A stretch of 46,648 nt of DNA, from contig JBBRLX010000034.1 of the NCBI GenBank assembly GCA_038231135.1, forward strand, positions 1-46,648. Reading direction: 5' to 3'. Below the pieces are notes generated by a model. It was not told the DNA's origin and did no database searches. It saw only the letters and a list, made by a program, of their open reading frames with translations. The DNA is from Candidatus Eiseniibacteriota bacterium (GTDB lineage: Bacteria; Eisenbacteria; RBG-16-71-46). Both the position numbers and the translations under genes were made by a program. Shown here piece by piece: positions 1 through 46,648 of this stretch; position 1 is the first letter of the stretch; each line of letters opens with the position of its first letter.

Positions 1-83
1 CGGTTCGTCGTGTCTCCTCGTCGTGCGGCTTCGACCAGACCCAGCCGCCGGGCATCCCGTAGTCCCATGAGTGTGTCGTCCAT
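1..83 (-). CDS. Possible 5' end of a CDS running off the left edge (MDDTLMGLRDARRLGLVEAARRGDTTN...)
   Basis: ATG at 83 on the minus strand with an open frame to the window edge; divergent from bioY; no homology recognised. Confidence 0.35.
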   Translation of the reverse strand, partial: MDDTLMGLRDARRLGLVEAARRGDTTN

Positions 84-132
84 GGGGGTGACACTCTCAC
101 TGCGGAGTTAGGGGGTGACAGAATCACTGCGG
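84..132. repeat. Tandem 22-bp direct repeat GGGGGTGACAnnnTCACTGCGG, each copy containing a GTGA-N5-TCAC palindrome; candidate operator pair
   Basis: 84-105 GGGGGTGACACTCTCACTGCGG and 111-132 GGGGGTGACAGAATCACTGCGG; period 27 bp. Confidence 0.6.
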
Positions 133-256
133 GGGCACACGGTCCCGCTCGCCGTTGGCGGTCGTCAATCCTGCGTGCTAGCTTCGCCCGTTCGTCGATC
201 GAGGCCCGCCAGGGCGCGGGCCTTAGAGGGGTTCCCGAGCTTCCACCGAGGTGACC

Positions 257-838
257 ATGTCCGCCGTCCGCACGCTCACGCTGGCCGATGTCGCGCTGCC
301 GCGCGCCGGCATGCTGTCGAACACCGTCCTCGTCGTGGCCGCGAGCCTCGCGACGGCGGTCGCGGCCCAGATCGCGATTCCCCTGAGCCCGGTGCCGATC
401 ACCGGCCAGACGTTCGCCGTGCTGCTCGCAGGCGCGGCACTCGGGCCGCGCCGCGGTGCGCTGGCGATGCTGCTGTATCTGACCGAAGGCGCCGCCGGCC
501 TGCCGGTGTTCGCGGGTGGCGCGTCCGGGGCCGCGAAGTTCATCGGGCCGACGGGCGGCTACCTGCTGGCGTTCCCGCTCGCCGCCGCCGTCACCGGGTG
601 GCTCGCGGCGCGCGGCTGGGATCGCCGGTTCGGCACGATGTTCGTGGCGATGCTGCTCGGCAGTGCCGTGATCTTCGCGTGCGGGCTCGTCATGTTGTCG
701 CGTTTCGTTCCGGCCGCCCGGTTGCCCGGCATCGGCCTGCTGCCGTTCCTGCCGGGCGACCTGATCAAGTCGGCGCTCGCGGCGCTGGCATTCCCCGCGG
801 CATGGCGGCTCGCGCGCGGCGCGACCCGGCGCCCCTGA
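257..838 (+). CDS. bioY: Biotin transporter BioY (ECF S-component)
   Basis: PVPITGQTFAV, GLPVFAGG, GPTGGYLL and PFLPGDLIK motifs; hydrophobic; GAGGTG RBS before ATG 257. Confidence 0.92.
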   Translation: MSAVRTLTLADVALPRAGMLSNTVLVVAASLATAVAAQIAIPLSPVPITGQTFAVLLAGAALGPRRGALAMLLYLTEGAAGLPVFAGGASGAAKFIGPTGGYLLAFPLAAAVTGWLAARGWDRRFGTMFVAMLLGSAVIFACGLVMLSRFVPAARLPGIGLLPFLPGDLIKSALAALAFPAAWRLARGATRRP

Positions 839-884
839 GCCCCGGGATGCCGTTGTCGCCGATCGGGCTACTCAGGGCTCCGCG

Positions 885-1745
885 GTGACGGTCCGCTCGA
901 TTGCCGTGGTCGGCGCCGGGATCATGGGCCGCGGGATCGCCTATGCCGCGGCGCTCGGCGGCTTCTCCACGGTGCTGCAGGACCCGAACCCCGGCGCGCT
1001 CGAACAGGGCGTGAACGAGATCTGGGCGCTGCTCGAGAAGGGCGTGGTCATGGGCAAGGTCGACGGCGAGGCCGCGGCCCGAGCGAACCGGCAGTTGAGA
1101 TCGGCCCAGGCACTCGGCGATGCGGTGGGCGCGGCGGATCTCGTCATCGAGGCCGCCCCCGAGCAGATCGAGCTCAAGGTCGAGTTGTTCGCGGAACTCG
1201 ACCGGCTCGCGCCGCCCGCTGCGATCCTGGCCTCCAACACCTCGTCGCTGTCGATCACCGAGATGGCGGCCGCCACGCGGCGGCCGCGGCAGGTGGTGGG
1301 CATGCACTTCTTCAACCCGGTTCATCGCATGAAGCTGCTCGAAGTGGTGCGGGCGCTCGAGACCAGCGAAGACACCCTGACCGCGGCGTGCGCGGTCGGC
1401 GAGCAACTGGGCAAGGACTGCGTCGTGGTGCGCGAATCGCCCGGATTCGTCACCAGCCGCATCAACGCGATGATCGGCAACGAGGCGTTCTACATGCTGC
1501 AGGAGGGCGTTGCGAGCGCGCGCGACATCGACAAGGCGCTCAAGCTCGGACTCAATCACCCGATGGGGCCGTTCGAGCTGGTCGACCTGGTGGGGCTCGA
1601 CACCCGGCTAGCAATCCTGCGGTTCCTGCATCGCACGCTGGGCGACAAGTTTCGGCCCTGCCCGCTCATGGAGCAGTACGTGTCAGCCGGGCGGCTGGGC
1701 CGCAAGGTCGGCCGCGGGGTTTACGACTACCCGCCAGGTGGCTGA
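885..1745 (+). CDS. 3-hydroxyacyl-CoA / 3-hydroxybutyryl-CoA dehydrogenase
   Basis: VVGAGIMGRGIA Rossmann motif; ASNTSSLSI, GMHFFNP, HPMGPFELVDLVGLD, GRLGRKVGRGVYDY. Confidence 0.93.
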   Translation: MTVRSIAVVGAGIMGRGIAYAAALGGFSTVLQDPNPGALEQGVNEIWALLEKGVVMGKVDGEAAARANRQLRSAQALGDAVGAADLVIEAAPEQIELKVELFAELDRLAPPAAILASNTSSLSITEMAAATRRPRQVVGMHFFNPVHRMKLLEVVRALETSEDTLTAACAVGEQLGKDCVVVRESPGFVTSRINAMIGNEAFYMLQEGVASARDIDKALKLGLNHPMGPFELVDLVGLDTRLAILRFLHRTLGDKFRPCPLMEQYVSAGRLGRKVGRGVYDYPPGG

Positions 1746-1856
1746 AAAAACCCGATTGCTGCGTTGGCTCGTCGCTCGTCACTGCGACGTATCTTACGAT
1801 ACGTCTCGCTCCTCGCTCCTCGCCGCCTTGCACTCGGGCTTTTTCAGCCACCTGGC
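1733..1856. mobile_element. MITE/REP-like palindromic element with 23-bp terminal inverted repeats
   Basis: Left arm GCCAGGTGGCTGAAAAAACCCGA (1733-1755) and right arm TCGGGCTTTTTCAGCCACCTGGC (1834-1856), one mismatch; central hairpin GACGTATC-TTAC-GATACGTC. Confidence 0.7.
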
Positions 1857-1875
1857 AAGGCTGACGGCGGCCTGC

Positions 1876-2355
1876 TCAGGCTGACCGCCTCAGTTCCGGG
1901 TTCGCGGGCAATTGCCCGGGCTGTGGGCCTGGTGAGTTTGGCCGCACGCTGCCCAGGGCCGGATGACGATCGCTCCAGGGGATCAGTGTCGCGAAGGCGT
2001 ACAGCCAGCACAGCATCGCGGGCAGCAGCAGCGCCAGCGTAAGTGCCGCGGCGCTGGTCCAGGCGAATGCGCCCGATCCCGCCCCCCATGTGACCCCCAG
2101 CCCCGCACGCCACAGCAGGCTGAGCGAGATTGCGAGAACGACGCCGACCAACCGGTTGCGACGGTCGTGGCGGATCCCTGGACGGGAGTGCGGGTCGCGG
2201 AGCAGCAACGCCAAACCCATCAGCACCAGCAGGATGCCGTTGGCGAACGCCAGCTTCAGCCAGGACGTATCGATGCCCTGGCGGGCGAGGACCACGGCCG
2301 GAACGGTGAACAGAGTTCCGAGAATGAGAGCGGCCCATGCAGGTGGACGGTACAT
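1876..2355 (-). CDS. Hypothetical membrane protein (about 4 TM segments)
   Basis: 159-aa ORF with four hydrophobic stretches; AGGAGG RBS upstream. Confidence 0.65.
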   Translation of the reverse strand: MYRPPAWAALILGTLFTVPAVVLARQGIDTSWLKLAFANGILLVLMGLALLLRDPHSRPGIRHDRRNRLVGVVLAISLSLLWRAGLGVTWGAGSGAFAWTSAAALTLALLLPAMLCWLYAFATLIPWSDRHPALGSVRPNSPGPQPGQLPANPELRRSA

Positions 2356-2612
2356 ACCGACCTCCTAAGTCACGGGGGACGTCTCGATCGGTCGTTTAGA
2401 TGCGCCAGGACCGTCCACAGGTGCCCAGGAACCACCCCCAGGCCGGCTTCCCTGCGGACCTCGACATAACGTTACGCCAAAGCCATTATCCCGCGCATCA
2501 CAATTCCTGCGGCGCCGGCCGTCGGACCCCTCACGATCTGCCGTTCCCGAGGGATCCAGATCCGCCGGTTGACTCAGGGACTACGCTCGAACCCACGACG
2601 GAGACCTATCTC

Positions 2613-4073
2613 ATGACGGAAACGCTCGTCCCGGTCCGGCCGGGCAAGCTCATCATCGACGGCGCCGCGGTGGATGCCGCCTCGGGCCGCACGTTCACGA
2701 CCCGCAATCCGGCCACCGAGGAGCCGGTGTGCCAGGTGGCGGAGGCCGGCCCCGAAGACGTCGACCGCGCCGTCGCCGCGGCGCGCGCCGCGCTCGACGG
2801 GCTGTGGGGCCGCATGAAGCCCTCGGATCGGCAGCGGCTGCTATGGAAGGTCGGCGACCTGATCCTCGAGAACGCCGACGAGATCGCCCGCCTCGAGACG
2901 CTCGACAACGGCAAGCCCATCTTCGAATCGCGCCAGATCGACATTCCCATGGTCGCGAACTGCTTCCACTACTTCGCGGGCTGGGCGACGAAGCTCGCGG
3001 GCGAGACGCTGCCCGTGCACCCGGCGTATCTCACGTACACGCTGCGCGAGCCGATCGGCGTCGTGGGCGCGATCATCCCGTGGAACTTCCCGATGATCAT
3101 GACCGGCTGGAAGGTCGCGCCGGCGCTCGCGGCGGGGAACACGGTGGTGCTCAAGCCGGCCGAGCTGACGCCGCTGTCGGCGATCCGCATCGGCGAGCTG
3201 GCGATCGAGGCCGGGCTGCCGCCCGGCGTGTTCAACGTGCTGCCCGGCAAGGGTTCGGTGGCCGGCGAGGCGATGGTCCGGCATCCCGGCGTGGACAAGA
3301 TCTCGTTCACCGGCTCGACCGAGGTGGGCAAGCACATCATGCGCACGGCCGCCGACACGATGAAGAAGCTGACGCTCGAGCTGGGCGGCAAGTCGCCGAA
3401 CATCATATTCGCCGACGCCGATCTCGATGCGGCGCTGCGCGGCGCGACGTCGGGCATCTTCTACGGCAAGGGCGAGGTGTGCGCCGCCGGCTCGCGGCTG
3501 TTCGTCGAGCGCAGCGTTCACGAGGAGTTTGTCGCGAAGCTCGTGGAACGGGCGAAAAAGACCGTCCCCGCCGATCCGCTGGATCCGAAGACGCGGCTCG
3601 GGGCGCTGGTGAGCGAGGAGCAGATGAACAAGGTCCTCGGCTACGTCGAGATCGGCACCCGCGAGGGCGCGAAGCTCGTGGCGGGCGGCGCGCGGCAGCC
3701 GGTGAACGGCAAGGGCTGGTTCATGCAGGCCACGGTGCTCGACGGCGTCGAGAACCGGATGCGCGTGGCCCAGGAGGAGATCTTCGGTCCGGTGCTCGCG
3801 GTGATCCCGTTCGACGGCGTGGACGACGCGGTGAAGCAGGCCAACGACATTCCGTACGGTCTCGCCGCCGGCGTGTGGACCAGGGACGTGAAGAAGGCGC
3901 ATGCGGTCGCGCGCCGTCTCCAGGCGGGCACGGTATGGGTGAACAGCTACAACTTCTACGACGCGGGCATGCCGTTCGGCGGCAACAAGCAGTCCGGATT
4001 CGGCCGGGACCTGGGGCCCGAATGCCTGCGCGAATACACTCAGTTGAAGAGCGTGTGGGTGAGCGTGGAGTAG
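2613..4073 (+). CDS. NAD-dependent aldehyde dehydrogenase
   Basis: IIPWNFP, FTGSTEVG, LELGGKSP (catalytic Glu), GEVCAAG (catalytic Cys), EEIFGPV; GGAG RBS before ATG 2613. Confidence 0.95.
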   Translation: MTETLVPVRPGKLIIDGAAVDAASGRTFTTRNPATEEPVCQVAEAGPEDVDRAVAAARAALDGLWGRMKPSDRQRLLWKVGDLILENADEIARLETLDNGKPIFESRQIDIPMVANCFHYFAGWATKLAGETLPVHPAYLTYTLREPIGVVGAIIPWNFPMIMTGWKVAPALAAGNTVVLKPAELTPLSAIRIGELAIEAGLPPGVFNVLPGKGSVAGEAMVRHPGVDKISFTGSTEVGKHIMRTAADTMKKLTLELGGKSPNIIFADADLDAALRGATSGIFYGKGEVCAAGSRLFVERSVHEEFVAKLVERAKKTVPADPLDPKTRLGALVSEEQMNKVLGYVEIGTREGAKLVAGGARQPVNGKGWFMQATVLDGVENRMRVAQEEIFGPVLAVIPFDGVDDAVKQANDIPYGLAAGVWTRDVKKAHAVARRLQAGTVWVNSYNFYDAGMPFGGNKQSGFGRDLGPECLREYTQLKSVWVSVE

Positions 4074-4115
4074 ACCCTCTCTTCGGAAAGAGCCACGGAG
4101 ACCTCCCTTGTCACG

Positions 4116-4137
4116 AATTATGATTGAGATCTTAATT
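4116..4137. promoter_or_regulatory. AT-rich palindrome AATTATGAT-N4-ATCTTAATT; candidate transcription-factor site
   Basis: 8 of 9 positions self-complementary; lies about 25 bp upstream of the thiolase start. Confidence 0.5.
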
Positions 4138-4160
4138 TGTGCTATCGAAGGAATGGCGCG

Positions 4161-5342
4161 GTGACGCGCATCCTGCTCGCGGGCGGGGCCCGCACTCCCA
4201 TCGGCAATTTCGGCGGCGCGCTCGCGACGTCGAGCGCGGCCGAGCTGGGCGGCGTCGCGGCGCGCGGAGCGATCGAGCGCTCCGGCGTGCCCGGGTCCGC
4301 GATCGACGAGGTGATCGTCGGCCACGCGCGGCAGGCCGGCAACGGGCCCAACCTGGCGCGGCAGGTTGTGCGCCGCGCCGGGCTCGAGGACCGCGTGCCC
4401 GCGTACACGATCAACAAGGCGTGCGCCTCGGGGCTCCAGGCGATCGTGTCGGCGGCGCAGAGCATCCGGAACGGCGACAACGACGTGGTGCTTGCCGGGG
4501 GCACGGAGCACATGTCGAGCATTCCCTACCTCGCGACCGACATGCGCTGGGGACGCAAGCTCGGCGACGAGCCGCTCGTCGACGCGATGTTCAAGGACGG
4601 CTACCTGTGCCCGCTGTGCGACCAGCTGATGGGCGAGACCAGCGAGACGCTCGCGACGGAATACGGCATCACCCGCGAGGAGCAGGACCGCTACGCGCTC
4701 GACAGCAACCGGCGCGCGGCGCGCGCGTGGGACGAGCGGCGCTTCGAGCGCGATCTGGTGCCGGTCACGGTGGGCGAGGGCAAGCGGGCCACGACGGTGA
4801 CGCGCGACGAGCACTTCCGCGCCGACGCGTCGCTCGAGGAGATGGCGAAGCTGCGACCGGTGTTCCGCAAGGACGGCTCGATCACCGCCGGCAACGCGTC
4901 CGCGATCACCGACGGCGCCGCGGCGATCCTGGTGCTCGGCGAGGGCGCGGCGAAGCGCCACAACGTCGCGCCGCAGGCGTCGATCGTGGGCTGGGCCTCG
5001 GTGGGCGTCGATCCGGCGCGCATGGGACTCGGGCCGGTGCCCGCGGTGCGCACGCTGCTCGATCGCCACGGATTCTCGCTCGACCAGATGGACGTGGTGG
5101 AGCTGAACGAGGCATTCGCGTCGCAGGTGCTGGCGTGCGACCGCGAGCTGCACTTCGACCGCGAGCGGCTGAACCCGAACGGCGGCGGCATCGCGCTGGG
5201 GCACCCCACCGGCTGCAGCGGCACGCGCATCGTCGTGTCGCTGCTGTCCGAACTCGAGCGCGTGAACGGCCGCTATGGCCTCGCCACGCTGTGCGTGAGC
5301 GGCGGCCAGGGCATGGCGCTGCTGGTGGAGCGCATGAGCTGA
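4161..5342 (+). CDS. Thiolase (acetyl-CoA C-acyltransferase)
   Basis: RTPIG, INKACASG (Cys), ELNEAF, GHPTGCSG (His), LCVSGGQG (Cys); GTG start after AAGGA. Confidence 0.95.
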   Translation: MTRILLAGGARTPIGNFGGALATSSAAELGGVAARGAIERSGVPGSAIDEVIVGHARQAGNGPNLARQVVRRAGLEDRVPAYTINKACASGLQAIVSAAQSIRNGDNDVVLAGGTEHMSSIPYLATDMRWGRKLGDEPLVDAMFKDGYLCPLCDQLMGETSETLATEYGITREEQDRYALDSNRRAARAWDERRFERDLVPVTVGEGKRATTVTRDEHFRADASLEEMAKLRPVFRKDGSITAGNASAITDGAAAILVLGEGAAKRHNVAPQASIVGWASVGVDPARMGLGPVPAVRTLLDRHGFSLDQMDVVELNEAFASQVLACDRELHFDRERLNPNGGGIALGHPTGCSGTRIVVSLLSELERVNGRYGLATLCVSGGQGMALLVERMS

Positions 5343-5541
5343 CGCGGGGGTTTTCCACATCGCGGGGGAATGGACGCCGGAGCCGGCGTTGCCTCCGTGG
5401 TCGTGGGAGCCAGGCCTCGCGAGCAGGTGGCCAGCCGGCATCACCGTTGCCGGACCCGAATGTGGATAACGATGATTTCGCGCGGTCGCCTCGTGCATTT
5501 TGCCGCTTCACGGCTCCGGACGCCGCGCCGATATCCGGAGC

Positions 5542-6693
5542 ATGGACGAGGACGACGACGAATTTCAGCTCCACACCGAACGCTGGTGCGTCGGGCTGCG
5601 CTGCGCGGAATCCGTGCCGCTCGATGAGCGTGAGCGCGCGCTGATCGAAGGCAGAGTCGCGGGGCTGACGCGCGCAATGTGGGTGTCCGTGGCCATCGGC
5701 GCGCTCGGTTTCGCGCTACCGCTCGGACTCGCGCAACTGCTGCCGCGGACGCTCGGCGCCCACTGGGCCGATGTCGCCGCCGGCCTGACGCTGCTCGCAA
5801 CGATCATCGTGCTGCCGATGTACTTCCTTGCCCGGGCGCGCGCCCGCTGGCTCACCCGCCGCGCCCACATCGACGACCTCGGCCAGGGCGAGAAGTTGCG
5901 GTTCGAGGGCACGTACGTTTTCGGCGACGCGATCGACGACGAACAGAAGGCGCTGATGGCGTCCGGCCTGCTGGTGCCGAAGCCCGGCCACCCGCAGTCA
6001 CTCGAGGTGCTGCCCGGCTCAGGCTCGGTGATCCGGCGCACGGGCACGCTGCCCCCCGAATTCATTCCGGTGCGCGTCACCGAGGTGGCCGCCGGCCCCG
6101 CCTACGCGATGCGCGTCCCGGTGCCGCGCGAGCACGCCTACATTGATGGCTCGCCCGAGGTGCGGTTCCTGCGCCGCTCGCTCAACGACCACGAGCGTGC
6201 CGAGCTCGCAGCCCACATCGACCGGCTGCGCCGCCCCGGCCCGACCGTGCTGCTGTGGGCCGTGTGGCTCACGGCGTGGGTCGTGGCCGCGAACCTGAGT
6301 CCCGAGGGTGTGCGGCACTACGTGGAGACCCGCTGGCCCCTCGTGGTGCTGCAGATCGTCGTGCTGGCGGGGATGGTGCTCGCGTACGCGCGGGCGTTGC
6401 GGCTGGCCGCAGGGCTCGCCGCGGACACCCGCACCGGCTGGGCGTTCACGCTGCTGAACGAACGCGCTCCCGATCCGGATGCCGTTTGGGATGCGGCTGG
6501 CGCGGGGGAGTCGAACACGCCAGCCACTTCTGCAAGCTTCGCGAACGCGCCTGACCACGCGGCCGACGAGGATTCAACGCAGGACTTCGAAACCGATCCC
6601 AGGCGGACGGTCGAGTTCCTGCCGCATTCGCGGGCGCTGTGGAACGAGCGCGGGCGGCCTGCGCGCTGGCGGAACCTGAGGCGCGCGGCCTGA
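5542..6693 (+). CDS. Hypothetical membrane protein with two internally repeated 2-TM modules
   Basis: GGAG RBS before ATG 5542; two TM hairpins, each preceded by an L-x3-ERA helix and followed by E-[VF]-LP-x-S. Confidence 0.7.
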   Translation: MDEDDDEFQLHTERWCVGLRCAESVPLDERERALIEGRVAGLTRAMWVSVAIGALGFALPLGLAQLLPRTLGAHWADVAAGLTLLATIIVLPMYFLARARARWLTRRAHIDDLGQGEKLRFEGTYVFGDAIDDEQKALMASGLLVPKPGHPQSLEVLPGSGSVIRRTGTLPPEFIPVRVTEVAAGPAYAMRVPVPREHAYIDGSPEVRFLRRSLNDHERAELAAHIDRLRRPGPTVLLWAVWLTAWVVAANLSPEGVRHYVETRWPLVVLQIVVLAGMVLAYARALRLAAGLAADTRTGWAFTLLNERAPDPDAVWDAAGAGESNTPATSASFANAPDHAADEDSTQDFETDPRRTVEFLPHSRALWNERGRPARWRNLRRAA

Positions 6694-6797
6694 TCGCCGC
6701 TGCAAGCGCTGTGCGCGTCGCGCAGCTCGTTCGGGCGTCCGCCTGGGCCGCCTGAAGGGATAACCATTCGCAGGTAAAAGAACTGCCTCGAAAGGAA

Positions 6798-7787
6798 TTA
6801 TCGGTACAGGCTCTTGATCTGCCCCCAACTCGCGGACCTGGTGGGCGTGGATGACTGGCTGAACTTTTGAATGCGATGGTTTCCCGTATCCGCAACATAA
6901 ACGTTTCCGCCCGCATCTACCGCCACGCTGACCGGGTAATCGAACTGACCATTGCCAGTGCCATATTTGCCCCACAGAGCGATGTAAGCGCCGCCGCTTG
7001 TGAACATCTGAATGCGGCTATTGCCATAATCCGCAACATAGACAATGCCGGCCGCATCTACTGCCACGCCCATGGGCGAGTTGAATTGCCCGTCGCCAGT
7101 GCCGTACGAGCCCCACTGCGTGACGTAAGTGCCGTCGCCGGTAAACTTCTGGATGCGGTGGTTGTCGGAGTCCGCCACATAGACATTGCCGCTCCCATCA
7201 ACCGCAATGCCATACGGGTGCTGGAACTCACCGTTTCCGCTGCCATTGGTCCCCCACTTGCGGAGGTAGTTGCCTCCGCTGGTGAAGACCTGGACACGCT
7301 GGTTGCCTTGCTCGGCCACGAACACATCGCCATTAACATCCACAGCGACCCCGGACGGGTACTGGAACTGTCCATCCTCGGTTCCAAACGTCCCCCACTT
7401 GGCGAGATAGGTGCCGTTGCTGGAGAACTTCTGAACGGAATGGCCGCCCGAATCGGCAACGTAGACGTTGCCGTCGAAATCCACCGCCACACCATCCGGC
7501 AACTCGAATTGGTCGCCCGAGTTGCCATTCGAACCCCACTGGGTCACATAGGCGCCACTGTTGTCGAACGATTGGATACGGAAATTGAATCTATCCGTCA
7601 CGTAGAGGTTTCCGCTGCCCACGGCCACGGCCCATGGATATTGAAACTGCCCGCTGGCGCTGCCATAGGTCCCCCACTGAGTGACATAGGTCGGAGCCTG
7701 TGCAACTGCGGCGGCGGGTAGCGTCGTCGCGAAGGTGAGCATGACGGAGACGATCAGGAAACGGTGATGATCCAGCTGCGAATGCAT
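6798..7787 (-). CDS. Secreted NHL-repeat (6-bladed beta-propeller) protein with C-terminal SWGQIKSLYR tail
   Basis: Six F-x-x-P-x-[GAS]-[VI]AV...YVAD..N.RIQ.F repeats; signal peptide ending AAAVA; GAGG RBS before ATG 7787. Confidence 0.9.
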   Translation of the reverse strand: MHSQLDHHRFLIVSVMLTFATTLPAAAVAQAPTYVTQWGTYGSASGQFQYPWAVAVGSGNLYVTDRFNFRIQSFDNSGAYVTQWGSNGNSGDQFELPDGVAVDFDGNVYVADSGGHSVQKFSSNGTYLAKWGTFGTEDGQFQYPSGVAVDVNGDVFVAEQGNQRVQVFTSGGNYLRKWGTNGSGNGEFQHPYGIAVDGSGNVYVADSDNHRIQKFTGDGTYVTQWGSYGTGDGQFNSPMGVAVDAAGIVYVADYGNSRIQMFTSGGAYIALWGKYGTGNGQFDYPVSVAVDAGGNVYVADTGNHRIQKFSQSSTPTRSASWGQIKSLYR

Positions 7788-7994
7788 TTTGAACGTCCTC
7801 GAGCGGGCGGAGTGAGGATGGTGTGCTCCAATTATAGACTTGGATCCCGAGTGGCCCGGTAGGAAATCAGGGCCGGGCGTTCCGAAGCGTTCGAATTCGT
7901 GTCCGCCGCACCCCGAGCCCCCACGTTGTCCTTCGCACCACACGAAGAGTCGGCACTACTCGACGTCGGGGATTCTCGCGATGCTGCTCTTCGC

Positions 7995-8146
7995 CTGCGC
8001 ACCCGGCGTCCGAACGCGGCCTCGAGCTGAGGGTCTGCGGTGCGGAGCAGATTGGGGCTTTTGACCGTCGCGTTCCGCAACGCCGCGCCGACCAGGCGGC
8101 GGGCGACGTGCTCCACGTAGATCGTGACGTCCGGAAGTTCGGGCAC
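7995..8146 (-). pseudogene. Truncated Fpg/Nei DNA glycosylase, N-terminal ~50 aa only
   Basis: Starts MPELPDVTIYVEHVARRLVG (catalytic PE motif); similarity is lost after AAFGRRVR; no H2TH or zinc finger follows; the 3' boundary is approximate. Confidence 0.8.
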
Positions 8147-8243
8147 GCGATCAAGGTAGCGAAGATTCGGGCCGATACCCTACGCGATCTCCGCGCCCGG
8201 TCCGGCAGGCACCGCCCCGGCGTGGGATGTTGCAGGAGGCCCC

Positions 8244-8861
8244 ATGAATTTGATGCTCATCTGCGCCACGTTGCTCGTGCTCTCGGGCTGCGCGCTCGCG
8301 TTCCTCCGTTCCCGCGAATCGGACGGCGCCGGCACGGGCCAGCTCGATCTGGCCCCCGAGGACGTCGCGCGGATGCCCGACCGCGTCGGCCTCGTCCGCG
8401 TCGACTCGACGTCCACACCGCTGCCCATGGCGATCCTGTCGATCTCCGGCGAGCTCGAATCCCAGGGGTTCGAGGACGGTGGCACGTTCGCGTTCGAAGG
8501 CCTGCCGGGAGTCCGCATGCGCCTGCTCGCGAATCCGTCGCAGTCGATGTACGCGGCGGTCTGGGAGCACCCCGCGGCCGGGCCGTGGGTCGAGTGCTGG
8601 ACCCAGTATCCCGGCGGCCGGAAGTGCACGTTCACGACGCTGACGGGCGCAGGCCTCGACGGCCGCCCCGGTCACACGGTGGTGCGCATGCCGGGAGCGA
8701 GACCGCTCGAGCTCTATCTCAAGGCCTGCACCGAGCGGCCGATGGGCGTGTTCATGCCGGCGACGGCGCAGCAGGCGCAGACCGAGTTCGAGAACGGCTA
8801 CATGATGTGGCGGGCGTGGCGCCGCGCCCAGGACCGCACGCGCCGCATCGAAGCCGCGTAG
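8244..8861 (+). CDS. Hypothetical membrane-anchored protein or lipoprotein
   Basis: AGGAGG RBS; N-terminal hydrophobic segment containing LSGC; host-like codon usage. Confidence 0.7.
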   Translation: MNLMLICATLLVLSGCALAFLRSRESDGAGTGQLDLAPEDVARMPDRVGLVRVDSTSTPLPMAILSISGELESQGFEDGGTFAFEGLPGVRMRLLANPSQSMYAAVWEHPAAGPWVECWTQYPGGRKCTFTTLTGAGLDGRPGHTVVRMPGARPLELYLKACTERPMGVFMPATAQQAQTEFENGYMMWRAWRRAQDRTRRIEAA

Positions 8862-8947
8862 TCCGGCGGTCGCACCAACGCCCGGGTCCCGTCATCGCGG
8901 AGCCCGGGCGTTTCGAATTTCAGATACGGGTCCGAACGCAGCCCGAT

Positions 8948-11900
8948 CTACGGGGCAGTCTGCACCACCAGTTTCGCTTCGCCGGAACGCGACACGAGAT
9001 CGGGGTCGTACATGCCGCGCGCGGTGGCGGGCAGCGCCGTGAATCGGCCGCCGATCTCCGGGCGGATCAGGTATTCGATCGTGGTGTCGCCCGCGTCGAG
9101 GTTCTCGACGAAGAACACCGCCCGGTCGTCGCGCGATTCGGCGTGCGTGCCGTATGGCCATTCGGCACCGTCGGGCAGCAACTGCTCCACCTCGAACCCC
9201 GCGATCTGCGGGTCCTCGAGCGACAGGTAGTGCAGCGCCTTCGCCGACGTCAGCGTAAGGCGCACCAGCACCGTCTCGCCGATATGCAGCGCCTCCGCCG
9301 GGGCGAGCGTCGTGGTCAGGAACCGCGGCCGCCCGCGGCGGTCGGTGGTGCGCTCGGCGCGCAGGTATTCGCGTGTGACCGTGAGCCCGGACGCGTGCGT
9401 CGCGGGACCGGGGCTCGGCACCAGGGCGCGCGCGGACCACGACCACCAGGTCGTCAGCGCACCGTCGTGCGCGATCGTGAGCCGGTTGTCGCCGGCCTTG
9501 AGCTTGGTGCCGTCGAGCGTGACGCGCGCCGGCGGCGCGAACACGTCGGCCGGGCCGATGCGCCGCTGGAGCACATGAGCGCCGTTCCAGTCCACGCGCA
9601 CGCCGCCCGTCGCGCGCATCTCGGCCGCGTGCGCTCCCACGTATTCAGCGAGCGCCTGCGCCACGGGTGCGGTCTCGCGCGTGGAGCGCCACCACGGGCC
9701 GGTGCGATGGCGCATCAGCCACTGCACGACCTCGGTGGCGCCACGCTCCTGCGGCCGCACTGCGACCAGCGCGCCCAGCGCGTAGCCGGTGTTCGACAGG
9801 TCGCCGCCCCACCATGAATCACCGGCCTCCGGATCCACGTTCCAGTGCAGGCCGCCCCCGTCATGCGCCGCGCGTTTCATGAGCGCGTCGAGCAGCGCGC
9901 CCGCCTCGGCTTTGGCGCCCAGCTCCGCATGCAGGCGGGCCGCCAGCGCCAGCCCGGCATTGCCGAGCGCGTCCGGCGCGGACCGCAGCGTGAGCGCGAC
10001 TTCGTCGAGCCGCTCGCGCACCCCGGCGAACCGGTCCTTGGCCCGCGGCAGCTTCGTCAGCGCCACGAGATGCGCGCATACATACGCCTCGGCATCGGGC
10101 GTGCGCGCCTCCGCGAAGATCCGCGGCAGCGCCTGCACCGCACGGTCGAGCGCGCCGTCCGAGCCCTCGGGCGCCACGCCCGCGAGCACCGCCCGCGACA
10201 CGGCGTCGATCGCGAGTGCGGTCAGGTACGGGTCCATCTCGCCTTCCTGCCACCAGCCCCAGCCACCGTCCGATTGCTGGAGGCTCGACAGATGCTCGAG
10301 GTGACGCAGCAGTTTCTGTTTCACCTCCTGACCCTGGGGCGTCACCGCGCCGTCGGGGCCGATCGCGGCGAGGAACGCGCTGGCGGCGAGGATCGCGTTC
10401 GAGGTCTGCTCTGTGCAGCCGTACTCGTACACGAGCAATTCGTTCACCGCGAGCGCCGTCGCGGCGGCCGGGGACGGGGCGAAGTCGATGGTAACCGAAC
10501 TGCCCGCGCGCACCAGATCGCCCGGCAGCGGCACCGTCACCGTGGTCGTGGCGCCCTGGGCGACGCCGGCCGCGGCCGGCGTGAGCGGCACCGCGCGCGC
10601 GTGCACCGGCACCCGCACCTCGAGCGCGTCGCGGTCGGAGTTCGCGCGCGCGCGGAACGTGAACACTGCGTCCTCCGCGGTGGCGTCGCGGCCCGGCTCC
10701 GGAATCTGCACCGCCCATTCGCGGCGCGATTCGCCCTGGCGGGCGATCTGCGTGCGAGCGGTGTTGGGCCCTGTGAGTTTCGCACCCGTGGCCGCAACCG
10801 ATTCCTCGACGTCGGTCAGCGCCGCGGCGCTGCGGTTCGTCACCACCGACACCAGGCTGGCCGCGTCGCCCGCGATGAAGAACCTGGGGCCGGCAAGCCG
10901 CGCCACCACGTCCTTCGTTACAGTGGTCTTCGTCACCGCCTTGCCGACACGGGTGTCGAGCGTGGCGCCGCGGCTCGTGAACCGCCACGTCGTGAGGTTG
11001 TCAGGATACCGGAACCCCACACCCCCGCGGCCCGATGCATCGGTCAGCACCGTCGGGTTCCAGTAGGCGACATCCCGGAAGTTCCTCCGTACCTCGTCAC
11101 GTTCGCCCTTGTTCGCGCCGCCGTAGTAGAGCACCGGGAACGACACCACGGTCGTCACCCAGTTCGGGCGGCGGCCGTAGAACACCGCGTGCGGGTCGGG
11201 AGTGTCGTCCGGCCGCAGCGAATACAGCGCCTCGTCGACGACGCCCAGCGACACCTCGGCCGCGAGCGGCGCCCCCAAGCCGTCGGTGGTGCGGATGCTC
11301 ACCATGGTCGAGTCGCCCGGCCGCGCCGTGGTGCGGTCCGGCGTCAGCTCGATCTTGAGATCGTGGCGGCCGGCCTCGATCGGCAACTCGAGCACGCGCG
11401 AATGCACCTCCATGCCGCGGCGCACGTGCAGCGCGACGAACACGTTCGGCGCCCACTCCGCGCGGATCGGCAGCGCCACCAGCCCCGAATTGCCGGTCAG
11501 GTGCACGATGCGGCGCTCGAGCAGGTCCCGGCCCTCGACGGACACCAGCACCGTGGCGTTCTTGACGTCGGTGTTCACGAGCACGCGCGCGGTGTCGCCG
11601 CTGGCGTAACGCGCGCGGTCGGCGAACGCCTCCAGCGCGGGGTAGCGGTAGGCGAAGCTGGCCACGTTCGCGTCGTAGGCCCACGCGGAGGACTCGGCGG
11701 TGATGCGGTTCCCCTTCGAATCCTCGGCACGCGCCCGCACGATGAGCCGCCCGGCCCGCGCCGGGGAGGGCGTGAGTGACAGCCGCGCGCGGCCGAGCGA
11801 GTCCGTGGTCACGACCTGCGATGCGAGCGGCCGCGACGCGGCGGTGTAGCGGCGCTCGAGTGGGTTCCACGCCTCCTGATCGAGCTCCACGGTGACCGAC

Positions 11901-14296
11901 GCGAGCACCGGCTTGTCGGTGTGATCGCGCGTCGTCACCTCGATCGGCACCGGACGCCCGACCGGCACCACGTACGCGAGCGGCCGCACAGCCACGGTGA
12001 ACAGCCCGCGCCCCATGATCGCGCTGCCGCGTCCGCTCACGACGCGGTTCGATGGGTCGACGACCTCGACCTCGAGCGTGAGCCGCCGGTCGTAGGTCAC
12101 GCGCTCGGGGACGAACGACATCTCGGCGCGGCCGTCGAGGTCCGTGCGCGTCTCGCCGGTCTTGAGCACGCGGCCGTAGCCGGCCGGCGCGCCGTCACCG
12201 TCCTCCGATTCGCCCTCGTCCTCGCCGTCGCCCGAAGTGGCGCCGGCGCCGGACAGCCGGGCCTCGAACAGGTTGTAGCGCACCGCGGCGCCGAACACCG
12301 GCGCGCCGAAGAAGTACGTGGCCGCGATGCGGAACCGCACCTCGTCGCCGTTCACGTACACCGCGCGGTCCGGCGTCACCTCGACCTGGAACTCGGGTTT
12401 GCGATACTCCTGCACCGCGATCGTCGCCGTGGCGCTCGACGCGCCGACCGACGCGTGCAGCGACCAGTCGCCGAGCGCGACGTCGGCCGGCAGCGTGACC
12501 GAGCCGTCGGCCGCACCGCGCGCCGACACGTTCGCCATACCCACCGGGATCACGGCCCCGCCCGGACCCGTCAGTTCGACGCGCGCCGTAAGGGCGTCGG
12601 GCAGCGCCCAGCCGCCGGCGGGCGTGGACTTGCGCGCGAACAGCTTCCAGTTCACGACGTGGCCCGGGCGGTAGATCGGCCGGTCGGTGTAGAGGAACGC
12701 CTGGTCGCCGCCCTGGCTCGCGGCGGCGGCGATCGGCGCGTCCGCGACCGCGATCCCGCTCGTGACGCTCACCGCCACCACGCGCAGCCGGGCGCCGGGG
12801 CCGGCGTTCGCGATCAACGCGATGCCGTCGGCATCGGTGTCGACCGCGTCGCGCCGCGACTCGGCGACCGCGGTCGTCCAGCCCTTGCCGTTCTCCGACG
12901 GCGGCACCGGCTGCCGGATGACGAACACCCGGGCATCGGTCACGGGACGCCCGTCGCGCAACGTGGCCGCCGACACCCACACCTGACTCGGCGAGCGCTT
13001 CACGATCAGGCCGAGGTCGGTGACGAAGAACAGCGCGCGTCGCTCGACCGCACCCGCGCGGCCGCGCAGCAGGTACGCGCCCGGCGGCAGCGCGTGCGGC
13101 AGCGGCAGCTCCTCCTCGCGCCACGACCAGTCCGGGCCGGCGGCGGGGCTGTGCTGCCAGCGCTCGGGGCTCGTGAGCCCGCTGGTGTCGGAGCTGAGCA
13201 CGTAACGGCGGAAGTCGCCGGCGGGGTTCAGCAACTCGGGCGTCGGGATGTAGTACAACGCGAGATCGATGGTGCCAGTGCGGAACGACCTCAGCCCGAG
13301 CTTGGGCACCACGTTCGGCACGAACGCCTCGCGTTCGAGCACGAACGAGAACTCGACCTCCCGCGGCGTGACCGTGAACGCCGGCACGTCGCGCGCATCG
13401 CCTTCGCGCACCGTGACCGGCGCGGCCGCGCGCGCCGGCAGGAAGCCCTCGTGGCTGGTCTCGAGGCGGTAGCGGCCGGCGATCAGGTCGCCAATCGCGT
13501 ACGAGCCGTCGGCCCCGCTGGTGGCCACCTGCTCGGACGGGCCGCGTGCCGTGATCGTGATGCCGGGGACGCCGGTGCCGTCCGCGAGCCGCACGACGCC
13601 CGACAGCGACGCCGGGCGGCCGAGCTGGATGGGCGCGGTCGTGGTCTCGCCGCGCCGCACCGCGAGCCGCCGCACTTCAGTGGTGCGCAGCCCCGGAGCA
13701 TCGACCACGGCCGTCCAGTAACCGGCGCCAAGACCCTCGAAGCGCGCGGCGCCCTGGGCGTCGGTGAATCGTGGCGCCGGCGGCGCCTGGAAGCCTTCCC
13801 ACCACGTCGCGCCGCGCTCGCTCTGGAGCTGCACGCGGGCGTTCGCGACCGGCGCGCGCCCGTCGGTGCGCGTGGCCTTGACGAGCAGCATGCCGGCGCG
13901 GTCGAGCGGGATCACCAGCGCCGCGGTGCGCTGCGTCGCGGGAATCTGCCAGCCGCCGAGCACGTAGTCGGCGTAGCCCGCGGCGCCGACGGTCAGCGTG
14001 TAGTAGCGATCCGACGAAACATCGTCGATGCCGAACTCGCCCTGCTTGTTCGTGTGCGCGCGATGATAGCCCTGGCCGCCGTTGGTGTTCGCCAGCTCGA
14101 CCTCGGCGTCCGGGATCGGCTTCTGGGAATCGGAATCGACGACGCGCCCGCTCAGCCGCGTGACGGCCGCCGTGGCGGGCGCGGGAGCGAACGTGAGACT
14201 CGCGAGCGCCACGCCCAGCGCCGGGAGCAGCAGTGCCAGGCGGGTCCGCGCCGGCCACCCCCGGCGGCACGGGCTCGTTCCATAAGATCGCGTCAT
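8948..14296 (-). CDS. Bacterial alpha-2-macroglobulin family protein (~1780 aa) with N-terminal carboxypeptidase-regulatory-like Ig domains
   Basis: FLYTDRPIYRPG and QEYRKPEF (MG domains), VSLGVVDEA, RRNFRDVAYWNP, YPDNLTTW, thioester YGCTEQT (10406-10417), QQSDGGWGWW, RGMYDPD; signal peptide; ATG 14296 overlaps the upstream stop (ATGA). Confidence 0.93.
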   Translation of the reverse strand: MTRSYGTSPCRRGWPARTRLALLLPALGVALASLTFAPAPATAAVTRLSGRVVDSDSQKPIPDAEVELANTNGGQGYHRAHTNKQGEFGIDDVSSDRYYTLTVGAAGYADYVLGGWQIPATQRTAALVIPLDRAGMLLVKATRTDGRAPVANARVQLQSERGATWWEGFQAPPAPRFTDAQGAARFEGLGAGYWTAVVDAPGLRTTEVRRLAVRRGETTTAPIQLGRPASLSGVVRLADGTGVPGITITARGPSEQVATSGADGSYAIGDLIAGRYRLETSHEGFLPARAAAPVTVREGDARDVPAFTVTPREVEFSFVLEREAFVPNVVPKLGLRSFRTGTIDLALYYIPTPELLNPAGDFRRYVLSSDTSGLTSPERWQHSPAAGPDWSWREEELPLPHALPPGAYLLRGRAGAVERRALFFVTDLGLIVKRSPSQVWVSAATLRDGRPVTDARVFVIRQPVPPSENGKGWTTAVAESRRDAVDTDADGIALIANAGPGARLRVVAVSVTSGIAVADAPIAAAASQGGDQAFLYTDRPIYRPGHVVNWKLFARKSTPAGGWALPDALTARVELTGPGGAVIPVGMANVSARGAADGSVTLPADVALGDWSLHASVGASSATATIAVQEYRKPEFQVEVTPDRAVYVNGDEVRFRIAATYFFGAPVFGAAVRYNLFEARLSGAGATSGDGEDEGESEDGDGAPAGYGRVLKTGETRTDLDGRAEMSFVPERVTYDRRLTLEVEVVDPSNRVVSGRGSAIMGRGLFTVAVRPLAYVVPVGRPVPIEVTTRDHTDKPVLASVTVELDQEAWNPLERRYTAASRPLASQVVTTDSLGRARLSLTPSPARAGRLIVRARAEDSKGNRITAESSAWAYDANVASFAYRYPALEAFADRARYASGDTARVLVNTDVKNATVLVSVEGRDLLERRIVHLTGNSGLVALPIRAEWAPNVFVALHVRRGMEVHSRVLELPIEAGRHDLKIELTPDRTTARPGDSTMVSIRTTDGLGAPLAAEVSLGVVDEALYSLRPDDTPDPHAVFYGRRPNWVTTVVSFPVLYYGGANKGERDEVRRNFRDVAYWNPTVLTDASGRGGVGFRYPDNLTTWRFTSRGATLDTRVGKAVTKTTVTKDVVARLAGPRFFIAGDAASLVSVVTNRSAAALTDVEESVAATGAKLTGPNTARTQIARQGESRREWAVQIPEPGRDATAEDAVFTFRARANSDRDALEVRVPVHARAVPLTPAAAGVAQGATTTVTVPLPGDLVRAGSSVTIDFAPSPAAATALAVNELLVYEYGCTEQTSNAILAASAFLAAIGPDGAVTPQGQEVKQKLLRHLEHLSSLQQSDGGWGWWQEGEMDPYLTALAIDAVSRAVLAGVAPEGSDGALDRAVQALPRIFAEARTPDAEAYVCAHLVALTKLPRAKDRFAGVRERLDEVALTLRSAPDALGNAGLALAARLHAELGAKAEAGALLDALMKRAAHDGGGLHWNVDPEAGDSWWGGDLSNTGYALGALVAVRPQERGATEVVQWLMRHRTGPWWRSTRETAPVAQALAEYVGAHAAEMRATGGVRVDWNGAHVLQRRIGPADVFAPPARVTLDGTKLKAGDNRLTIAHDGALTTWWSWSARALVPSPGPATHASGLTVTREYLRAERTTDRRGRPRFLTTTLAPAEALHIGETVLVRLTLTSAKALHYLSLEDPQIAGFEVEQLLPDGAEWPYGTHAESRDDRAVFFVENLDAGDTTIEYLIRPEIGGRFTALPATARGMYDPDLVSRSGEAKLVVQTAP

Positions 14297-14976
14297 TCGT
14301 CGTCCTTTGTGCGGGTAGCCCGGATTCGCGGCGGCAGCTCCGCCACGGTCGCCACGTCGAATCGCTCGAACGCCGCGTCGCGCGCGTCGGCGATCACGCC
14401 GATGCGTCGCGCCTCGCGCAACGCGTACGCCACGGTACGTGCCTCGCCCGGCAGGAACGCCACGCTGCCCGTGGAGCCGCGCACCAGCAGGCCCTCGCGG
14501 CCCGGCGCGATCGCCATGGGATCCGCGAGCGGCGTGCCCGGCCCCGCGAACGACAGCACGATGCGCAGCCCGTCCAGTTCCTCGCGGCGTACCGGCGGCC
14601 GGCGGCGGTCGGCCTGCAGCGCCAGCACGGCGAGCGCGCGCACCGTCCCGCCCAGGGTGCTTGCGAGCGGCACGTCGCTGCCCATGCACGCACGCGTCGT
14701 GCGCCCGTCGACGAGGCTCACGTACACGCCCACCGCCGCACCCGGCCACGCTGTGCCGCTGTCGGCGGCGGCCGGGATCGGGGCGGACGCCGGAGCTTCG
14801 TAGCCGTCGAAGTGCGCGAGCATCGCGGCGCGCGCCGACGCCAGCAGCGCCACCGCCGCGGGCGTGCGCACGAACGCGCGATAGGCGGCGAGCGGGTCGG
14901 CGCCGGCGCGTGCGTTCGGGGCGGCGAGCGTCGTCATCACGCTCAGCGCCACGATCGCGGCTCGCAGCGACCTCAT
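14293..14976 (-). CDS. AMMECR1-domain protein with predicted signal peptide
   Basis: GVYVSL...TRACMG (variant of LRGCIG), DRRRPPVRREEL (cf. DPRFPPV..EEL), GREGLLV...AFLPG; N-terminus MRSLRAAIVALSVMTTLAAPNARA. Confidence 0.82.
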   Translation of the reverse strand: MRSLRAAIVALSVMTTLAAPNARAGADPLAAYRAFVRTPAAVALLASARAAMLAHFDGYEAPASAPIPAAADSGTAWPGAAVGVYVSLVDGRTTRACMGSDVPLASTLGGTVRALAVLALQADRRRPPVRREELDGLRIVLSFAGPGTPLADPMAIAPGREGLLVRGSTGSVAFLPGEARTVAYALREARRIGVIADARDAAFERFDVATVAELPPRIRATRTKDDE

Positions 14977-15758
14977 GGCCCGGACTCCGGCCGCACGCGA
15001 GCGACCGGGTACACGTCGCGATGCACCAGCTCGCGGTCACGCTCCTCGCCGTCCACGCGGCGGATGCGGTACAGCTCGATCTCGCGCCCCGGCGCCCCGG
15101 ACTCGGCGTCCGCGCTCTCGTGCACCTCGGATTCCAGCTCGTAGGTGGCGTCCGCCGGCGACTCGCCCTCGAGCCGTGCCGTGAGGGTCGATCCCAGCAC
15201 CTCGATGCGCACGCGCACGCGCTGGTCCAGGTCGTTGCGCAGCGCGAGATCCTTGACGCCCCACGACACGGTCGCGTCCTGGCCGAGCGGAATGTAGTCG
15301 ACGGGCGTCGAGTGCCGGTGGCGCTGCGCCACGGACAGCCCGGATAGCAGGCCCGCCACGAACAGCGTCGAGGCCACCTGGCAGATGCCGCCGCCGGTCT
15401 GGAGCTGGCGCGACTCGCGCAGGATCACGGGCGCATCCACGAAGCCGCGTTCCGACGTGCGCGGACCGACGGTGCGGTTGAACGACAGCACGTCGCCGGG
15501 GGCGAGCACCACGCCGTCGATCGCGGCGCACGCCAGCCGGATGTTGTGAGTGCGCCCCGCGCCGCTGCCGGCGAGGGTCGTTGAGAACGAGCCGAGCGTG
15601 ACCGGAAACGCGTTCTCGCCGGGCGCCGCGCCGCTGGAATCCCTGACGGCTGCGCTTGGGTTCACGGCCGCGGACGCCGGTTGCGCGACGAGCCCCGCGA
15701 GGACGGCGATCGCGCACGTCACAAGGGTCACGCCGTGGGAGCGAGGCACGCGGGCCAT
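14973..15758 (-). CDS. VanW family protein, exported
   Basis: RTHNIRLA, IDGVVLAPGDVLSFNRTVGPRT..RGF, GGGICQVASTL, RHRHS..VDYIPLGQDATV...DL..RN; signal peptide; stop overlaps the AMMECR1 start. Confidence 0.9.
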   Translation of the reverse strand: MARVPRSHGVTLVTCAIAVLAGLVAQPASAAVNPSAAVRDSSGAAPGENAFPVTLGSFSTTLAGSGAGRTHNIRLACAAIDGVVLAPGDVLSFNRTVGPRTSERGFVDAPVILRESRQLQTGGGICQVASTLFVAGLLSGLSVAQRHRHSTPVDYIPLGQDATVSWGVKDLALRNDLDQRVRVRIEVLGSTLTARLEGESPADATYELESEVHESADAESGAPGREIELYRIRRVDGEERDRELVHRDVYPVARVRPESGP

Positions 15759-15854
15759 CCGGGGCCGTCCTGGTATATGGTGAGGGGTATCGAAGCGCTT
15801 CGCTGGGTCACCATACACCAGCGCCTCGATCCCGCGTCCACTCCGGAGAACACC

Positions 15855-16304
15855 ATGAGCAGGACTGACAGCGCCGCGATCGCCGTGTCGTATGCGGGGC
15901 TCGGGGCGATGATCGCCGGAATCTTCGGGCTGTACTTTCGCCACGCGCTGTTCGCGTCGGGGCCGTGGATCGCGGTGCAGGTCGCGGCCGCGCTGCTGAT
16001 GCTGTGGGCCCGCATCACGTTCGGCGGCCGCAGCTTCCACGCCGGCGCCAATCCCACCGAGGGCGGGCTCGTGACCGCCGGTCCGTACGCATTCCTGCGC
16101 CACCCGATCTACGCGGCGATCCTGTGGTTCGCCTGGACCGGAGTGTTCATGCACCTGTCGTTCGTGAACGCCGCGCTGGGCCTGCTCCTCACCCTCGGCG
16201 CCGCGATGCGCATCGCGATGGAAGAGCGCGAGTTGCGCGCGCGCTATCCGGACTACGCCGCGTACGCATCGCGCACGCGGCGCGTCATTCCGTTCGTGCT
16301 GTGA
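15855..16304 (+). CDS. Isoprenylcysteine carboxylmethyltransferase / PEMT family membrane protein
   Basis: LVTAGPYAFLRHPIY, EEREL...YPDYAAY..RTRRVIPF; GGAG RBS. Confidence 0.88.
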   Translation: MSRTDSAAIAVSYAGLGAMIAGIFGLYFRHALFASGPWIAVQVAAALLMLWARITFGGRSFHAGANPTEGGLVTAGPYAFLRHPIYAAILWFAWTGVFMHLSFVNAALGLLLTLGAAMRIAMEERELRARYPDYAAYASRTRRVIPFVL

Positions 16305-16344
16305 GCGGCCGCGGGGCCAAGACGGCGCCGGTTCCGGCGCACGC

Positions 16345-17223
16345 TCAGCCGTCGGCCGTGAGCAGCAACTCCTCCTTGGCGGGCGAGTCATCGGTGGCCT
16401 TGTCGTCGACGTACTTCATGCGGACCGATAGTGAAATGAGGGCCACCGTCACGCCGAACAGGCACACGATCGTGGCGCCCATCGGCCAGTCCCTGAGGTA
16501 CGACAGCACCGCACCCAGGATCGAGACCACGATCCCGATCGCCCATGCCCAGTAGAGTCGCGCCGGGCCCTTGCGGCCGAGCAGTGTGGCGCAGACGATC
16601 GGGACGATCAGGAACGAGAACACCGCGAGCACCCCGGACACCTTGACGGAACTCGTGACCACCAGGCCGAACGCCGCGTAGAACAGGAAGTCCCACTTCT
16701 TCACGGACAGGCCCGTCGCGCGCGCCTCCTTGGGGTGTTCCGAACACAGCGCGAGCTTCCGGTGGTTGAAGAACAGGAACGCACCCGCGATCACGTCGAT
16801 GGTGACCATCACCGCGATGTCCTTCCACGTCACCCAGCCCAGCGCCTCTCCGCTCAGTGCCCCGCTCACGTGCTCCGCTCCGTGGGGCGAATTCGACAGC
16901 ATCAGCAACGTCGCCGCCGTCGCCAGCGCGAACGAGATCCCGATGAACGCCTCCTGCAGCACCGAGTGTTCGCGGTCCCACAGGAAGCTGAACAGCGCGG
17001 CACCCAGCAGCGTGAAGCCGAACGACCAGTAGTACATGCTGGGATCATGCGGCTCGGCCCCCAGCAGGAAGGCCACGCTCTGGCCGAGTGCGGCGATCTG
17101 GGCCAGCGCCAGATCCACGAAGATCACTCCCCGCGCGAGCACGTGCCGGCCGAGCGCGGGCAGGATCAACACGAGCAGCAGGCATGCCAGCAGCGGCAGC
17201 GCCATGACTCCGAAGAAGTTCAT
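16345..17223 (-). CDS. Metal (Zn/Mn) ABC transporter permease, ZnuB/ABC-3 family
   Basis: GRHVLARGVIFVDLALAQIAALG, EAFIGI, GVLAVFSFLIVP, DWPMGATIV; multiple TM segments. Confidence 0.88.
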   Translation of the reverse strand: MNFFGVMALPLLACLLLVLILPALGRHVLARGVIFVDLALAQIAALGQSVAFLLGAEPHDPSMYYWSFGFTLLGAALFSFLWDREHSVLQEAFIGISFALATAATLLMLSNSPHGAEHVSGALSGEALGWVTWKDIAVMVTIDVIAGAFLFFNHRKLALCSEHPKEARATGLSVKKWDFLFYAAFGLVVTSSVKVSGVLAVFSFLIVPIVCATLLGRKGPARLYWAWAIGIVVSILGAVLSYLRDWPMGATIVCLFGVTVALISLSVRMKYVDDKATDDSPAKEELLLTADG

Positions 17224-18149
17224 TTCTGCCCCTCCGACTTGCCGGACAGCGCTCCGGCCATCGACGACACCATCACGTCGAACTTGGAGAACACGTCATC
17301 GGTGTGCGGCAGGCCCCCGGACTCGAGCGCAATCTCCACCGCCACTCCGCCGGCGCGCTTTGCGACCTGCTGGCTGGCGTCGGGGTTGTAGTACGGCTGG
17401 TACTCCACCACCTTGACGCCGGCCTTCTTCATCGCCTGAGCGAGATCGTCGATGTGGTGGGGCGTGGGAGGGATGCCCGGCTTGGGCTCCACCGTGCCGA
17501 ACAACTTCAGTCCGAACCGGTCGGCGAAATAGATGAAGTTCTTGTGATAGGCGACGATCGACGCCCCTTTGTACGGCTCGAGCTGCTTTTCCCATTTCGC
17601 CAGCGAGGCTTCCATCCTCTCGTCGAACGCCCTGGCATTCGCGGCATAGTCCGCCGCGTTCGCGGCATCGAGGTCCGAGAACACCCGGGCAAGATGGTCG
17701 GCCACGACCTCGAGCGCCTTGGGATCGGCGTAATAGTGCGGATTGCCGAGCGGATGCACGTCACCCTCGGCACGGCTCACCGTGCCGGACGGTTTTTCGA
17801 GCACGGTCACGCCTTCCGAGGCGTCCACGAACCCCTTCGCGCCGGGCTGGATCCTGGGATTGCGGCTGCCCGGCAGGACCAGCGGCAGCCAGCCGGTGTC
17901 GAGTTCGAGTCCCGTGGAGATGAACACGTCCGCGTGCTGGATTGCCTTCATCAGGCTGGGCTTGGCCGGAACGAAATGCGGGTCCTCGAAACCCCTGCAC
18001 AGGCTCTGGGCCGTCACGTGCTTCCCGCCGACGAACTGGGCGACGGAGGCGAGATCGGTCAGCGACGTCGCGACCTTCAGATCCGCGAACGCGGGCGCCG
18101 CCAGCAGGCCAGCCACCAATACCAACATGTATCGAATCAGCAACTTCAT
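17220..18149 (-). CDS. Metal ABC transporter substrate-binding protein, ZnuA/TroA family
   Basis: EDPHF, GDVHPLGNPHY, YHKNF.YF..RFG, EPKPGIPP; signal peptide; GGAGG RBS. Confidence 0.92.
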   Translation of the reverse strand: MKLLIRYMLVLVAGLLAAPAFADLKVATSLTDLASVAQFVGGKHVTAQSLCRGFEDPHFVPAKPSLMKAIQHADVFISTGLELDTGWLPLVLPGSRNPRIQPGAKGFVDASEGVTVLEKPSGTVSRAEGDVHPLGNPHYYADPKALEVVADHLARVFSDLDAANAADYAANARAFDERMEASLAKWEKQLEPYKGASIVAYHKNFIYFADRFGLKLFGTVEPKPGIPPTPHHIDDLAQAMKKAGVKVVEYQPYYNPDASQQVAKRAGGVAVEIALESGGLPHTDDVFSKFDVMVSSMAGALSGKSEGQK

Positions 18150-18210
18150 GGAATCCTCCGAAGTTTGAACCTTCATGAACGGTGCCGCGGTGGTTCGAAC
18201 CGGCGCGATC

Positions 18211-19305
18211 TCAGTACGCATGAGCCGGGTGGTATCCGATGGTGTAGCTCAGTTGAAGCGCGAGACGGTCGTCGGTCGGGTGGACGCCGGCGTCGGCCTT
18301 CGCGTGGCTGTACTCGAGCCTCACGAACGAGAACTCCGAGGGCGTCCACGCGAGGTTCACGGAACCCCGGGTCACCTTGCCGGCAATCGGATCGCCCGTG
18401 TCGTCGACCATGAAGTCCGTGAAGCTGTTGCGGGCCTGCTCGCCACGAACGCCCATCCACCAGATCTGCGACAGCCGATACTGGAACGACGCGTAGCCAC
18501 CGTCCTGCTCCCGCTGATAGGTCCCGCCCGCGGTCGAGCCCTTCTGGAGGTATTCGCTCTGCAGGATCCACCCGCGGCTGTTCGAGGCTCTCGCCGGCAC
18601 GTTGCGGATCGTCACGTCGGCGCCATACGCGTCGTGGCGGTTGCCGTCCTCACCACGTCCCTGCAGGATGGACTGGCCGATTTCCAGCGTCGTCGCGTCG
18701 TTCAGGTCGAACTGATTCTTCCAATGGCCCAGGTAAGGGACGTTGTCGTGCCGGTTGGAGCCGAGATCCAGCGGATGATCCCCATCGACGCGGGTTGCCT
18801 GATAGGCACCTCCCGTCACCTCGGAGAACCACGGCAACGGAGTGAGCCACGCGGCCTCCACGCCGGCGTCCTTGAAACCCTCCTCGCCGATGGTGTTGGC
18901 CATGACGATCGGAGCCTGGATGAACGGAAACGCGTGTGTATGGAGCAGGCCGTGCTTGCCGAACGTGCCGCGGATCTTCCCCAGCTTGAGCTGAATGCCG
19001 GGGATGCTGGTGCTGCGGACCCAGGCCTCCTCCGGGTCCACCGACCCGTCGCTCAGGAACACGATGTTGCTCGTGAACGTCCAGTACGGATCCACGACGG
19101 AGATCAGGCTGATCTCCGCATCGTCGAATCGCAGCCCATAGGGCTGATTCAGATTGTGGGCGGCCAGTCCGGAAAACAGCGCGTTCATCCCGATGGCCGG
19201 GTTTGCCAGGTTCGAGATCAACGATGATGTCTGAGCGATCGCAAATGACGGCGCGCACAGCAGCGCGGCGGACAGGCATGCAAGCGTGAGGAGTCTCATG
19301 CGCAT
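18211..19305 (-). CDS. Putative outer-membrane beta-barrel (metal-uptake porin/receptor-like)
   Basis: Signal peptide; NPAIG, EEAW, FGKHGLLHTHAFPFIQAP, alternating beta-strand pattern, SEFSFVRLEY, C-terminal IGYHPAHAY; upstream of the metal SBP gene. Confidence 0.75.
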   Translation of the reverse strand: MRMRLLTLACLSAALLCAPSFAIAQTSSLISNLANPAIGMNALFSGLAAHNLNQPYGLRFDDAEISLISVVDPYWTFTSNIVFLSDGSVDPEEAWVRSTSIPGIQLKLGKIRGTFGKHGLLHTHAFPFIQAPIVMANTIGEEGFKDAGVEAAWLTPLPWFSEVTGGAYQATRVDGDHPLDLGSNRHDNVPYLGHWKNQFDLNDATTLEIGQSILQGRGEDGNRHDAYGADVTIRNVPARASNSRGWILQSEYLQKGSTAGGTYQREQDGGYASFQYRLSQIWWMGVRGEQARNSFTDFMVDDTGDPIAGKVTRGSVNLAWTPSEFSFVRLEYSHAKADAGVHPTDDRLALQLSYTIGYHPAHAY

Positions 19306-19470
19306 TGGATAACAGCCTCCGGGCCTTGACGGGATGCGGTCTCCCGAACGGCCATGGTCCTATGGTTCGGAGCACCCCGGATGATGCAGGCGCACAGGGA
19401 ACGGCTCGTGCATCGCGATCTCGCGATGTGGAACCGTCAGGGAACCAACCCGCGCGGGGCGCGGGGAATC

Positions 19471-19746
19471 CTAGGAGATAGGAGGGGCCCGGCTGGGCGC
19501 GATGCCCGGAGCGATGCCCGTGGAGACCGCCGAGATCCGCTCGATCACGCGGACCGTCACCGGTCGCGGCGCGGATACGGTGGTGGAGGAGATGCTCACC
19601 GTCGCGGGCGCGTGGCCCGCGGTGCACACGGCGCAGGGACGCGAGTCCGACGGGTCGTGGTGATGAACTCCCACGATCCACATCGTGCAGGTCAGCAGCA
19701 GCGCGGAGAACAGCGCGATGCCGGAGACGCAGCGTTTCAGGCCCAT
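19471..19746 (-). CDS. DUF2946-like leader protein (TM segment, HHHD, CxxC, C-terminal RAPP motif)
   Basis: MGLKRCVSGIALFSALLLTCTMWIVGVHHHDPSDSRPCAVCTAGH...APSRAPPIS; directly upstream of the metal-uptake operon. Confidence 0.8.
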   Translation of the reverse strand: MGLKRCVSGIALFSALLLTCTMWIVGVHHHDPSDSRPCAVCTAGHAPATVSISSTTVSAPRPVTVRVIERISAVSTGIAPGIAPSRAPPIS

Positions 19747-20010
19747 GCGAGCATCCTTCATGTGAGCGAACTCCAGTCTTCAGGAGGCGTAACCAGCATC
19801 GGCGGGGTATGGACGGCAGTCAAGCCCGACGTCGCGAGCGCGGGTCATGCCAATGCAAGAAAACGACCGGTGCGGCGCCAGGCCGGCCCGGCGGGGATGG
19901 CCGATGAGGGTCAGCAGAGCCTGGCCGCGCAATTCGCCCGGCGCGCGGCGCCTCGACTATGCTCGCCCCGGCACATCCGAAAGGCCGCACCGACCCTGGA
20001 GAGAGCGCCA

Positions 20011-20844
20011 ATGCCCGCCAACCTCGTGCTCACGGACGTCCACGACGGCGTCGCGACGCTCACGCTCGACAACCCGACCCGCCTCAACGCGTTCACCGGC
20101 GACATGCGCGCCGCGATGAGCCGGGCGCTGGACGATGTCGCGGCTGACCCCGATGTGCGCGTGCTCGTGATCACCGGCGCCGGCCGCGCGTTCTGCGCCG
20201 GCGGCGACGTGAAGCACATGGCCGGGCTGAAGGAGCGCAACGCCGGATTCGAGGATATGGCGCCGCTGCTCGAGGCCGGCCGCGCCGTGGTGACGCGCAT
20301 CGATGCGCTGCCGTTTCCCACGGTGGCCGCCGTCAACGGTCCGGCCGCGGGCGCCGGCGTGAACCTGGCGCTCGCGTGCGACCTGCGCATCGCGTCGGAC
20401 CAGGCCAGCTTCGGCGAGACGTTCGCGCGCGTCGGCCTGCACATCGACTGGGGCGGTTCGTATTTCCTGCCGCGCGCGGTCGGCCTCGCGAAGGCGCTCG
20501 AGCTATGCTGGCTCGCGGACGTGATCGACGCGGCGGAGGCGCTGCGCATCGGGCTCGTGAACCGCGTGGTGCCGCACGCGGAGTTCGCCGCCGCGGTGAC
20601 GGCGCTGGCGGGACGGCTCGCCGCGGCGCCGCGGGCGAGCGTCGAGCTGACGAAGCGCACGCTGCGCGCCGGGTGGCAAGCCACGCTGCCCGCCGCGATC
20701 GATGCCGAGTTCGAGGCGCAGGCCGCGTGCTGGGATTCGCCCGACTCGGCCGAGGGGATCCGCGCGTTCGTCGAGAAGCGCGCGGCCGTGTTCGGAGCCC
20801 GCGCTGCGACGAGGGCGCCCGTGCGCGCGGGGACGTTCGAGTGA
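20011..20844 (+). CDS. Enoyl-CoA hydratase/isomerase (PaaG-like crotonase)
   Basis: GRAFCAGGD, AAVNGPAAGAGVNLALACD, FARVGLHIDWGGSY, EGIRAFVEKR. Confidence 0.92.
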   Translation: MPANLVLTDVHDGVATLTLDNPTRLNAFTGDMRAAMSRALDDVAADPDVRVLVITGAGRAFCAGGDVKHMAGLKERNAGFEDMAPLLEAGRAVVTRIDALPFPTVAAVNGPAAGAGVNLALACDLRIASDQASFGETFARVGLHIDWGGSYFLPRAVGLAKALELCWLADVIDAAEALRIGLVNRVVPHAEFAAAVTALAGRLAAAPRASVELTKRTLRAGWQATLPAAIDAEFEAQAACWDSPDSAEGIRAFVEKRAAVFGARAATRAPVRAGTFE

Positions 20845-21617
20845 TCGCGAACGAGCGACGCGCGGCGGCCGGATGCCCCGGCGACGCTCGACGGCCGGCG
20901 TTCGGGCGCCTTGCCGTGGCGAGCGTGGTGATCGCGGTCGTCGCAGGCGCTTCGTTTGGATACGCGCGGGCGGCCGGCCCGCGGCTCGCGTCGTCGCCTG
21001 GTTTCCAGCATGCATCGCCCCGACGCCTCGCGCCGCGGCCGGCTCCCCGGATCGCGCAGTCGCCCGGCCGGCTGATCGACGCGTACCTGCCCACGGCCCA
21101 TCTGCGCGAGTTCCACACCGAGCGCATCCACGCCTCGCCAGGCCGGGTGTTCGCCGCGGTGCACGCGGTGTCGCCTTCGGAAGTGCGCGGCCTGGTGCCG
21201 CTGATGTGGATGAATGCGCCCAGCTTCGATCTGTCGGGGCGCTCGCAGGCGCAGATGCGGCGCCCGCTGCTCGAGGTCATGGCGCGCGACAACTTCGTGG
21301 TGCTCGGCGAATGGCCGGCCGACGAGTTGGTGGTCGGCACGATCGGCCAGTTCTGGGGCCACCGCTCCGTCAGGTTCCGCGACGGCGGCCAGTTCCGGTC
21401 GTTCCGCGACCCGCGCTACGCCAAGGTCGCGATGAACGTGCACGTCCGCAACGACGGCGACGGCTGGTCGAGCGTCACCACCGAGACGCGCGTCGCGGTG
21501 GCCGACCCCGAGGCGCGGCGGAAGTTCGACGACTACTGGCGGTGGATCCAGCCGACGGGCACGCTGATTCGCGCGCAATGGATCGACGCCGTGCGCCGCC
21601 GCGCGGAGCGGCCATGA
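20841..21617 (+). CDS. Hypothetical protein, possibly DUF2867-like
   Basis: GTG overlaps the upstream TGA; N-terminal TM; LIDAYLP..H.REFH, ELVVGTIGQFW, TETRV...ARRKF..YW..I. Confidence 0.7.
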   Translation: MIANERRAAAGCPGDARRPAFGRLAVASVVIAVVAGASFGYARAAGPRLASSPGFQHASPRRLAPRPAPRIAQSPGRLIDAYLPTAHLREFHTERIHASPGRVFAAVHAVSPSEVRGLVPLMWMNAPSFDLSGRSQAQMRRPLLEVMARDNFVVLGEWPADELVVGTIGQFWGHRSVRFRDGGQFRSFRDPRYAKVAMNVHVRNDGDGWSSVTTETRVAVADPEARRKFDDYWRWIQPTGTLIRAQWIDAVRRRAERP

Positions 21618-21709
21618 CGGCGGACGCCGCTGGATCCAAGCCGGCGGACGCCGCTGCCGCAAAATCGGCGGCAGTCACTGGATCCAAGTCGGACGCCCCG
21701 CCCGGGTGA
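21614..21709 (+). repeat. Three 24-bp tandem repeat units (21618-21689) forming a 31-codon mini-ORF that overlaps both neighbours
   Basis: CGGCGGACGCCGCTGGATCCAAGC / CGGCGGACGCCGCTGCCGCAAAAT / CGGCGGCAGTCACTGGATCCAAGT; ATGA overlap at 21614 and GTGA overlap at 21706. Confidence 0.6.
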
Positions 21710-22665
21710 AATACACCGGAGAGCTGGCCGCGCTGGGTACGGCGACGTTCTTCGCCATCGGCACCAACCTGTTCACCGGCGCCGCGCGGCGGATGGGCAG
21801 CGTGGTGCTCAACCGGCTGCGCACCGCGATCGGGCTCGTCCTGCTGTCGACGACGCTGTGGCTGGTGCACGGAGCCCCATGGCCGGTGTGGGCGACGCCG
21901 GCGCAGGTCACGCTGCTTGCGCTCAGCGGGCTCGTCGGGTTCGCGTTCGGCGACGGGTGGGGTTTTCGCTCCATGGTGGTCCTCGGCGCCGGCCGTGCCG
22001 CGCTGCTGTCGTCGACCGCGCCGCTGTTCACGGTGGCGATCGCGTGGCCGGTGCTGGGCGAGCGCCCGGGGCCGCTCACGCTGCTCGGCATGGCGCTGAC
22101 GCTCGGCGGCATCGCGATCGTGCTGAGCCAGCGCGATCGCGTGTCGGGGGCGGACGCGCCGGCGCCGCCGAATCCGCCGGATCCGGCCCTCGCGGCTGCG
22201 CCCGCGCGCGTGGGTCACGGAGAAGGCTCCGTGATCATGGGGATCGTGGCCGGGTTGCTTGCGGGTCTCGGTCAGGCCGGGGGCTCGGTGCTGTCGAAGC
22301 TCGCGCTGCGCACCGGCATCGACGCGCTGTCGGCCACGGTGATCCGGCTGGGCGCGGCAGTCATCGCGATCTGGGGAATGGCGTTCCTGGCGCGCGACGT
22401 GCGGCGCTCGCTCGCGCCGCTCGCGGACCGCCGCACCACGGCATTGATCACCGGTGGCTCGGCCTGCGGTCCGCTGCTTGGCGTGACGTTGTCGCTGGTC
22501 TCGCTGCAGTACATCCCCGCGGGCGTGGCGGCATCGATCACCGCGTTCTATCCGGTGCTCGCGATCCTGATCGCGAGCCGGTTCCACGGCGAGCGGCTCA
22601 CCCCCGCGATCCTGCTGGGCACGCTGATCGCGGTGGCGGGGGTGGTGGTGCTGTTCCTCAGGTGA
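21706..22665 (+). CDS. DMT/EamA family transporter
   Basis: About 10 TM segments in two repeats; PLFT..IAW..LGE and YPVL.....S....GERL motifs. Confidence 0.88.
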   Translation: MKYTGELAALGTATFFAIGTNLFTGAARRMGSVVLNRLRTAIGLVLLSTTLWLVHGAPWPVWATPAQVTLLALSGLVGFAFGDGWGFRSMVVLGAGRAALLSSTAPLFTVAIAWPVLGERPGPLTLLGMALTLGGIAIVLSQRDRVSGADAPAPPNPPDPALAAAPARVGHGEGSVIMGIVAGLLAGLGQAGGSVLSKLALRTGIDALSATVIRLGAAVIAIWGMAFLARDVRRSLAPLADRRTTALITGGSACGPLLGVTLSLVSLQYIPAGVAASITAFYPVLAILIASRFHGERLTPAILLGTLIAVAGVVVLFLR

Positions 22666-22734
22666 TCGGCGGCGACGTGGCTGCCATCCCTCGGCGCCGG
22701 CCCGCGCGGGGTTGCCGTCGCGGCCTCGCCATGG

Positions 22735-23052
22735 CTACAACGTCGTGATCAATTGCTTCAGGCGCTTCATCGCCTCGGTGTCGATGCAGTAACAGACGCG
22801 CGGCGGGTCGATGTCGCCCCGGATCAGCCCCGCGTCCCTCAGTACCTTGAGGTGCTGGGACACCGTGGCCTGCGCCAGCGGCATGCGCTCCACGATGCTG
22901 CCGCACACACACTGGCCGTGTTCCAGCAGGATCCGCAGAATCGCAATCCGGGCCGGGTGGCCCAGCGCCTTCGCAAACGCCGCCAGTTCCAGGTCTTGAG
23001 TCCCCGTGATCGCCGGAATCGGCGTGGCCCACGGTATCGGGGTCGGGCGCAT
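22735..23052 (-). CDS. ArsR/SmtB family metalloregulator
   Basis: AKALGHPARIAIL, CVCG, LAQATVSQHLKVL..AGLI, VCYC; start could alternatively be 23091. Confidence 0.9.
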   Translation of the reverse strand: MRPTPIPWATPIPAITGTQDLELAAFAKALGHPARIAILRILLEHGQCVCGSIVERMPLAQATVSQHLKVLRDAGLIRGDIDPPRVCYCIDTEAMKRLKQLITTL

Positions 23053-23096
23053 CGGGCTGAATTTCACGAGTTCTCCGGGTTGGCGATCCATCGTTA

Positions 23097-23112
23097 ATCG
23101 TAAATATACGAT
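23097..23112. promoter_or_regulatory. Candidate ArsR autoregulatory operator ATCGTA-N4-TACGAT
   Basis: Perfect 6-bp inverted repeat in an AT-rich patch immediately upstream of the ArsR gene. Confidence 0.7.
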
Positions 23113-23262
23113 GAAAAGATTGTGGTGTCGATGCCATTTTTTTCGCCGCCGGGTATCGCTGCGCCCCGAATTCACCGATACTGCAGGTGTCACGAGACGA
23201 GTGGCCCGGCCCGGGCAACGATGCCCGGCGCGCCCCGTCCATGCAGATTTGGAGAATCACGA

Positions 23263-24666
23263 ATGCCGTTCAATCAACTGGGACTTCATCCCCTCATCCT
23301 CAAGGGCGTGCGCGCCGTCGGATATTCCGAGCCCACACCCATTCAGCGTCGCGCCATCCCGGTCGTACTCGAAGGCCGCGACCTGATCGGTGCCGCGCAG
23401 ACCGGCACCGGCAAGACCGCCGCGTTCATCCTGCCGATCCTGTCGAACCTGGTCGACGGGCCGCACCGCCTGCGCTGTCTGGTGCTGACGCCCACGCGCG
23501 AGCTCGCCGCGCAGGTCGCCGCGAACGGCGAGGCCTACGCCCGCTACGCGCGGCTCAAGGTCGCCGCGGTGTTCGGCGGCGTCCCGATCGGCCCGCAGGA
23601 GCGGATGCTGCGCCACGAGGGCGTCGACGTGCTGGTCGCGACCCCCGGCCGGCTGCTCGATCTCAACTCCCGGCAGTCGGTGAGCCTCGACGATGTCGAG
23701 GTGCTGGTGCTCGACGAGGCCGACCGCATGGTCGACATGGGATTCGCGCCCGACATGAAGCGCATCCTGCGGCTGCTGCCCACCAAGCGGCAGACGCTGC
23801 TGTTCTCGGCGACGATGCCGAAGGAGCTCAACGATGTCGCGCGGGACGCCATGGACGATCCGGTGCGCGTGGACCTCGCGCCGCCGTCACGTCCGGCCGC
23901 GGGCATCACGCAGGCCATCTACCCGGTGCCGCGCGCGCTCAAGATCGATCTGCTCGACGAGCTGCTGAGCAGCATCGACATCAGCTGCGTGCTGGTGTTC
24001 ACCCGCACCAAGCGCGGCGCCGACCGCGTGTCGCGCCAGCTCGTCAAGCGCGGGCATCCCACTGCAGCGCTGCACGGCGATCGCTCGCAGGGTCAGCGCG
24101 AGCGGGCGCTGCTCGACCTCAAGCGCGGCCGGGTGAAGATCCTGGTTGCCACCGACATCGCGTCGCGCGGCATCGATGTGCGCGGCATCTCGCACGTGAT
24201 CAACTTCGACGTGCCGCACACGCCCGACGACTACATCCATCGCATCGGACGCACCGGGCGTGTGGATGCGGTGGGCGACGCGTTCACGCTCATGAGTCCC
24301 GAGGAAAAGCCGGACATTGCCGCGATCGAGCGCGCGCTCGGCCGCGCCCTGCCGCGCGTGACGCTGCCCGATTTCAACTACCAGATGCGTCCGTCCGAGC
24401 TGGGGCACGCCGTGCAGGGCGAAGCTCCGGAGCGGCATCGCCAGTCCCGCGGCAACGGTCGCAGCGAGCCGCGCGGACGGCACGGAGCGCCGGCGGGCGG
24501 CGAGAGCCACGCCGCGCGCGGTGGCGAGTCGCGGCCCCGCACGGGAGCGGCCGTGGCCGAGCGCCGGCCGCAGGGCCCCGGCATCCCGGGTGCGGAGTCG
24601 ACGGCGCACGGTCGCGGACCGCGCCGGGCGCAGCCGACGGATCGCCGCGGACGGGGGCGCTGGTAG
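23263..24666 (+). CDS. DEAD-box ATP-dependent RNA helicase (RhlE-like)
   Basis: Q motif PTPIQ, AQTGTGKT, PTRELA, TPGR, DEAD, SAT, HRIGRTGR; Arg/Gly-rich tail; GGAG RBS. Confidence 0.96.
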   Translation: MPFNQLGLHPLILKGVRAVGYSEPTPIQRRAIPVVLEGRDLIGAAQTGTGKTAAFILPILSNLVDGPHRLRCLVLTPTRELAAQVAANGEAYARYARLKVAAVFGGVPIGPQERMLRHEGVDVLVATPGRLLDLNSRQSVSLDDVEVLVLDEADRMVDMGFAPDMKRILRLLPTKRQTLLFSATMPKELNDVARDAMDDPVRVDLAPPSRPAAGITQAIYPVPRALKIDLLDELLSSIDISCVLVFTRTKRGADRVSRQLVKRGHPTAALHGDRSQGQRERALLDLKRGRVKILVATDIASRGIDVRGISHVINFDVPHTPDDYIHRIGRTGRVDAVGDAFTLMSPEEKPDIAAIERALGRALPRVTLPDFNYQMRPSELGHAVQGEAPERHRQSRGNGRSEPRGRHGAPAGGESHAARGGESRPRTGAAVAERRPQGPGIPGAESTAHGRGPRRAQPTDRRGRGRW

Positions 24667-24725
24667 CGGCGGCTCGCCTCGCGACACCACACGGGGGCCG
24701 CTGGTAACGGCGGCCCGCCTCGCGA
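24651..24725. repeat. Imperfect ~34-bp tandem duplication spanning the helicase stop codon
   Basis: ACGGGGGCGCTGGTAGCGGCGGCTCGCCTCGCGA (24651-24684) and ACGGGGGCCGCTGGTAACGGCGGCCCGCCTCGCGA (24691-24725). Confidence 0.7.
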
Positions 24726-25592
24726 TCACCGCATGCGTGCGGTGATCGCGATCAGCGACTCGTGCAGGTGGTTGCGCCAGTAGCCCCAGCCGTGGCCGCC
24801 CGGAAATTCGTGATACGTGTGCGGGACGGCGAGCGCCGTCAGCCTGCGGTCCAGTTCACGATTGCTGCCGAGATCCCCGTCGCCAGTTCCGCAATCGAAG
24901 TAGATCGGCATTCCGGCGAGGTGCGGTACGAGCTCCTCCAGCCGGTCGAGCGGCGAATTCTCCTTCATGATGTGATCGTCCTTGCCGAGCACGCGGGCGT
25001 TCGTGGCGTCGCGATGCACGCGGAAGTAGCCGCTGTGCGAGCCCGCGGCGCCGAACACGTCGGGGTGCTGGAACGCGAGGTTGATCGCGGCGTAGCCGCC
25101 GTCCGACAGCCCCATGATCGCGCGCATCGCGGGCTCCGGGCGGGTGCGGTACATGCTGTCCACCCACGCCGGCAACTCGCGCACGATGAAGTCCGCGACG
25201 CGCATCCGGCCGTTCGCGGAATTCAGGTACAGCGAGCGCCCCAGCATCCCGTTGCCGGCGCCGTCCGGCATCACCGCGATGACCTCGGGGATCCGCTTCG
25301 ACGCGATCAGCGAATCGAGCGTGCGGTCCGCGCGGCCCGAGCCGGGCCAGTTGCCTTCGCTGCCGGGCCAGCCGTGCAGCATGTAGACCACAGGATAGCG
25401 ACGGTTGCCGCTGCCGTAGGACGGGGGCAGGTAGACCCGCACGGCGCGCGTGCGATCGTGGAGCGTGACCGAATCGATGTGCACGCGCACCACCCGGCCG
25501 CGCTCCCCGGCGGATGCGGGGTGCGCGGTCGTGGTGATGGTCAGCGTCAGCAGGAGCCAGCCCGTGAGACGGAGGATGCGCATCGTCTGCAT
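24726..25592 (-). CDS. Secreted alpha/beta-hydrolase, esterase family (Fes/antigen-85-like)
   Basis: VYLPPSY, YPVVYMLHG, GLSDGG nucleophile elbow, DCGTGD, PGGHGWGYW; signal peptide. Confidence 0.9.
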   Translation of the reverse strand: MQTMRILRLTGWLLLTLTITTTAHPASAGERGRVVRVHIDSVTLHDRTRAVRVYLPPSYGSGNRRYPVVYMLHGWPGSEGNWPGSGRADRTLDSLIASKRIPEVIAVMPDGAGNGMLGRSLYLNSANGRMRVADFIVRELPAWVDSMYRTRPEPAMRAIMGLSDGGYAAINLAFQHPDVFGAAGSHSGYFRVHRDATNARVLGKDDHIMKENSPLDRLEELVPHLAGMPIYFDCGTGDGDLGSNRELDRRLTALAVPHTYHEFPGGHGWGYWRNHLHESLIAITARMR

Positions 25593-25684
25593 GTTGACAT
25601 AGGATGCCGGTACCTACCCAGCCGCGCCGGAAATCTGTTCGGCCGCGCCGGCTCGCGGGGACCGAACGAGTGGGGGAGAGTTCC

Positions 25685-26137
25685 ATGCACCGGGTCGTGA
25701 ATCGAGCAGCAGGCATCGCCTGGATCGTCGTCGCGTCGGGCGCCACGATGGTGTCATGCCATGGCGGGAACTCCCGCGCCCACGGCACGCTGTATCAGCG
25801 CCTCGGAGGCGGGCCGGCGATTCACGCGATCATGGACGAGTTCCTCGACATCGTCGCGGCCGACCCCCGGATCAACAAGTTCTTCGTCGACGCCGACCTG
25901 TCGGCGGTGCGGAACGGGCTGGTGAACCTCGTCGGCCAGGCGACCGGCGGTCCCGAGCACTACACCGGCAGGGACATGAAGACCGTTCATTCCGGGATGG
26001 GCATCGCCGGACCGGACTTCGACGCGCTGATCGAGGATCTCGGCAAGTCGCTCGATGCCCACAATGTGGGCAAGCGTGACAAGGCCGAGCTGACGGCGCT
26101 GCTCCAGGGCATGAAGGGCGACATCGTCGAGAAATAG
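25685..26137 (+). CDS. Group 1 truncated hemoglobin with N-terminal signal / possible lipoprotein leader
   Basis: TLYQRLGG, DPRINKFF, GGP..YTGRDMKTVH.GMGI...DF; hydrophobic N-terminus ending MVSC. Confidence 0.88.
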   Translation: MHRVVNRAAGIAWIVVASGATMVSCHGGNSRAHGTLYQRLGGGPAIHAIMDEFLDIVAADPRINKFFVDADLSAVRNGLVNLVGQATGGPEHYTGRDMKTVHSGMGIAGPDFDALIEDLGKSLDAHNVGKRDKAELTALLQGMKGDIVEK

Positions 26138-26145
26138 CCCGGCCG

Positions 26146-26175
26146 TTGACGCTCCTGAATCGGCCCCCCTATAAT
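26146..26175 (+). promoter_or_regulatory. Sigma70-type promoter TTGACG-N18-TATAAT
   Basis: Near-consensus -35 and perfect -10, about 110 bp upstream of the crotonase gene. Confidence 0.7.
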
Positions 26176-26285
26176 GCAACCCCTGAATTCGACTGCGCCC
26201 TTCGCGGCCGGCGTGCGTGTCACTCCGGCTCTGTGCACCGCGCTCCGGGCCCCTGACCACCCACTCCGGACGGAGACCTATCAGG

Positions 26286-27092
26286 ATGGAAGCCACCAAG
26301 ACGAAGCTCGTCGAATATTCCGTGAAGAACGGCGTCGCGTGGATCGAACTGACCGATCCGCCGGCGAACACCTACACCTACGAAATGATGCGCGATCTCG
26401 ACGAAGCCATCCTCAAGGCGCGTTTCGACGAGACGGTGCACGTGCTGGTGCTGCGCGGCGCGGGCGAGAAGTTCTTCTGCGCGGGCGCGAACATCAACAT
26501 GCTCAAGACCGTGAATCCCACGTTCAAGTACTACTTCTGCCTGCACGCCAACGAGACGCTGAACCGGCTGGAGCAGACCCCCAAGCTGGTGATCGCGGCG
26601 CTCAACGGCCACACCGTGGGAGGCGGCCTCGAGATCGCGATGGCGGCCGACATCCGGATCGCGCGCAAGGGCGCGGGCAAGGTCGGCCTGCCCGAGGTGA
26701 CGCTCGGCGTGCTGCCCGGCACCGGCGGCACGCAGCGGCTGGCGCGGCTGGTGAACAAGAGCACCGCGATCGAGCTGATGGTCACCGGCGACACCTTCGA
26801 CTTCGACCGGGCGCAGGCGCTCGGTGTCGTGAACCAGGTGTGGGAGACGGCGTCGAGCGACGAGTTCATCGAGAAGATCCAGAAGTACGCCGAGCAGTTC
26901 TGCCCGCCGAACCGCGCCGCCAAGGCCGTCGGCCGCATCAAGCGGTCGGTGCAGAGCGGCGTCGAGATCCCGTTCGAGTCCGCGCTCGCCATCGAGCGCG
27001 AGTTGCAGCAGCAGTTGTTCCAGAGCGACGACGCGAAGGAAGGCCTGAGCGCCTATATCGAAAAGCGCAAGCCGAACTTCAGCGGCAAGTAG
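26286..27092 (+). CDS. Enoyl-CoA hydratase/isomerase family protein
   Basis: FFCAGAN, ALNGHTVGGGLEIA.A.D, GLPEVTLGVLPGTGGTQRL, EGL.AY.EKRKP.F. Confidence 0.93.
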   Translation: MEATKTKLVEYSVKNGVAWIELTDPPANTYTYEMMRDLDEAILKARFDETVHVLVLRGAGEKFFCAGANINMLKTVNPTFKYYFCLHANETLNRLEQTPKLVIAALNGHTVGGGLEIAMAADIRIARKGAGKVGLPEVTLGVLPGTGGTQRLARLVNKSTAIELMVTGDTFDFDRAQALGVVNQVWETASSDEFIEKIQKYAEQFCPPNRAAKAVGRIKRSVQSGVEIPFESALAIERELQQQLFQSDDAKEGLSAYIEKRKPNFSGK

Positions 27093-27141
27093 CGGCCGGC
27101 AGCGTCCGCGGGTCGTCCCCCAAGGCCGCACGCGGCACCCG

Positions 27142-27172
27142 ACGCCCCGCCGGACGCACACCGGCGGGGCGT
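27142..27172 (+). terminator. 12-bp GC-rich stem-loop without U-tract after the crotonase gene
   Basis: ACGCCCCGCCGG-N7-CCGGCGGGGCGT. Confidence 0.45.
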
Positions 27173-27199
27173 TCGCGGTCCCGCGCCGTTCCCGATAGC

Positions 27200-28399
27200 A
27201 TGAAAACCGTGCTCCGACCCCATGTCTGGATCCTGCTCGCGGCCGCGTTCGTCACCACGGCGGCCGCTCCCGCCGTGCGCCGGCCCGGTCCGCCGCGGCG
27301 TCCCGCGGTGCGCACGGCCGCCCCACTCGACACCGCCGGGCGCCGCCGCATCGGGACCGTCCGGAGCGCGTTCACGGACGCGCTCGCGCTCGAGCAGCGC
27401 GGCGATCTCAAGGACGCGATCATGGCCTATCGGGCGGTGGTCGCCGCCGACTCGACCTATCCCGAGGCGCACTACCGCATGGGGCGCCTGCTCGTGTCCC
27501 TCGACCGGCTGCCGGACGCGATCAAGGCGTTTCGCGCCGAGCTCAAGTTCCATCGCGACCACGTCGCCGCCCAGCGCGAACTGGGGCTCGCGCTCGCGCG
27601 CACCGGCGAGACCACGCAGGCGCTCGCCGCGCTCGAGCAACTGACCCGCATCAATCCCACCGACGACCAGTCGTGGCAGGCGCTCGGCTTCGCGCGTTCG
27701 GTCGCGGGTCATCCGGCGGAGGCGGAGGCGGCGCTGCGCCGCGCGATCGAATACCCGCCGGATCGCGCGAGCGAGCATCGCGACCTCGGCGTGCTGCTGG
27801 CGTCGATGGGCCGCGAGAACGACGCGCGCGAGGAATATCGCGCGGCGCTCGCGCTCGACGAGGCGGACCCGGCGACCTGGGCGAACCTGGGCAATCTCGA
27901 GTCGCGCTCCGGGCACTGGCAGGCGGCGCTCGACGCCTACCGCACGGCGGAGGCGCGCGATTCGTCGTATGCGCTGGCACTCCAGGGCCAGCTCGTGGCG
28001 CTCGACGCGCTAGGTCGCGGCGCCGACGCCGCGGCGACCGCCGAGCGCTGGCTCGCCACCCGGCCCGACGATCATCGTGCGCGGCTCGACGCGGCGAGCC
28101 GCTACCACCAACTCGGGCGCGACGACGTGGCGCTCCGTCTGGCGCGCGATGGCGTGAAGCGCCAGCCCATGTCCGGGGATGCCCGCGTGGTGCTCAGCTC
28201 GGTGCTGGACGCGACCGGGCGGCCGCGGGAGGCACTGCGCGAATTGCGGATCGCCGGGCGGGCGTTCCACGATCCGATCAATCGCGGTCACGTGGTGAGC
28301 ATGATCAATGCGACGATGGCGGCCCTGCCGGAGTCGGTCCGGGTGCTGGCGCGTGCCGATTCCGTTGCGCTCACACGACGGGCGCCCGCGCGGCGCTGA
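27200..28399 (+). CDS. Exported tetratricopeptide-repeat protein
   Basis: Signal peptide MKTVLRPHVWILLAAAF; repeated AHYRMG / AQRELG / SWQALG / TWANLG TPR helices. Confidence 0.85.
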   Translation: MKTVLRPHVWILLAAAFVTTAAAPAVRRPGPPRRPAVRTAAPLDTAGRRRIGTVRSAFTDALALEQRGDLKDAIMAYRAVVAADSTYPEAHYRMGRLLVSLDRLPDAIKAFRAELKFHRDHVAAQRELGLALARTGETTQALAALEQLTRINPTDDQSWQALGFARSVAGHPAEAEAALRRAIEYPPDRASEHRDLGVLLASMGRENDAREEYRAALALDEADPATWANLGNLESRSGHWQAALDAYRTAEARDSSYALALQGQLVALDALGRGADAAATAERWLATRPDDHRARLDAASRYHQLGRDDVALRLARDGVKRQPMSGDARVVLSSVLDATGRPREALRELRIAGRAFHDPINRGHVVSMINATMAALPESVRVLARADSVALTRRAPARR

Positions 28400-28585
28400 G
28401 GCGCGGCGGAATCGTCTGCCGTGCTCCTGGGCCCGATGCCCGCTCGTCGCCGTGTCCGCAACCGGCGGGACGGGACGGCTCCAACCGGCGCATGGTCGTT
28501 GTGAGCCGGGCGGCGCTCCGTTACATTGATTGATCCGGCGGGCCCGCTCAGGGCTCCCGTCGTTCCATCACCATCGAGCATCCTG

Positions 28586-29617
28586 ATGAGCGCCCCGAAT
28601 CCCGAGCCCGAACACACGCTGCTGCTGGCCGCCCCGCGCGGATTCTGCGCCGGCGTCGACCGCGCCATCGACATCGTCGATCTGGCGCTGCAGGTGTACG
28701 GCGCTCCGATCTACGTGCGCCACGAGATCGTGCACAACCGGCACGTGGTGCAGGACCTGCGCGACAAGGGCGCGATCTTCGTCGACGAGCTGTCCGGCGT
28801 GCCGGCGGGCGCGGTGGTGATCTTCTCGGCGCACGGCGTGTCGCCGGCGGTGCGGCGCGAGGCGCAGGAGCGCGGCCTCAAGGCGCTCGATGCCACCTGT
28901 CCGCTCGTCACCAAGGTGCACCTCGAGGCGCTCAAGTACGCGCGAGAAGGCCACACGATCGTGCTGATCGGGCACCGCAACCACGTCGAGGTGCAGGGCA
29001 CCATGGGCGAGGCGCCGGAATCGATCGTGCTCGTGGAGACGATCGACGACGCCGAGCGGATCCAGGTCGCCGATCCCGAACGCGTCGCCTACATCACGCA
29101 GACCACGCTGTCGGTGGACGACGTGCGCGCCATCATCGCGGTGCTGGTGCGCCGGTTCCCGGCCATCCACCAGCCGGCGAAGGACGACATCTGCTACGCG
29201 ACCACGAACCGCCAGAGCGCGGTGAAGGAACTGGCCCGCCGCTGCGCGGTGGTGCTCGTCGTGGGCGCGCCGTCGAGCAGCAACGCGAACCGTCTCGTCG
29301 AAGTGGCACAGCAACTGGGCGCGGAGGCGCACCTGATCGAATCCGCGAGCGACATCGACCCGGCGTGGATTCGCGGTGATGTCGGCATCACCGCCGGCGC
29401 CTCGACGCCCGAGGCGGTCGTGCAGGAATGCGTGCAGCGCGTGTCGGGCATGGGCAACTACCGGCTCGAGGAGTTCCGGTTGATCGAGGAGCGCGTCATG
29501 TTCCCGCTGCCGGGCGAGCTGCTCGCCGCGGCGAAGCGCGAAGGCGTGCCGGTGGGCGCGGGCAACGAGCGCGCCGCGGCCCGCGCCGAGGACGAGTACA
29601 AGATCCGTCATCATTGA
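28586..29617 (+). CDS. ispH: 4-hydroxy-3-methylbut-2-enyl diphosphate reductase
   Basis: PRGFCAGV, EIVHN, SAHGV, DATCPLV, QTTLS, DICYAT.NRQ, SSN, TAGASTP. Confidence 0.97.
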   Translation: MSAPNPEPEHTLLLAAPRGFCAGVDRAIDIVDLALQVYGAPIYVRHEIVHNRHVVQDLRDKGAIFVDELSGVPAGAVVIFSAHGVSPAVRREAQERGLKALDATCPLVTKVHLEALKYAREGHTIVLIGHRNHVEVQGTMGEAPESIVLVETIDDAERIQVADPERVAYITQTTLSVDDVRAIIAVLVRRFPAIHQPAKDDICYATTNRQSAVKELARRCAVVLVVGAPSSSNANRLVEVAQQLGAEAHLIESASDIDPAWIRGDVGITAGASTPEAVVQECVQRVSGMGNYRLEEFRLIEERVMFPLPGELLAAAKREGVPVGAGNERAAARAEDEYKIRHH

Positions 29618-30448
29618 ATGCTGAGTTCCCGCGTTCCCCTCGTGCCGCACATCCCGACACTGCTCGTGGATGCGCACCGCGGCCACCACACCGAGATGCT
29701 CGAGGCGCTGGGTGAACTGTCGCAGGAACTGGCCGGCACCCCGACCGCGGCGGCCGTGGTGCTGAGCGCCCGCTGGCAGTCGAGCGGGCCGTTCCTCGTG
29801 GATTCCGGCGCGTCGCATCAGACGATCACCGACTACAGCGGGTTCGGCGTCGAGGTCCGCTACGATTGCCCCGGGCATCCGGCGCTCGCTCGCGCGCTGG
29901 TCGAGGCGGGCGGGCGGGCCGGCCTGCGCGTCGCGGCCACGCACCGTGGCGTGGACAGCGGCGTCAGCGTGCCCCTGAACTTCCTGCGCCCCGATCGCGG
30001 GCTGCCGGTGGTGCCGCTGTCGGTCGCCGATCGTCCGCTCGCCGAGTGCCGCGCGTGGGGAGCGGAGCTGCGCCGGCGCCTCGAACTGTGGCCGGACCCG
30101 GTGCTGTTCGTGGTGGGCGGCCTGCTGTCGTTCGATCCGCACGCGTGGCAGCTCGGGCGCGAAGTCGGGGCGCAGCGGGAGTTCGACCAGCGGCTGCTGC
30201 GCGCGCTCGATGCCGGCGACTGGGACGCGGTGGCCGCGGAGCGGGACACGCTGGCGGCGGCCGGACGCCGCACCAGCGGGGCTGGCGTGCTGGTCGAGGG
30301 CGAGTTGCGGCATCTCGAGATCCTGCGCGGCTGCCTCGGCGCGGACCTGCCGGGCGACGTGAGATGCTACGAACCCAGCCCCGGTGTGGGCGCGGCGCTC
30401 GTGACGTTCGAGATCCCCCCGCCGCCCGCCGAAGCGCCGCCGGCCTAA
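29618..30448 (+). CDS. LigB/DODA-like class III extradiol dioxygenase-fold protein with divergent active site
   Basis: VVLSARW, TDYSGF..E..YDCPGHPALA, RGVDSGV.VPL, PVVPLS, EFDQRLL; starts 1 bp after the ispH stop. Confidence 0.75.
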   Translation: MLSSRVPLVPHIPTLLVDAHRGHHTEMLEALGELSQELAGTPTAAAVVLSARWQSSGPFLVDSGASHQTITDYSGFGVEVRYDCPGHPALARALVEAGGRAGLRVAATHRGVDSGVSVPLNFLRPDRGLPVVPLSVADRPLAECRAWGAELRRRLELWPDPVLFVVGGLLSFDPHAWQLGREVGAQREFDQRLLRALDAGDWDAVAAERDTLAAAGRRTSGAGVLVEGELRHLEILRGCLGADLPGDVRCYEPSPGVGAALVTFEIPPPPAEAPPA

Positions 30449-30458
30449 GCCGCAGTGA

Positions 30459-31061
30459 TCAGCGCTGCGCGCCGTACTCCCACGGTTCGACGCCGGCTTC
30501 GAGCGTGACGCCGAGCGCGCACACCATCCGGTTGATCGCGTTGTAGAACGCCGCGACCTCGGTGGCGCGCACGATCGCCGCATCGCCGAATCCGTATTCG
30601 CGCATCCGCTCGATGTCCTCGAGCTTGCGCTCGTCGGGCTCGCAGGTCAGCGCCACCGCGTAATCGAGCAGCACGCGGTCCTGCGCCAGCAGGTTGGCTT
30701 CGCGATAGTCGCGCGCCACGTCGCGTGCCAGCGCCAGTGCCCCAACGTCACCCGCCAGCTTGCGGCTGCCGTCGTCGCGCAGCGCTCGTGCCAGCCGGGG
30801 GCCGTGGTGCGCCACGCAGTACCCGCAACCGTTCGTGGCCGACACCACGAGCGCGATCAATTCCGCCTGGGACGTCGTGAGTGGCGCGGGTTCGCCCATC
30901 AGCGCGTCGAATTGCGCGAACACCCGGTCCAATCCGGGCGCGTCGATCGCCAGCGTCTGCCACAGGTTCGACACCGCACCGCGCGACGACGCCGAGGCGA
31001 TGGCGGCGTAGAGCGCGGGAGCTTCGGGAGAGTCGGGAGCGATTGCGCGGGTCCAGCTCAC
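30459..31061 (-). CDS. AhpD/CMD-family peroxidase-related enzyme
   Basis: ELIALVVSATNGCGYCVAHH, LLDYAVALT, AAFYNAINR. Confidence 0.88.
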   Translation of the reverse strand: MSWTRAIAPDSPEAPALYAAIASASSRGAVSNLWQTLAIDAPGLDRVFAQFDALMGEPAPLTTSQAELIALVVSATNGCGYCVAHHGPRLARALRDDGSRKLAGDVGALALARDVARDYREANLLAQDRVLLDYAVALTCEPDERKLEDIERMREYGFGDAAIVRATEVAAFYNAINRMVCALGVTLEAGVEPWEYGAQR

Positions 31062-31212
31062 GCGAGGCCTGCCAGGGGTTGAGGGGTTCGGTCACGGACG
31101 TCCGCCGACGGGAACGCCGACTCGGTGCGCGATGCTAGGAGCCGCTGCGGCCGCGGGTCAAACCTGACGTCGGCGTTGCACGCTTCCGCCCTGCCAGCCT
31201 TAGGATGGCGGC

Positions 31213-31704
31213 ATGTCGACAATCGAGGAACACGGCCGCGCGCCATGGGTCGCGCTGGCGGTGCTGCTGGTGCTCGCCGCGGGACTGGGGCTCGCCTACC
31301 GCCAGGGCCTGCCGCACCGGCCGCCGGTCTCGAAGCCGATTCAGGTCTCGGTGCCCTCGGACACCGGCGATGCCGTGATCGGTGAGGCGCTGGCGCAGGT
31401 GCCCGTCGATTCGACGGAGCTCAAGAACCGCTGGATGGACGAGATCCCCGGGCTCGACGTGTCGATGCTCACCGCCGCGCAACGGCAGCGGCTGGTGCGC
31501 GTCGCGAATTCCTACCGGTGCACCTGCGGCTGCGGATTCACACTCGCCACCTGCCGCGCGTTCGACCTCACCTGCCCGGTGAGCGGGCCGCGCGTCCTGG
31601 CACTGCGGGATTCGGTGCGGGCCGGGCTCATTCCGGCGAAGGGGTTGCGGGTGCGACCACCCCCGGCTCGGGACGCGGCGATGCACGGGCACGGGCCCGG
31701 CTGA
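31213..31704 (+). CDS. Hypothetical membrane-anchored protein with CTCGC...C...C motif
   Basis: N-terminal TM; ANSYRCTCGCGFTLATCRAFDLTCPVS. Confidence 0.7.
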   Translation: MSTIEEHGRAPWVALAVLLVLAAGLGLAYRQGLPHRPPVSKPIQVSVPSDTGDAVIGEALAQVPVDSTELKNRWMDEIPGLDVSMLTAAQRQRLVRVANSYRCTCGCGFTLATCRAFDLTCPVSGPRVLALRDSVRAGLIPAKGLRVRPPPARDAAMHGHGPG

Positions 31705-31902
31705 GTTTCGCCGGCCCTGTTCCAGCCCCCCAGCGCCGGCCGAAATCCGCGGCCCGCCTGGCGATCCGCCGGTGCCGGTCGCTCCGCCGTCGTTCCCGAC
31801 CCACCGAATTCCGCTGGAGAAACGCCGATTCGGCTGTCACACTCCACCCGCGCGCTGCGCTTCGAACGTGTCTCCCGTTCACGCCCCTTCAGGAGAGGCC
31901 CC

Positions 31903-33207
31903 ATGTTCATCGCCCACAATCGTTTCCTGACCCGCAGCCTGGCGAGCCTGGTGCTCGCCTGTGCCTTCGCCTCCACCGCTGCCGCGAAGGCGTTCGTCCT
32001 TCCGCACGTCCTCGAGAAATCCGGCACCATCAACACCACACAATTCACATTCGACACCCAGCTGTTCCTCACCTATTCGGGGGGACTCGCGGGCGTCGGC
32101 AGCGGCCCCACGGTGGGCGCCGATTGCTCGCTCTACCTGTTCGACACCGCGACGGGTCACCCGTTGCTCTCGGCGACCAGCCAGGAAGTGTGCAACCCGT
32201 GCACGTTCACGCTCGGCACCGGCGCCAACGGAGTTGCCCGCAAGCAGTCGATTCGCATCGACGACCTGATCACCGCCAAGGGCGGCTTCACGGACGCCTC
32301 GCAGGTGATGCACGCGAGCGGCGTGATGCAGGTGACCGGCGACGCGGACAACGTGGCGATCGACTGCTTCGTCGTCAATTCGCACACCAGCGCGTTCGAC
32401 CTGTCCGAATGCTCGGTGGGCGCGCACGAGATCGGCACGGCGCCGTGCCCGCCCGTCGCCAGCACGAAACGCGTGTTCGTGCTGCCGCACGTGCTCGAGA
32501 AGAGCGGTACGATCTCGAACACCCAGTTCACATTCGATAGCGACGTGCTGTGCACCTATGGCGGCGGACTGTCGGGGGTGCCGGGGGGCAATGCGCAGGT
32601 GCAGTTGTATCTCTACGACAACACCGGCGCCGTGATGCGCGGGTCCACGTCCGAGGTGTGCAATCCGTGCATCGCATCGCTGGATGCCACGACCCGCACG
32701 CATGATTTCAAGCTCGAGGACCTGATCACGACGAACGGCGGCGGGTTCGATGCCGCAACGAAGCTGGGCTTCGGCATCGCCGTCGTGGGGGGCGCCGATC
32801 CCGACGGCGTGAACATCCAGGGCTTCGTGGTCAATTCGCACACCAGCCCGTTCGACCTGTCGGTGTTCGGCTTCGATCCGCAGCCGATCGTGGCCGCGCC
32901 GACGGCGGGAGTGCCCGATCAGTCCGGTCTGGTGCGGTCACTGCGCGGCAGCCCCAATCCGGCGCGCAGCAGCGTCGAGTTCGCGCTCGACCTCGAGCGC
33001 GGCAGCGACGTCGATCTGGCGCTGTTCGACACCGCCGGCCGCCGCGTGGCCACCATCTTCCATGGCCACCGCGCGGCGGGGCCGGGCACCGTGCAGTGGA
33101 ACGGCCGCGACGCGGCCGGCGCGAAGCTCGCGTCCGGCGTGTATTTTGCGCGGCTGTCCGGCGCGGACGGCTCGCGCCTGACCAAGGTCGTATACCTGCC
33201 GAATTAG
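31903..33207 (+). CDS. Secreted protein with a duplicated ~140-aa unknown domain and a C-terminal FlgD/T9SS-like Ig domain
   Basis: Signal peptide; two FVLPHVLEKSGTI..TQFTFD...EVCNPC...VVNSHTS.FDLS units; PNP...FDTAGRRV...WNGRD..G..LASGVYF tail; AGGAG RBS. Confidence 0.88.
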   Translation: MFIAHNRFLTRSLASLVLACAFASTAAAKAFVLPHVLEKSGTINTTQFTFDTQLFLTYSGGLAGVGSGPTVGADCSLYLFDTATGHPLLSATSQEVCNPCTFTLGTGANGVARKQSIRIDDLITAKGGFTDASQVMHASGVMQVTGDADNVAIDCFVVNSHTSAFDLSECSVGAHEIGTAPCPPVASTKRVFVLPHVLEKSGTISNTQFTFDSDVLCTYGGGLSGVPGGNAQVQLYLYDNTGAVMRGSTSEVCNPCIASLDATTRTHDFKLEDLITTNGGGFDAATKLGFGIAVVGGADPDGVNIQGFVVNSHTSPFDLSVFGFDPQPIVAAPTAGVPDQSGLVRSLRGSPNPARSSVEFALDLERGSDVDLALFDTAGRRVATIFHGHRAAGPGTVQWNGRDAAGAKLASGVYFARLSGADGSRLTKVVYLPN

Positions 33208-33219
33208 CCGCATCGCCGG

Positions 33220-33257
33220 GAATCGGGGAGCGGGACCTGGTCCCGGCTCCTCGATTC
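33220..33257 (+). terminator. Strong hairpin after the FlgD-domain gene
   Basis: GAATCGGGGAGCGGGAC-CTG-GTCCCGGCTCCTCGATTC; no clear U-tract. Confidence 0.5.
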
Positions 33258-33264
33258 GTCGCGA

Positions 33265-33294
33265 TTGACGGGCGGCGGGAGCCGGGACTAGCCT
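33265..33294 (+). promoter_or_regulatory. Possible sigma70 promoter for sod, TTGACG-N18-TAGCCT
   Basis: Good -35 and a TAnnnT -10, about 75 bp upstream of the sod start. Confidence 0.45.
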
Positions 33295-33370
33295 CGGGGC
33301 CTGAACCCCTACCGACCTTCAACGCGGCCGGACCCCGATTCCACAGGCCGCCCATGCACAGGAGGACGCC

Positions 33371-33985
33371 ATGCCTTTCCCCAAGCTCGCCGCGAAAACG
33401 TTCGGCAGCATCCGTGAGCTCAATGGCATTTCGGCCCGTACGATGGAAGAGCACTACGAGCTCTACAAGGGCTACATTGCCAAGACCAACGAAATCCAGG
33501 ACAAACTCGCCACCGTCGATCGCGCCAGTGCGAATCAGATCTATAGCGACCTCCGCTCGCTGCGCGTGGACCTGTCGTTCGCGATCGGCGGCGTGAAGAA
33601 CCACGAGCTGTACTTCGCCCATCTCGGCGGCAAGGGCGGCAGCCCCAAGGGCAAGGTCGCGGAGCTGCTGGCGCGCGACTTCCCGTCGTACGACGCATGG
33701 CTTGCGGACTTCAAGGCGTCGGGCATCGCGGCCCGCGGCTGGGTGTGGCTTGCCTACGATCACGACTGGAACACGCTCACCACGGTGGTCGGCGACGCGC
33801 AGAACACGTTTCCGATCTGGAATGCCACGCCGATCCTGGGGCTCGACGTGTACGAGCACGCGTACTGGATCGACTTCGGCCGCGCCCGCGCCAAGTACAT
33901 CGATGCGTTCTTCGCGAACCTCGATTGGGACGCCGTCGAGGCGAATCTCGACAAGGCGCTCGCGATGCAGAGCGTGAACAAGTAG
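33371..33985 (+). CDS. Fe/Mn superoxide dismutase family protein
   Basis: EEHYELY.GY, NHELYF, GW.WL, DVYEHAY; AGGAGG RBS. Confidence 0.92.
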   Translation: MPFPKLAAKTFGSIRELNGISARTMEEHYELYKGYIAKTNEIQDKLATVDRASANQIYSDLRSLRVDLSFAIGGVKNHELYFAHLGGKGGSPKGKVAELLARDFPSYDAWLADFKASGIAARGWVWLAYDHDWNTLTTVVGDAQNTFPIWNATPILGLDVYEHAYWIDFGRARAKYIDAFFANLDWDAVEANLDKALAMQSVNK

Positions 33986-34092
33986 CTCGACCCCGGCCGG
34001 CGACGGCCGTTCGACGATGACGCCGGGCTCCGAACGGAGCCCGGCAGTGCTTCCGGGCGAACGCGGGACGTTCGCCCGACACCGGAGGAACC

Positions 34093-34572
34093 ATGGCCAC
34101 CGCACTGCTTCCCGTGATCGGGAAGATGGCGCCCGATTTTTCACTGCCGTCCACCACCGGCGAGAACATCTCGCTGAAGCAGTTCAAGGGAAAGAAGACC
34201 GTCATCCTGTACTTCTATCCCAAGGACGACACGTCCGGGTGCACCCGCGAGGCCTGCGATTTCCGCGATCTGAACGCGGAGTTCGAACAGCACAACACGG
34301 TGATCCTCGGCATCTCGACGGATCCCATCGAGTCGCACATCAAGTTCCGCGACAAGCACAAGCTGCCGTTCCCGCTGCTCGTCGACGAGGACGCGACGGT
34401 GTCGAAGTTGTTCGGCGTCTACAAGACCAAGAATCTATACGGCAAGAAACACCTGGGGATCGAGCGCACCACGTTCGTGATCGACAAGACCGGCCGCATC
34501 GCCCAGATCTATCCGAAGGTGAAAGTGGAAGGCCACATTCAGGACCTGATGGAATTCGTCCGGGAGGACTGA
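34093..34572 (+). CDS. bcp: Peroxiredoxin Bcp (thioredoxin-dependent thiol peroxidase)
   Basis: APDFSL, LYFYPKDDTSGCTREACDFRD, GIERTTFVID. Confidence 0.95.
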   Translation: MATALLPVIGKMAPDFSLPSTTGENISLKQFKGKKTVILYFYPKDDTSGCTREACDFRDLNAEFEQHNTVILGISTDPIESHIKFRDKHKLPFPLLVDEDATVSKLFGVYKTKNLYGKKHLGIERTTFVIDKTGRIAQIYPKVKVEGHIQDLMEFVRED

Positions 34573-34630
34573 CCGGCGCGGGACCGGGAGCGCAACGCTC
34601 CGCGCAGTCCCGCGCACTCGTCTCGACACC

Positions 34631-35332
34631 GTGCAGAACGCGCCCAAGCTTCCGGTTCCGGTGTTCCCATTGCCGGATACCGTGCTGTTCCCCGGTACGC
34701 AGCTGCCGCTCCACGTGTTCGAGTTGCGCTACCGGACCATGGTGCGCGAAGCGTTGTCCGGCGAGCGGCTGATCGCGCTCGCGCTGCTCAAGGCGGGCTG
34801 GGAGCAGGACTACCACGGCAGCCCCGAGTTCCATCCGCTGGGATGCCTCGCGCGGTTCGAGGATGTCGTGTGGCTGCCGAATGATTGCTACGACCTGCGC
34901 GTGAAAGGGCTCGTGCGCGTGCGCTTCAAGAGCGTGGTTCGCGAGTTTCCCTATCGATCGGTGCGTGTCGAGCCGCTGCCCCAGCATCCGCACGCCGAGG
35001 ACGATCCGCTCGTCGAGATGGATCGCAGTGACCTCGCCACGTCGTTCCAGCGCATGCTCGAGGCGCACGGTGTGCCGCCCGCGTCGGCCCCGATTCACTC
35101 GGACATGGGATACGAGACGCTGGTGAACACGATCTGCACCACGATCGACCTGCGCCCCGTGGAACGGCTCGAGATGCTGGCGCTCGACAGCGTGATCGAG
35201 CGCGGCCGCCGCGTGCGCGATCTGCTGGAGCGCCGGCTCGAGCGCGCGCACCCTGCGCCGCCGCCGTTGCGGCTGCCGGGTTGGAAGCCGCCCGCGCACG
35301 GCACACCCGAGCAAGGCGGCGAGCGGAACTGA
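34631..35332 (+). CDS. Stand-alone LON peptidase substrate-binding-domain protein
   Basis: PVFPL..VLFPG..LPLHVFE.RYR.MV; no ATPase or protease domain. Confidence 0.88.
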   Translation: MQNAPKLPVPVFPLPDTVLFPGTQLPLHVFELRYRTMVREALSGERLIALALLKAGWEQDYHGSPEFHPLGCLARFEDVVWLPNDCYDLRVKGLVRVRFKSVVREFPYRSVRVEPLPQHPHAEDDPLVEMDRSDLATSFQRMLEAHGVPPASAPIHSDMGYETLVNTICTTIDLRPVERLEMLALDSVIERGRRVRDLLERRLERAHPAPPPLRLPGWKPPAHGTPEQGGERN

Positions 35333-35586
35333 CGGCGACAAGTGGTGCTCACCTGCCGTGGATTGTTTAGGACTACGGTGCTTGGGATGGTGAGAACCAA
35401 CGCGGGGATAGCGGCGATTCATCTTCCCTGACTTTCGATTCTGGACTATGATGAATTTGCACTGACCGGCCCCTTGCAGGCGGCGAGAGTCGCCCTCCCG
35501 ATATTAACCTGCCGAACGTCCATCCTGTTCGGTAATTCCTGTGTCCAGCGTTGTGTTGTCGGAACCCAACGATCCGGGGGCGAACC

Positions 35587-38364
35587 TTGATTGCTCGACG
35601 TATGTTCCTAACATGCATAGCGATCTCTACGGCCATCGCGAGTGCTGCCAATGCAACAATCTATCCGCCGGGCCCGGGTGGTACATGTCCCGACTCGATG
35701 ACGATCACCAATCTGCGAGATGCTTCTCAGCTCTGCTACCCCGCATTTGGAGACTCCGTGTACGGGGTAAGAGGTGTCGTTACAGCCATCGACAGCATCG
35801 GTAGTAGCTTCCTGTTTTACATCGAACTTCCGGGTGGCGGCCCATATTCGGGAATTCAGGTGTATACGGCCGGAACGAACTATCAGGGGTCAGTTCCCGG
35901 TACGCCAACCGGGGGCAACATCTTCTATGGAGATCTGCTGGCGGTCGATGGACGCTTTATCTCCGACTCCAGTCCGCCCGAGCTGGCGTCGTTCAACGGC
36001 AACTTCAGCATGGGTGACATCGCCATCAGGCGCGTGGCCGCCCATGGCAACCCTGTCGTCTTCCCGCCATTTCATGTCGGGACAGCGCTTGAACTCAATT
36101 GGATTGGAAGTTGGCCAGGGTCGAATCAGCTGCCCTGGGACGCCACACTCGTGAAGGTGCGGGGGCCCCTCGTGTGTGTGCGAACGGTGGGAGCGGGGGT
36201 CGCCCCCGGGCGGATGTTGTTCTGCGAGATGGGTGGCGCAGACACGATTGCGGTCGATTGCCGGGCGCTAGCGGGCATACCCGGCGTACCGATTCTTCCC
36301 GTGGGTGCCGTGATCGACTCGGTTCAGGGAATATTGCTGAGGGCCCCGGATGGATTCTATCGAATCACCCTGCGCAATGCGGGGGACCTGTGCCCAACGA
36401 TGTGGTTCCAGGATGCCGATGGTGACGGCTATGGCAATCCCGCCATCAGCGTGCAGGCCTGCTCCGCGCCCGCGGGGTACGTGGCCAACAATTTCGACTG
36501 TGATGACACGAACCCCGCGCATTATTCGATCACGTTCAGTGGTTTCGCTCCGGCATATGGGAACTTCGGCAGCAGCGTAGCGCTCAGCGGAAGCGGCCTG
36601 CTCCAGACCACCTCGGTATTGTTCGGGGGGGCGAGCGCGACCTTCACGGTGAATCCCGCCGGGACGATCATCACCGCGACGGTGCCGATGGGTGCACCGG
36701 TCGGGCCCATCCAGATGGTCGGCCCGTGCAACACGGTTGCAAGCACCCAGTGGTTCTATCCACCCGGTTGGCCGGCGTGCGGTGTGCCCGTGAATCAAGT
36801 GACGGGCAATCAACTGACACCGGTCTCCGTGTCCGATGGGTCAGGCGGAGTAATCGTTGCCTGGCAGGACCGTCGCGGCGCGGATTACGACATCTACGCG
36901 CAGCGCATGAACGCCAACGGCCAGCCGCTATGGCCGGCGGACGGCGTCGCGCTGTGCAGCGCGGTGAACGATCAGGACAATCCTGCGATCGTGTCGGACG
37001 GAGCGGGCGGCGCCATCGTAACGTGGCAGGATGGCCGATTCGGCGGCAGCGGCGCGAACGACATCTATGCACAGCGGGTGAACGTGGCGGGAGTGGTGCA
37101 ATGGGCTGGCAATGGCGTGGCGTTGTGCAGCGCAACGCAAAACCAGACGGTGCCCGCGGGGGTCCCGGACGGATCGGGTGGTGCGATCATCGCGTGGCAG
37201 GATGCGCGCGGAGCGACCCTCACCATCTACGCCCAGCGCGTCGATGCTGCGGGGGTGCCGCAATGGACCGCCAACGGTGTGCTGATGAGCGGATCGTCGT
37301 TCGATCAGACGCTGCCGAAGTTAGCCACGGACGCGGGCGGCGGTGCCATCGCTGTTTGGCAGGAGCGTCGCGGCGGCGGGAATCAGAAGAACGACATCTA
37401 CGCTCAGCGCGTGAACGCGAGTGGTTCCGTGCAGTGGGCCGGGATGGGAGTTGTGTTGTGCGCGGCGACGAACGACCAATTAGCGCCGGCGATTGCCGCG
37501 GATGGCGCGGGCGGCGCGATTGCTGCGTGGCAGGACCACCGTGGGGGTGGCGGCGGGGTGTTCGGCCAACGCGTGAACGCAGCGGGAGTCGTGCAATGGA
37601 CCACCGATGGCGTGGCACTGGGCACACAGGGGATCTCGAATCTCGCGATCGTCCCGGACGGAGCGAGTGGCGCGATCGTCGCGGGGTCGATCTCCACCGG
37701 TTACGTCCAACGCGTGAGCGCAGCGGGGGCGGCGCAGTGGGGTGCCAATGGCGTGACGCTGACCACGACCGCCAACAGCGTCCGTCCGGCACTGCTGTCG
37801 GACGGAGCGGGCGGGGCGATCGTGACGTGGTCGGACACGCGCGGCGCGACGGGTGCTGACATCTACGCGCAACAACTGAACGCGGCGGGGGCCGCGCAGT
37901 GGACCGCAGGCGGGGTGGCGCTGTGCACGGCGGCGGGCGACCAGACGGTCCCGGGGATCGTCGCGGACGGAACGGGTGGCGCGATCGTGGCGTGGCAGGA
38001 CGGCGTTCACGGCACGAGCAACTACGACATCTACGCCACGCGGGTGCGGTCGAACGGGCTGGTCACGGATGTCGCGCCGGCTGCCGCCGAGTTCGCGCCG
38101 CCGCTCGCAATACCGAATCCATTCATCGGCCAGGTCACGATTACATTCAGCCTGTCCGCGGCGACGCCGGTGCGGATGGAAGTGTTCGACGTGGCCGGGC
38201 GCCGGGTGTGGGGTTCGCCGATCTCGACGCTGGGGGCCGGGCGCCGCAGCCTGACGTGGGACGGACGGACGGATGACGGCCGCGCGCGGCGTGGCGGGAT
38301 CTACTTCATCCGCGTGCACGGACCGGGAGTCGAGGCATCGCGGCGGGTGGTACGCGTGAATTGA
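35587..38364 (+). CDS. Large secreted modular protein: unknown N-terminal domain, DADGDG/DCDD metal-binding module, IPT/TIG-like domain, eight DGxGGAIVxWxD repeats, C-terminal FlgD-like Ig domain
   Basis: Motifs read in translation; signal peptide ending ASAANA; start uncertain (TTG 35587 or ATG 35602). Confidence 0.85.
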   Translation: MIARRMFLTCIAISTAIASAANATIYPPGPGGTCPDSMTITNLRDASQLCYPAFGDSVYGVRGVVTAIDSIGSSFLFYIELPGGGPYSGIQVYTAGTNYQGSVPGTPTGGNIFYGDLLAVDGRFISDSSPPELASFNGNFSMGDIAIRRVAAHGNPVVFPPFHVGTALELNWIGSWPGSNQLPWDATLVKVRGPLVCVRTVGAGVAPGRMLFCEMGGADTIAVDCRALAGIPGVPILPVGAVIDSVQGILLRAPDGFYRITLRNAGDLCPTMWFQDADGDGYGNPAISVQACSAPAGYVANNFDCDDTNPAHYSITFSGFAPAYGNFGSSVALSGSGLLQTTSVLFGGASATFTVNPAGTIITATVPMGAPVGPIQMVGPCNTVASTQWFYPPGWPACGVPVNQVTGNQLTPVSVSDGSGGVIVAWQDRRGADYDIYAQRMNANGQPLWPADGVALCSAVNDQDNPAIVSDGAGGAIVTWQDGRFGGSGANDIYAQRVNVAGVVQWAGNGVALCSATQNQTVPAGVPDGSGGAIIAWQDARGATLTIYAQRVDAAGVPQWTANGVLMSGSSFDQTLPKLATDAGGGAIAVWQERRGGGNQKNDIYAQRVNASGSVQWAGMGVVLCAATNDQLAPAIAADGAGGAIAAWQDHRGGGGGVFGQRVNAAGVVQWTTDGVALGTQGISNLAIVPDGASGAIVAGSISTGYVQRVSAAGAAQWGANGVTLTTTANSVRPALLSDGAGGAIVTWSDTRGATGADIYAQQLNAAGAAQWTAGGVALCTAAGDQTVPGIVADGTGGAIVAWQDGVHGTSNYDIYATRVRSNGLVTDVAPAAAEFAPPLAIPNPFIGQVTITFSLSAATPVRMEVFDVAGRRVWGSPISTLGAGRRSLTWDGRTDDGRARRGGIYFIRVHGPGVEASRRVVRVN

Positions 38365-38471
38365 TCGGGAGTGCAGCGTCCGTGATGGGATCAAGTTCTA
38401 CCTAGGCCGGAGCGCGCGCTCCTGCCGTAGCTGTTTCGACCCCGCACCAAGGCAGCCTTCGGAGGTAATTG

Positions 38472-41400
38472 GTGAGATCTGCATGCTCTCTGCCACCGGC
38501 GCGCGGCGCAGCGGACGCCAGGGCGCTGCCGTGCCTTCTGGGAATATTTGCCCTTGCGGCGGCCGCCTCCATCCCAGGCGTGGCCTCGTCGCAGACGTTG
38601 CGTCAAAGTCTCTGGGTCACCAACGGTTTCGTGAGCGCCGTTGCGACTTCTGGGAACACGATCTATTTGGGAGGACAGTTCACGCAGGTCGGTCCCGCCA
38701 CCGGCAGTGCGGTCGGGATCAGTGCGGCCACCGGTGCCGTCGTTCAGCCGACCGCCGGGGCCACGGGAATCGTCTATGCCGTCGCGTCCGACGGAAGCGG
38801 CGGGTGGTATTTCGGCGGGTTGTTCAAGTTTGTACAGGGACAGCCGCGCTCGAACCTTGCTCACGTCGATGCCGGTGGGAACCTGACCTCCTGGAGCCCG
38901 AACGCCGACAATACGGTCTCCACCCTGGTCGTGAGCGGCAGTACCGTCTATGTCGGCGGTTTGTTCACCAGCATCGGCAGTCATGTGAGGCACGGCATCG
39001 CCGCCCTCGATGCGTCGACCGGTCTAGCTACGAGTTGGGATCCGAACGCCAGTGCCCCAGGAAGCTTCGGGATCTATGCCCTGGCGGTGAGCAATGGCAA
39101 GGTCTACGCCGGCGGCGACTTCCATACCATAGGAGGACAGCCGCGCATCGCGCTCGCCCAACTCGATGCCGTTAGTGGTGCAGCCACGAGTTGGGATCCC
39201 GAACCCAACGGCGCGGTCATCGCTTTGTCGGCGAGTGGCAATACCATCTACGCAGGCGGCGCCTTCACCGTCGTCGGCGGTGTCGCTCGCAGCTTCATCG
39301 CCGGCATCGACGCGACGACGGGCTCGATCACGGCATGGGCTCCCTATGCGGACAACTGGGTTCGCGCTCTGGCAGTGCGCGGCACGACGGTCTACGCCGG
39401 CGGCCAGTTCAGTATGTTCAGCGGCCAGCCCCGCAAGAATCTTGCCGCGCTCGATGCCGCCGGCACGGCGACTAGCTGGGCTCCGAACCCGGACGGTACC
39501 GTATGCGCATTGTCGTCCAGTGGCGGCGTGGTTTACGCGGGAGGCGCATTCTTCCTTGCCGGCGGCCAGGCGCGGGCCGGCTTGGTTGCGCTTGATTCGA
39601 CCACGGCGACCGCAACATCATGGAATCCGGGTACCAACAACACGGTCTGCGCTCTGGCGACGAGCGGGGGCACGGTATACGCCGGCGGATCCTTCACGAG
39701 CGTGGGCTGCCAGGTGCGCAAAAACATCGCCGCAATGGATACTGCCGGGGCGCTCCGGGCATGGGATCCAAACGCAAATGGTTACATTTCCACGTTGGCG
39801 CTGCGTGGCGGCACCGTTTACGCAGCGGGGGGATTCAGTCACATTGGCGGCCAGGATCGAAACCATATCGCCGCACTGGATGCCGCGACCGGCGTGGCAC
39901 AGACATGGAATCCCAACGCCGACGGCTCGGTCACCAGTATGACGGTGAACGGTTCCAAGGTGTATGTAGCCGGCAATTTCGTCAACATTGGCGGACAGAT
40001 GCGACATCATCTCGCCGCGCTCAATGTGAGCGATGGACTTGCCGCCACCTGGAATCCGAACTCGAACGGCGCCGCCGACGCGCTCGTGTTGACCGGCAGC
40101 TTGGTATACGTGAGCGGAGGCTTCACGACGATCGGCGGCCAGCCTCGCAATCGAGTTGCCGCAATCGACACGCTGGGTGTTCTTGCGCCCTGGGATCCGA
40201 ACGCAGATGACGAAGTGAGTGCCCTGGCGGTCAGTGAAGGAACGGTTTACCTGGCGGGCTGGTTCACCCACGTCGGTGGCAAGCCACGCAATCACATCGC
40301 GGCGATTGACGCCGGCGGTCTGGCCACCGCCTGGAATCCAAATGCCGATTACAACGTCTATGCCCTGGCGGCGAGTGGCAGCACGGTCTATGCCGGAGGC
40401 GTTTTTACCAATATTGGCGGCCACGCACGCACCGCTCTGGCCGCACTCGACCCCGCCGGGTTTGCCACCAATTGGGACCCGGAACCGGATGGCGTCGTCG
40501 GGTTGTTGAGTGTGAACGCGGGCATGCTCGATGTCGGCGGCAGCTTCGCCAGCATCCAGGGCTTTCCGCACTCAGGCATCGCGGTGCTGGGTTGCCCGAG
40601 TCCCACGACGTTGTACCGCGACGCGGACGGTGACGGATACGGCGATCCGGCGATTGCGACCTTTTCATGCGACGGGTCGATTCCCGCCGGCTACGTCACC
40701 AACAACACCGATTGCGACGACTCGAACCCCGCAGTCCATCCCGGCGCCAGGGAGGTCTGCGACAACATCGACAACAACTGCAATGGACAGGTCGACGAGG
40801 CGGGGCTCAAACCAGGGATGGTGAGTTGGTGGCCGGGGGAAGGGAACGCAAACGATGCCACAGGTTCCCATGACGGGGTGCTGAGGGATGGCGTCACCTT
40901 CGATCCCGCCGGCGAAGTCGGAAAGGCATTCTCCTTCAATGGAGACTACGTGGAGGTGCCCGACAGTCCGTCGTTGCGATTTACTTCGCAATACACGCTG
41001 GAAGCTTGGATCGAACCCAAACACCTGAACAGCGTGCAGCAGATCATGAGCAAGTGGAGCTTTGCGGCCGGGAACTTCGCCTATGAGATGGGTATCTATC
41101 CCAATGGAGCGCTGCGGGCGGACGTCAGTGGGACCGGATCCACGTATGGGGAACTTATTTCTCCACCCAATCTGTTGAGTATGGGTTCTTGGGCGCACGT
41201 GGCAGTGACGTTTTCCGCCGGAGTTCTCGATCTGTATATAAACGGCAACCTGGCCGCCACGCATGACATGACGCCAATCACCTCGATCTACCCGGGCACG
41301 ACGGACCTGTTCCTCGGCGTAGCCAACGGGGGCGTGCAGTACTTCAACGGATTGATCGACGAGCCTGCGACCTACAACCGTGCATTGAGCGCCGCGGAGA

Positions 41401-41756
41401 TCAAGGCCAGGTACCAGGCGGGTTCCGGCGGCCTGTGCGCGGTCGCCGGGGTGAACGACTCTCGGCGGGCCGCGGGGGCCTTCGAGTTCTCCGCCCCGTG
41501 GCCGAACCCGTCGTCGCAAGCCACGGACTTCGAGTTCGAGCTTCCTGCTCGCGCAAGAGTCGTTGCCGAAGTCGTCGACGTCGCGGGCCGGCGCGTGTCG
41601 CCGCTGCTCATCGACGGAGTTCTGGAAGCGGGATCCCATCACCTTCAGTGGAACGATCGGAGCGAGTCTGGATCACCGGTCGCGCCGGGCGTCTATCTGA
41701 TTCGGATTTCTGCGGGCGACGTGTCCGTCGGCCGGAGGATCGTATTGATCAAGTAA
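38472..41756 (+). CDS. Large secreted modular protein: WxPNA beta-propeller repeats, MopE-like metal-binding module, LamG domain, FlgD-like Ig domain
   Basis: 12 W[DNSA]P repeats with VYAGG.F; RDADGDGYG..DCDD.NP..HPGA.E.CD.IDNNCNG.VDE; WAHVAVTF...LYING...FNGLIDE...YNRALS; PNP...DVAGRRV...W.D...PGVY; GGAGG RBS. Confidence 0.9.
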   Translation: MRSACSLPPARGAADARALPCLLGIFALAAAASIPGVASSQTLRQSLWVTNGFVSAVATSGNTIYLGGQFTQVGPATGSAVGISAATGAVVQPTAGATGIVYAVASDGSGGWYFGGLFKFVQGQPRSNLAHVDAGGNLTSWSPNADNTVSTLVVSGSTVYVGGLFTSIGSHVRHGIAALDASTGLATSWDPNASAPGSFGIYALAVSNGKVYAGGDFHTIGGQPRIALAQLDAVSGAATSWDPEPNGAVIALSASGNTIYAGGAFTVVGGVARSFIAGIDATTGSITAWAPYADNWVRALAVRGTTVYAGGQFSMFSGQPRKNLAALDAAGTATSWAPNPDGTVCALSSSGGVVYAGGAFFLAGGQARAGLVALDSTTATATSWNPGTNNTVCALATSGGTVYAGGSFTSVGCQVRKNIAAMDTAGALRAWDPNANGYISTLALRGGTVYAAGGFSHIGGQDRNHIAALDAATGVAQTWNPNADGSVTSMTVNGSKVYVAGNFVNIGGQMRHHLAALNVSDGLAATWNPNSNGAADALVLTGSLVYVSGGFTTIGGQPRNRVAAIDTLGVLAPWDPNADDEVSALAVSEGTVYLAGWFTHVGGKPRNHIAAIDAGGLATAWNPNADYNVYALAASGSTVYAGGVFTNIGGHARTALAALDPAGFATNWDPEPDGVVGLLSVNAGMLDVGGSFASIQGFPHSGIAVLGCPSPTTLYRDADGDGYGDPAIATFSCDGSIPAGYVTNNTDCDDSNPAVHPGAREVCDNIDNNCNGQVDEAGLKPGMVSWWPGEGNANDATGSHDGVLRDGVTFDPAGEVGKAFSFNGDYVEVPDSPSLRFTSQYTLEAWIEPKHLNSVQQIMSKWSFAAGNFAYEMGIYPNGALRADVSGTGSTYGELISPPNLLSMGSWAHVAVTFSAGVLDLYINGNLAATHDMTPITSIYPGTTDLFLGVANGGVQYFNGLIDEPATYNRALSAAEIKARYQAGSGGLCAVAGVNDSRRAAGAFEFSAPWPNPSSQATDFEFELPARARVVAEVVDVAGRRVSPLLIDGVLEAGSHHLQWNDRSESGSPVAPGVYLIRISAGDVSVGRRIVLIK

Positions 41757-41827
41757 TGGCAGCACCCCGGCCGCGTACTATGTCGATCCACGTGATGGGT
41801 TCGGCTTCGAACTCCAGAAAGACCACC

Positions 41828-44800
41828 ATGCTGAGACGGCTCGCTCTCCTCGCTCTCCTCGCGTTCGTCCTCGCACCGCGCCCGGCGTGCGGTCAGGTGC
41901 TGCGGCAAGGGCTTTGGGTCACGGATGGCGTGGTGAACGCCGTGGCGCCCTCGGGCAACACGATCTACCTGGGCGGGCAGTTTTCCCAGGTCGGTCCGGC
42001 CACGGGCTCAGCCGTCGCCATCGATGCGTCCACCGGCGCCGTCCATCAGCCGTATCCGTTGATGGATGGCGACGTGAGGGCGATTGCTTCCGACGGGAGC
42101 GGCGGGTGGTATCTGGGCGGGGCGTTCACGGTAGTGCTCGGCCAGCCGCGCGCGAGTCTCGCCCACCTCGATGCCGCCGGGAATTTGACCTCGTGGAACC
42201 CGACCGTGGTGGGCGACATCAACGCGCTCGCGATGAGCGGCGGTGTGATCTATGTCGGGGGTTATTTCACCAGCGTGGGGGGCCAGGCTCGTGACAACGT
42301 CGCCGCGCTGGACGCCGTTACCGGCGCGGCCACGAGCTGGAATCCGGATTTGAGCGGCGTCGCCGCGCCGGTCGGGGTCTCGGCCTTGGTGGTGAACGCG
42401 GGCACGGTTTACGTCGGCGGGTTCTTCACCAGTGTCGGTGGTCAGCCACGCAACAACCTCGCCGCGATCGATTCCGTCACGGGAACACCCACCAGCTGGA
42501 ATCCGAATGCGGACGATCTGGTCTACGCCGTGGCAGTGAGCGGTGGCACGGTTTACGTCGGCGGGAGCTTCAGCAACGTCGGCGGTCAGGTGCGCAGTCA
42601 TATTGCCGCGCTCGACGCGGTCGGGGGCGCGGCGTCCGGCTGGGCCCCGAATGCGGACTTCGCGGTCTCCGCCCTGGCGGTCAGCGGCGGCAAGGTCTAT
42701 GCGGGCGGCAATTTCTCCAACATCGGTGGGCAGCCGCGCATGAACCTGGCCGCCATCGATTCCGTCTCAGGACTCGCCACCGCCTGGAATCCGGGCGTGA
42801 ACAACGCCGTCTCGGCCGTGGCGATGAGCGGCAGCACGATCTACGCCGGCGGGCAATTTTCCACCGTCGGCGGCCAGACTCGAAATTGCCTCGCCGCGAT
42901 CGACGCCGTCACGGGCATTCCCACGAGTTGGAATCCGGGTGCGAACGCGCAGATCTTCGCCCTTGCGGCGAGCGGGAGCACCGTGTTCGCGGGCGGCCAG
43001 TTCACCAGCGTCGGTGAGGTCATCCGCAACAACCTGGCGGCATTCGACGCCACGACCGGTGCCGCCACCAGTTGGAATCCAAATGCGGACAACGTGGTCA
43101 ACGCCCTGGCGGTGAGCAGCGGCGTGGTCTACGCCGGCGGCAGTTTCGCCAGCATCGGAGGACAGTCCCGCTACCGCATTGCCGCGATCGACGCTGCCAG
43201 CGGCGGTCCCACCCCCTGGAACCCGAACCCAAACAGTGCATTGGGCTCTGAGGTCGTCCGGGCTCTGGCGTTGGGCGCCGGCACGGTTTACGCCGGCGGG
43301 AAATTCATCGATATGGGATTCTCGGCGCGCAACAACATCGTGGCGATCGATGCCGTGAGCGGTGTGCCCCTGGCATGGGATCCGAATGCGAATGGGGACG
43401 TTTACGCTCTTGGTACAGTCGGAAACACTGTCTATGTCGGCGGCGGATTCACCAGTATCGGCGGTCAGGGACGCAACCGCATCGCGGCGCTCAGCGCCAC
43501 GACCGGCGCGGCCACGACCTGGAATCCCAACGCCAACAGTCTCGTTCGCACCCTGGGGTTGAGCGACACTACCGTCTACGCGGGCGGGACGTTCACCAAC
43601 GTCGGTGGTCAACCGCGCAATCATGTCGCCGCCTTGAGTTCCGTCACCGGGCTCGCCACGAGCTGGGACCCGAACGCGACCGGTGGAACCGGCACCGTCT
43701 TCTCCCTCGCGACGAGTGGCAATACGATCTACGCCGGGGGAAACTTCCTGACCGTCGGCGGCCAGTCACGCAACTTCTTCGCGGCGATCGATGGCAGCAC
43801 GGGCACGCCGACCCCATGGAATCCCCAGGCGAACGGCATCGTGTCCGCTGTAGCCGTGACCGGTAGTGCCATCGATGTCGGAGGCAGATTCTCCAACATC
43901 GCAGGGTTCCCCCACACGGGACTCGCGGAGTTTTCCTGCCCCAATCCCACGACCTTCTACCGCGACGCTGACGGCGACGGGTACGGCAACCCGTCCGTGT
44001 CGGTCGTCTCGTGCGACGGCTCGGTTCCTCCGGGCTACGTGACGAACGACACCGACTGCGACGACGGCAACCCCACGGTCCATCCCGGGGCGGTGGAGAT
44101 CGCGTGCAACGGGATCGACGACAACTGCAATGGACTCGTGGACGAGGGCGCCGGCGGACCCGGCCTCAGCTTCGGCCCGGATACTCAGTACGGAACTGGC
44201 TCAAGTCCGCGTTCGATGGCGATCGCGGACCTGAACGGCGACGGACGGATTGACGTGGTGACGGCGAATACCGCTGCCAATACGGCTTCGTTGCTGCCGG
44301 GCAACGGCTCGGGTGGCTTTGTCGGCAAAACCGATTTTGCAACTGGGAGCAATCCCATCTCGATCGCGATCGGAGATTTCAATCATGACGGGAGGCCCGA
44401 TCTGGCGGTCGCGAACGACGCGTCGAACTCGGTCTCGGTGCTGCTCAATAATGGCGTGGGAGGTTTCATTGCCAAGACGGACTATACGACGGGCACGAGT
44501 CCGGTCTCGGTGGCCATTGGGGACGTGAACGGAGACGGCAAGCTCGATCTGGTGGTGGCGAACCAGGGCAGCAACACGGTTTCCGTGTTCAAAGGCAGCA
44601 GCGTTGGCGGATTCGGGCCGAAGACCGACTTCGCGACCGGGCTCGGCCCGTCCGGAATCGCGGTCGGCGACGTGAACGCGGATGGCAAAGTCGATCTGGC
44701 GGTGGCGAATTTCAGCGGAGGCACGGCTTCGGTCCTGCTCGGCAACGGGTCCGGTAGTTTCGGAGCGAAGACCGACTTTCCGGCCGGGACCAACCCTGCC

Positions 44801-45514
44801 GCCGTCACGATCGGAGATCTGAACGCCGACGGCAAACCCGACCTCGTGGTCGCCAACGTTGGCTCGAACACGGTGTCCGTGCTGCTGGGGAATGGCGCGG
44901 GATTGTTTGGAGCCAAGACGGATTTCGCGACTGGAAGCCATCCCTTCTCGGTCGCGATCGGCGACGTCAACGGAGACTCCAAGCCCGATCTGGTGGTGAC
45001 GAACATTGGTTCGAACGATGTCTCGGTCTTGCTCGGAAGAGGAGACGGCACTTTCGCCGCCAAGGCCGAATTCTGCACCGGGAGCATCCCGTATTCAGCC
45101 GCGATCGCCGATCTGGACGGTAACGGACGGCGGGACCTCCTGGTGGTGAACTCGGGATCCAACACCGTGTCCGTGCTGCTCAACATGGGCGCCACAGCGG
45201 TCGAGCCCACGCCCGTGGCGTCGAGGATCGAGTTGTTCGCGCCACGCCCGAATCCGTCGAGCGGCAGCACCGAAGTGGCGTTTTCACTTCCGTCGCCCGG
45301 ACGGGTTCGCATCGAGATATTGGACACTGCCGGACGCCTGGTGGAGCTGCTTGCCAATGACGAGAGCTTTCCTGCCGCGCGGAATTCGCGGGTCTGGGAT
45401 GGCCGCAACGGTTCCGGGGCGCGCGTGGCGAGCGGAATCTATCTGGTGCGAGTCAGCGCCGCGGGGGGCTCGGCGACACGCAAGCTTATCCTGGCGCCTG
45501 TTCTCGGCCGGTAG
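41828..45514 (+). CDS. Paralogous secreted modular protein: WxPNA propeller repeats, MopE-like module, seven FG-GAP/VCBS repeats, FlgD-like Ig domain
   Basis: Signal peptide MLRRLALLALLAFVLAPRPACG; 12 WxP repeats; seven D[LVF][ND]xDG..D repeats; PNP...DTAGRLV...WDGR..SG..VASGIY. Confidence 0.9.
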   Translation: MLRRLALLALLAFVLAPRPACGQVLRQGLWVTDGVVNAVAPSGNTIYLGGQFSQVGPATGSAVAIDASTGAVHQPYPLMDGDVRAIASDGSGGWYLGGAFTVVLGQPRASLAHLDAAGNLTSWNPTVVGDINALAMSGGVIYVGGYFTSVGGQARDNVAALDAVTGAATSWNPDLSGVAAPVGVSALVVNAGTVYVGGFFTSVGGQPRNNLAAIDSVTGTPTSWNPNADDLVYAVAVSGGTVYVGGSFSNVGGQVRSHIAALDAVGGAASGWAPNADFAVSALAVSGGKVYAGGNFSNIGGQPRMNLAAIDSVSGLATAWNPGVNNAVSAVAMSGSTIYAGGQFSTVGGQTRNCLAAIDAVTGIPTSWNPGANAQIFALAASGSTVFAGGQFTSVGEVIRNNLAAFDATTGAATSWNPNADNVVNALAVSSGVVYAGGSFASIGGQSRYRIAAIDAASGGPTPWNPNPNSALGSEVVRALALGAGTVYAGGKFIDMGFSARNNIVAIDAVSGVPLAWDPNANGDVYALGTVGNTVYVGGGFTSIGGQGRNRIAALSATTGAATTWNPNANSLVRTLGLSDTTVYAGGTFTNVGGQPRNHVAALSSVTGLATSWDPNATGGTGTVFSLATSGNTIYAGGNFLTVGGQSRNFFAAIDGSTGTPTPWNPQANGIVSAVAVTGSAIDVGGRFSNIAGFPHTGLAEFSCPNPTTFYRDADGDGYGNPSVSVVSCDGSVPPGYVTNDTDCDDGNPTVHPGAVEIACNGIDDNCNGLVDEGAGGPGLSFGPDTQYGTGSSPRSMAIADLNGDGRIDVVTANTAANTASLLPGNGSGGFVGKTDFATGSNPISIAIGDFNHDGRPDLAVANDASNSVSVLLNNGVGGFIAKTDYTTGTSPVSVAIGDVNGDGKLDLVVANQGSNTVSVFKGSSVGGFGPKTDFATGLGPSGIAVGDVNADGKVDLAVANFSGGTASVLLGNGSGSFGAKTDFPAGTNPAAVTIGDLNADGKPDLVVANVGSNTVSVLLGNGAGLFGAKTDFATGSHPFSVAIGDVNGDSKPDLVVTNIGSNDVSVLLGRGDGTFAAKAEFCTGSIPYSAAIADLDGNGRRDLLVVNSGSNTVSVLLNMGATAVEPTPVASRIELFAPRPNPSSGSTEVAFSLPSPGRVRIEILDTAGRLVELLANDESFPAARNSRVWDGRNGSGARVASGIYLVRVSAAGGSATRKLILAPVLGR

Positions 45515-45637
45515 CACGAAGCCGACGATTGGCCGGGATCCCATTGGAGCCCAGTACTTCACGGGTCTTGTCGACGAGCCCTGTATCTACAACCGCGCGT
45601 TGAGCGCCAGCGAGATCAAGGCCGTCTACAACGCGGG
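45497..45637 (+). pseudogene. Orphan C-terminal fragment of a LamG domain
   Basis: Translates to ...QYFTGLVDEPCIYNRALSASEIKAVYNAG, aligning with QYFNGLIDEPATYNRALSAAEIKARYQAG at ~41337-41423; no start codon or signal peptide of its own; boundaries approximate. Confidence 0.8.
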
Positions 45638-45721
45638 CGATGCATTGATGCGAGCGGTGGATACAACAAGAAGCCGCCCCTCTCTGATGGGGCTCGATTC
45701 TCATCTCGGAAGGAGTTCACT

Positions 45722-46531
45722 ATGAAGCGATTTGTGCTGGCGGCATCGACCACAATCTCCTGCCTGTTCGCCACCCATTCTGCTCAAGCTGCTCCGCTGA
45801 AGGGCGACCCAGCGCCGGCCGCGGGTACCGTGAGCATTCGGCGCGTGTTCGATGGCATCCGCAATTCTCAAAGCCTGCAAGGGCTCCGTAGGGCGACGAC
45901 CGCATCGGATATCGGGGGAGTCTTGTTCGTGCCTTGGGACATCAATAACCGCGGCCAGATCACTGTGGTGCACTCGGTGGGCAATGACTTCCTCGCGCGT
46001 GAGGGCCGCTGGGAACGAGGCGTCATTACCGATCTCGGGGTTAGCGTCGGTGGGGCGGGAGAACACTCTTACATCAATGAGCGTGGGCAGATTGCGACCA
46101 CGAACGTTTGCGATCCTCCCCTGGCCCGTGCCGTGTCTTGGGACGGCGCGCTCCAGGATCGGAGTGATTGCCTGTCCCAGCCATCGATCGTTGGTATGAA
46201 CGAGTCAGGCGCGGTGCTCGTAAACAGTGACAATGGGGCGAGATTTTTTGGCCACGGCAACCTCACGGTCCCAGGCATGGATCTGGCGACCGGGCTCAAC
46301 AATCGCGGCCAGGTCGTCGGCGAGATCGACCATTTCGACCCGGTCACCTTTGAACTGACGTCCTCAGAGGGGGCACTCTGGCAGGCGGGGAAAACGATCA
46401 AGCTGGGAACGTCCGCGACGGCAATCAATGATCGGGGGCAGGTCGGCGGGGTACAGGGTTCACACGCTTTCCTCTGGGATCACGGAGTCATGACCGACCT
46501 CGGTGGAGGGCCGTGCCCCGCGTCGTGTTGA
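45722..46531 (+). CDS. Secreted HAF-repeat protein, probably truncated at its 3' end
   Basis: GGAG RBS; signal peptide; INNRGQ / INERGQ / INDRGQV repeats and HAFLWDHGVMTDLG; ends abruptly mid-repeat. Confidence 0.8.
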   Translation: MKRFVLAASTTISCLFATHSAQAAPLKGDPAPAAGTVSIRRVFDGIRNSQSLQGLRRATTASDIGGVLFVPWDINNRGQITVVHSVGNDFLAREGRWERGVITDLGVSVGGAGEHSYINERGQIATTNVCDPPLARAVSWDGALQDRSDCLSQPSIVGMNESGAVLVNSDNGARFFGHGNLTVPGMDLATGLNNRGQVVGEIDHFDPVTFELTSSEGALWQAGKTIKLGTSATAINDRGQVGGVQGSHAFLWDHGVMTDLGGGPCPASC

Positions 46532-46648
46532 AAAAGGAAGTGGCGTAATCTTCCGGCTGCTCTAAACCAGCCGGCCGGAGGGCCGGTGTACCGGAGGACT
46601 ACACCGTGCAAGAATCTATCAGGAACGACGATACGCGTGAAATCACAC
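46521..46648 (+). mobile_element. Probable left end of an insertion sequence (IS256-like) with the start of its transposase at GTG 46606 (MQESIRNDDTREIT...)
   Basis: TGTTGAAAAAGGAAGTGGCGTAA end-like motif where the upstream ORF breaks; GGAGG RBS then an open frame to the edge; family assignment is from recollection only. Confidence 0.5.

Follow-up and report, generated by a model that had tools for sequence, protein, structure and literature searches.

Bacterial alpha-2-macroglobulins (A2Ms) have been described as two operon types. For type I, represented by E. coli yfhM-pbpC, a trap-and-repair hypothesis has been put forward (PMC5764988). In thioester A2Ms, cleavage of the bait bares the CxEQ thioester, which then reacts with a lysine on the attacking protein; protective Tyr/Met pocket residues have been described, and the E. 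coli protein (ECAM) has an inner-membrane anchor (PMC4498604). In the yfa/mag type (type II), the A2M MagD protects against peptidoglycan-targeting T6SS effectors (PMC12663445). The DUF1175/YfaT family, which accompanies some A2Ms, has been described as an inactive peptidoglycan-binding NlpC/P60 family (PMC10318531).

Here we describe an A2M gene joined to genes for VanW and AMMECR1 proteins (the trio) in a contig of a Candidatus Eiseniibacteriota bacterium (JBBRLX010000034.1); the window, that is, the whole stretch of DNA analysed, is 46,648 nucleotides long. No description of the trio was found in the literature available to us, in keeping with the initial annotation, which had presented the operon as apparently undescribed.

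Locus organization and conservation

The genes and the features discussed below are:

15758-14973, minus strand: vanW, 261 aa from the ATG at 15758; VanW family, predicted L,D-transpeptidase
14976-14293, minus strand: AMMECR1 gene, 227-aa AMMECR1-fold protein
14296-8948, minus strand: A2M gene, 1782-aa bacterial alpha-2-macroglobulin
14973-14976, minus strand: ATGA overlap of vanW stop and AMMECR1 start, seen in the sequence
14293-14296, minus strand: ATGA overlap of AMMECR1 stop and A2M start, seen in the sequence
15276-15383, minus strand: codons of the predicted VanW catalytic triad, Cys126 (GGGICQ), His149 (RHS) and Asp161 (GQDAT)
13367-14155, minus strand: three N-terminal CarboxypepD_reg (prealbumin-like) domains of the A2M, about residues 48-310; the degenerate copies of family f2 have them too
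11087-11143, minus strand: bait-position loop SFPVLYYGGANKGERDEV, A2M residues 1052-1069, short and conserved, with a conserved Lys1063
10406-10417, minus strand: thioester motif CTEQ, A2M residues 1294-1297, preceded by Y1290-x-Y1292, with the pocket partners M1762-Y1763 C-terminal
VanW residues 1-30, AMMECR1 residues 1-24/25, A2M about residues 1-43: predicted Sec signals (hydrophobicity and Ala-X-Ala)

The three co-oriented minus-strand reading frames and both ATGA overlaps were found as first annotated, and the tight spacing recurs in homologous loci: vanW and AMMECR1 overlap by 4 bases at 59 of 80 measurable junctions, and the AMMECR1/A2M junction has an offset of -14 to +13 in 72 of 84. 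A search of the trio region for sigma-70 promoters and minus-strand terminators returned 0 matches, a null result that is weakly informative at 69% GC. The three genes form one conserved, translationally coupled unit.

Gene neighbourhoods, which the initial annotation had proposed to survey, were compared in 99 loci chosen by similarity to this AMMECR1; they are kin, partly redundant, mostly from one family and not independent events. vanW lies upstream of AMMECR1 in 91 loci, the other eight being cut by contig ends, and an A2M gene follows AMMECR1 within 900 bp in 86 (12 end at contig boundaries and one carries a 2.9-kb insertion); both genes flank AMMECR1 in 78. These counts place the adjacency above chance and, together with the conserved N-termini described below, bear out the view that this A2M operon is distinct and conserved and that it includes a cell-wall enzyme and an AMMECR1 that appears to be exported. 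A conserved fourth gene was sought and rejected, as the flanks vary and no further gene recurs in more than 7 of 19 long regions.

A phylum survey of 206 genomes identified exported-type AMMECR1 (E 6e-39 or better; the next genome stood at 8.7e-23) in 38; VanW accompanies it in 35 of these and bMG10 in 37. VanW is present in only 39 of the 206. No VanW match was obtained in 54 of the 88 other family-f1 genomes, and the unit is therefore dispensable. Two genomes of family f18 also carry the trio, and family f2 has a degenerate copy in the order AMMECR1-A2M-VanW. This reordering keeps all three genes, so the link survives rearrangement, with AMMECR1 still before A2M. The f2 A2Ms have lost CxEQ and retained both partners, so something other than covalent trapping keeps the f2 unit intact. 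The DxR motif of AMMECR1 is lost along with CxEQ in this family, whose branches in the A2M trees are fast-evolving (length 1.6-1.7).

Predicted export of the three proteins

Signal-peptide-like N-termini, claimed at the outset for all three proteins, were recovered by a hydrophobicity scan and by the Ala-X-Ala that closes the hydrophobic N-terminal stretch of VanW, AMMECR1 and A2M. The top hydrophobic 11-mer of the entire protein falls within residues 1-25 of both VanW and AMMECR1; its A2M equivalent (residues 22-32, 2.42) ranks second to an 11-mer in the TED (2.51). A lipobox is not visible in any of the three N-termini, and a hydrophobic N-terminus is found in 107 of 116 close AMMECR1 homologues of at least 200 aa. 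From these features and their conservation we infer Sec export of all three, which are predicted to be soluble proteins amenable to tests in E. coli. The host is diderm, since its genome carries Omp85 genes.

The A2M keeps its thioester motif and a short bait

Pfam assigns the A2M three CarboxypepD_reg stretches, MG2, MG3, A2M_BRD, A2M, TED and bMG10, of which bMG10 has one match in the host genome. A model of residues 630-1782 (pTM only 0.50) gave E. coli ECAM (5a42, E 3e-51) as the best Foldseek match, along with Salmonella 4u48. The thioester motif is intact, as initially noted, with CTEQ at residues 1294-1297. It is present in 20 of 22 spanning A2M segments, both misses belonging to one frameshifted assembly, and the pocket residues Y1290 and Y1763 are invariant in 17 of 17 A2Ms; family-f1 copies keep CxEQ and pocket almost without exception. 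Judged by architecture, modelled fold, CxEQ and pocket, the protein is a bacterial A2M of the predicted thioester type.

The bait loop is 17-18 residues long, is modelled as disordered in the predicted structure, and keeps its lysine in 21 of 21 distinct sequences, with a column conservation of 0.81 against 0.67 overall.

VanW as a predicted L,D-transpeptidase

The VanW protein matches PF04294 (E 1e-44, 151.6 bits against a cut-off of 27), with a partial G5 domain under cut-off at its C-terminus; the Pfam scan gave no PG-binding-4 domain, and no relative of solved structure was found by sequence. It is the one VanW match of the host genome. VanW domains are L,D-transpeptidases that form 3-3 cross-links via a Cys thioacyl intermediate (PMC11348318), a finding of 2024 that makes the initially annotated "unknown function" outdated and strengthens the cell-wall link of the operon. 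Among foreign VanW proteins in the original assay, three of seven were active and four gave no signal (PMC11348318). Aligned homologue segments retain Cys126 in 79/79, His149 in 80/80 and Asp161 in 82/82, and the triad motifs also occur in clostridial and Paenibacillus VanW. D161 and D170 are both invariant across 57 close homologues, and D161 is taken tentatively as the triad Asp. The trio VanW is thus likely an L,D-transpeptidase that cross-links the cell wall.

With C. difficile Ldt4/Ldt5 it shares PF04294 over cut-off and the conserved Cys-His-Asp, but it is a minimal single-domain form without PG4 domains, with a predicted cleavable signal, in a diderm host and inside an A2M operon. A glycopeptide-resistance VanW was considered and discarded: NF033128 scored 65.5 against 365 bits, and no van genes lie among the scanned neighbours.

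An apparently exported AMMECR1 protein

The AMMECR1 fold is disease-linked. It is conserved and has a predicted catalytic cysteine, and to our knowledge no reaction is given for it in the portions of the literature available to us. The trio protein is the sole PF01871 match in its genome (E 5.8e-14), and carries a single Cys97 (RACMG), Asp123-x-Arg125 and FLPGEART with Glu178; the mature chain has one conserved Cys. Its fold matches known AMMECR1 structures (Foldseek E 1e-10; Z 12.5), and no other fold stood out in the structure comparison. The RxCxG/DxR region has been predicted to form the family's active site (PMC2034487), and of the features described there the protein shows the tandem RAGNYA fold and RGChG/DxRa in the form of RACMG and DRRR, with the aromatic position lost. 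RxCxG and DxR are present in 120 of 120 close homologues, and C97, G99, D123 and E178 are invariant across 64 diverse signal-bearing relatives. The invariant Cys, Asp and Glu point to a predicted enzyme, where the initial annotation had suggested an accessory factor in protease trapping or envelope repair.

The AMMECR1 family with AmmeMemoRadiSam protein A (1zq7, 1vaj, 1wsc) shares the fold and the RxCxG and DxR motifs; the trio protein differs from it in its predicted signal peptide, in LPGEA(R/K)T instead of LPQV, and in belonging to a separate clade (SH-aLRT 95). Membership of the AmmeMemoRadiSam system was rejected, with TIGR04335 at 39 bits against a cut-off of 99 and no Memo or radical SAM gene adjoining, as initially noted; the sole Memo gene of the host lies on another contig. 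Two other searches returned canonical forms. A genome-contig search with the AMMECR1 protein as the single query gave only three loci, all canonical Memo-type, and among 201 genomes of the phylum of a Polyangiaceae the best 12 of 35 AMMECR1 matches were all canonical, with no VanW or A2M in flanks of about 1.5 kb. Plasmid searches found no exported-type AMMECR1.

One member of the signal-bearing clade (P0209) is fused to SpoIID; this is one isolated protein that has no genomic context and shows no signal peptide. It is the one SpoIID case among 20 longer or odd AMMECR1 matches scanned, none of which contains VanW. No AMMECR1-VanW or AMMECR1-A2M fusion scored in the search for longer forms with an AMMECR1 alignment, which is weak evidence.

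Proposed function and alternatives

We give roughly even chances to the proposal that the trio defends the cell wall as a periplasmic trap-and-patch module. An enzyme that cleaves the short bait would be captured covalently by the A2M, VanW would likely restore cross-links in damaged peptidoglycan, and AMMECR1, as an exported and predicted cysteine enzyme, would act on wall peptides. The bait, short and conserved, may single out a few kinds of attacker, either wall hydrolases or particular proteases, and not respond to every protease. AMMECR1, which would take the position of the peptidoglycan-binding YfaT/MagC directly before the A2M gene, may handle stem peptides or muropeptides through Cys97. 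Two YkuD L,D-transpeptidases that the host genome encodes besides VanW count against this explanation.

AMMECR1 could instead be dedicated to the A2M, helping it to mature or keeping it stable, whether it makes, shields or recycles the thioester or holds the complex as MagB does; VanW would then be an independent repair enzyme. Its place directly before A2M in both gene orders, the one conserved Cys of the mature chain, the joint loss of DxR and CxEQ in f2, and the binding and stabilisation of MagD by Mag proteins (PMC5764988) would fit; however, type I A2Ms have their thioester despite lacking an AMMECR1-like partner, the f2 loss may be coincidence in a family that evolves fast throughout, and the SpoIID fusion suggests a link with the wall and not with the thioester, which leaves this role unlikely.

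Rather improbable, too, is an anchoring machine in which VanW ties the A2M, soluble and not lipidated, to peptidoglycan, for instance at the conserved bait-loop Lys, and AMMECR1 primes or releases the link. The trio A2M has no lipobox, whereas ECAM is membrane anchored (PMC4498604), VanW has no wall-binding domains of its own, the bait lysine is invariant and two thioester-less f2 copies have a GGKD motif, and YkuD-type enzymes are known to tether proteins (PMC12729407). Against this, Lys and Gly-Gly are present in the bait loops of pbpC-linked A2Ms too, the available parts of the literature report no protein tethering by any VanW protein, and the proposal is pure inference.

A wall-tethered suicide trap strikes us as very doubtful: VanW would put a peptidoglycan stem on the conserved Lys of the short G-G-A-D-K-G loop, the bait, turned into a fragment of wall, would lure wall-cutters into the thioester cage, and AMMECR1 would make or remove the link. 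If true, it would make exported AMMECR1 a new class of cysteine peptidoglycan enzyme, give the disease-linked fold its first reaction, and explain how a macroglobulin stops wall hydrolases.

We are equally sceptical of a housekeeping scaffold, in which the large A2M would offer wall remodelling a platform in the periplasm during growth or stress and trapping would be vestigial. Such a role would agree with the retention of the unit in thioester-less f2 copies, with a bait that is short and conserved instead of variable, and with the wall-related neighbour in every A2M operon type, but CxEQ and pocket persist in essentially all family-f1 copies and the patchy presence suits an accessory defence better than a core role. 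Co-transcription without shared function, as synteny inherited in one lineage, is hardly credible even with most loci supplied by one family, because the trio stays constant while its flanks vary, recurs in the two f18 genomes and is kept whole in the changed f2 order, which largely refutes this reading.

Comparison with known A2M operons

The usual A2M partners do not adjoin the trio, as initially stated: no pbpC or yfa genes are found at the locus. Genome-wide, the search for pbpC that had been suggested found none in the 93%-complete host genome, nor any DUF1175; for yfa-type and wall partners these searches covered DUF1175 and SpoIID, the one SpoIID gene lying on another contig than the trio. 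pbpC (BiPBP_C over cut-off) is present in 0 of 38 trio genomes, which we reject as proof of substitution by VanW since it is confounded by lineage, pbpC being over cut-off in 0 of the 88 other family-f1 genomes, trio or no trio. The idea that VanW occupies the slot of PbpC is an analogy only, as the nearest named relatives of the trio A2M are DUF1175-linked and not pbpC-linked. Two A2M trees (LG+G4 in IQ-TREE, and FastTree; L150 and several near-duplicate rows left out) place it with DUF1175-linked thioester A2Ms of Deinococcota and outside the pbpC-linked clade, but branches are long and a trio+pbpC clade withstood the AU test (p 0.064).

Its closest named relatives are the A2Ms of Deinococcus/Meiothermus DUF1175-A2M-hypothetical loci (L154-L156; 27-30% over 70-78% of the query), sister to the trio A2M in both trees (98 FastTree, 90 IQ-TREE). 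Their thioester is likewise intact, but they have DUF1175 instead of AMMECR1, no adjoining VanW and a longer bait (85-94 residues), and the match begins at trio A2M residue 379, so that the N-terminal domains are not shared.

With type I (E. coli yfhM (ECAM)-pbpC, Salmonella Sa-A2M) the trio shares CxEQ, the Tyr/Met pocket, the A2M fold and the coupling to a peptidoglycan cross-linking enzyme. It differs in partners, a predicted VanW-type L,D-transpeptidase and AMMECR1 in place of PBP1c, and in an A2M without lipobox, with three N-terminal CarboxypepD_reg domains and a bait segment of 64-65 residues compared to 78 in YfhM. Type II (yfaA-yfaT-yfaS-yfaQ-yfaP, P. aeruginosa magABCDEF) is likewise a multi-gene unit with a small wall-related protein before the A2M, but lacks the CxEQ that the trio retains as CTEQ, and no DUF1175, DUF2138, DUF2300 or DUF2135 gene adjoins the trio.

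The trio is best read as a new variant of bacterial A2M operons with a third set of partners. It would place a predicted minimal L,D-transpeptidase of the VanW family in the periplasm of a diderm and shifts AMMECR1 from an RNA-modification context to candidate substrates such as peptidoglycan peptides, the bait loop or the thioester. Combining the thioester of type I with a layout like that of type II, it again pairs a trap with wall chemistry.

Gene organization and host genome

The coupling of three minus-strand genes by ATGA stop/start overlaps, proposed in the initial annotation, was confirmed in the window sequence, where one overlap joins vanW to the AMMECR1 gene and a second joins the AMMECR1 gene to the alpha-2-macroglobulin (A2M) gene.

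Genes of the trio and its surroundings (window coordinates, strand, description)
15758-14973, minus, vanW (sequence and Pfam VanW, E 1e-44)
14976-14293, minus, AMMECR1 gene (sequence and Pfam AMMECR1, E 5.8e-14)
14296-8948, minus, A2M gene (sequence and Pfam, complete bacterial macroglobulin)
8244-8861, plus, 205-aa protein, convergent with the A2M gene
6798-7943, minus, NHL beta-propeller with signal-like N-terminus and C-terminal SWGQIKSLYR tail
16345-19305, minus, porin-like gene, ZnuA and ABC-3 permease, upstream of vanW on the same strand

Pfam detected a partial G5 but no PG-binding-4 domain in VanW, and three CarboxypepD_reg stretches at the N-terminus of the A2M. All three proteins carry putative signal peptides, as originally suggested, judged by a basic start, a hydrophobic core and Ala-X-Ala. 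The host is a diderm (eight Omp85 matches; GC 69%) whose 93%-complete genome contains one match apiece for bMG10, AMMECR1 and VanW. The recommended search for pbpC elsewhere in this genome returned no BiPBP_C match, and DUF1175 gave none either. Two YkuD genes, a SpoIID gene unlinked to the trio and a stand-alone Memo-like gene (G000:C25:52771-54279), likewise unlinked, are present; no AMMECR1 or radical SAM motif was seen near the last. Named homologues (50-54% identity) mostly bear Candidatus Eisenbacteria labels, with one cluster also including a Tepidiformaceae label, and the host therefore probably belongs to the Eisenbacteria.

Among the neighbours, the 205-aa protein has no Pfam or NCBIfam match and, among L016-L032, occurs only in a same-genus genome. 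The SWGQIKSLYR tail may be a lineage-specific sorting motif. Between vanW and the porin-like, ZnuA and permease genes sits a small methyltransferase gene on the opposite strand; these three genes occur close to the trio in L019 and L102 only.

Conservation of the trio

The gene-neighbourhood survey of close AMMECR1 relatives drew on 69 metagenome contigs and the 30 top-scoring genome loci, with this genome among them, making 99 loci in all, and bore out the adjacency of VanW and AMMECR1: vanW lies upstream in 91 loci, the remaining eight stopping at a contig edge, and an A2M starts less than 900 bp downstream in 86, with 12 stopping at a contig edge. Both neighbours flank AMMECR1 in 78 of the 99. 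In L081 the A2M is 2.9 kb further downstream; this single, error-rich assembly has about 2.9 kb inserted between the two genes (L081:8525-11481). The vanW-AMMECR1 junction is a 4-base overlap in 59/80 and the AMMECR1-A2M offset falls between -14 and +13 in 72/84, both with the start nearest the preceding stop chosen, which favours overlaps. No fourth gene is common to more than seven of the 19 long regions compared.

All 206 genomes of the phylum were surveyed, and 38 encode exported-type AMMECR1, with its signal-like N-terminus, set off from the rest by a clear score gap. VanW accompanies it in 35 and bMG10 in 37; the three genomes lacking VanW are incomplete (63-78%), and in them the gene sits at a contig edge. 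Of the 206 genomes 39 have VanW, four of them without exported-type AMMECR1: G104 is cut by a contig end, G118 has a different VanW, and G025 and G027, of family f2, each contain a degenerate trio arranged AMMECR1-A2M-VanW (L030:9163-15370 and L136:4764-10773, respectively). In these f2 copies the A2M has lost CxEQ, AMMECR1 has lost DxR while keeping Cys and LPGEART, and VanW keeps Cys/His/Asp but not Gln.

VanW and AMMECR1

The earlier statement that VanW has unknown function is outdated, as PMC11348318 describes VanW domains as L,D-transpeptidases with a Cys-His-Asp triad; the same paper reports activity in only three of seven foreign VanW proteins, which counts against assuming function. 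C126, H149 and D161 are invariant (79, 80 and 82 aligned segments, respectively); in alignments they fall on the motifs GGGxCQ, HS and DA seen in VanW from clostridia and Paenibacillus. Identity as a van resistance gene was rejected (65.5 vs 365 bits). The other VanW type, in G118 (L135:9462-10322), has Gly at the D161 position and is unlinked to A2M.

The AMMECR1 protein has the AMMECR1 fold, and no other fold stood out. The predicted active-site motifs, as given in PMC2034487, are retained in 120/120 close homologues, and the N-terminus is hydrophobic in 107 of the 116 full-length ones; a profile search also recovered a far more diverse second tier. A set of 64 sequences hand-picked for signal-like N-termini, with a mean column identity of 27%, keeps four residues invariant (C97, G99, D123 and E178). 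Forty members of this set separate from 22 canonical proteins (SH-aLRT 95), a split that confirms coherence only, because the sets were chosen by motif and N-terminus. Named signal-bearing members include one Armatimonadota and one Geobacteraceae protein, and P0209 is a 501-aa SpoIID-AMMECR1 fusion with the exported-clade motifs RACWG, DRRHPP and ILPGEART. Two divergent signal-bearing relatives, P0207 and P0268, have RACEG, no DxR, a retained PGEA and no Pfam match.

The macroglobulin and its phylogeny

The CTEQ thioester motif claimed for the A2M is intact at residues 1294-1297; CxEQ is present in 20/22 spanning segments and in 13/13 further ones that partly overlap that set. The thioester pocket, as outlined in PMC4498604, is retained across 17 sequences, with Y1290 and Y1763 invariant and M1762 nearly so. 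The predicted structure of residues 630-1782 (pLDDT 79, pTM 0.50) matches the native A2Ms of E. coli and Salmonella best. An acidic low-confidence loop inside an MG domain (window 12179-12257, residues 680-706, GDGEDEGESEDGDG) varies among homologues. Trio A2Ms have a short bait-position segment, 64-65 residues in 14 of them vs 78 in YfhM, 85-94 in Deinococcota and 146-187 in four partner-less A2Ms; its conservation is 0.81 vs 0.67 for the protein, and all 21 distinct sequences have a bait Lys.

The trio A2Ms cluster with the degenerate pair (support 99 FastTree, 92 IQ-TREE). Their sister group consists of the DUF1175-linked thioester A2Ms from Deinococcus and Meiothermus (98 and 90, respectively), and they lie outside the pbpC-linked set, although long branches are present and a forced trio-pbpC grouping was not rejected (p 0.064). 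True pbpC adjoins nine other A2Ms of the phylum; it exceeds the cut-off in 0/38 trio genomes vs 24/206 overall, but it is missing throughout the family. The sister A2Ms lie in DUF1175-A2M-hypothetical plasmid loci (L154:5888-11701, L155:2285-8673, L156:5746-11730) and have intact CxEQ, which blurs the division into type I (thioester, pbpC-linked) and type II (yfa/mag, without CxEQ) operons; their third gene, encoding about 200 aa, was scanned in two of the loci and matched nothing in Pfam. A second A2M class of about 2050 aa with thioester CSEQ (L137:4515-10637, L138, L139, L140) is the one with the very long bait (146-187 residues) and lacks an evident partner gene; it coexists with the trio in some genomes.

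Functional interpretation and comparison with known operons

The trio operon is real and conserved, and is undescribed in the searchable literature, outside which lie Budd 2004 and Burroughs 2019, whose supplements may bear on novelty. Among the matches listed, nothing linked macroglobulin with VanW and no AMMECR1 appeared in envelope-related work; macroglobulin with AMMECR1 gave human omics work only, and neither Eisenbacteria with macroglobulin nor AMMECR1 with VanW gave any result.

The best supported reading, to which we give about an even chance and whose functional steps we infer throughout, is a periplasmic trap-and-patch unit in which cleavage of the short bait would lead to capture of the cutting enzyme by the A2M, VanW would supply 3-3 cross-links, and AMMECR1 would use Cys97 to act on wall peptides. 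That AMMECR1 instead matures or stabilises the A2M seems rather unlikely. No lipobox is visible by sequence inspection at the N-termini of VanW, AMMECR1 or A2M, and VanW might tether the non-lipidated A2M to the wall, tethering being described for YkuD enzymes (PMC12729407), an unlikely role all the same. A housekeeping scaffold is quite improbable. The trio counts show conservation and not independent origins because the counted genomes are kin; mere inherited synteny is very improbable.

The trap-and-patch reading has precedents in the trap-and-repair idea for the type I operon (PMC5764988) and in the protection that MagD gives against T6SS effectors aimed at the cell wall (PMC12663445). With the trio, both AMMECR1 and the question of what bacterial macroglobulins naturally target become open to experiment. 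Its AMMECR1 gene occupies the position that in related operons belongs to DUF1175/MagC, described as peptidoglycan-binding (PMC10318531), and the trio operon is a variant, apparently new, of the bacterial operon combining an A2M with a wall enzyme.

Follow-up and report, generated by a model that had tools for sequence, protein, structure and literature searches.

The window analysed here, 46,648 nucleotides of contig JBBRLX010000034.1 from a Candidatus Eiseniibacteriota bacterium, carries on its minus strand a short upstream ORF (uORF), hereafter the leader, followed by genes for a predicted outer-membrane porin, a ZnuA/AztC-like metal-binding protein and a ZnuB/AztB-like ABC-3 permease (Table 1). 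The gene upstream of the leader is divergent, so the operon begins with the leader. The first-pass annotation of this DNA had described an ORF of ~91 codons with a transmembrane segment, HHHD, CAVC, a Ser/Thr/Pro-rich spacer and a near-terminal RAPP, separated by a 165-bp spacer from genes for an outer-membrane protein, a binding protein and a permease; all these elements were found on the minus strand, in that place and in that order.

Table 1. Coordinates of the leader, the spacer and the downstream genes in the window
Feature	Position	Strand	Remarks
Tentative sigma-70-like promoter, TTGACT-17-GATGCT	19795..19823	minus	loose pattern
Leader uORF	19471..19761	minus	96 aa from ATG 19761; 91 aa from ATG 19746
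Hydrophobic segment, signal peptide or anchor by prediction	19666..19731	minus	residues ~6-27 in 91-aa numbering
Putative metal-binding segment, H28-H29-H30-D31 ... C38-x2-C41 ... H45	19612..19665	minus	from sequence; predicted to bind metal
RAPP codons, predicted arrest site	19480..19491	minus	R86-A-P-P89; 44 residues after C41
Spacer, C-rich after the stop codon, with GC-rich hairpins	19306..19470	minus	165 nt; likely pause and Rho-termination zone
Palindrome named earlier, tip of a longer hairpin	19411..19428		sequence not conserved
Porin Shine-Dalgarno sequence, GGAGG	19316..19320	minus	from sequence
Outer-membrane porin, predicted ~16-stranded barrel, most like OprP/OprO	18211..19305	minus	conserved His motifs
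ZnuA/AztC-like metal-binding protein, PF01297	17220..18221	minus	three-His site and an extra invariant His
ZnuB/AztB-like ABC-3 permease, PF00950	16345..17223	minus	no ATPase gene after it

The leader and its operon

The stop codon of the leader lies at 19471-19473, and each of the two candidate in-frame start codons is preceded by a Shine-Dalgarno (SD)-like word; the longer, 96-aa form has the most frequent length among the leader homologs. The third-position GC content (GC3) of 0.89 is of the coding type. The hydrophobic segment reaches a hydropathy of 2.1 across 17 residues, and the AlphaFold model of the leader consists of helices at residues 3-27 and 39-43, with the rest modelled as coil and no significant match in a fold search. 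The codons for HHH occupy positions 19657-19665 and those for CAVC positions 19624-19635; the protein reads CAVC-x3-H, followed by a low-complexity linker of 44 residues, mostly, Ser, Thr, Pro, Ala and Val, and ends with RAPP, Ile, Ser and the stop codon. A Pfam scan of the leader at E ≤ 1 returned nothing, and NCBIfam contains no fitting family for either the leader or the porin. A loose sigma-70-like promoter pattern is found in 17 of 29 loci, a count made without a control, and the copy in the window fails a strict scan.

The porin shows a weak match to BBP2, and the best structural match of its predicted barrel is OprP (TM 0.60); its nearest relatives, with up to ~80% identity, come mostly from entries labelled Ca. 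Eisenbacteria. These proteins form an uncharacterised family with an HxH motif near residues 120-122, a C-terminal GxHxAH motif and an OprP-like predicted fold, and can be considered candidate metal-selective porins. The binding protein is present at all 80 porin loci of the wider scan described below. His82, His156 and His162 are invariant in this set, His226 is present in 73 of the 80 proteins, and no conserved acidic fourth ligand was found at these loci. The best NCBIfam matches are AztC for the binding protein and AztB for the permease, both well below the cut-off; the top PDB matches of the binding protein are streptococcal adhesion/Lmb-type and cyanobacterial zinc-uptake proteins, with Mn/Fe binders appearing as well.

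The window's operon has no ABC ATPase gene after the permease, as the next gene sits on the other strand. Among 58 loci with at least 1.2 kb of sequence past the permease, an ATPase-like ORF lies downstream only in one (L103), and most genomes of the family encode a single ABC-3 permease, that of the porin operon. The importer may borrow an ATPase or function without one. The window's own genome also encodes a second ZnuA/ATPase/ABC-3 operon, which has no leader (L050 5577-7231; G000:C2). Beyond the permease, the window contains a very large gene (8948-16391), resembling by eye the alpha-2-macroglobulin type, that adjoins genes for AMMECR1 and VanW-domain proteins.

Conservation of the leader

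Of 61 genomes, 49 yielded the porin, and a leader is present at all 30 best porin loci, the window included, 29 of them by rule and the thirtieth (L030) in an HGPP form; at two loci (L002, L005), the leader precedes an additional upstream copy of the porin. A wider scan, with genomes partly shared with the first 30-locus set, kept 80 of 116 confirmed porin loci, of which 68 have a leader, 6 are cut off upstream and 6 have none. The leader architecture (helix...R[AGSD]PP) is accordingly found at 68 of 74 informative loci, in several named lineages, whereas among 2531 control windows, the rule fired in 3, including two apparently genuine extra leaders; the leader-bearing loci come from related genomes and are not independent samples. 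Five of the six leaderless loci are labelled as Bdellovibrionales/Deltaproteobacteria, and the sixth (L100) has a second porin that does have a leader. Lack of conservation upstream of orthologous operons was one of the conditions that the first-pass annotation had named as refuting its own reading; it falls because a uORF similar to CruR, the copper-responsive leader of Bordetella pertussis, heads the orthologous operons.

The mean identity among the leaders is only ~27%, and the few fixed positions are C38, C41, P88 and P89 in one alignment (A1) and H28, C38 and C41 in another (A3). The distance between the CxxC motif and the Arg of the terminal motif is 43-46 residues in all 30 leaders (44 in 24 of them, including that of the window), the Cys motif nearest to 45 having been taken where there were several; in the wider scan, the distance from CxxC to RAPP is 42-46 in all 52 leaders that have CxxC, and listing every CxxC of this set gives the same range. 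The terminal motif itself is RAPP in 48 of the 68 leaders, RGPP in 12, RSPP in 7 and RDPP in 1.

A search with a leader profile retrieved 3128 representatives at E ≤ 0.001. The leader motifs are present in 148 of 149 profile matches, a partly circular count, given that the profile was built from those motifs. A match was found in 47 of the 61 genomes, usually, one copy in each, and a genome-wide search found no second copy in the window's own genome. At 12 further loci, leaders precede porin/binding-protein operons or TonB receptors, with one weak match beside an RND pump. Back-to-back divergent leaders occur at L013 2718-3543 / L170 and at L054 576-1439; in the former pair, one leader stands before a porin operon, and its partner before a TonB-dependent receptor.

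Proposed mechanism and the sensed metal

The presence of a stalling motif and a His/Cys cluster ahead of uptake genes suggests that the leader likely switches uptake off on metal binding. Our preferred reading, to which we assign a probability of roughly 0.55, is that this is an arrest leader that keeps the operon on when metal is scarce and whose His/Cys cluster binds metal, likely, zinc, releasing the stall and shutting down uptake, likely, in a Rho-dependent manner. When metal is scarce, the ribosome translating the leader would stall at RAPP, and the porin, ZnuA-like and ZnuB-like genes would stay on; when RAPP occupies the peptidyl-transferase centre, the distance to the Cys pair would be 47-50 residues and that to the His run 58-60 residues, which would place both outside the tunnel. 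Metal binding would then fold the His/Cys segment, pull on the nascent chain and relieve the stall, and the released ribosome would expose C-rich RNA on which Rho could load and terminate transcription before the porin gene. The ORF, its motifs, the fixed 44-residue ruler, the first position in the operon and the conservation are established by sequence; translation of the leader, its stalling and its response to metal are predicted. Such a release-by-metal scheme would fit the logic of importers that are off when metal is plentiful. RAPP and RGPP support stalling in several contexts (PMC12992588), and a nascent chain can be freed from an arrest by the pull of zinc-driven folding (PMC4571824).

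Averaged across the 68 leaders, a sensor segment contains 4.6 His, 2.1 Cys and 0.15 Met, and the sum of His and Cys is always at least 4. The CxxC motif is missing in 16 leaders, which have HxxC, CxC or neither, and 3 of the 68 contain no Cys. In the three Cys-free leaders (L094, L109, L111), the clusters consist of His only and keep the same distance to RAPP. The leaders without CxxC and those without Cys suit a divalent ion better than Cu(I). In binding proteins of this kind, His as the third ligand marks the Zn types rather than the Mn types, with known exceptions, and the Mn-type PsaA/MntC use Glu in this position. Taking together the three-His binding protein, the His-for-Cys swaps and the scarcity of Met, zinc is probably the sensed metal. 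Of six TonB receptors behind related leaders, four score higher as ZnuD than as copper receptors, all below the cut-off, and two of these four score still higher as haem receptors.

An arrest leader of the same kind that responds mainly to copper, nickel, cobalt or manganese is an unlikely but reasonable alternative. Cluster A-I binding proteins are promiscuous, Mn/Fe binders also appear among the PDB matches, and if the signal peptide were cleaved before the His run, an N-terminal x-x-His site for Cu(II)/Ni(II) could arise. These points are opposed by the near lack of Met and the dispensability of Cys in the sensor and by the absence of any recognised copper-handling gene in the window's operon. 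Manganese, in particular, is disfavoured by the third ligand of the binding protein, which is His in 73 of 80 cases rather than the Glu of the Mn types, and Mn uptake apparently runs through another operon, mntR-NRAMP, which has an operator of its own (see below). From the experimental side, the relatives that have been tested, CruR and CutF, sense copper, via CxxC and CxxxC, respectively (PMC9426467, PMC9973294, bioRxiv 2025.02.05.636593); His-only CutF-like leaders are linked to the Ni/Co transporters HupE/UreJ (bioRxiv 2025.02.05.636593); and Roy et al. reported a merely moderate effect of Zn on CruR (PMC9426467).

The preferred reading, with zinc as the main signal, would also bear on the regulation of metal uptake in a genome with no detected Fur/Zur. 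In the window's genome, which is 93% complete, no Fur-family gene was found either with Pfam or with an HMM built from nine Fur proteins of relatives. Within the same family, 4 of 36 sampled genomes have a Fur match, as do 18 of 46 genomes that are at least 90% complete (16 of these 18 in two genera); 29 of 31 family genomes with a leader match have no Fur match, and DtxR-family proteins are encoded in 35 of 36 family members. A TTAG-N6-CTAA box occurs twice directly before the mntR-like and NRAMP genes of the window's own genome (G000:C10:35637-35672; L046 1269-1304), and the paired boxes are likely the MntR operator; another perfect box lies at G000:C13:22950. Near the leader (19300-20050), no DtxR/MntR box was found at up to 2 mismatches, and only one of 30 leader loci has an MntR-type box at up to 1 mismatch. 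A conserved AT-rich palindrome upstream of the leader was not found either, 3 of 29 loci having weak ones and nothing more. Given that no Fur/Zur was detected and no MntR-type box accompanies the leader, the leader may be the main metal switch of the operon here. This suggestion is limited to the present genome, where regulators of other types may operate, and does not extend to all leader-bearing genomes: outside the family, many of them have Fur, and the HGPP-form leader of L030 adjoins a divergent fur gene. The far-reaching version, in which a zinc-sensing arrest peptide replaces Zur as the sole switch of zinc uptake in Fur-less Eisenbacteria-like bacteria, with a His-lined porin and a ZnuA/ZnuB-like importer lacking an ATPase under its control, is tentative, and we estimate that the odds are against it.

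The spacer and the readout of stalling

In the relatives, the spacer between the leader and the porin is 56-205 nt long. The window's spacer contains no intrinsic (U-tract) terminator and has no Rfam match to a riboswitch or any other family. The hairpin quoted in the first-pass annotation exists as an 8-bp palindrome with a 2-nt loop; its predicted fold, within a longer hairpin, has a stem of 7 bp and a loop of 4 nt, and a repeat at least this long arises in 2.7% of 1000 shuffles; as a conserved element, it was rejected, the sequence being absent from the other 29 spacers. A perfect stem of at least 7 bp of some kind is present in 19 of the 30 spacers. In the first 50 nt after the stop codon, C exceeds G in 29 of 30 leaders, with a mean excess of +8.4, compared with 50-54% of the ordinary genes of this genome, with a mean of +0.6 to +0.7, and the C-over-G bias of the leaders peaks at RAPP. 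The window's own post-stop excess is modest (+5, reached by 24% of ordinary genes), and its best 78-nt C>G stretch is matched by 15% of random regions. The genome encodes Rho. On these compositional grounds, C-rich spacers together with Rho would favour Rho-dependent attenuation.

Alternatively, a metal-sensing leader could act at translation, with the stalled ribosome melting a structure that hides the porin SD, in the manner of SecM or CutF and without Rho, which we regard as quite unlikely. In the minimum free energy fold, the RAPP codons are paired with sequence next to the porin SD; the probability that the SD itself pairs with the stall footprint is 0.05 in the window, and the cost of opening the ribosome-binding site rises on stalling, from 13.2 to 14.9 or 17.6 kcal/mol. 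A narrower calculation for the window gives a change of -1.2 on stalling, which does not go beyond the -1.8 obtained with a mock footprint. Thus, unmasking of the SD is unsupported in this window, and the length of the spacer, similar to that of CruR, also speaks against it. In the relatives, pairing of the SD with the footprint reaches a probability of at least 0.5 at 7 of 30 loci, mostly, those with short spacers. Across the loci, the mean shift in opening energy on stalling is -1.1 kcal/mol compared with -0.3 for the mock footprint (p=0.31) and with -0.4 after synonymous recoding (p=0.023, with kin that are not independent). Given these 7 loci and the mean shift of the family, translational control may operate in some members.

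Comparison with known arrest peptides

RAPP leaders are known as secretion monitors (PMC10987492, PMC12992588), and the leader has an export segment, such that the peptide might monitor secretion, in the manner of SecM/ApdP, or be a small exported metal chaperone, with a metal motif that is not regulatory. Both versions appear highly improbable: the downstream genes are involved in metal uptake, whereas Sec/YidC monitors (SecM, ApdA, ApdP) lie upstream of sec or yidC, and a fixed distance from the ligands to RAPP across a variable, unstructured linker fits a cotranslational ruler, not a folded chaperone. That the leader is a chance ORF in GC-rich DNA, for which one could cite the empty Pfam scan and the 214 stop-to-stop frames genome-wide that end in R[AG]PP (28 of them with CxxC in the tail), is refuted by the conservation of its position and architecture, and the near single copy per genome and the coding-type GC3 argue in the same direction, leaving this reading with a practically negligible probability. 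Among these 28 frames, only the leader has a hydrophobic helix by eye. Ordinary genes in this genome avoid RAPP: among 1446 predicted genes, RAPP/RGPP occurs once and AAPP/AGPP 21 times within the final 200 aa.

The class of arrest leaders is already published, and similar uORFs are present in the 2025 source data (PMC12992588); new at this locus are the lack of a detected Fur/Zur, the series with His in place of Cys and an operon without an ATPase. Fujiwara et al. 2025 catalogued RAPP/RGPP uORFs (PMC12992588), and the available source data of that study include at least nine RAPP uORFs before genes named as zinc-regulated outer-membrane receptors. Its main text, as available, mentions neither zinc nor ZnuA and reports no such leader as tested. 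The word "zinc" is absent from the main texts of PMC9426467, PMC9973294, PMC12992588 and the 2025 CutF preprint, and "ZnuA" from those of the first three; in the literature covered, mainly, openly accessible papers with part of their supplements, we found no experimental test of a zinc-sensing arrest leader. Metal-sensing arrest leaders have so far been demonstrated for copper only, and, according to Roy et al., no riboswitch is known for Cu or Zn (PMC9426467). A zinc-tuned leader, if real, would add a post-transcriptional zinc sensor and explain the control of zinc uptake without a detectable Fur/Zur. The natural series of CxxC, HxxC and Cys-free leaders at a fixed distance from RAPP offers a ready test of ligand identity against metal choice, and an assay of the leader calls for a purified translation system, not for a culture of the organism.

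CruR (Bp2923, DUF2946/PF11162), like the leader, is the first gene of a metal-import operon and has an export segment. In the leader and CruR, respectively, 44 and 45 residues separate CxxC from the C-terminal RAPP, a distance within the CruR-type ~45 ± 2, and the GC-rich spacers are 165 and 162 nt long (PMC9426467); a C>G bias at the 3' end and Rho are common to both. CruR needs the CxxC-RAPP spacing to be kept within a few residues, and in the published model, its stalled ribosome shields a C-rich rut site (PMC9426467); the arrest has been demonstrated, the P and A sites being occupied by the two Pro codons (PMC12992588). The leader differs from CruR in being shorter (91-96 vs 145 aa), in carrying a run of His immediately behind the hydrophobic helix and a further His four residues past CxxC, in having relatives in which His replaces Cys, in its lineage, near Ca. 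Eisenbacteria as opposed to Proteobacteria, and in the genes that it would control, which encode the porin and PF01297 and PF00950 proteins and not, as in the case of CruR, a TonB receptor/PepSY copper operon. The PF11162 profile search suggested in the first-pass annotation gave 9.4 bits (E=2.3) for the window's leader, below the curated cut-off of 23.7 bits, and a search of the window's own genome with this profile did not return the locus. Among 31 relatives, there were 21 weak matches and one that passes (24.6 bits), and 4 of 149 relatives match at E ≤ 1e-4; the matches fall mostly within the C-terminal half of the profile. Hence, of the proposed analogy to a CruR-like cis-acting sensor, the conserved architecture ahead of orthologous operons in a distant lineage holds, whereas similarity to DUF2946 itself stays below the cut-off. 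By its layout, the leader probably works like CruR.

CutF of Rhodobacter capsulatus is likewise an exported, cis-acting uORF product with a Cys motif plus a stall motif, rich in proline, at the C-terminus (PMC9973294, bioRxiv 10.1101/2025.02.05.636593), CxxxC and PPP as opposed to the CxxC and RAPP of the leader. It acts in the opposite direction: the metal induces a stall that opens an SD hairpin before a detoxifying oxidase (PMC9973294, bioRxiv 2025.02.05.636593), whereas the leader precedes importers. A CutF-type stem-loop that hides the SD and is opened by stalling was not found in the window and is possible in 7 of the 30 relatives. In the engineered ADR1a-SecM reporter, Zn binding by a nascent domain with two His and two Cys releases a ribosome arrest (PMC4571824), as proposed here; this construct is artificial and folds inside the tunnel, at 24-26 residues, whereas in the leader, over 40 residues separate the ligands from the arrest site. 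Within the CruR/CutF-like leaders, it is best regarded as a divergent branch rich in His.
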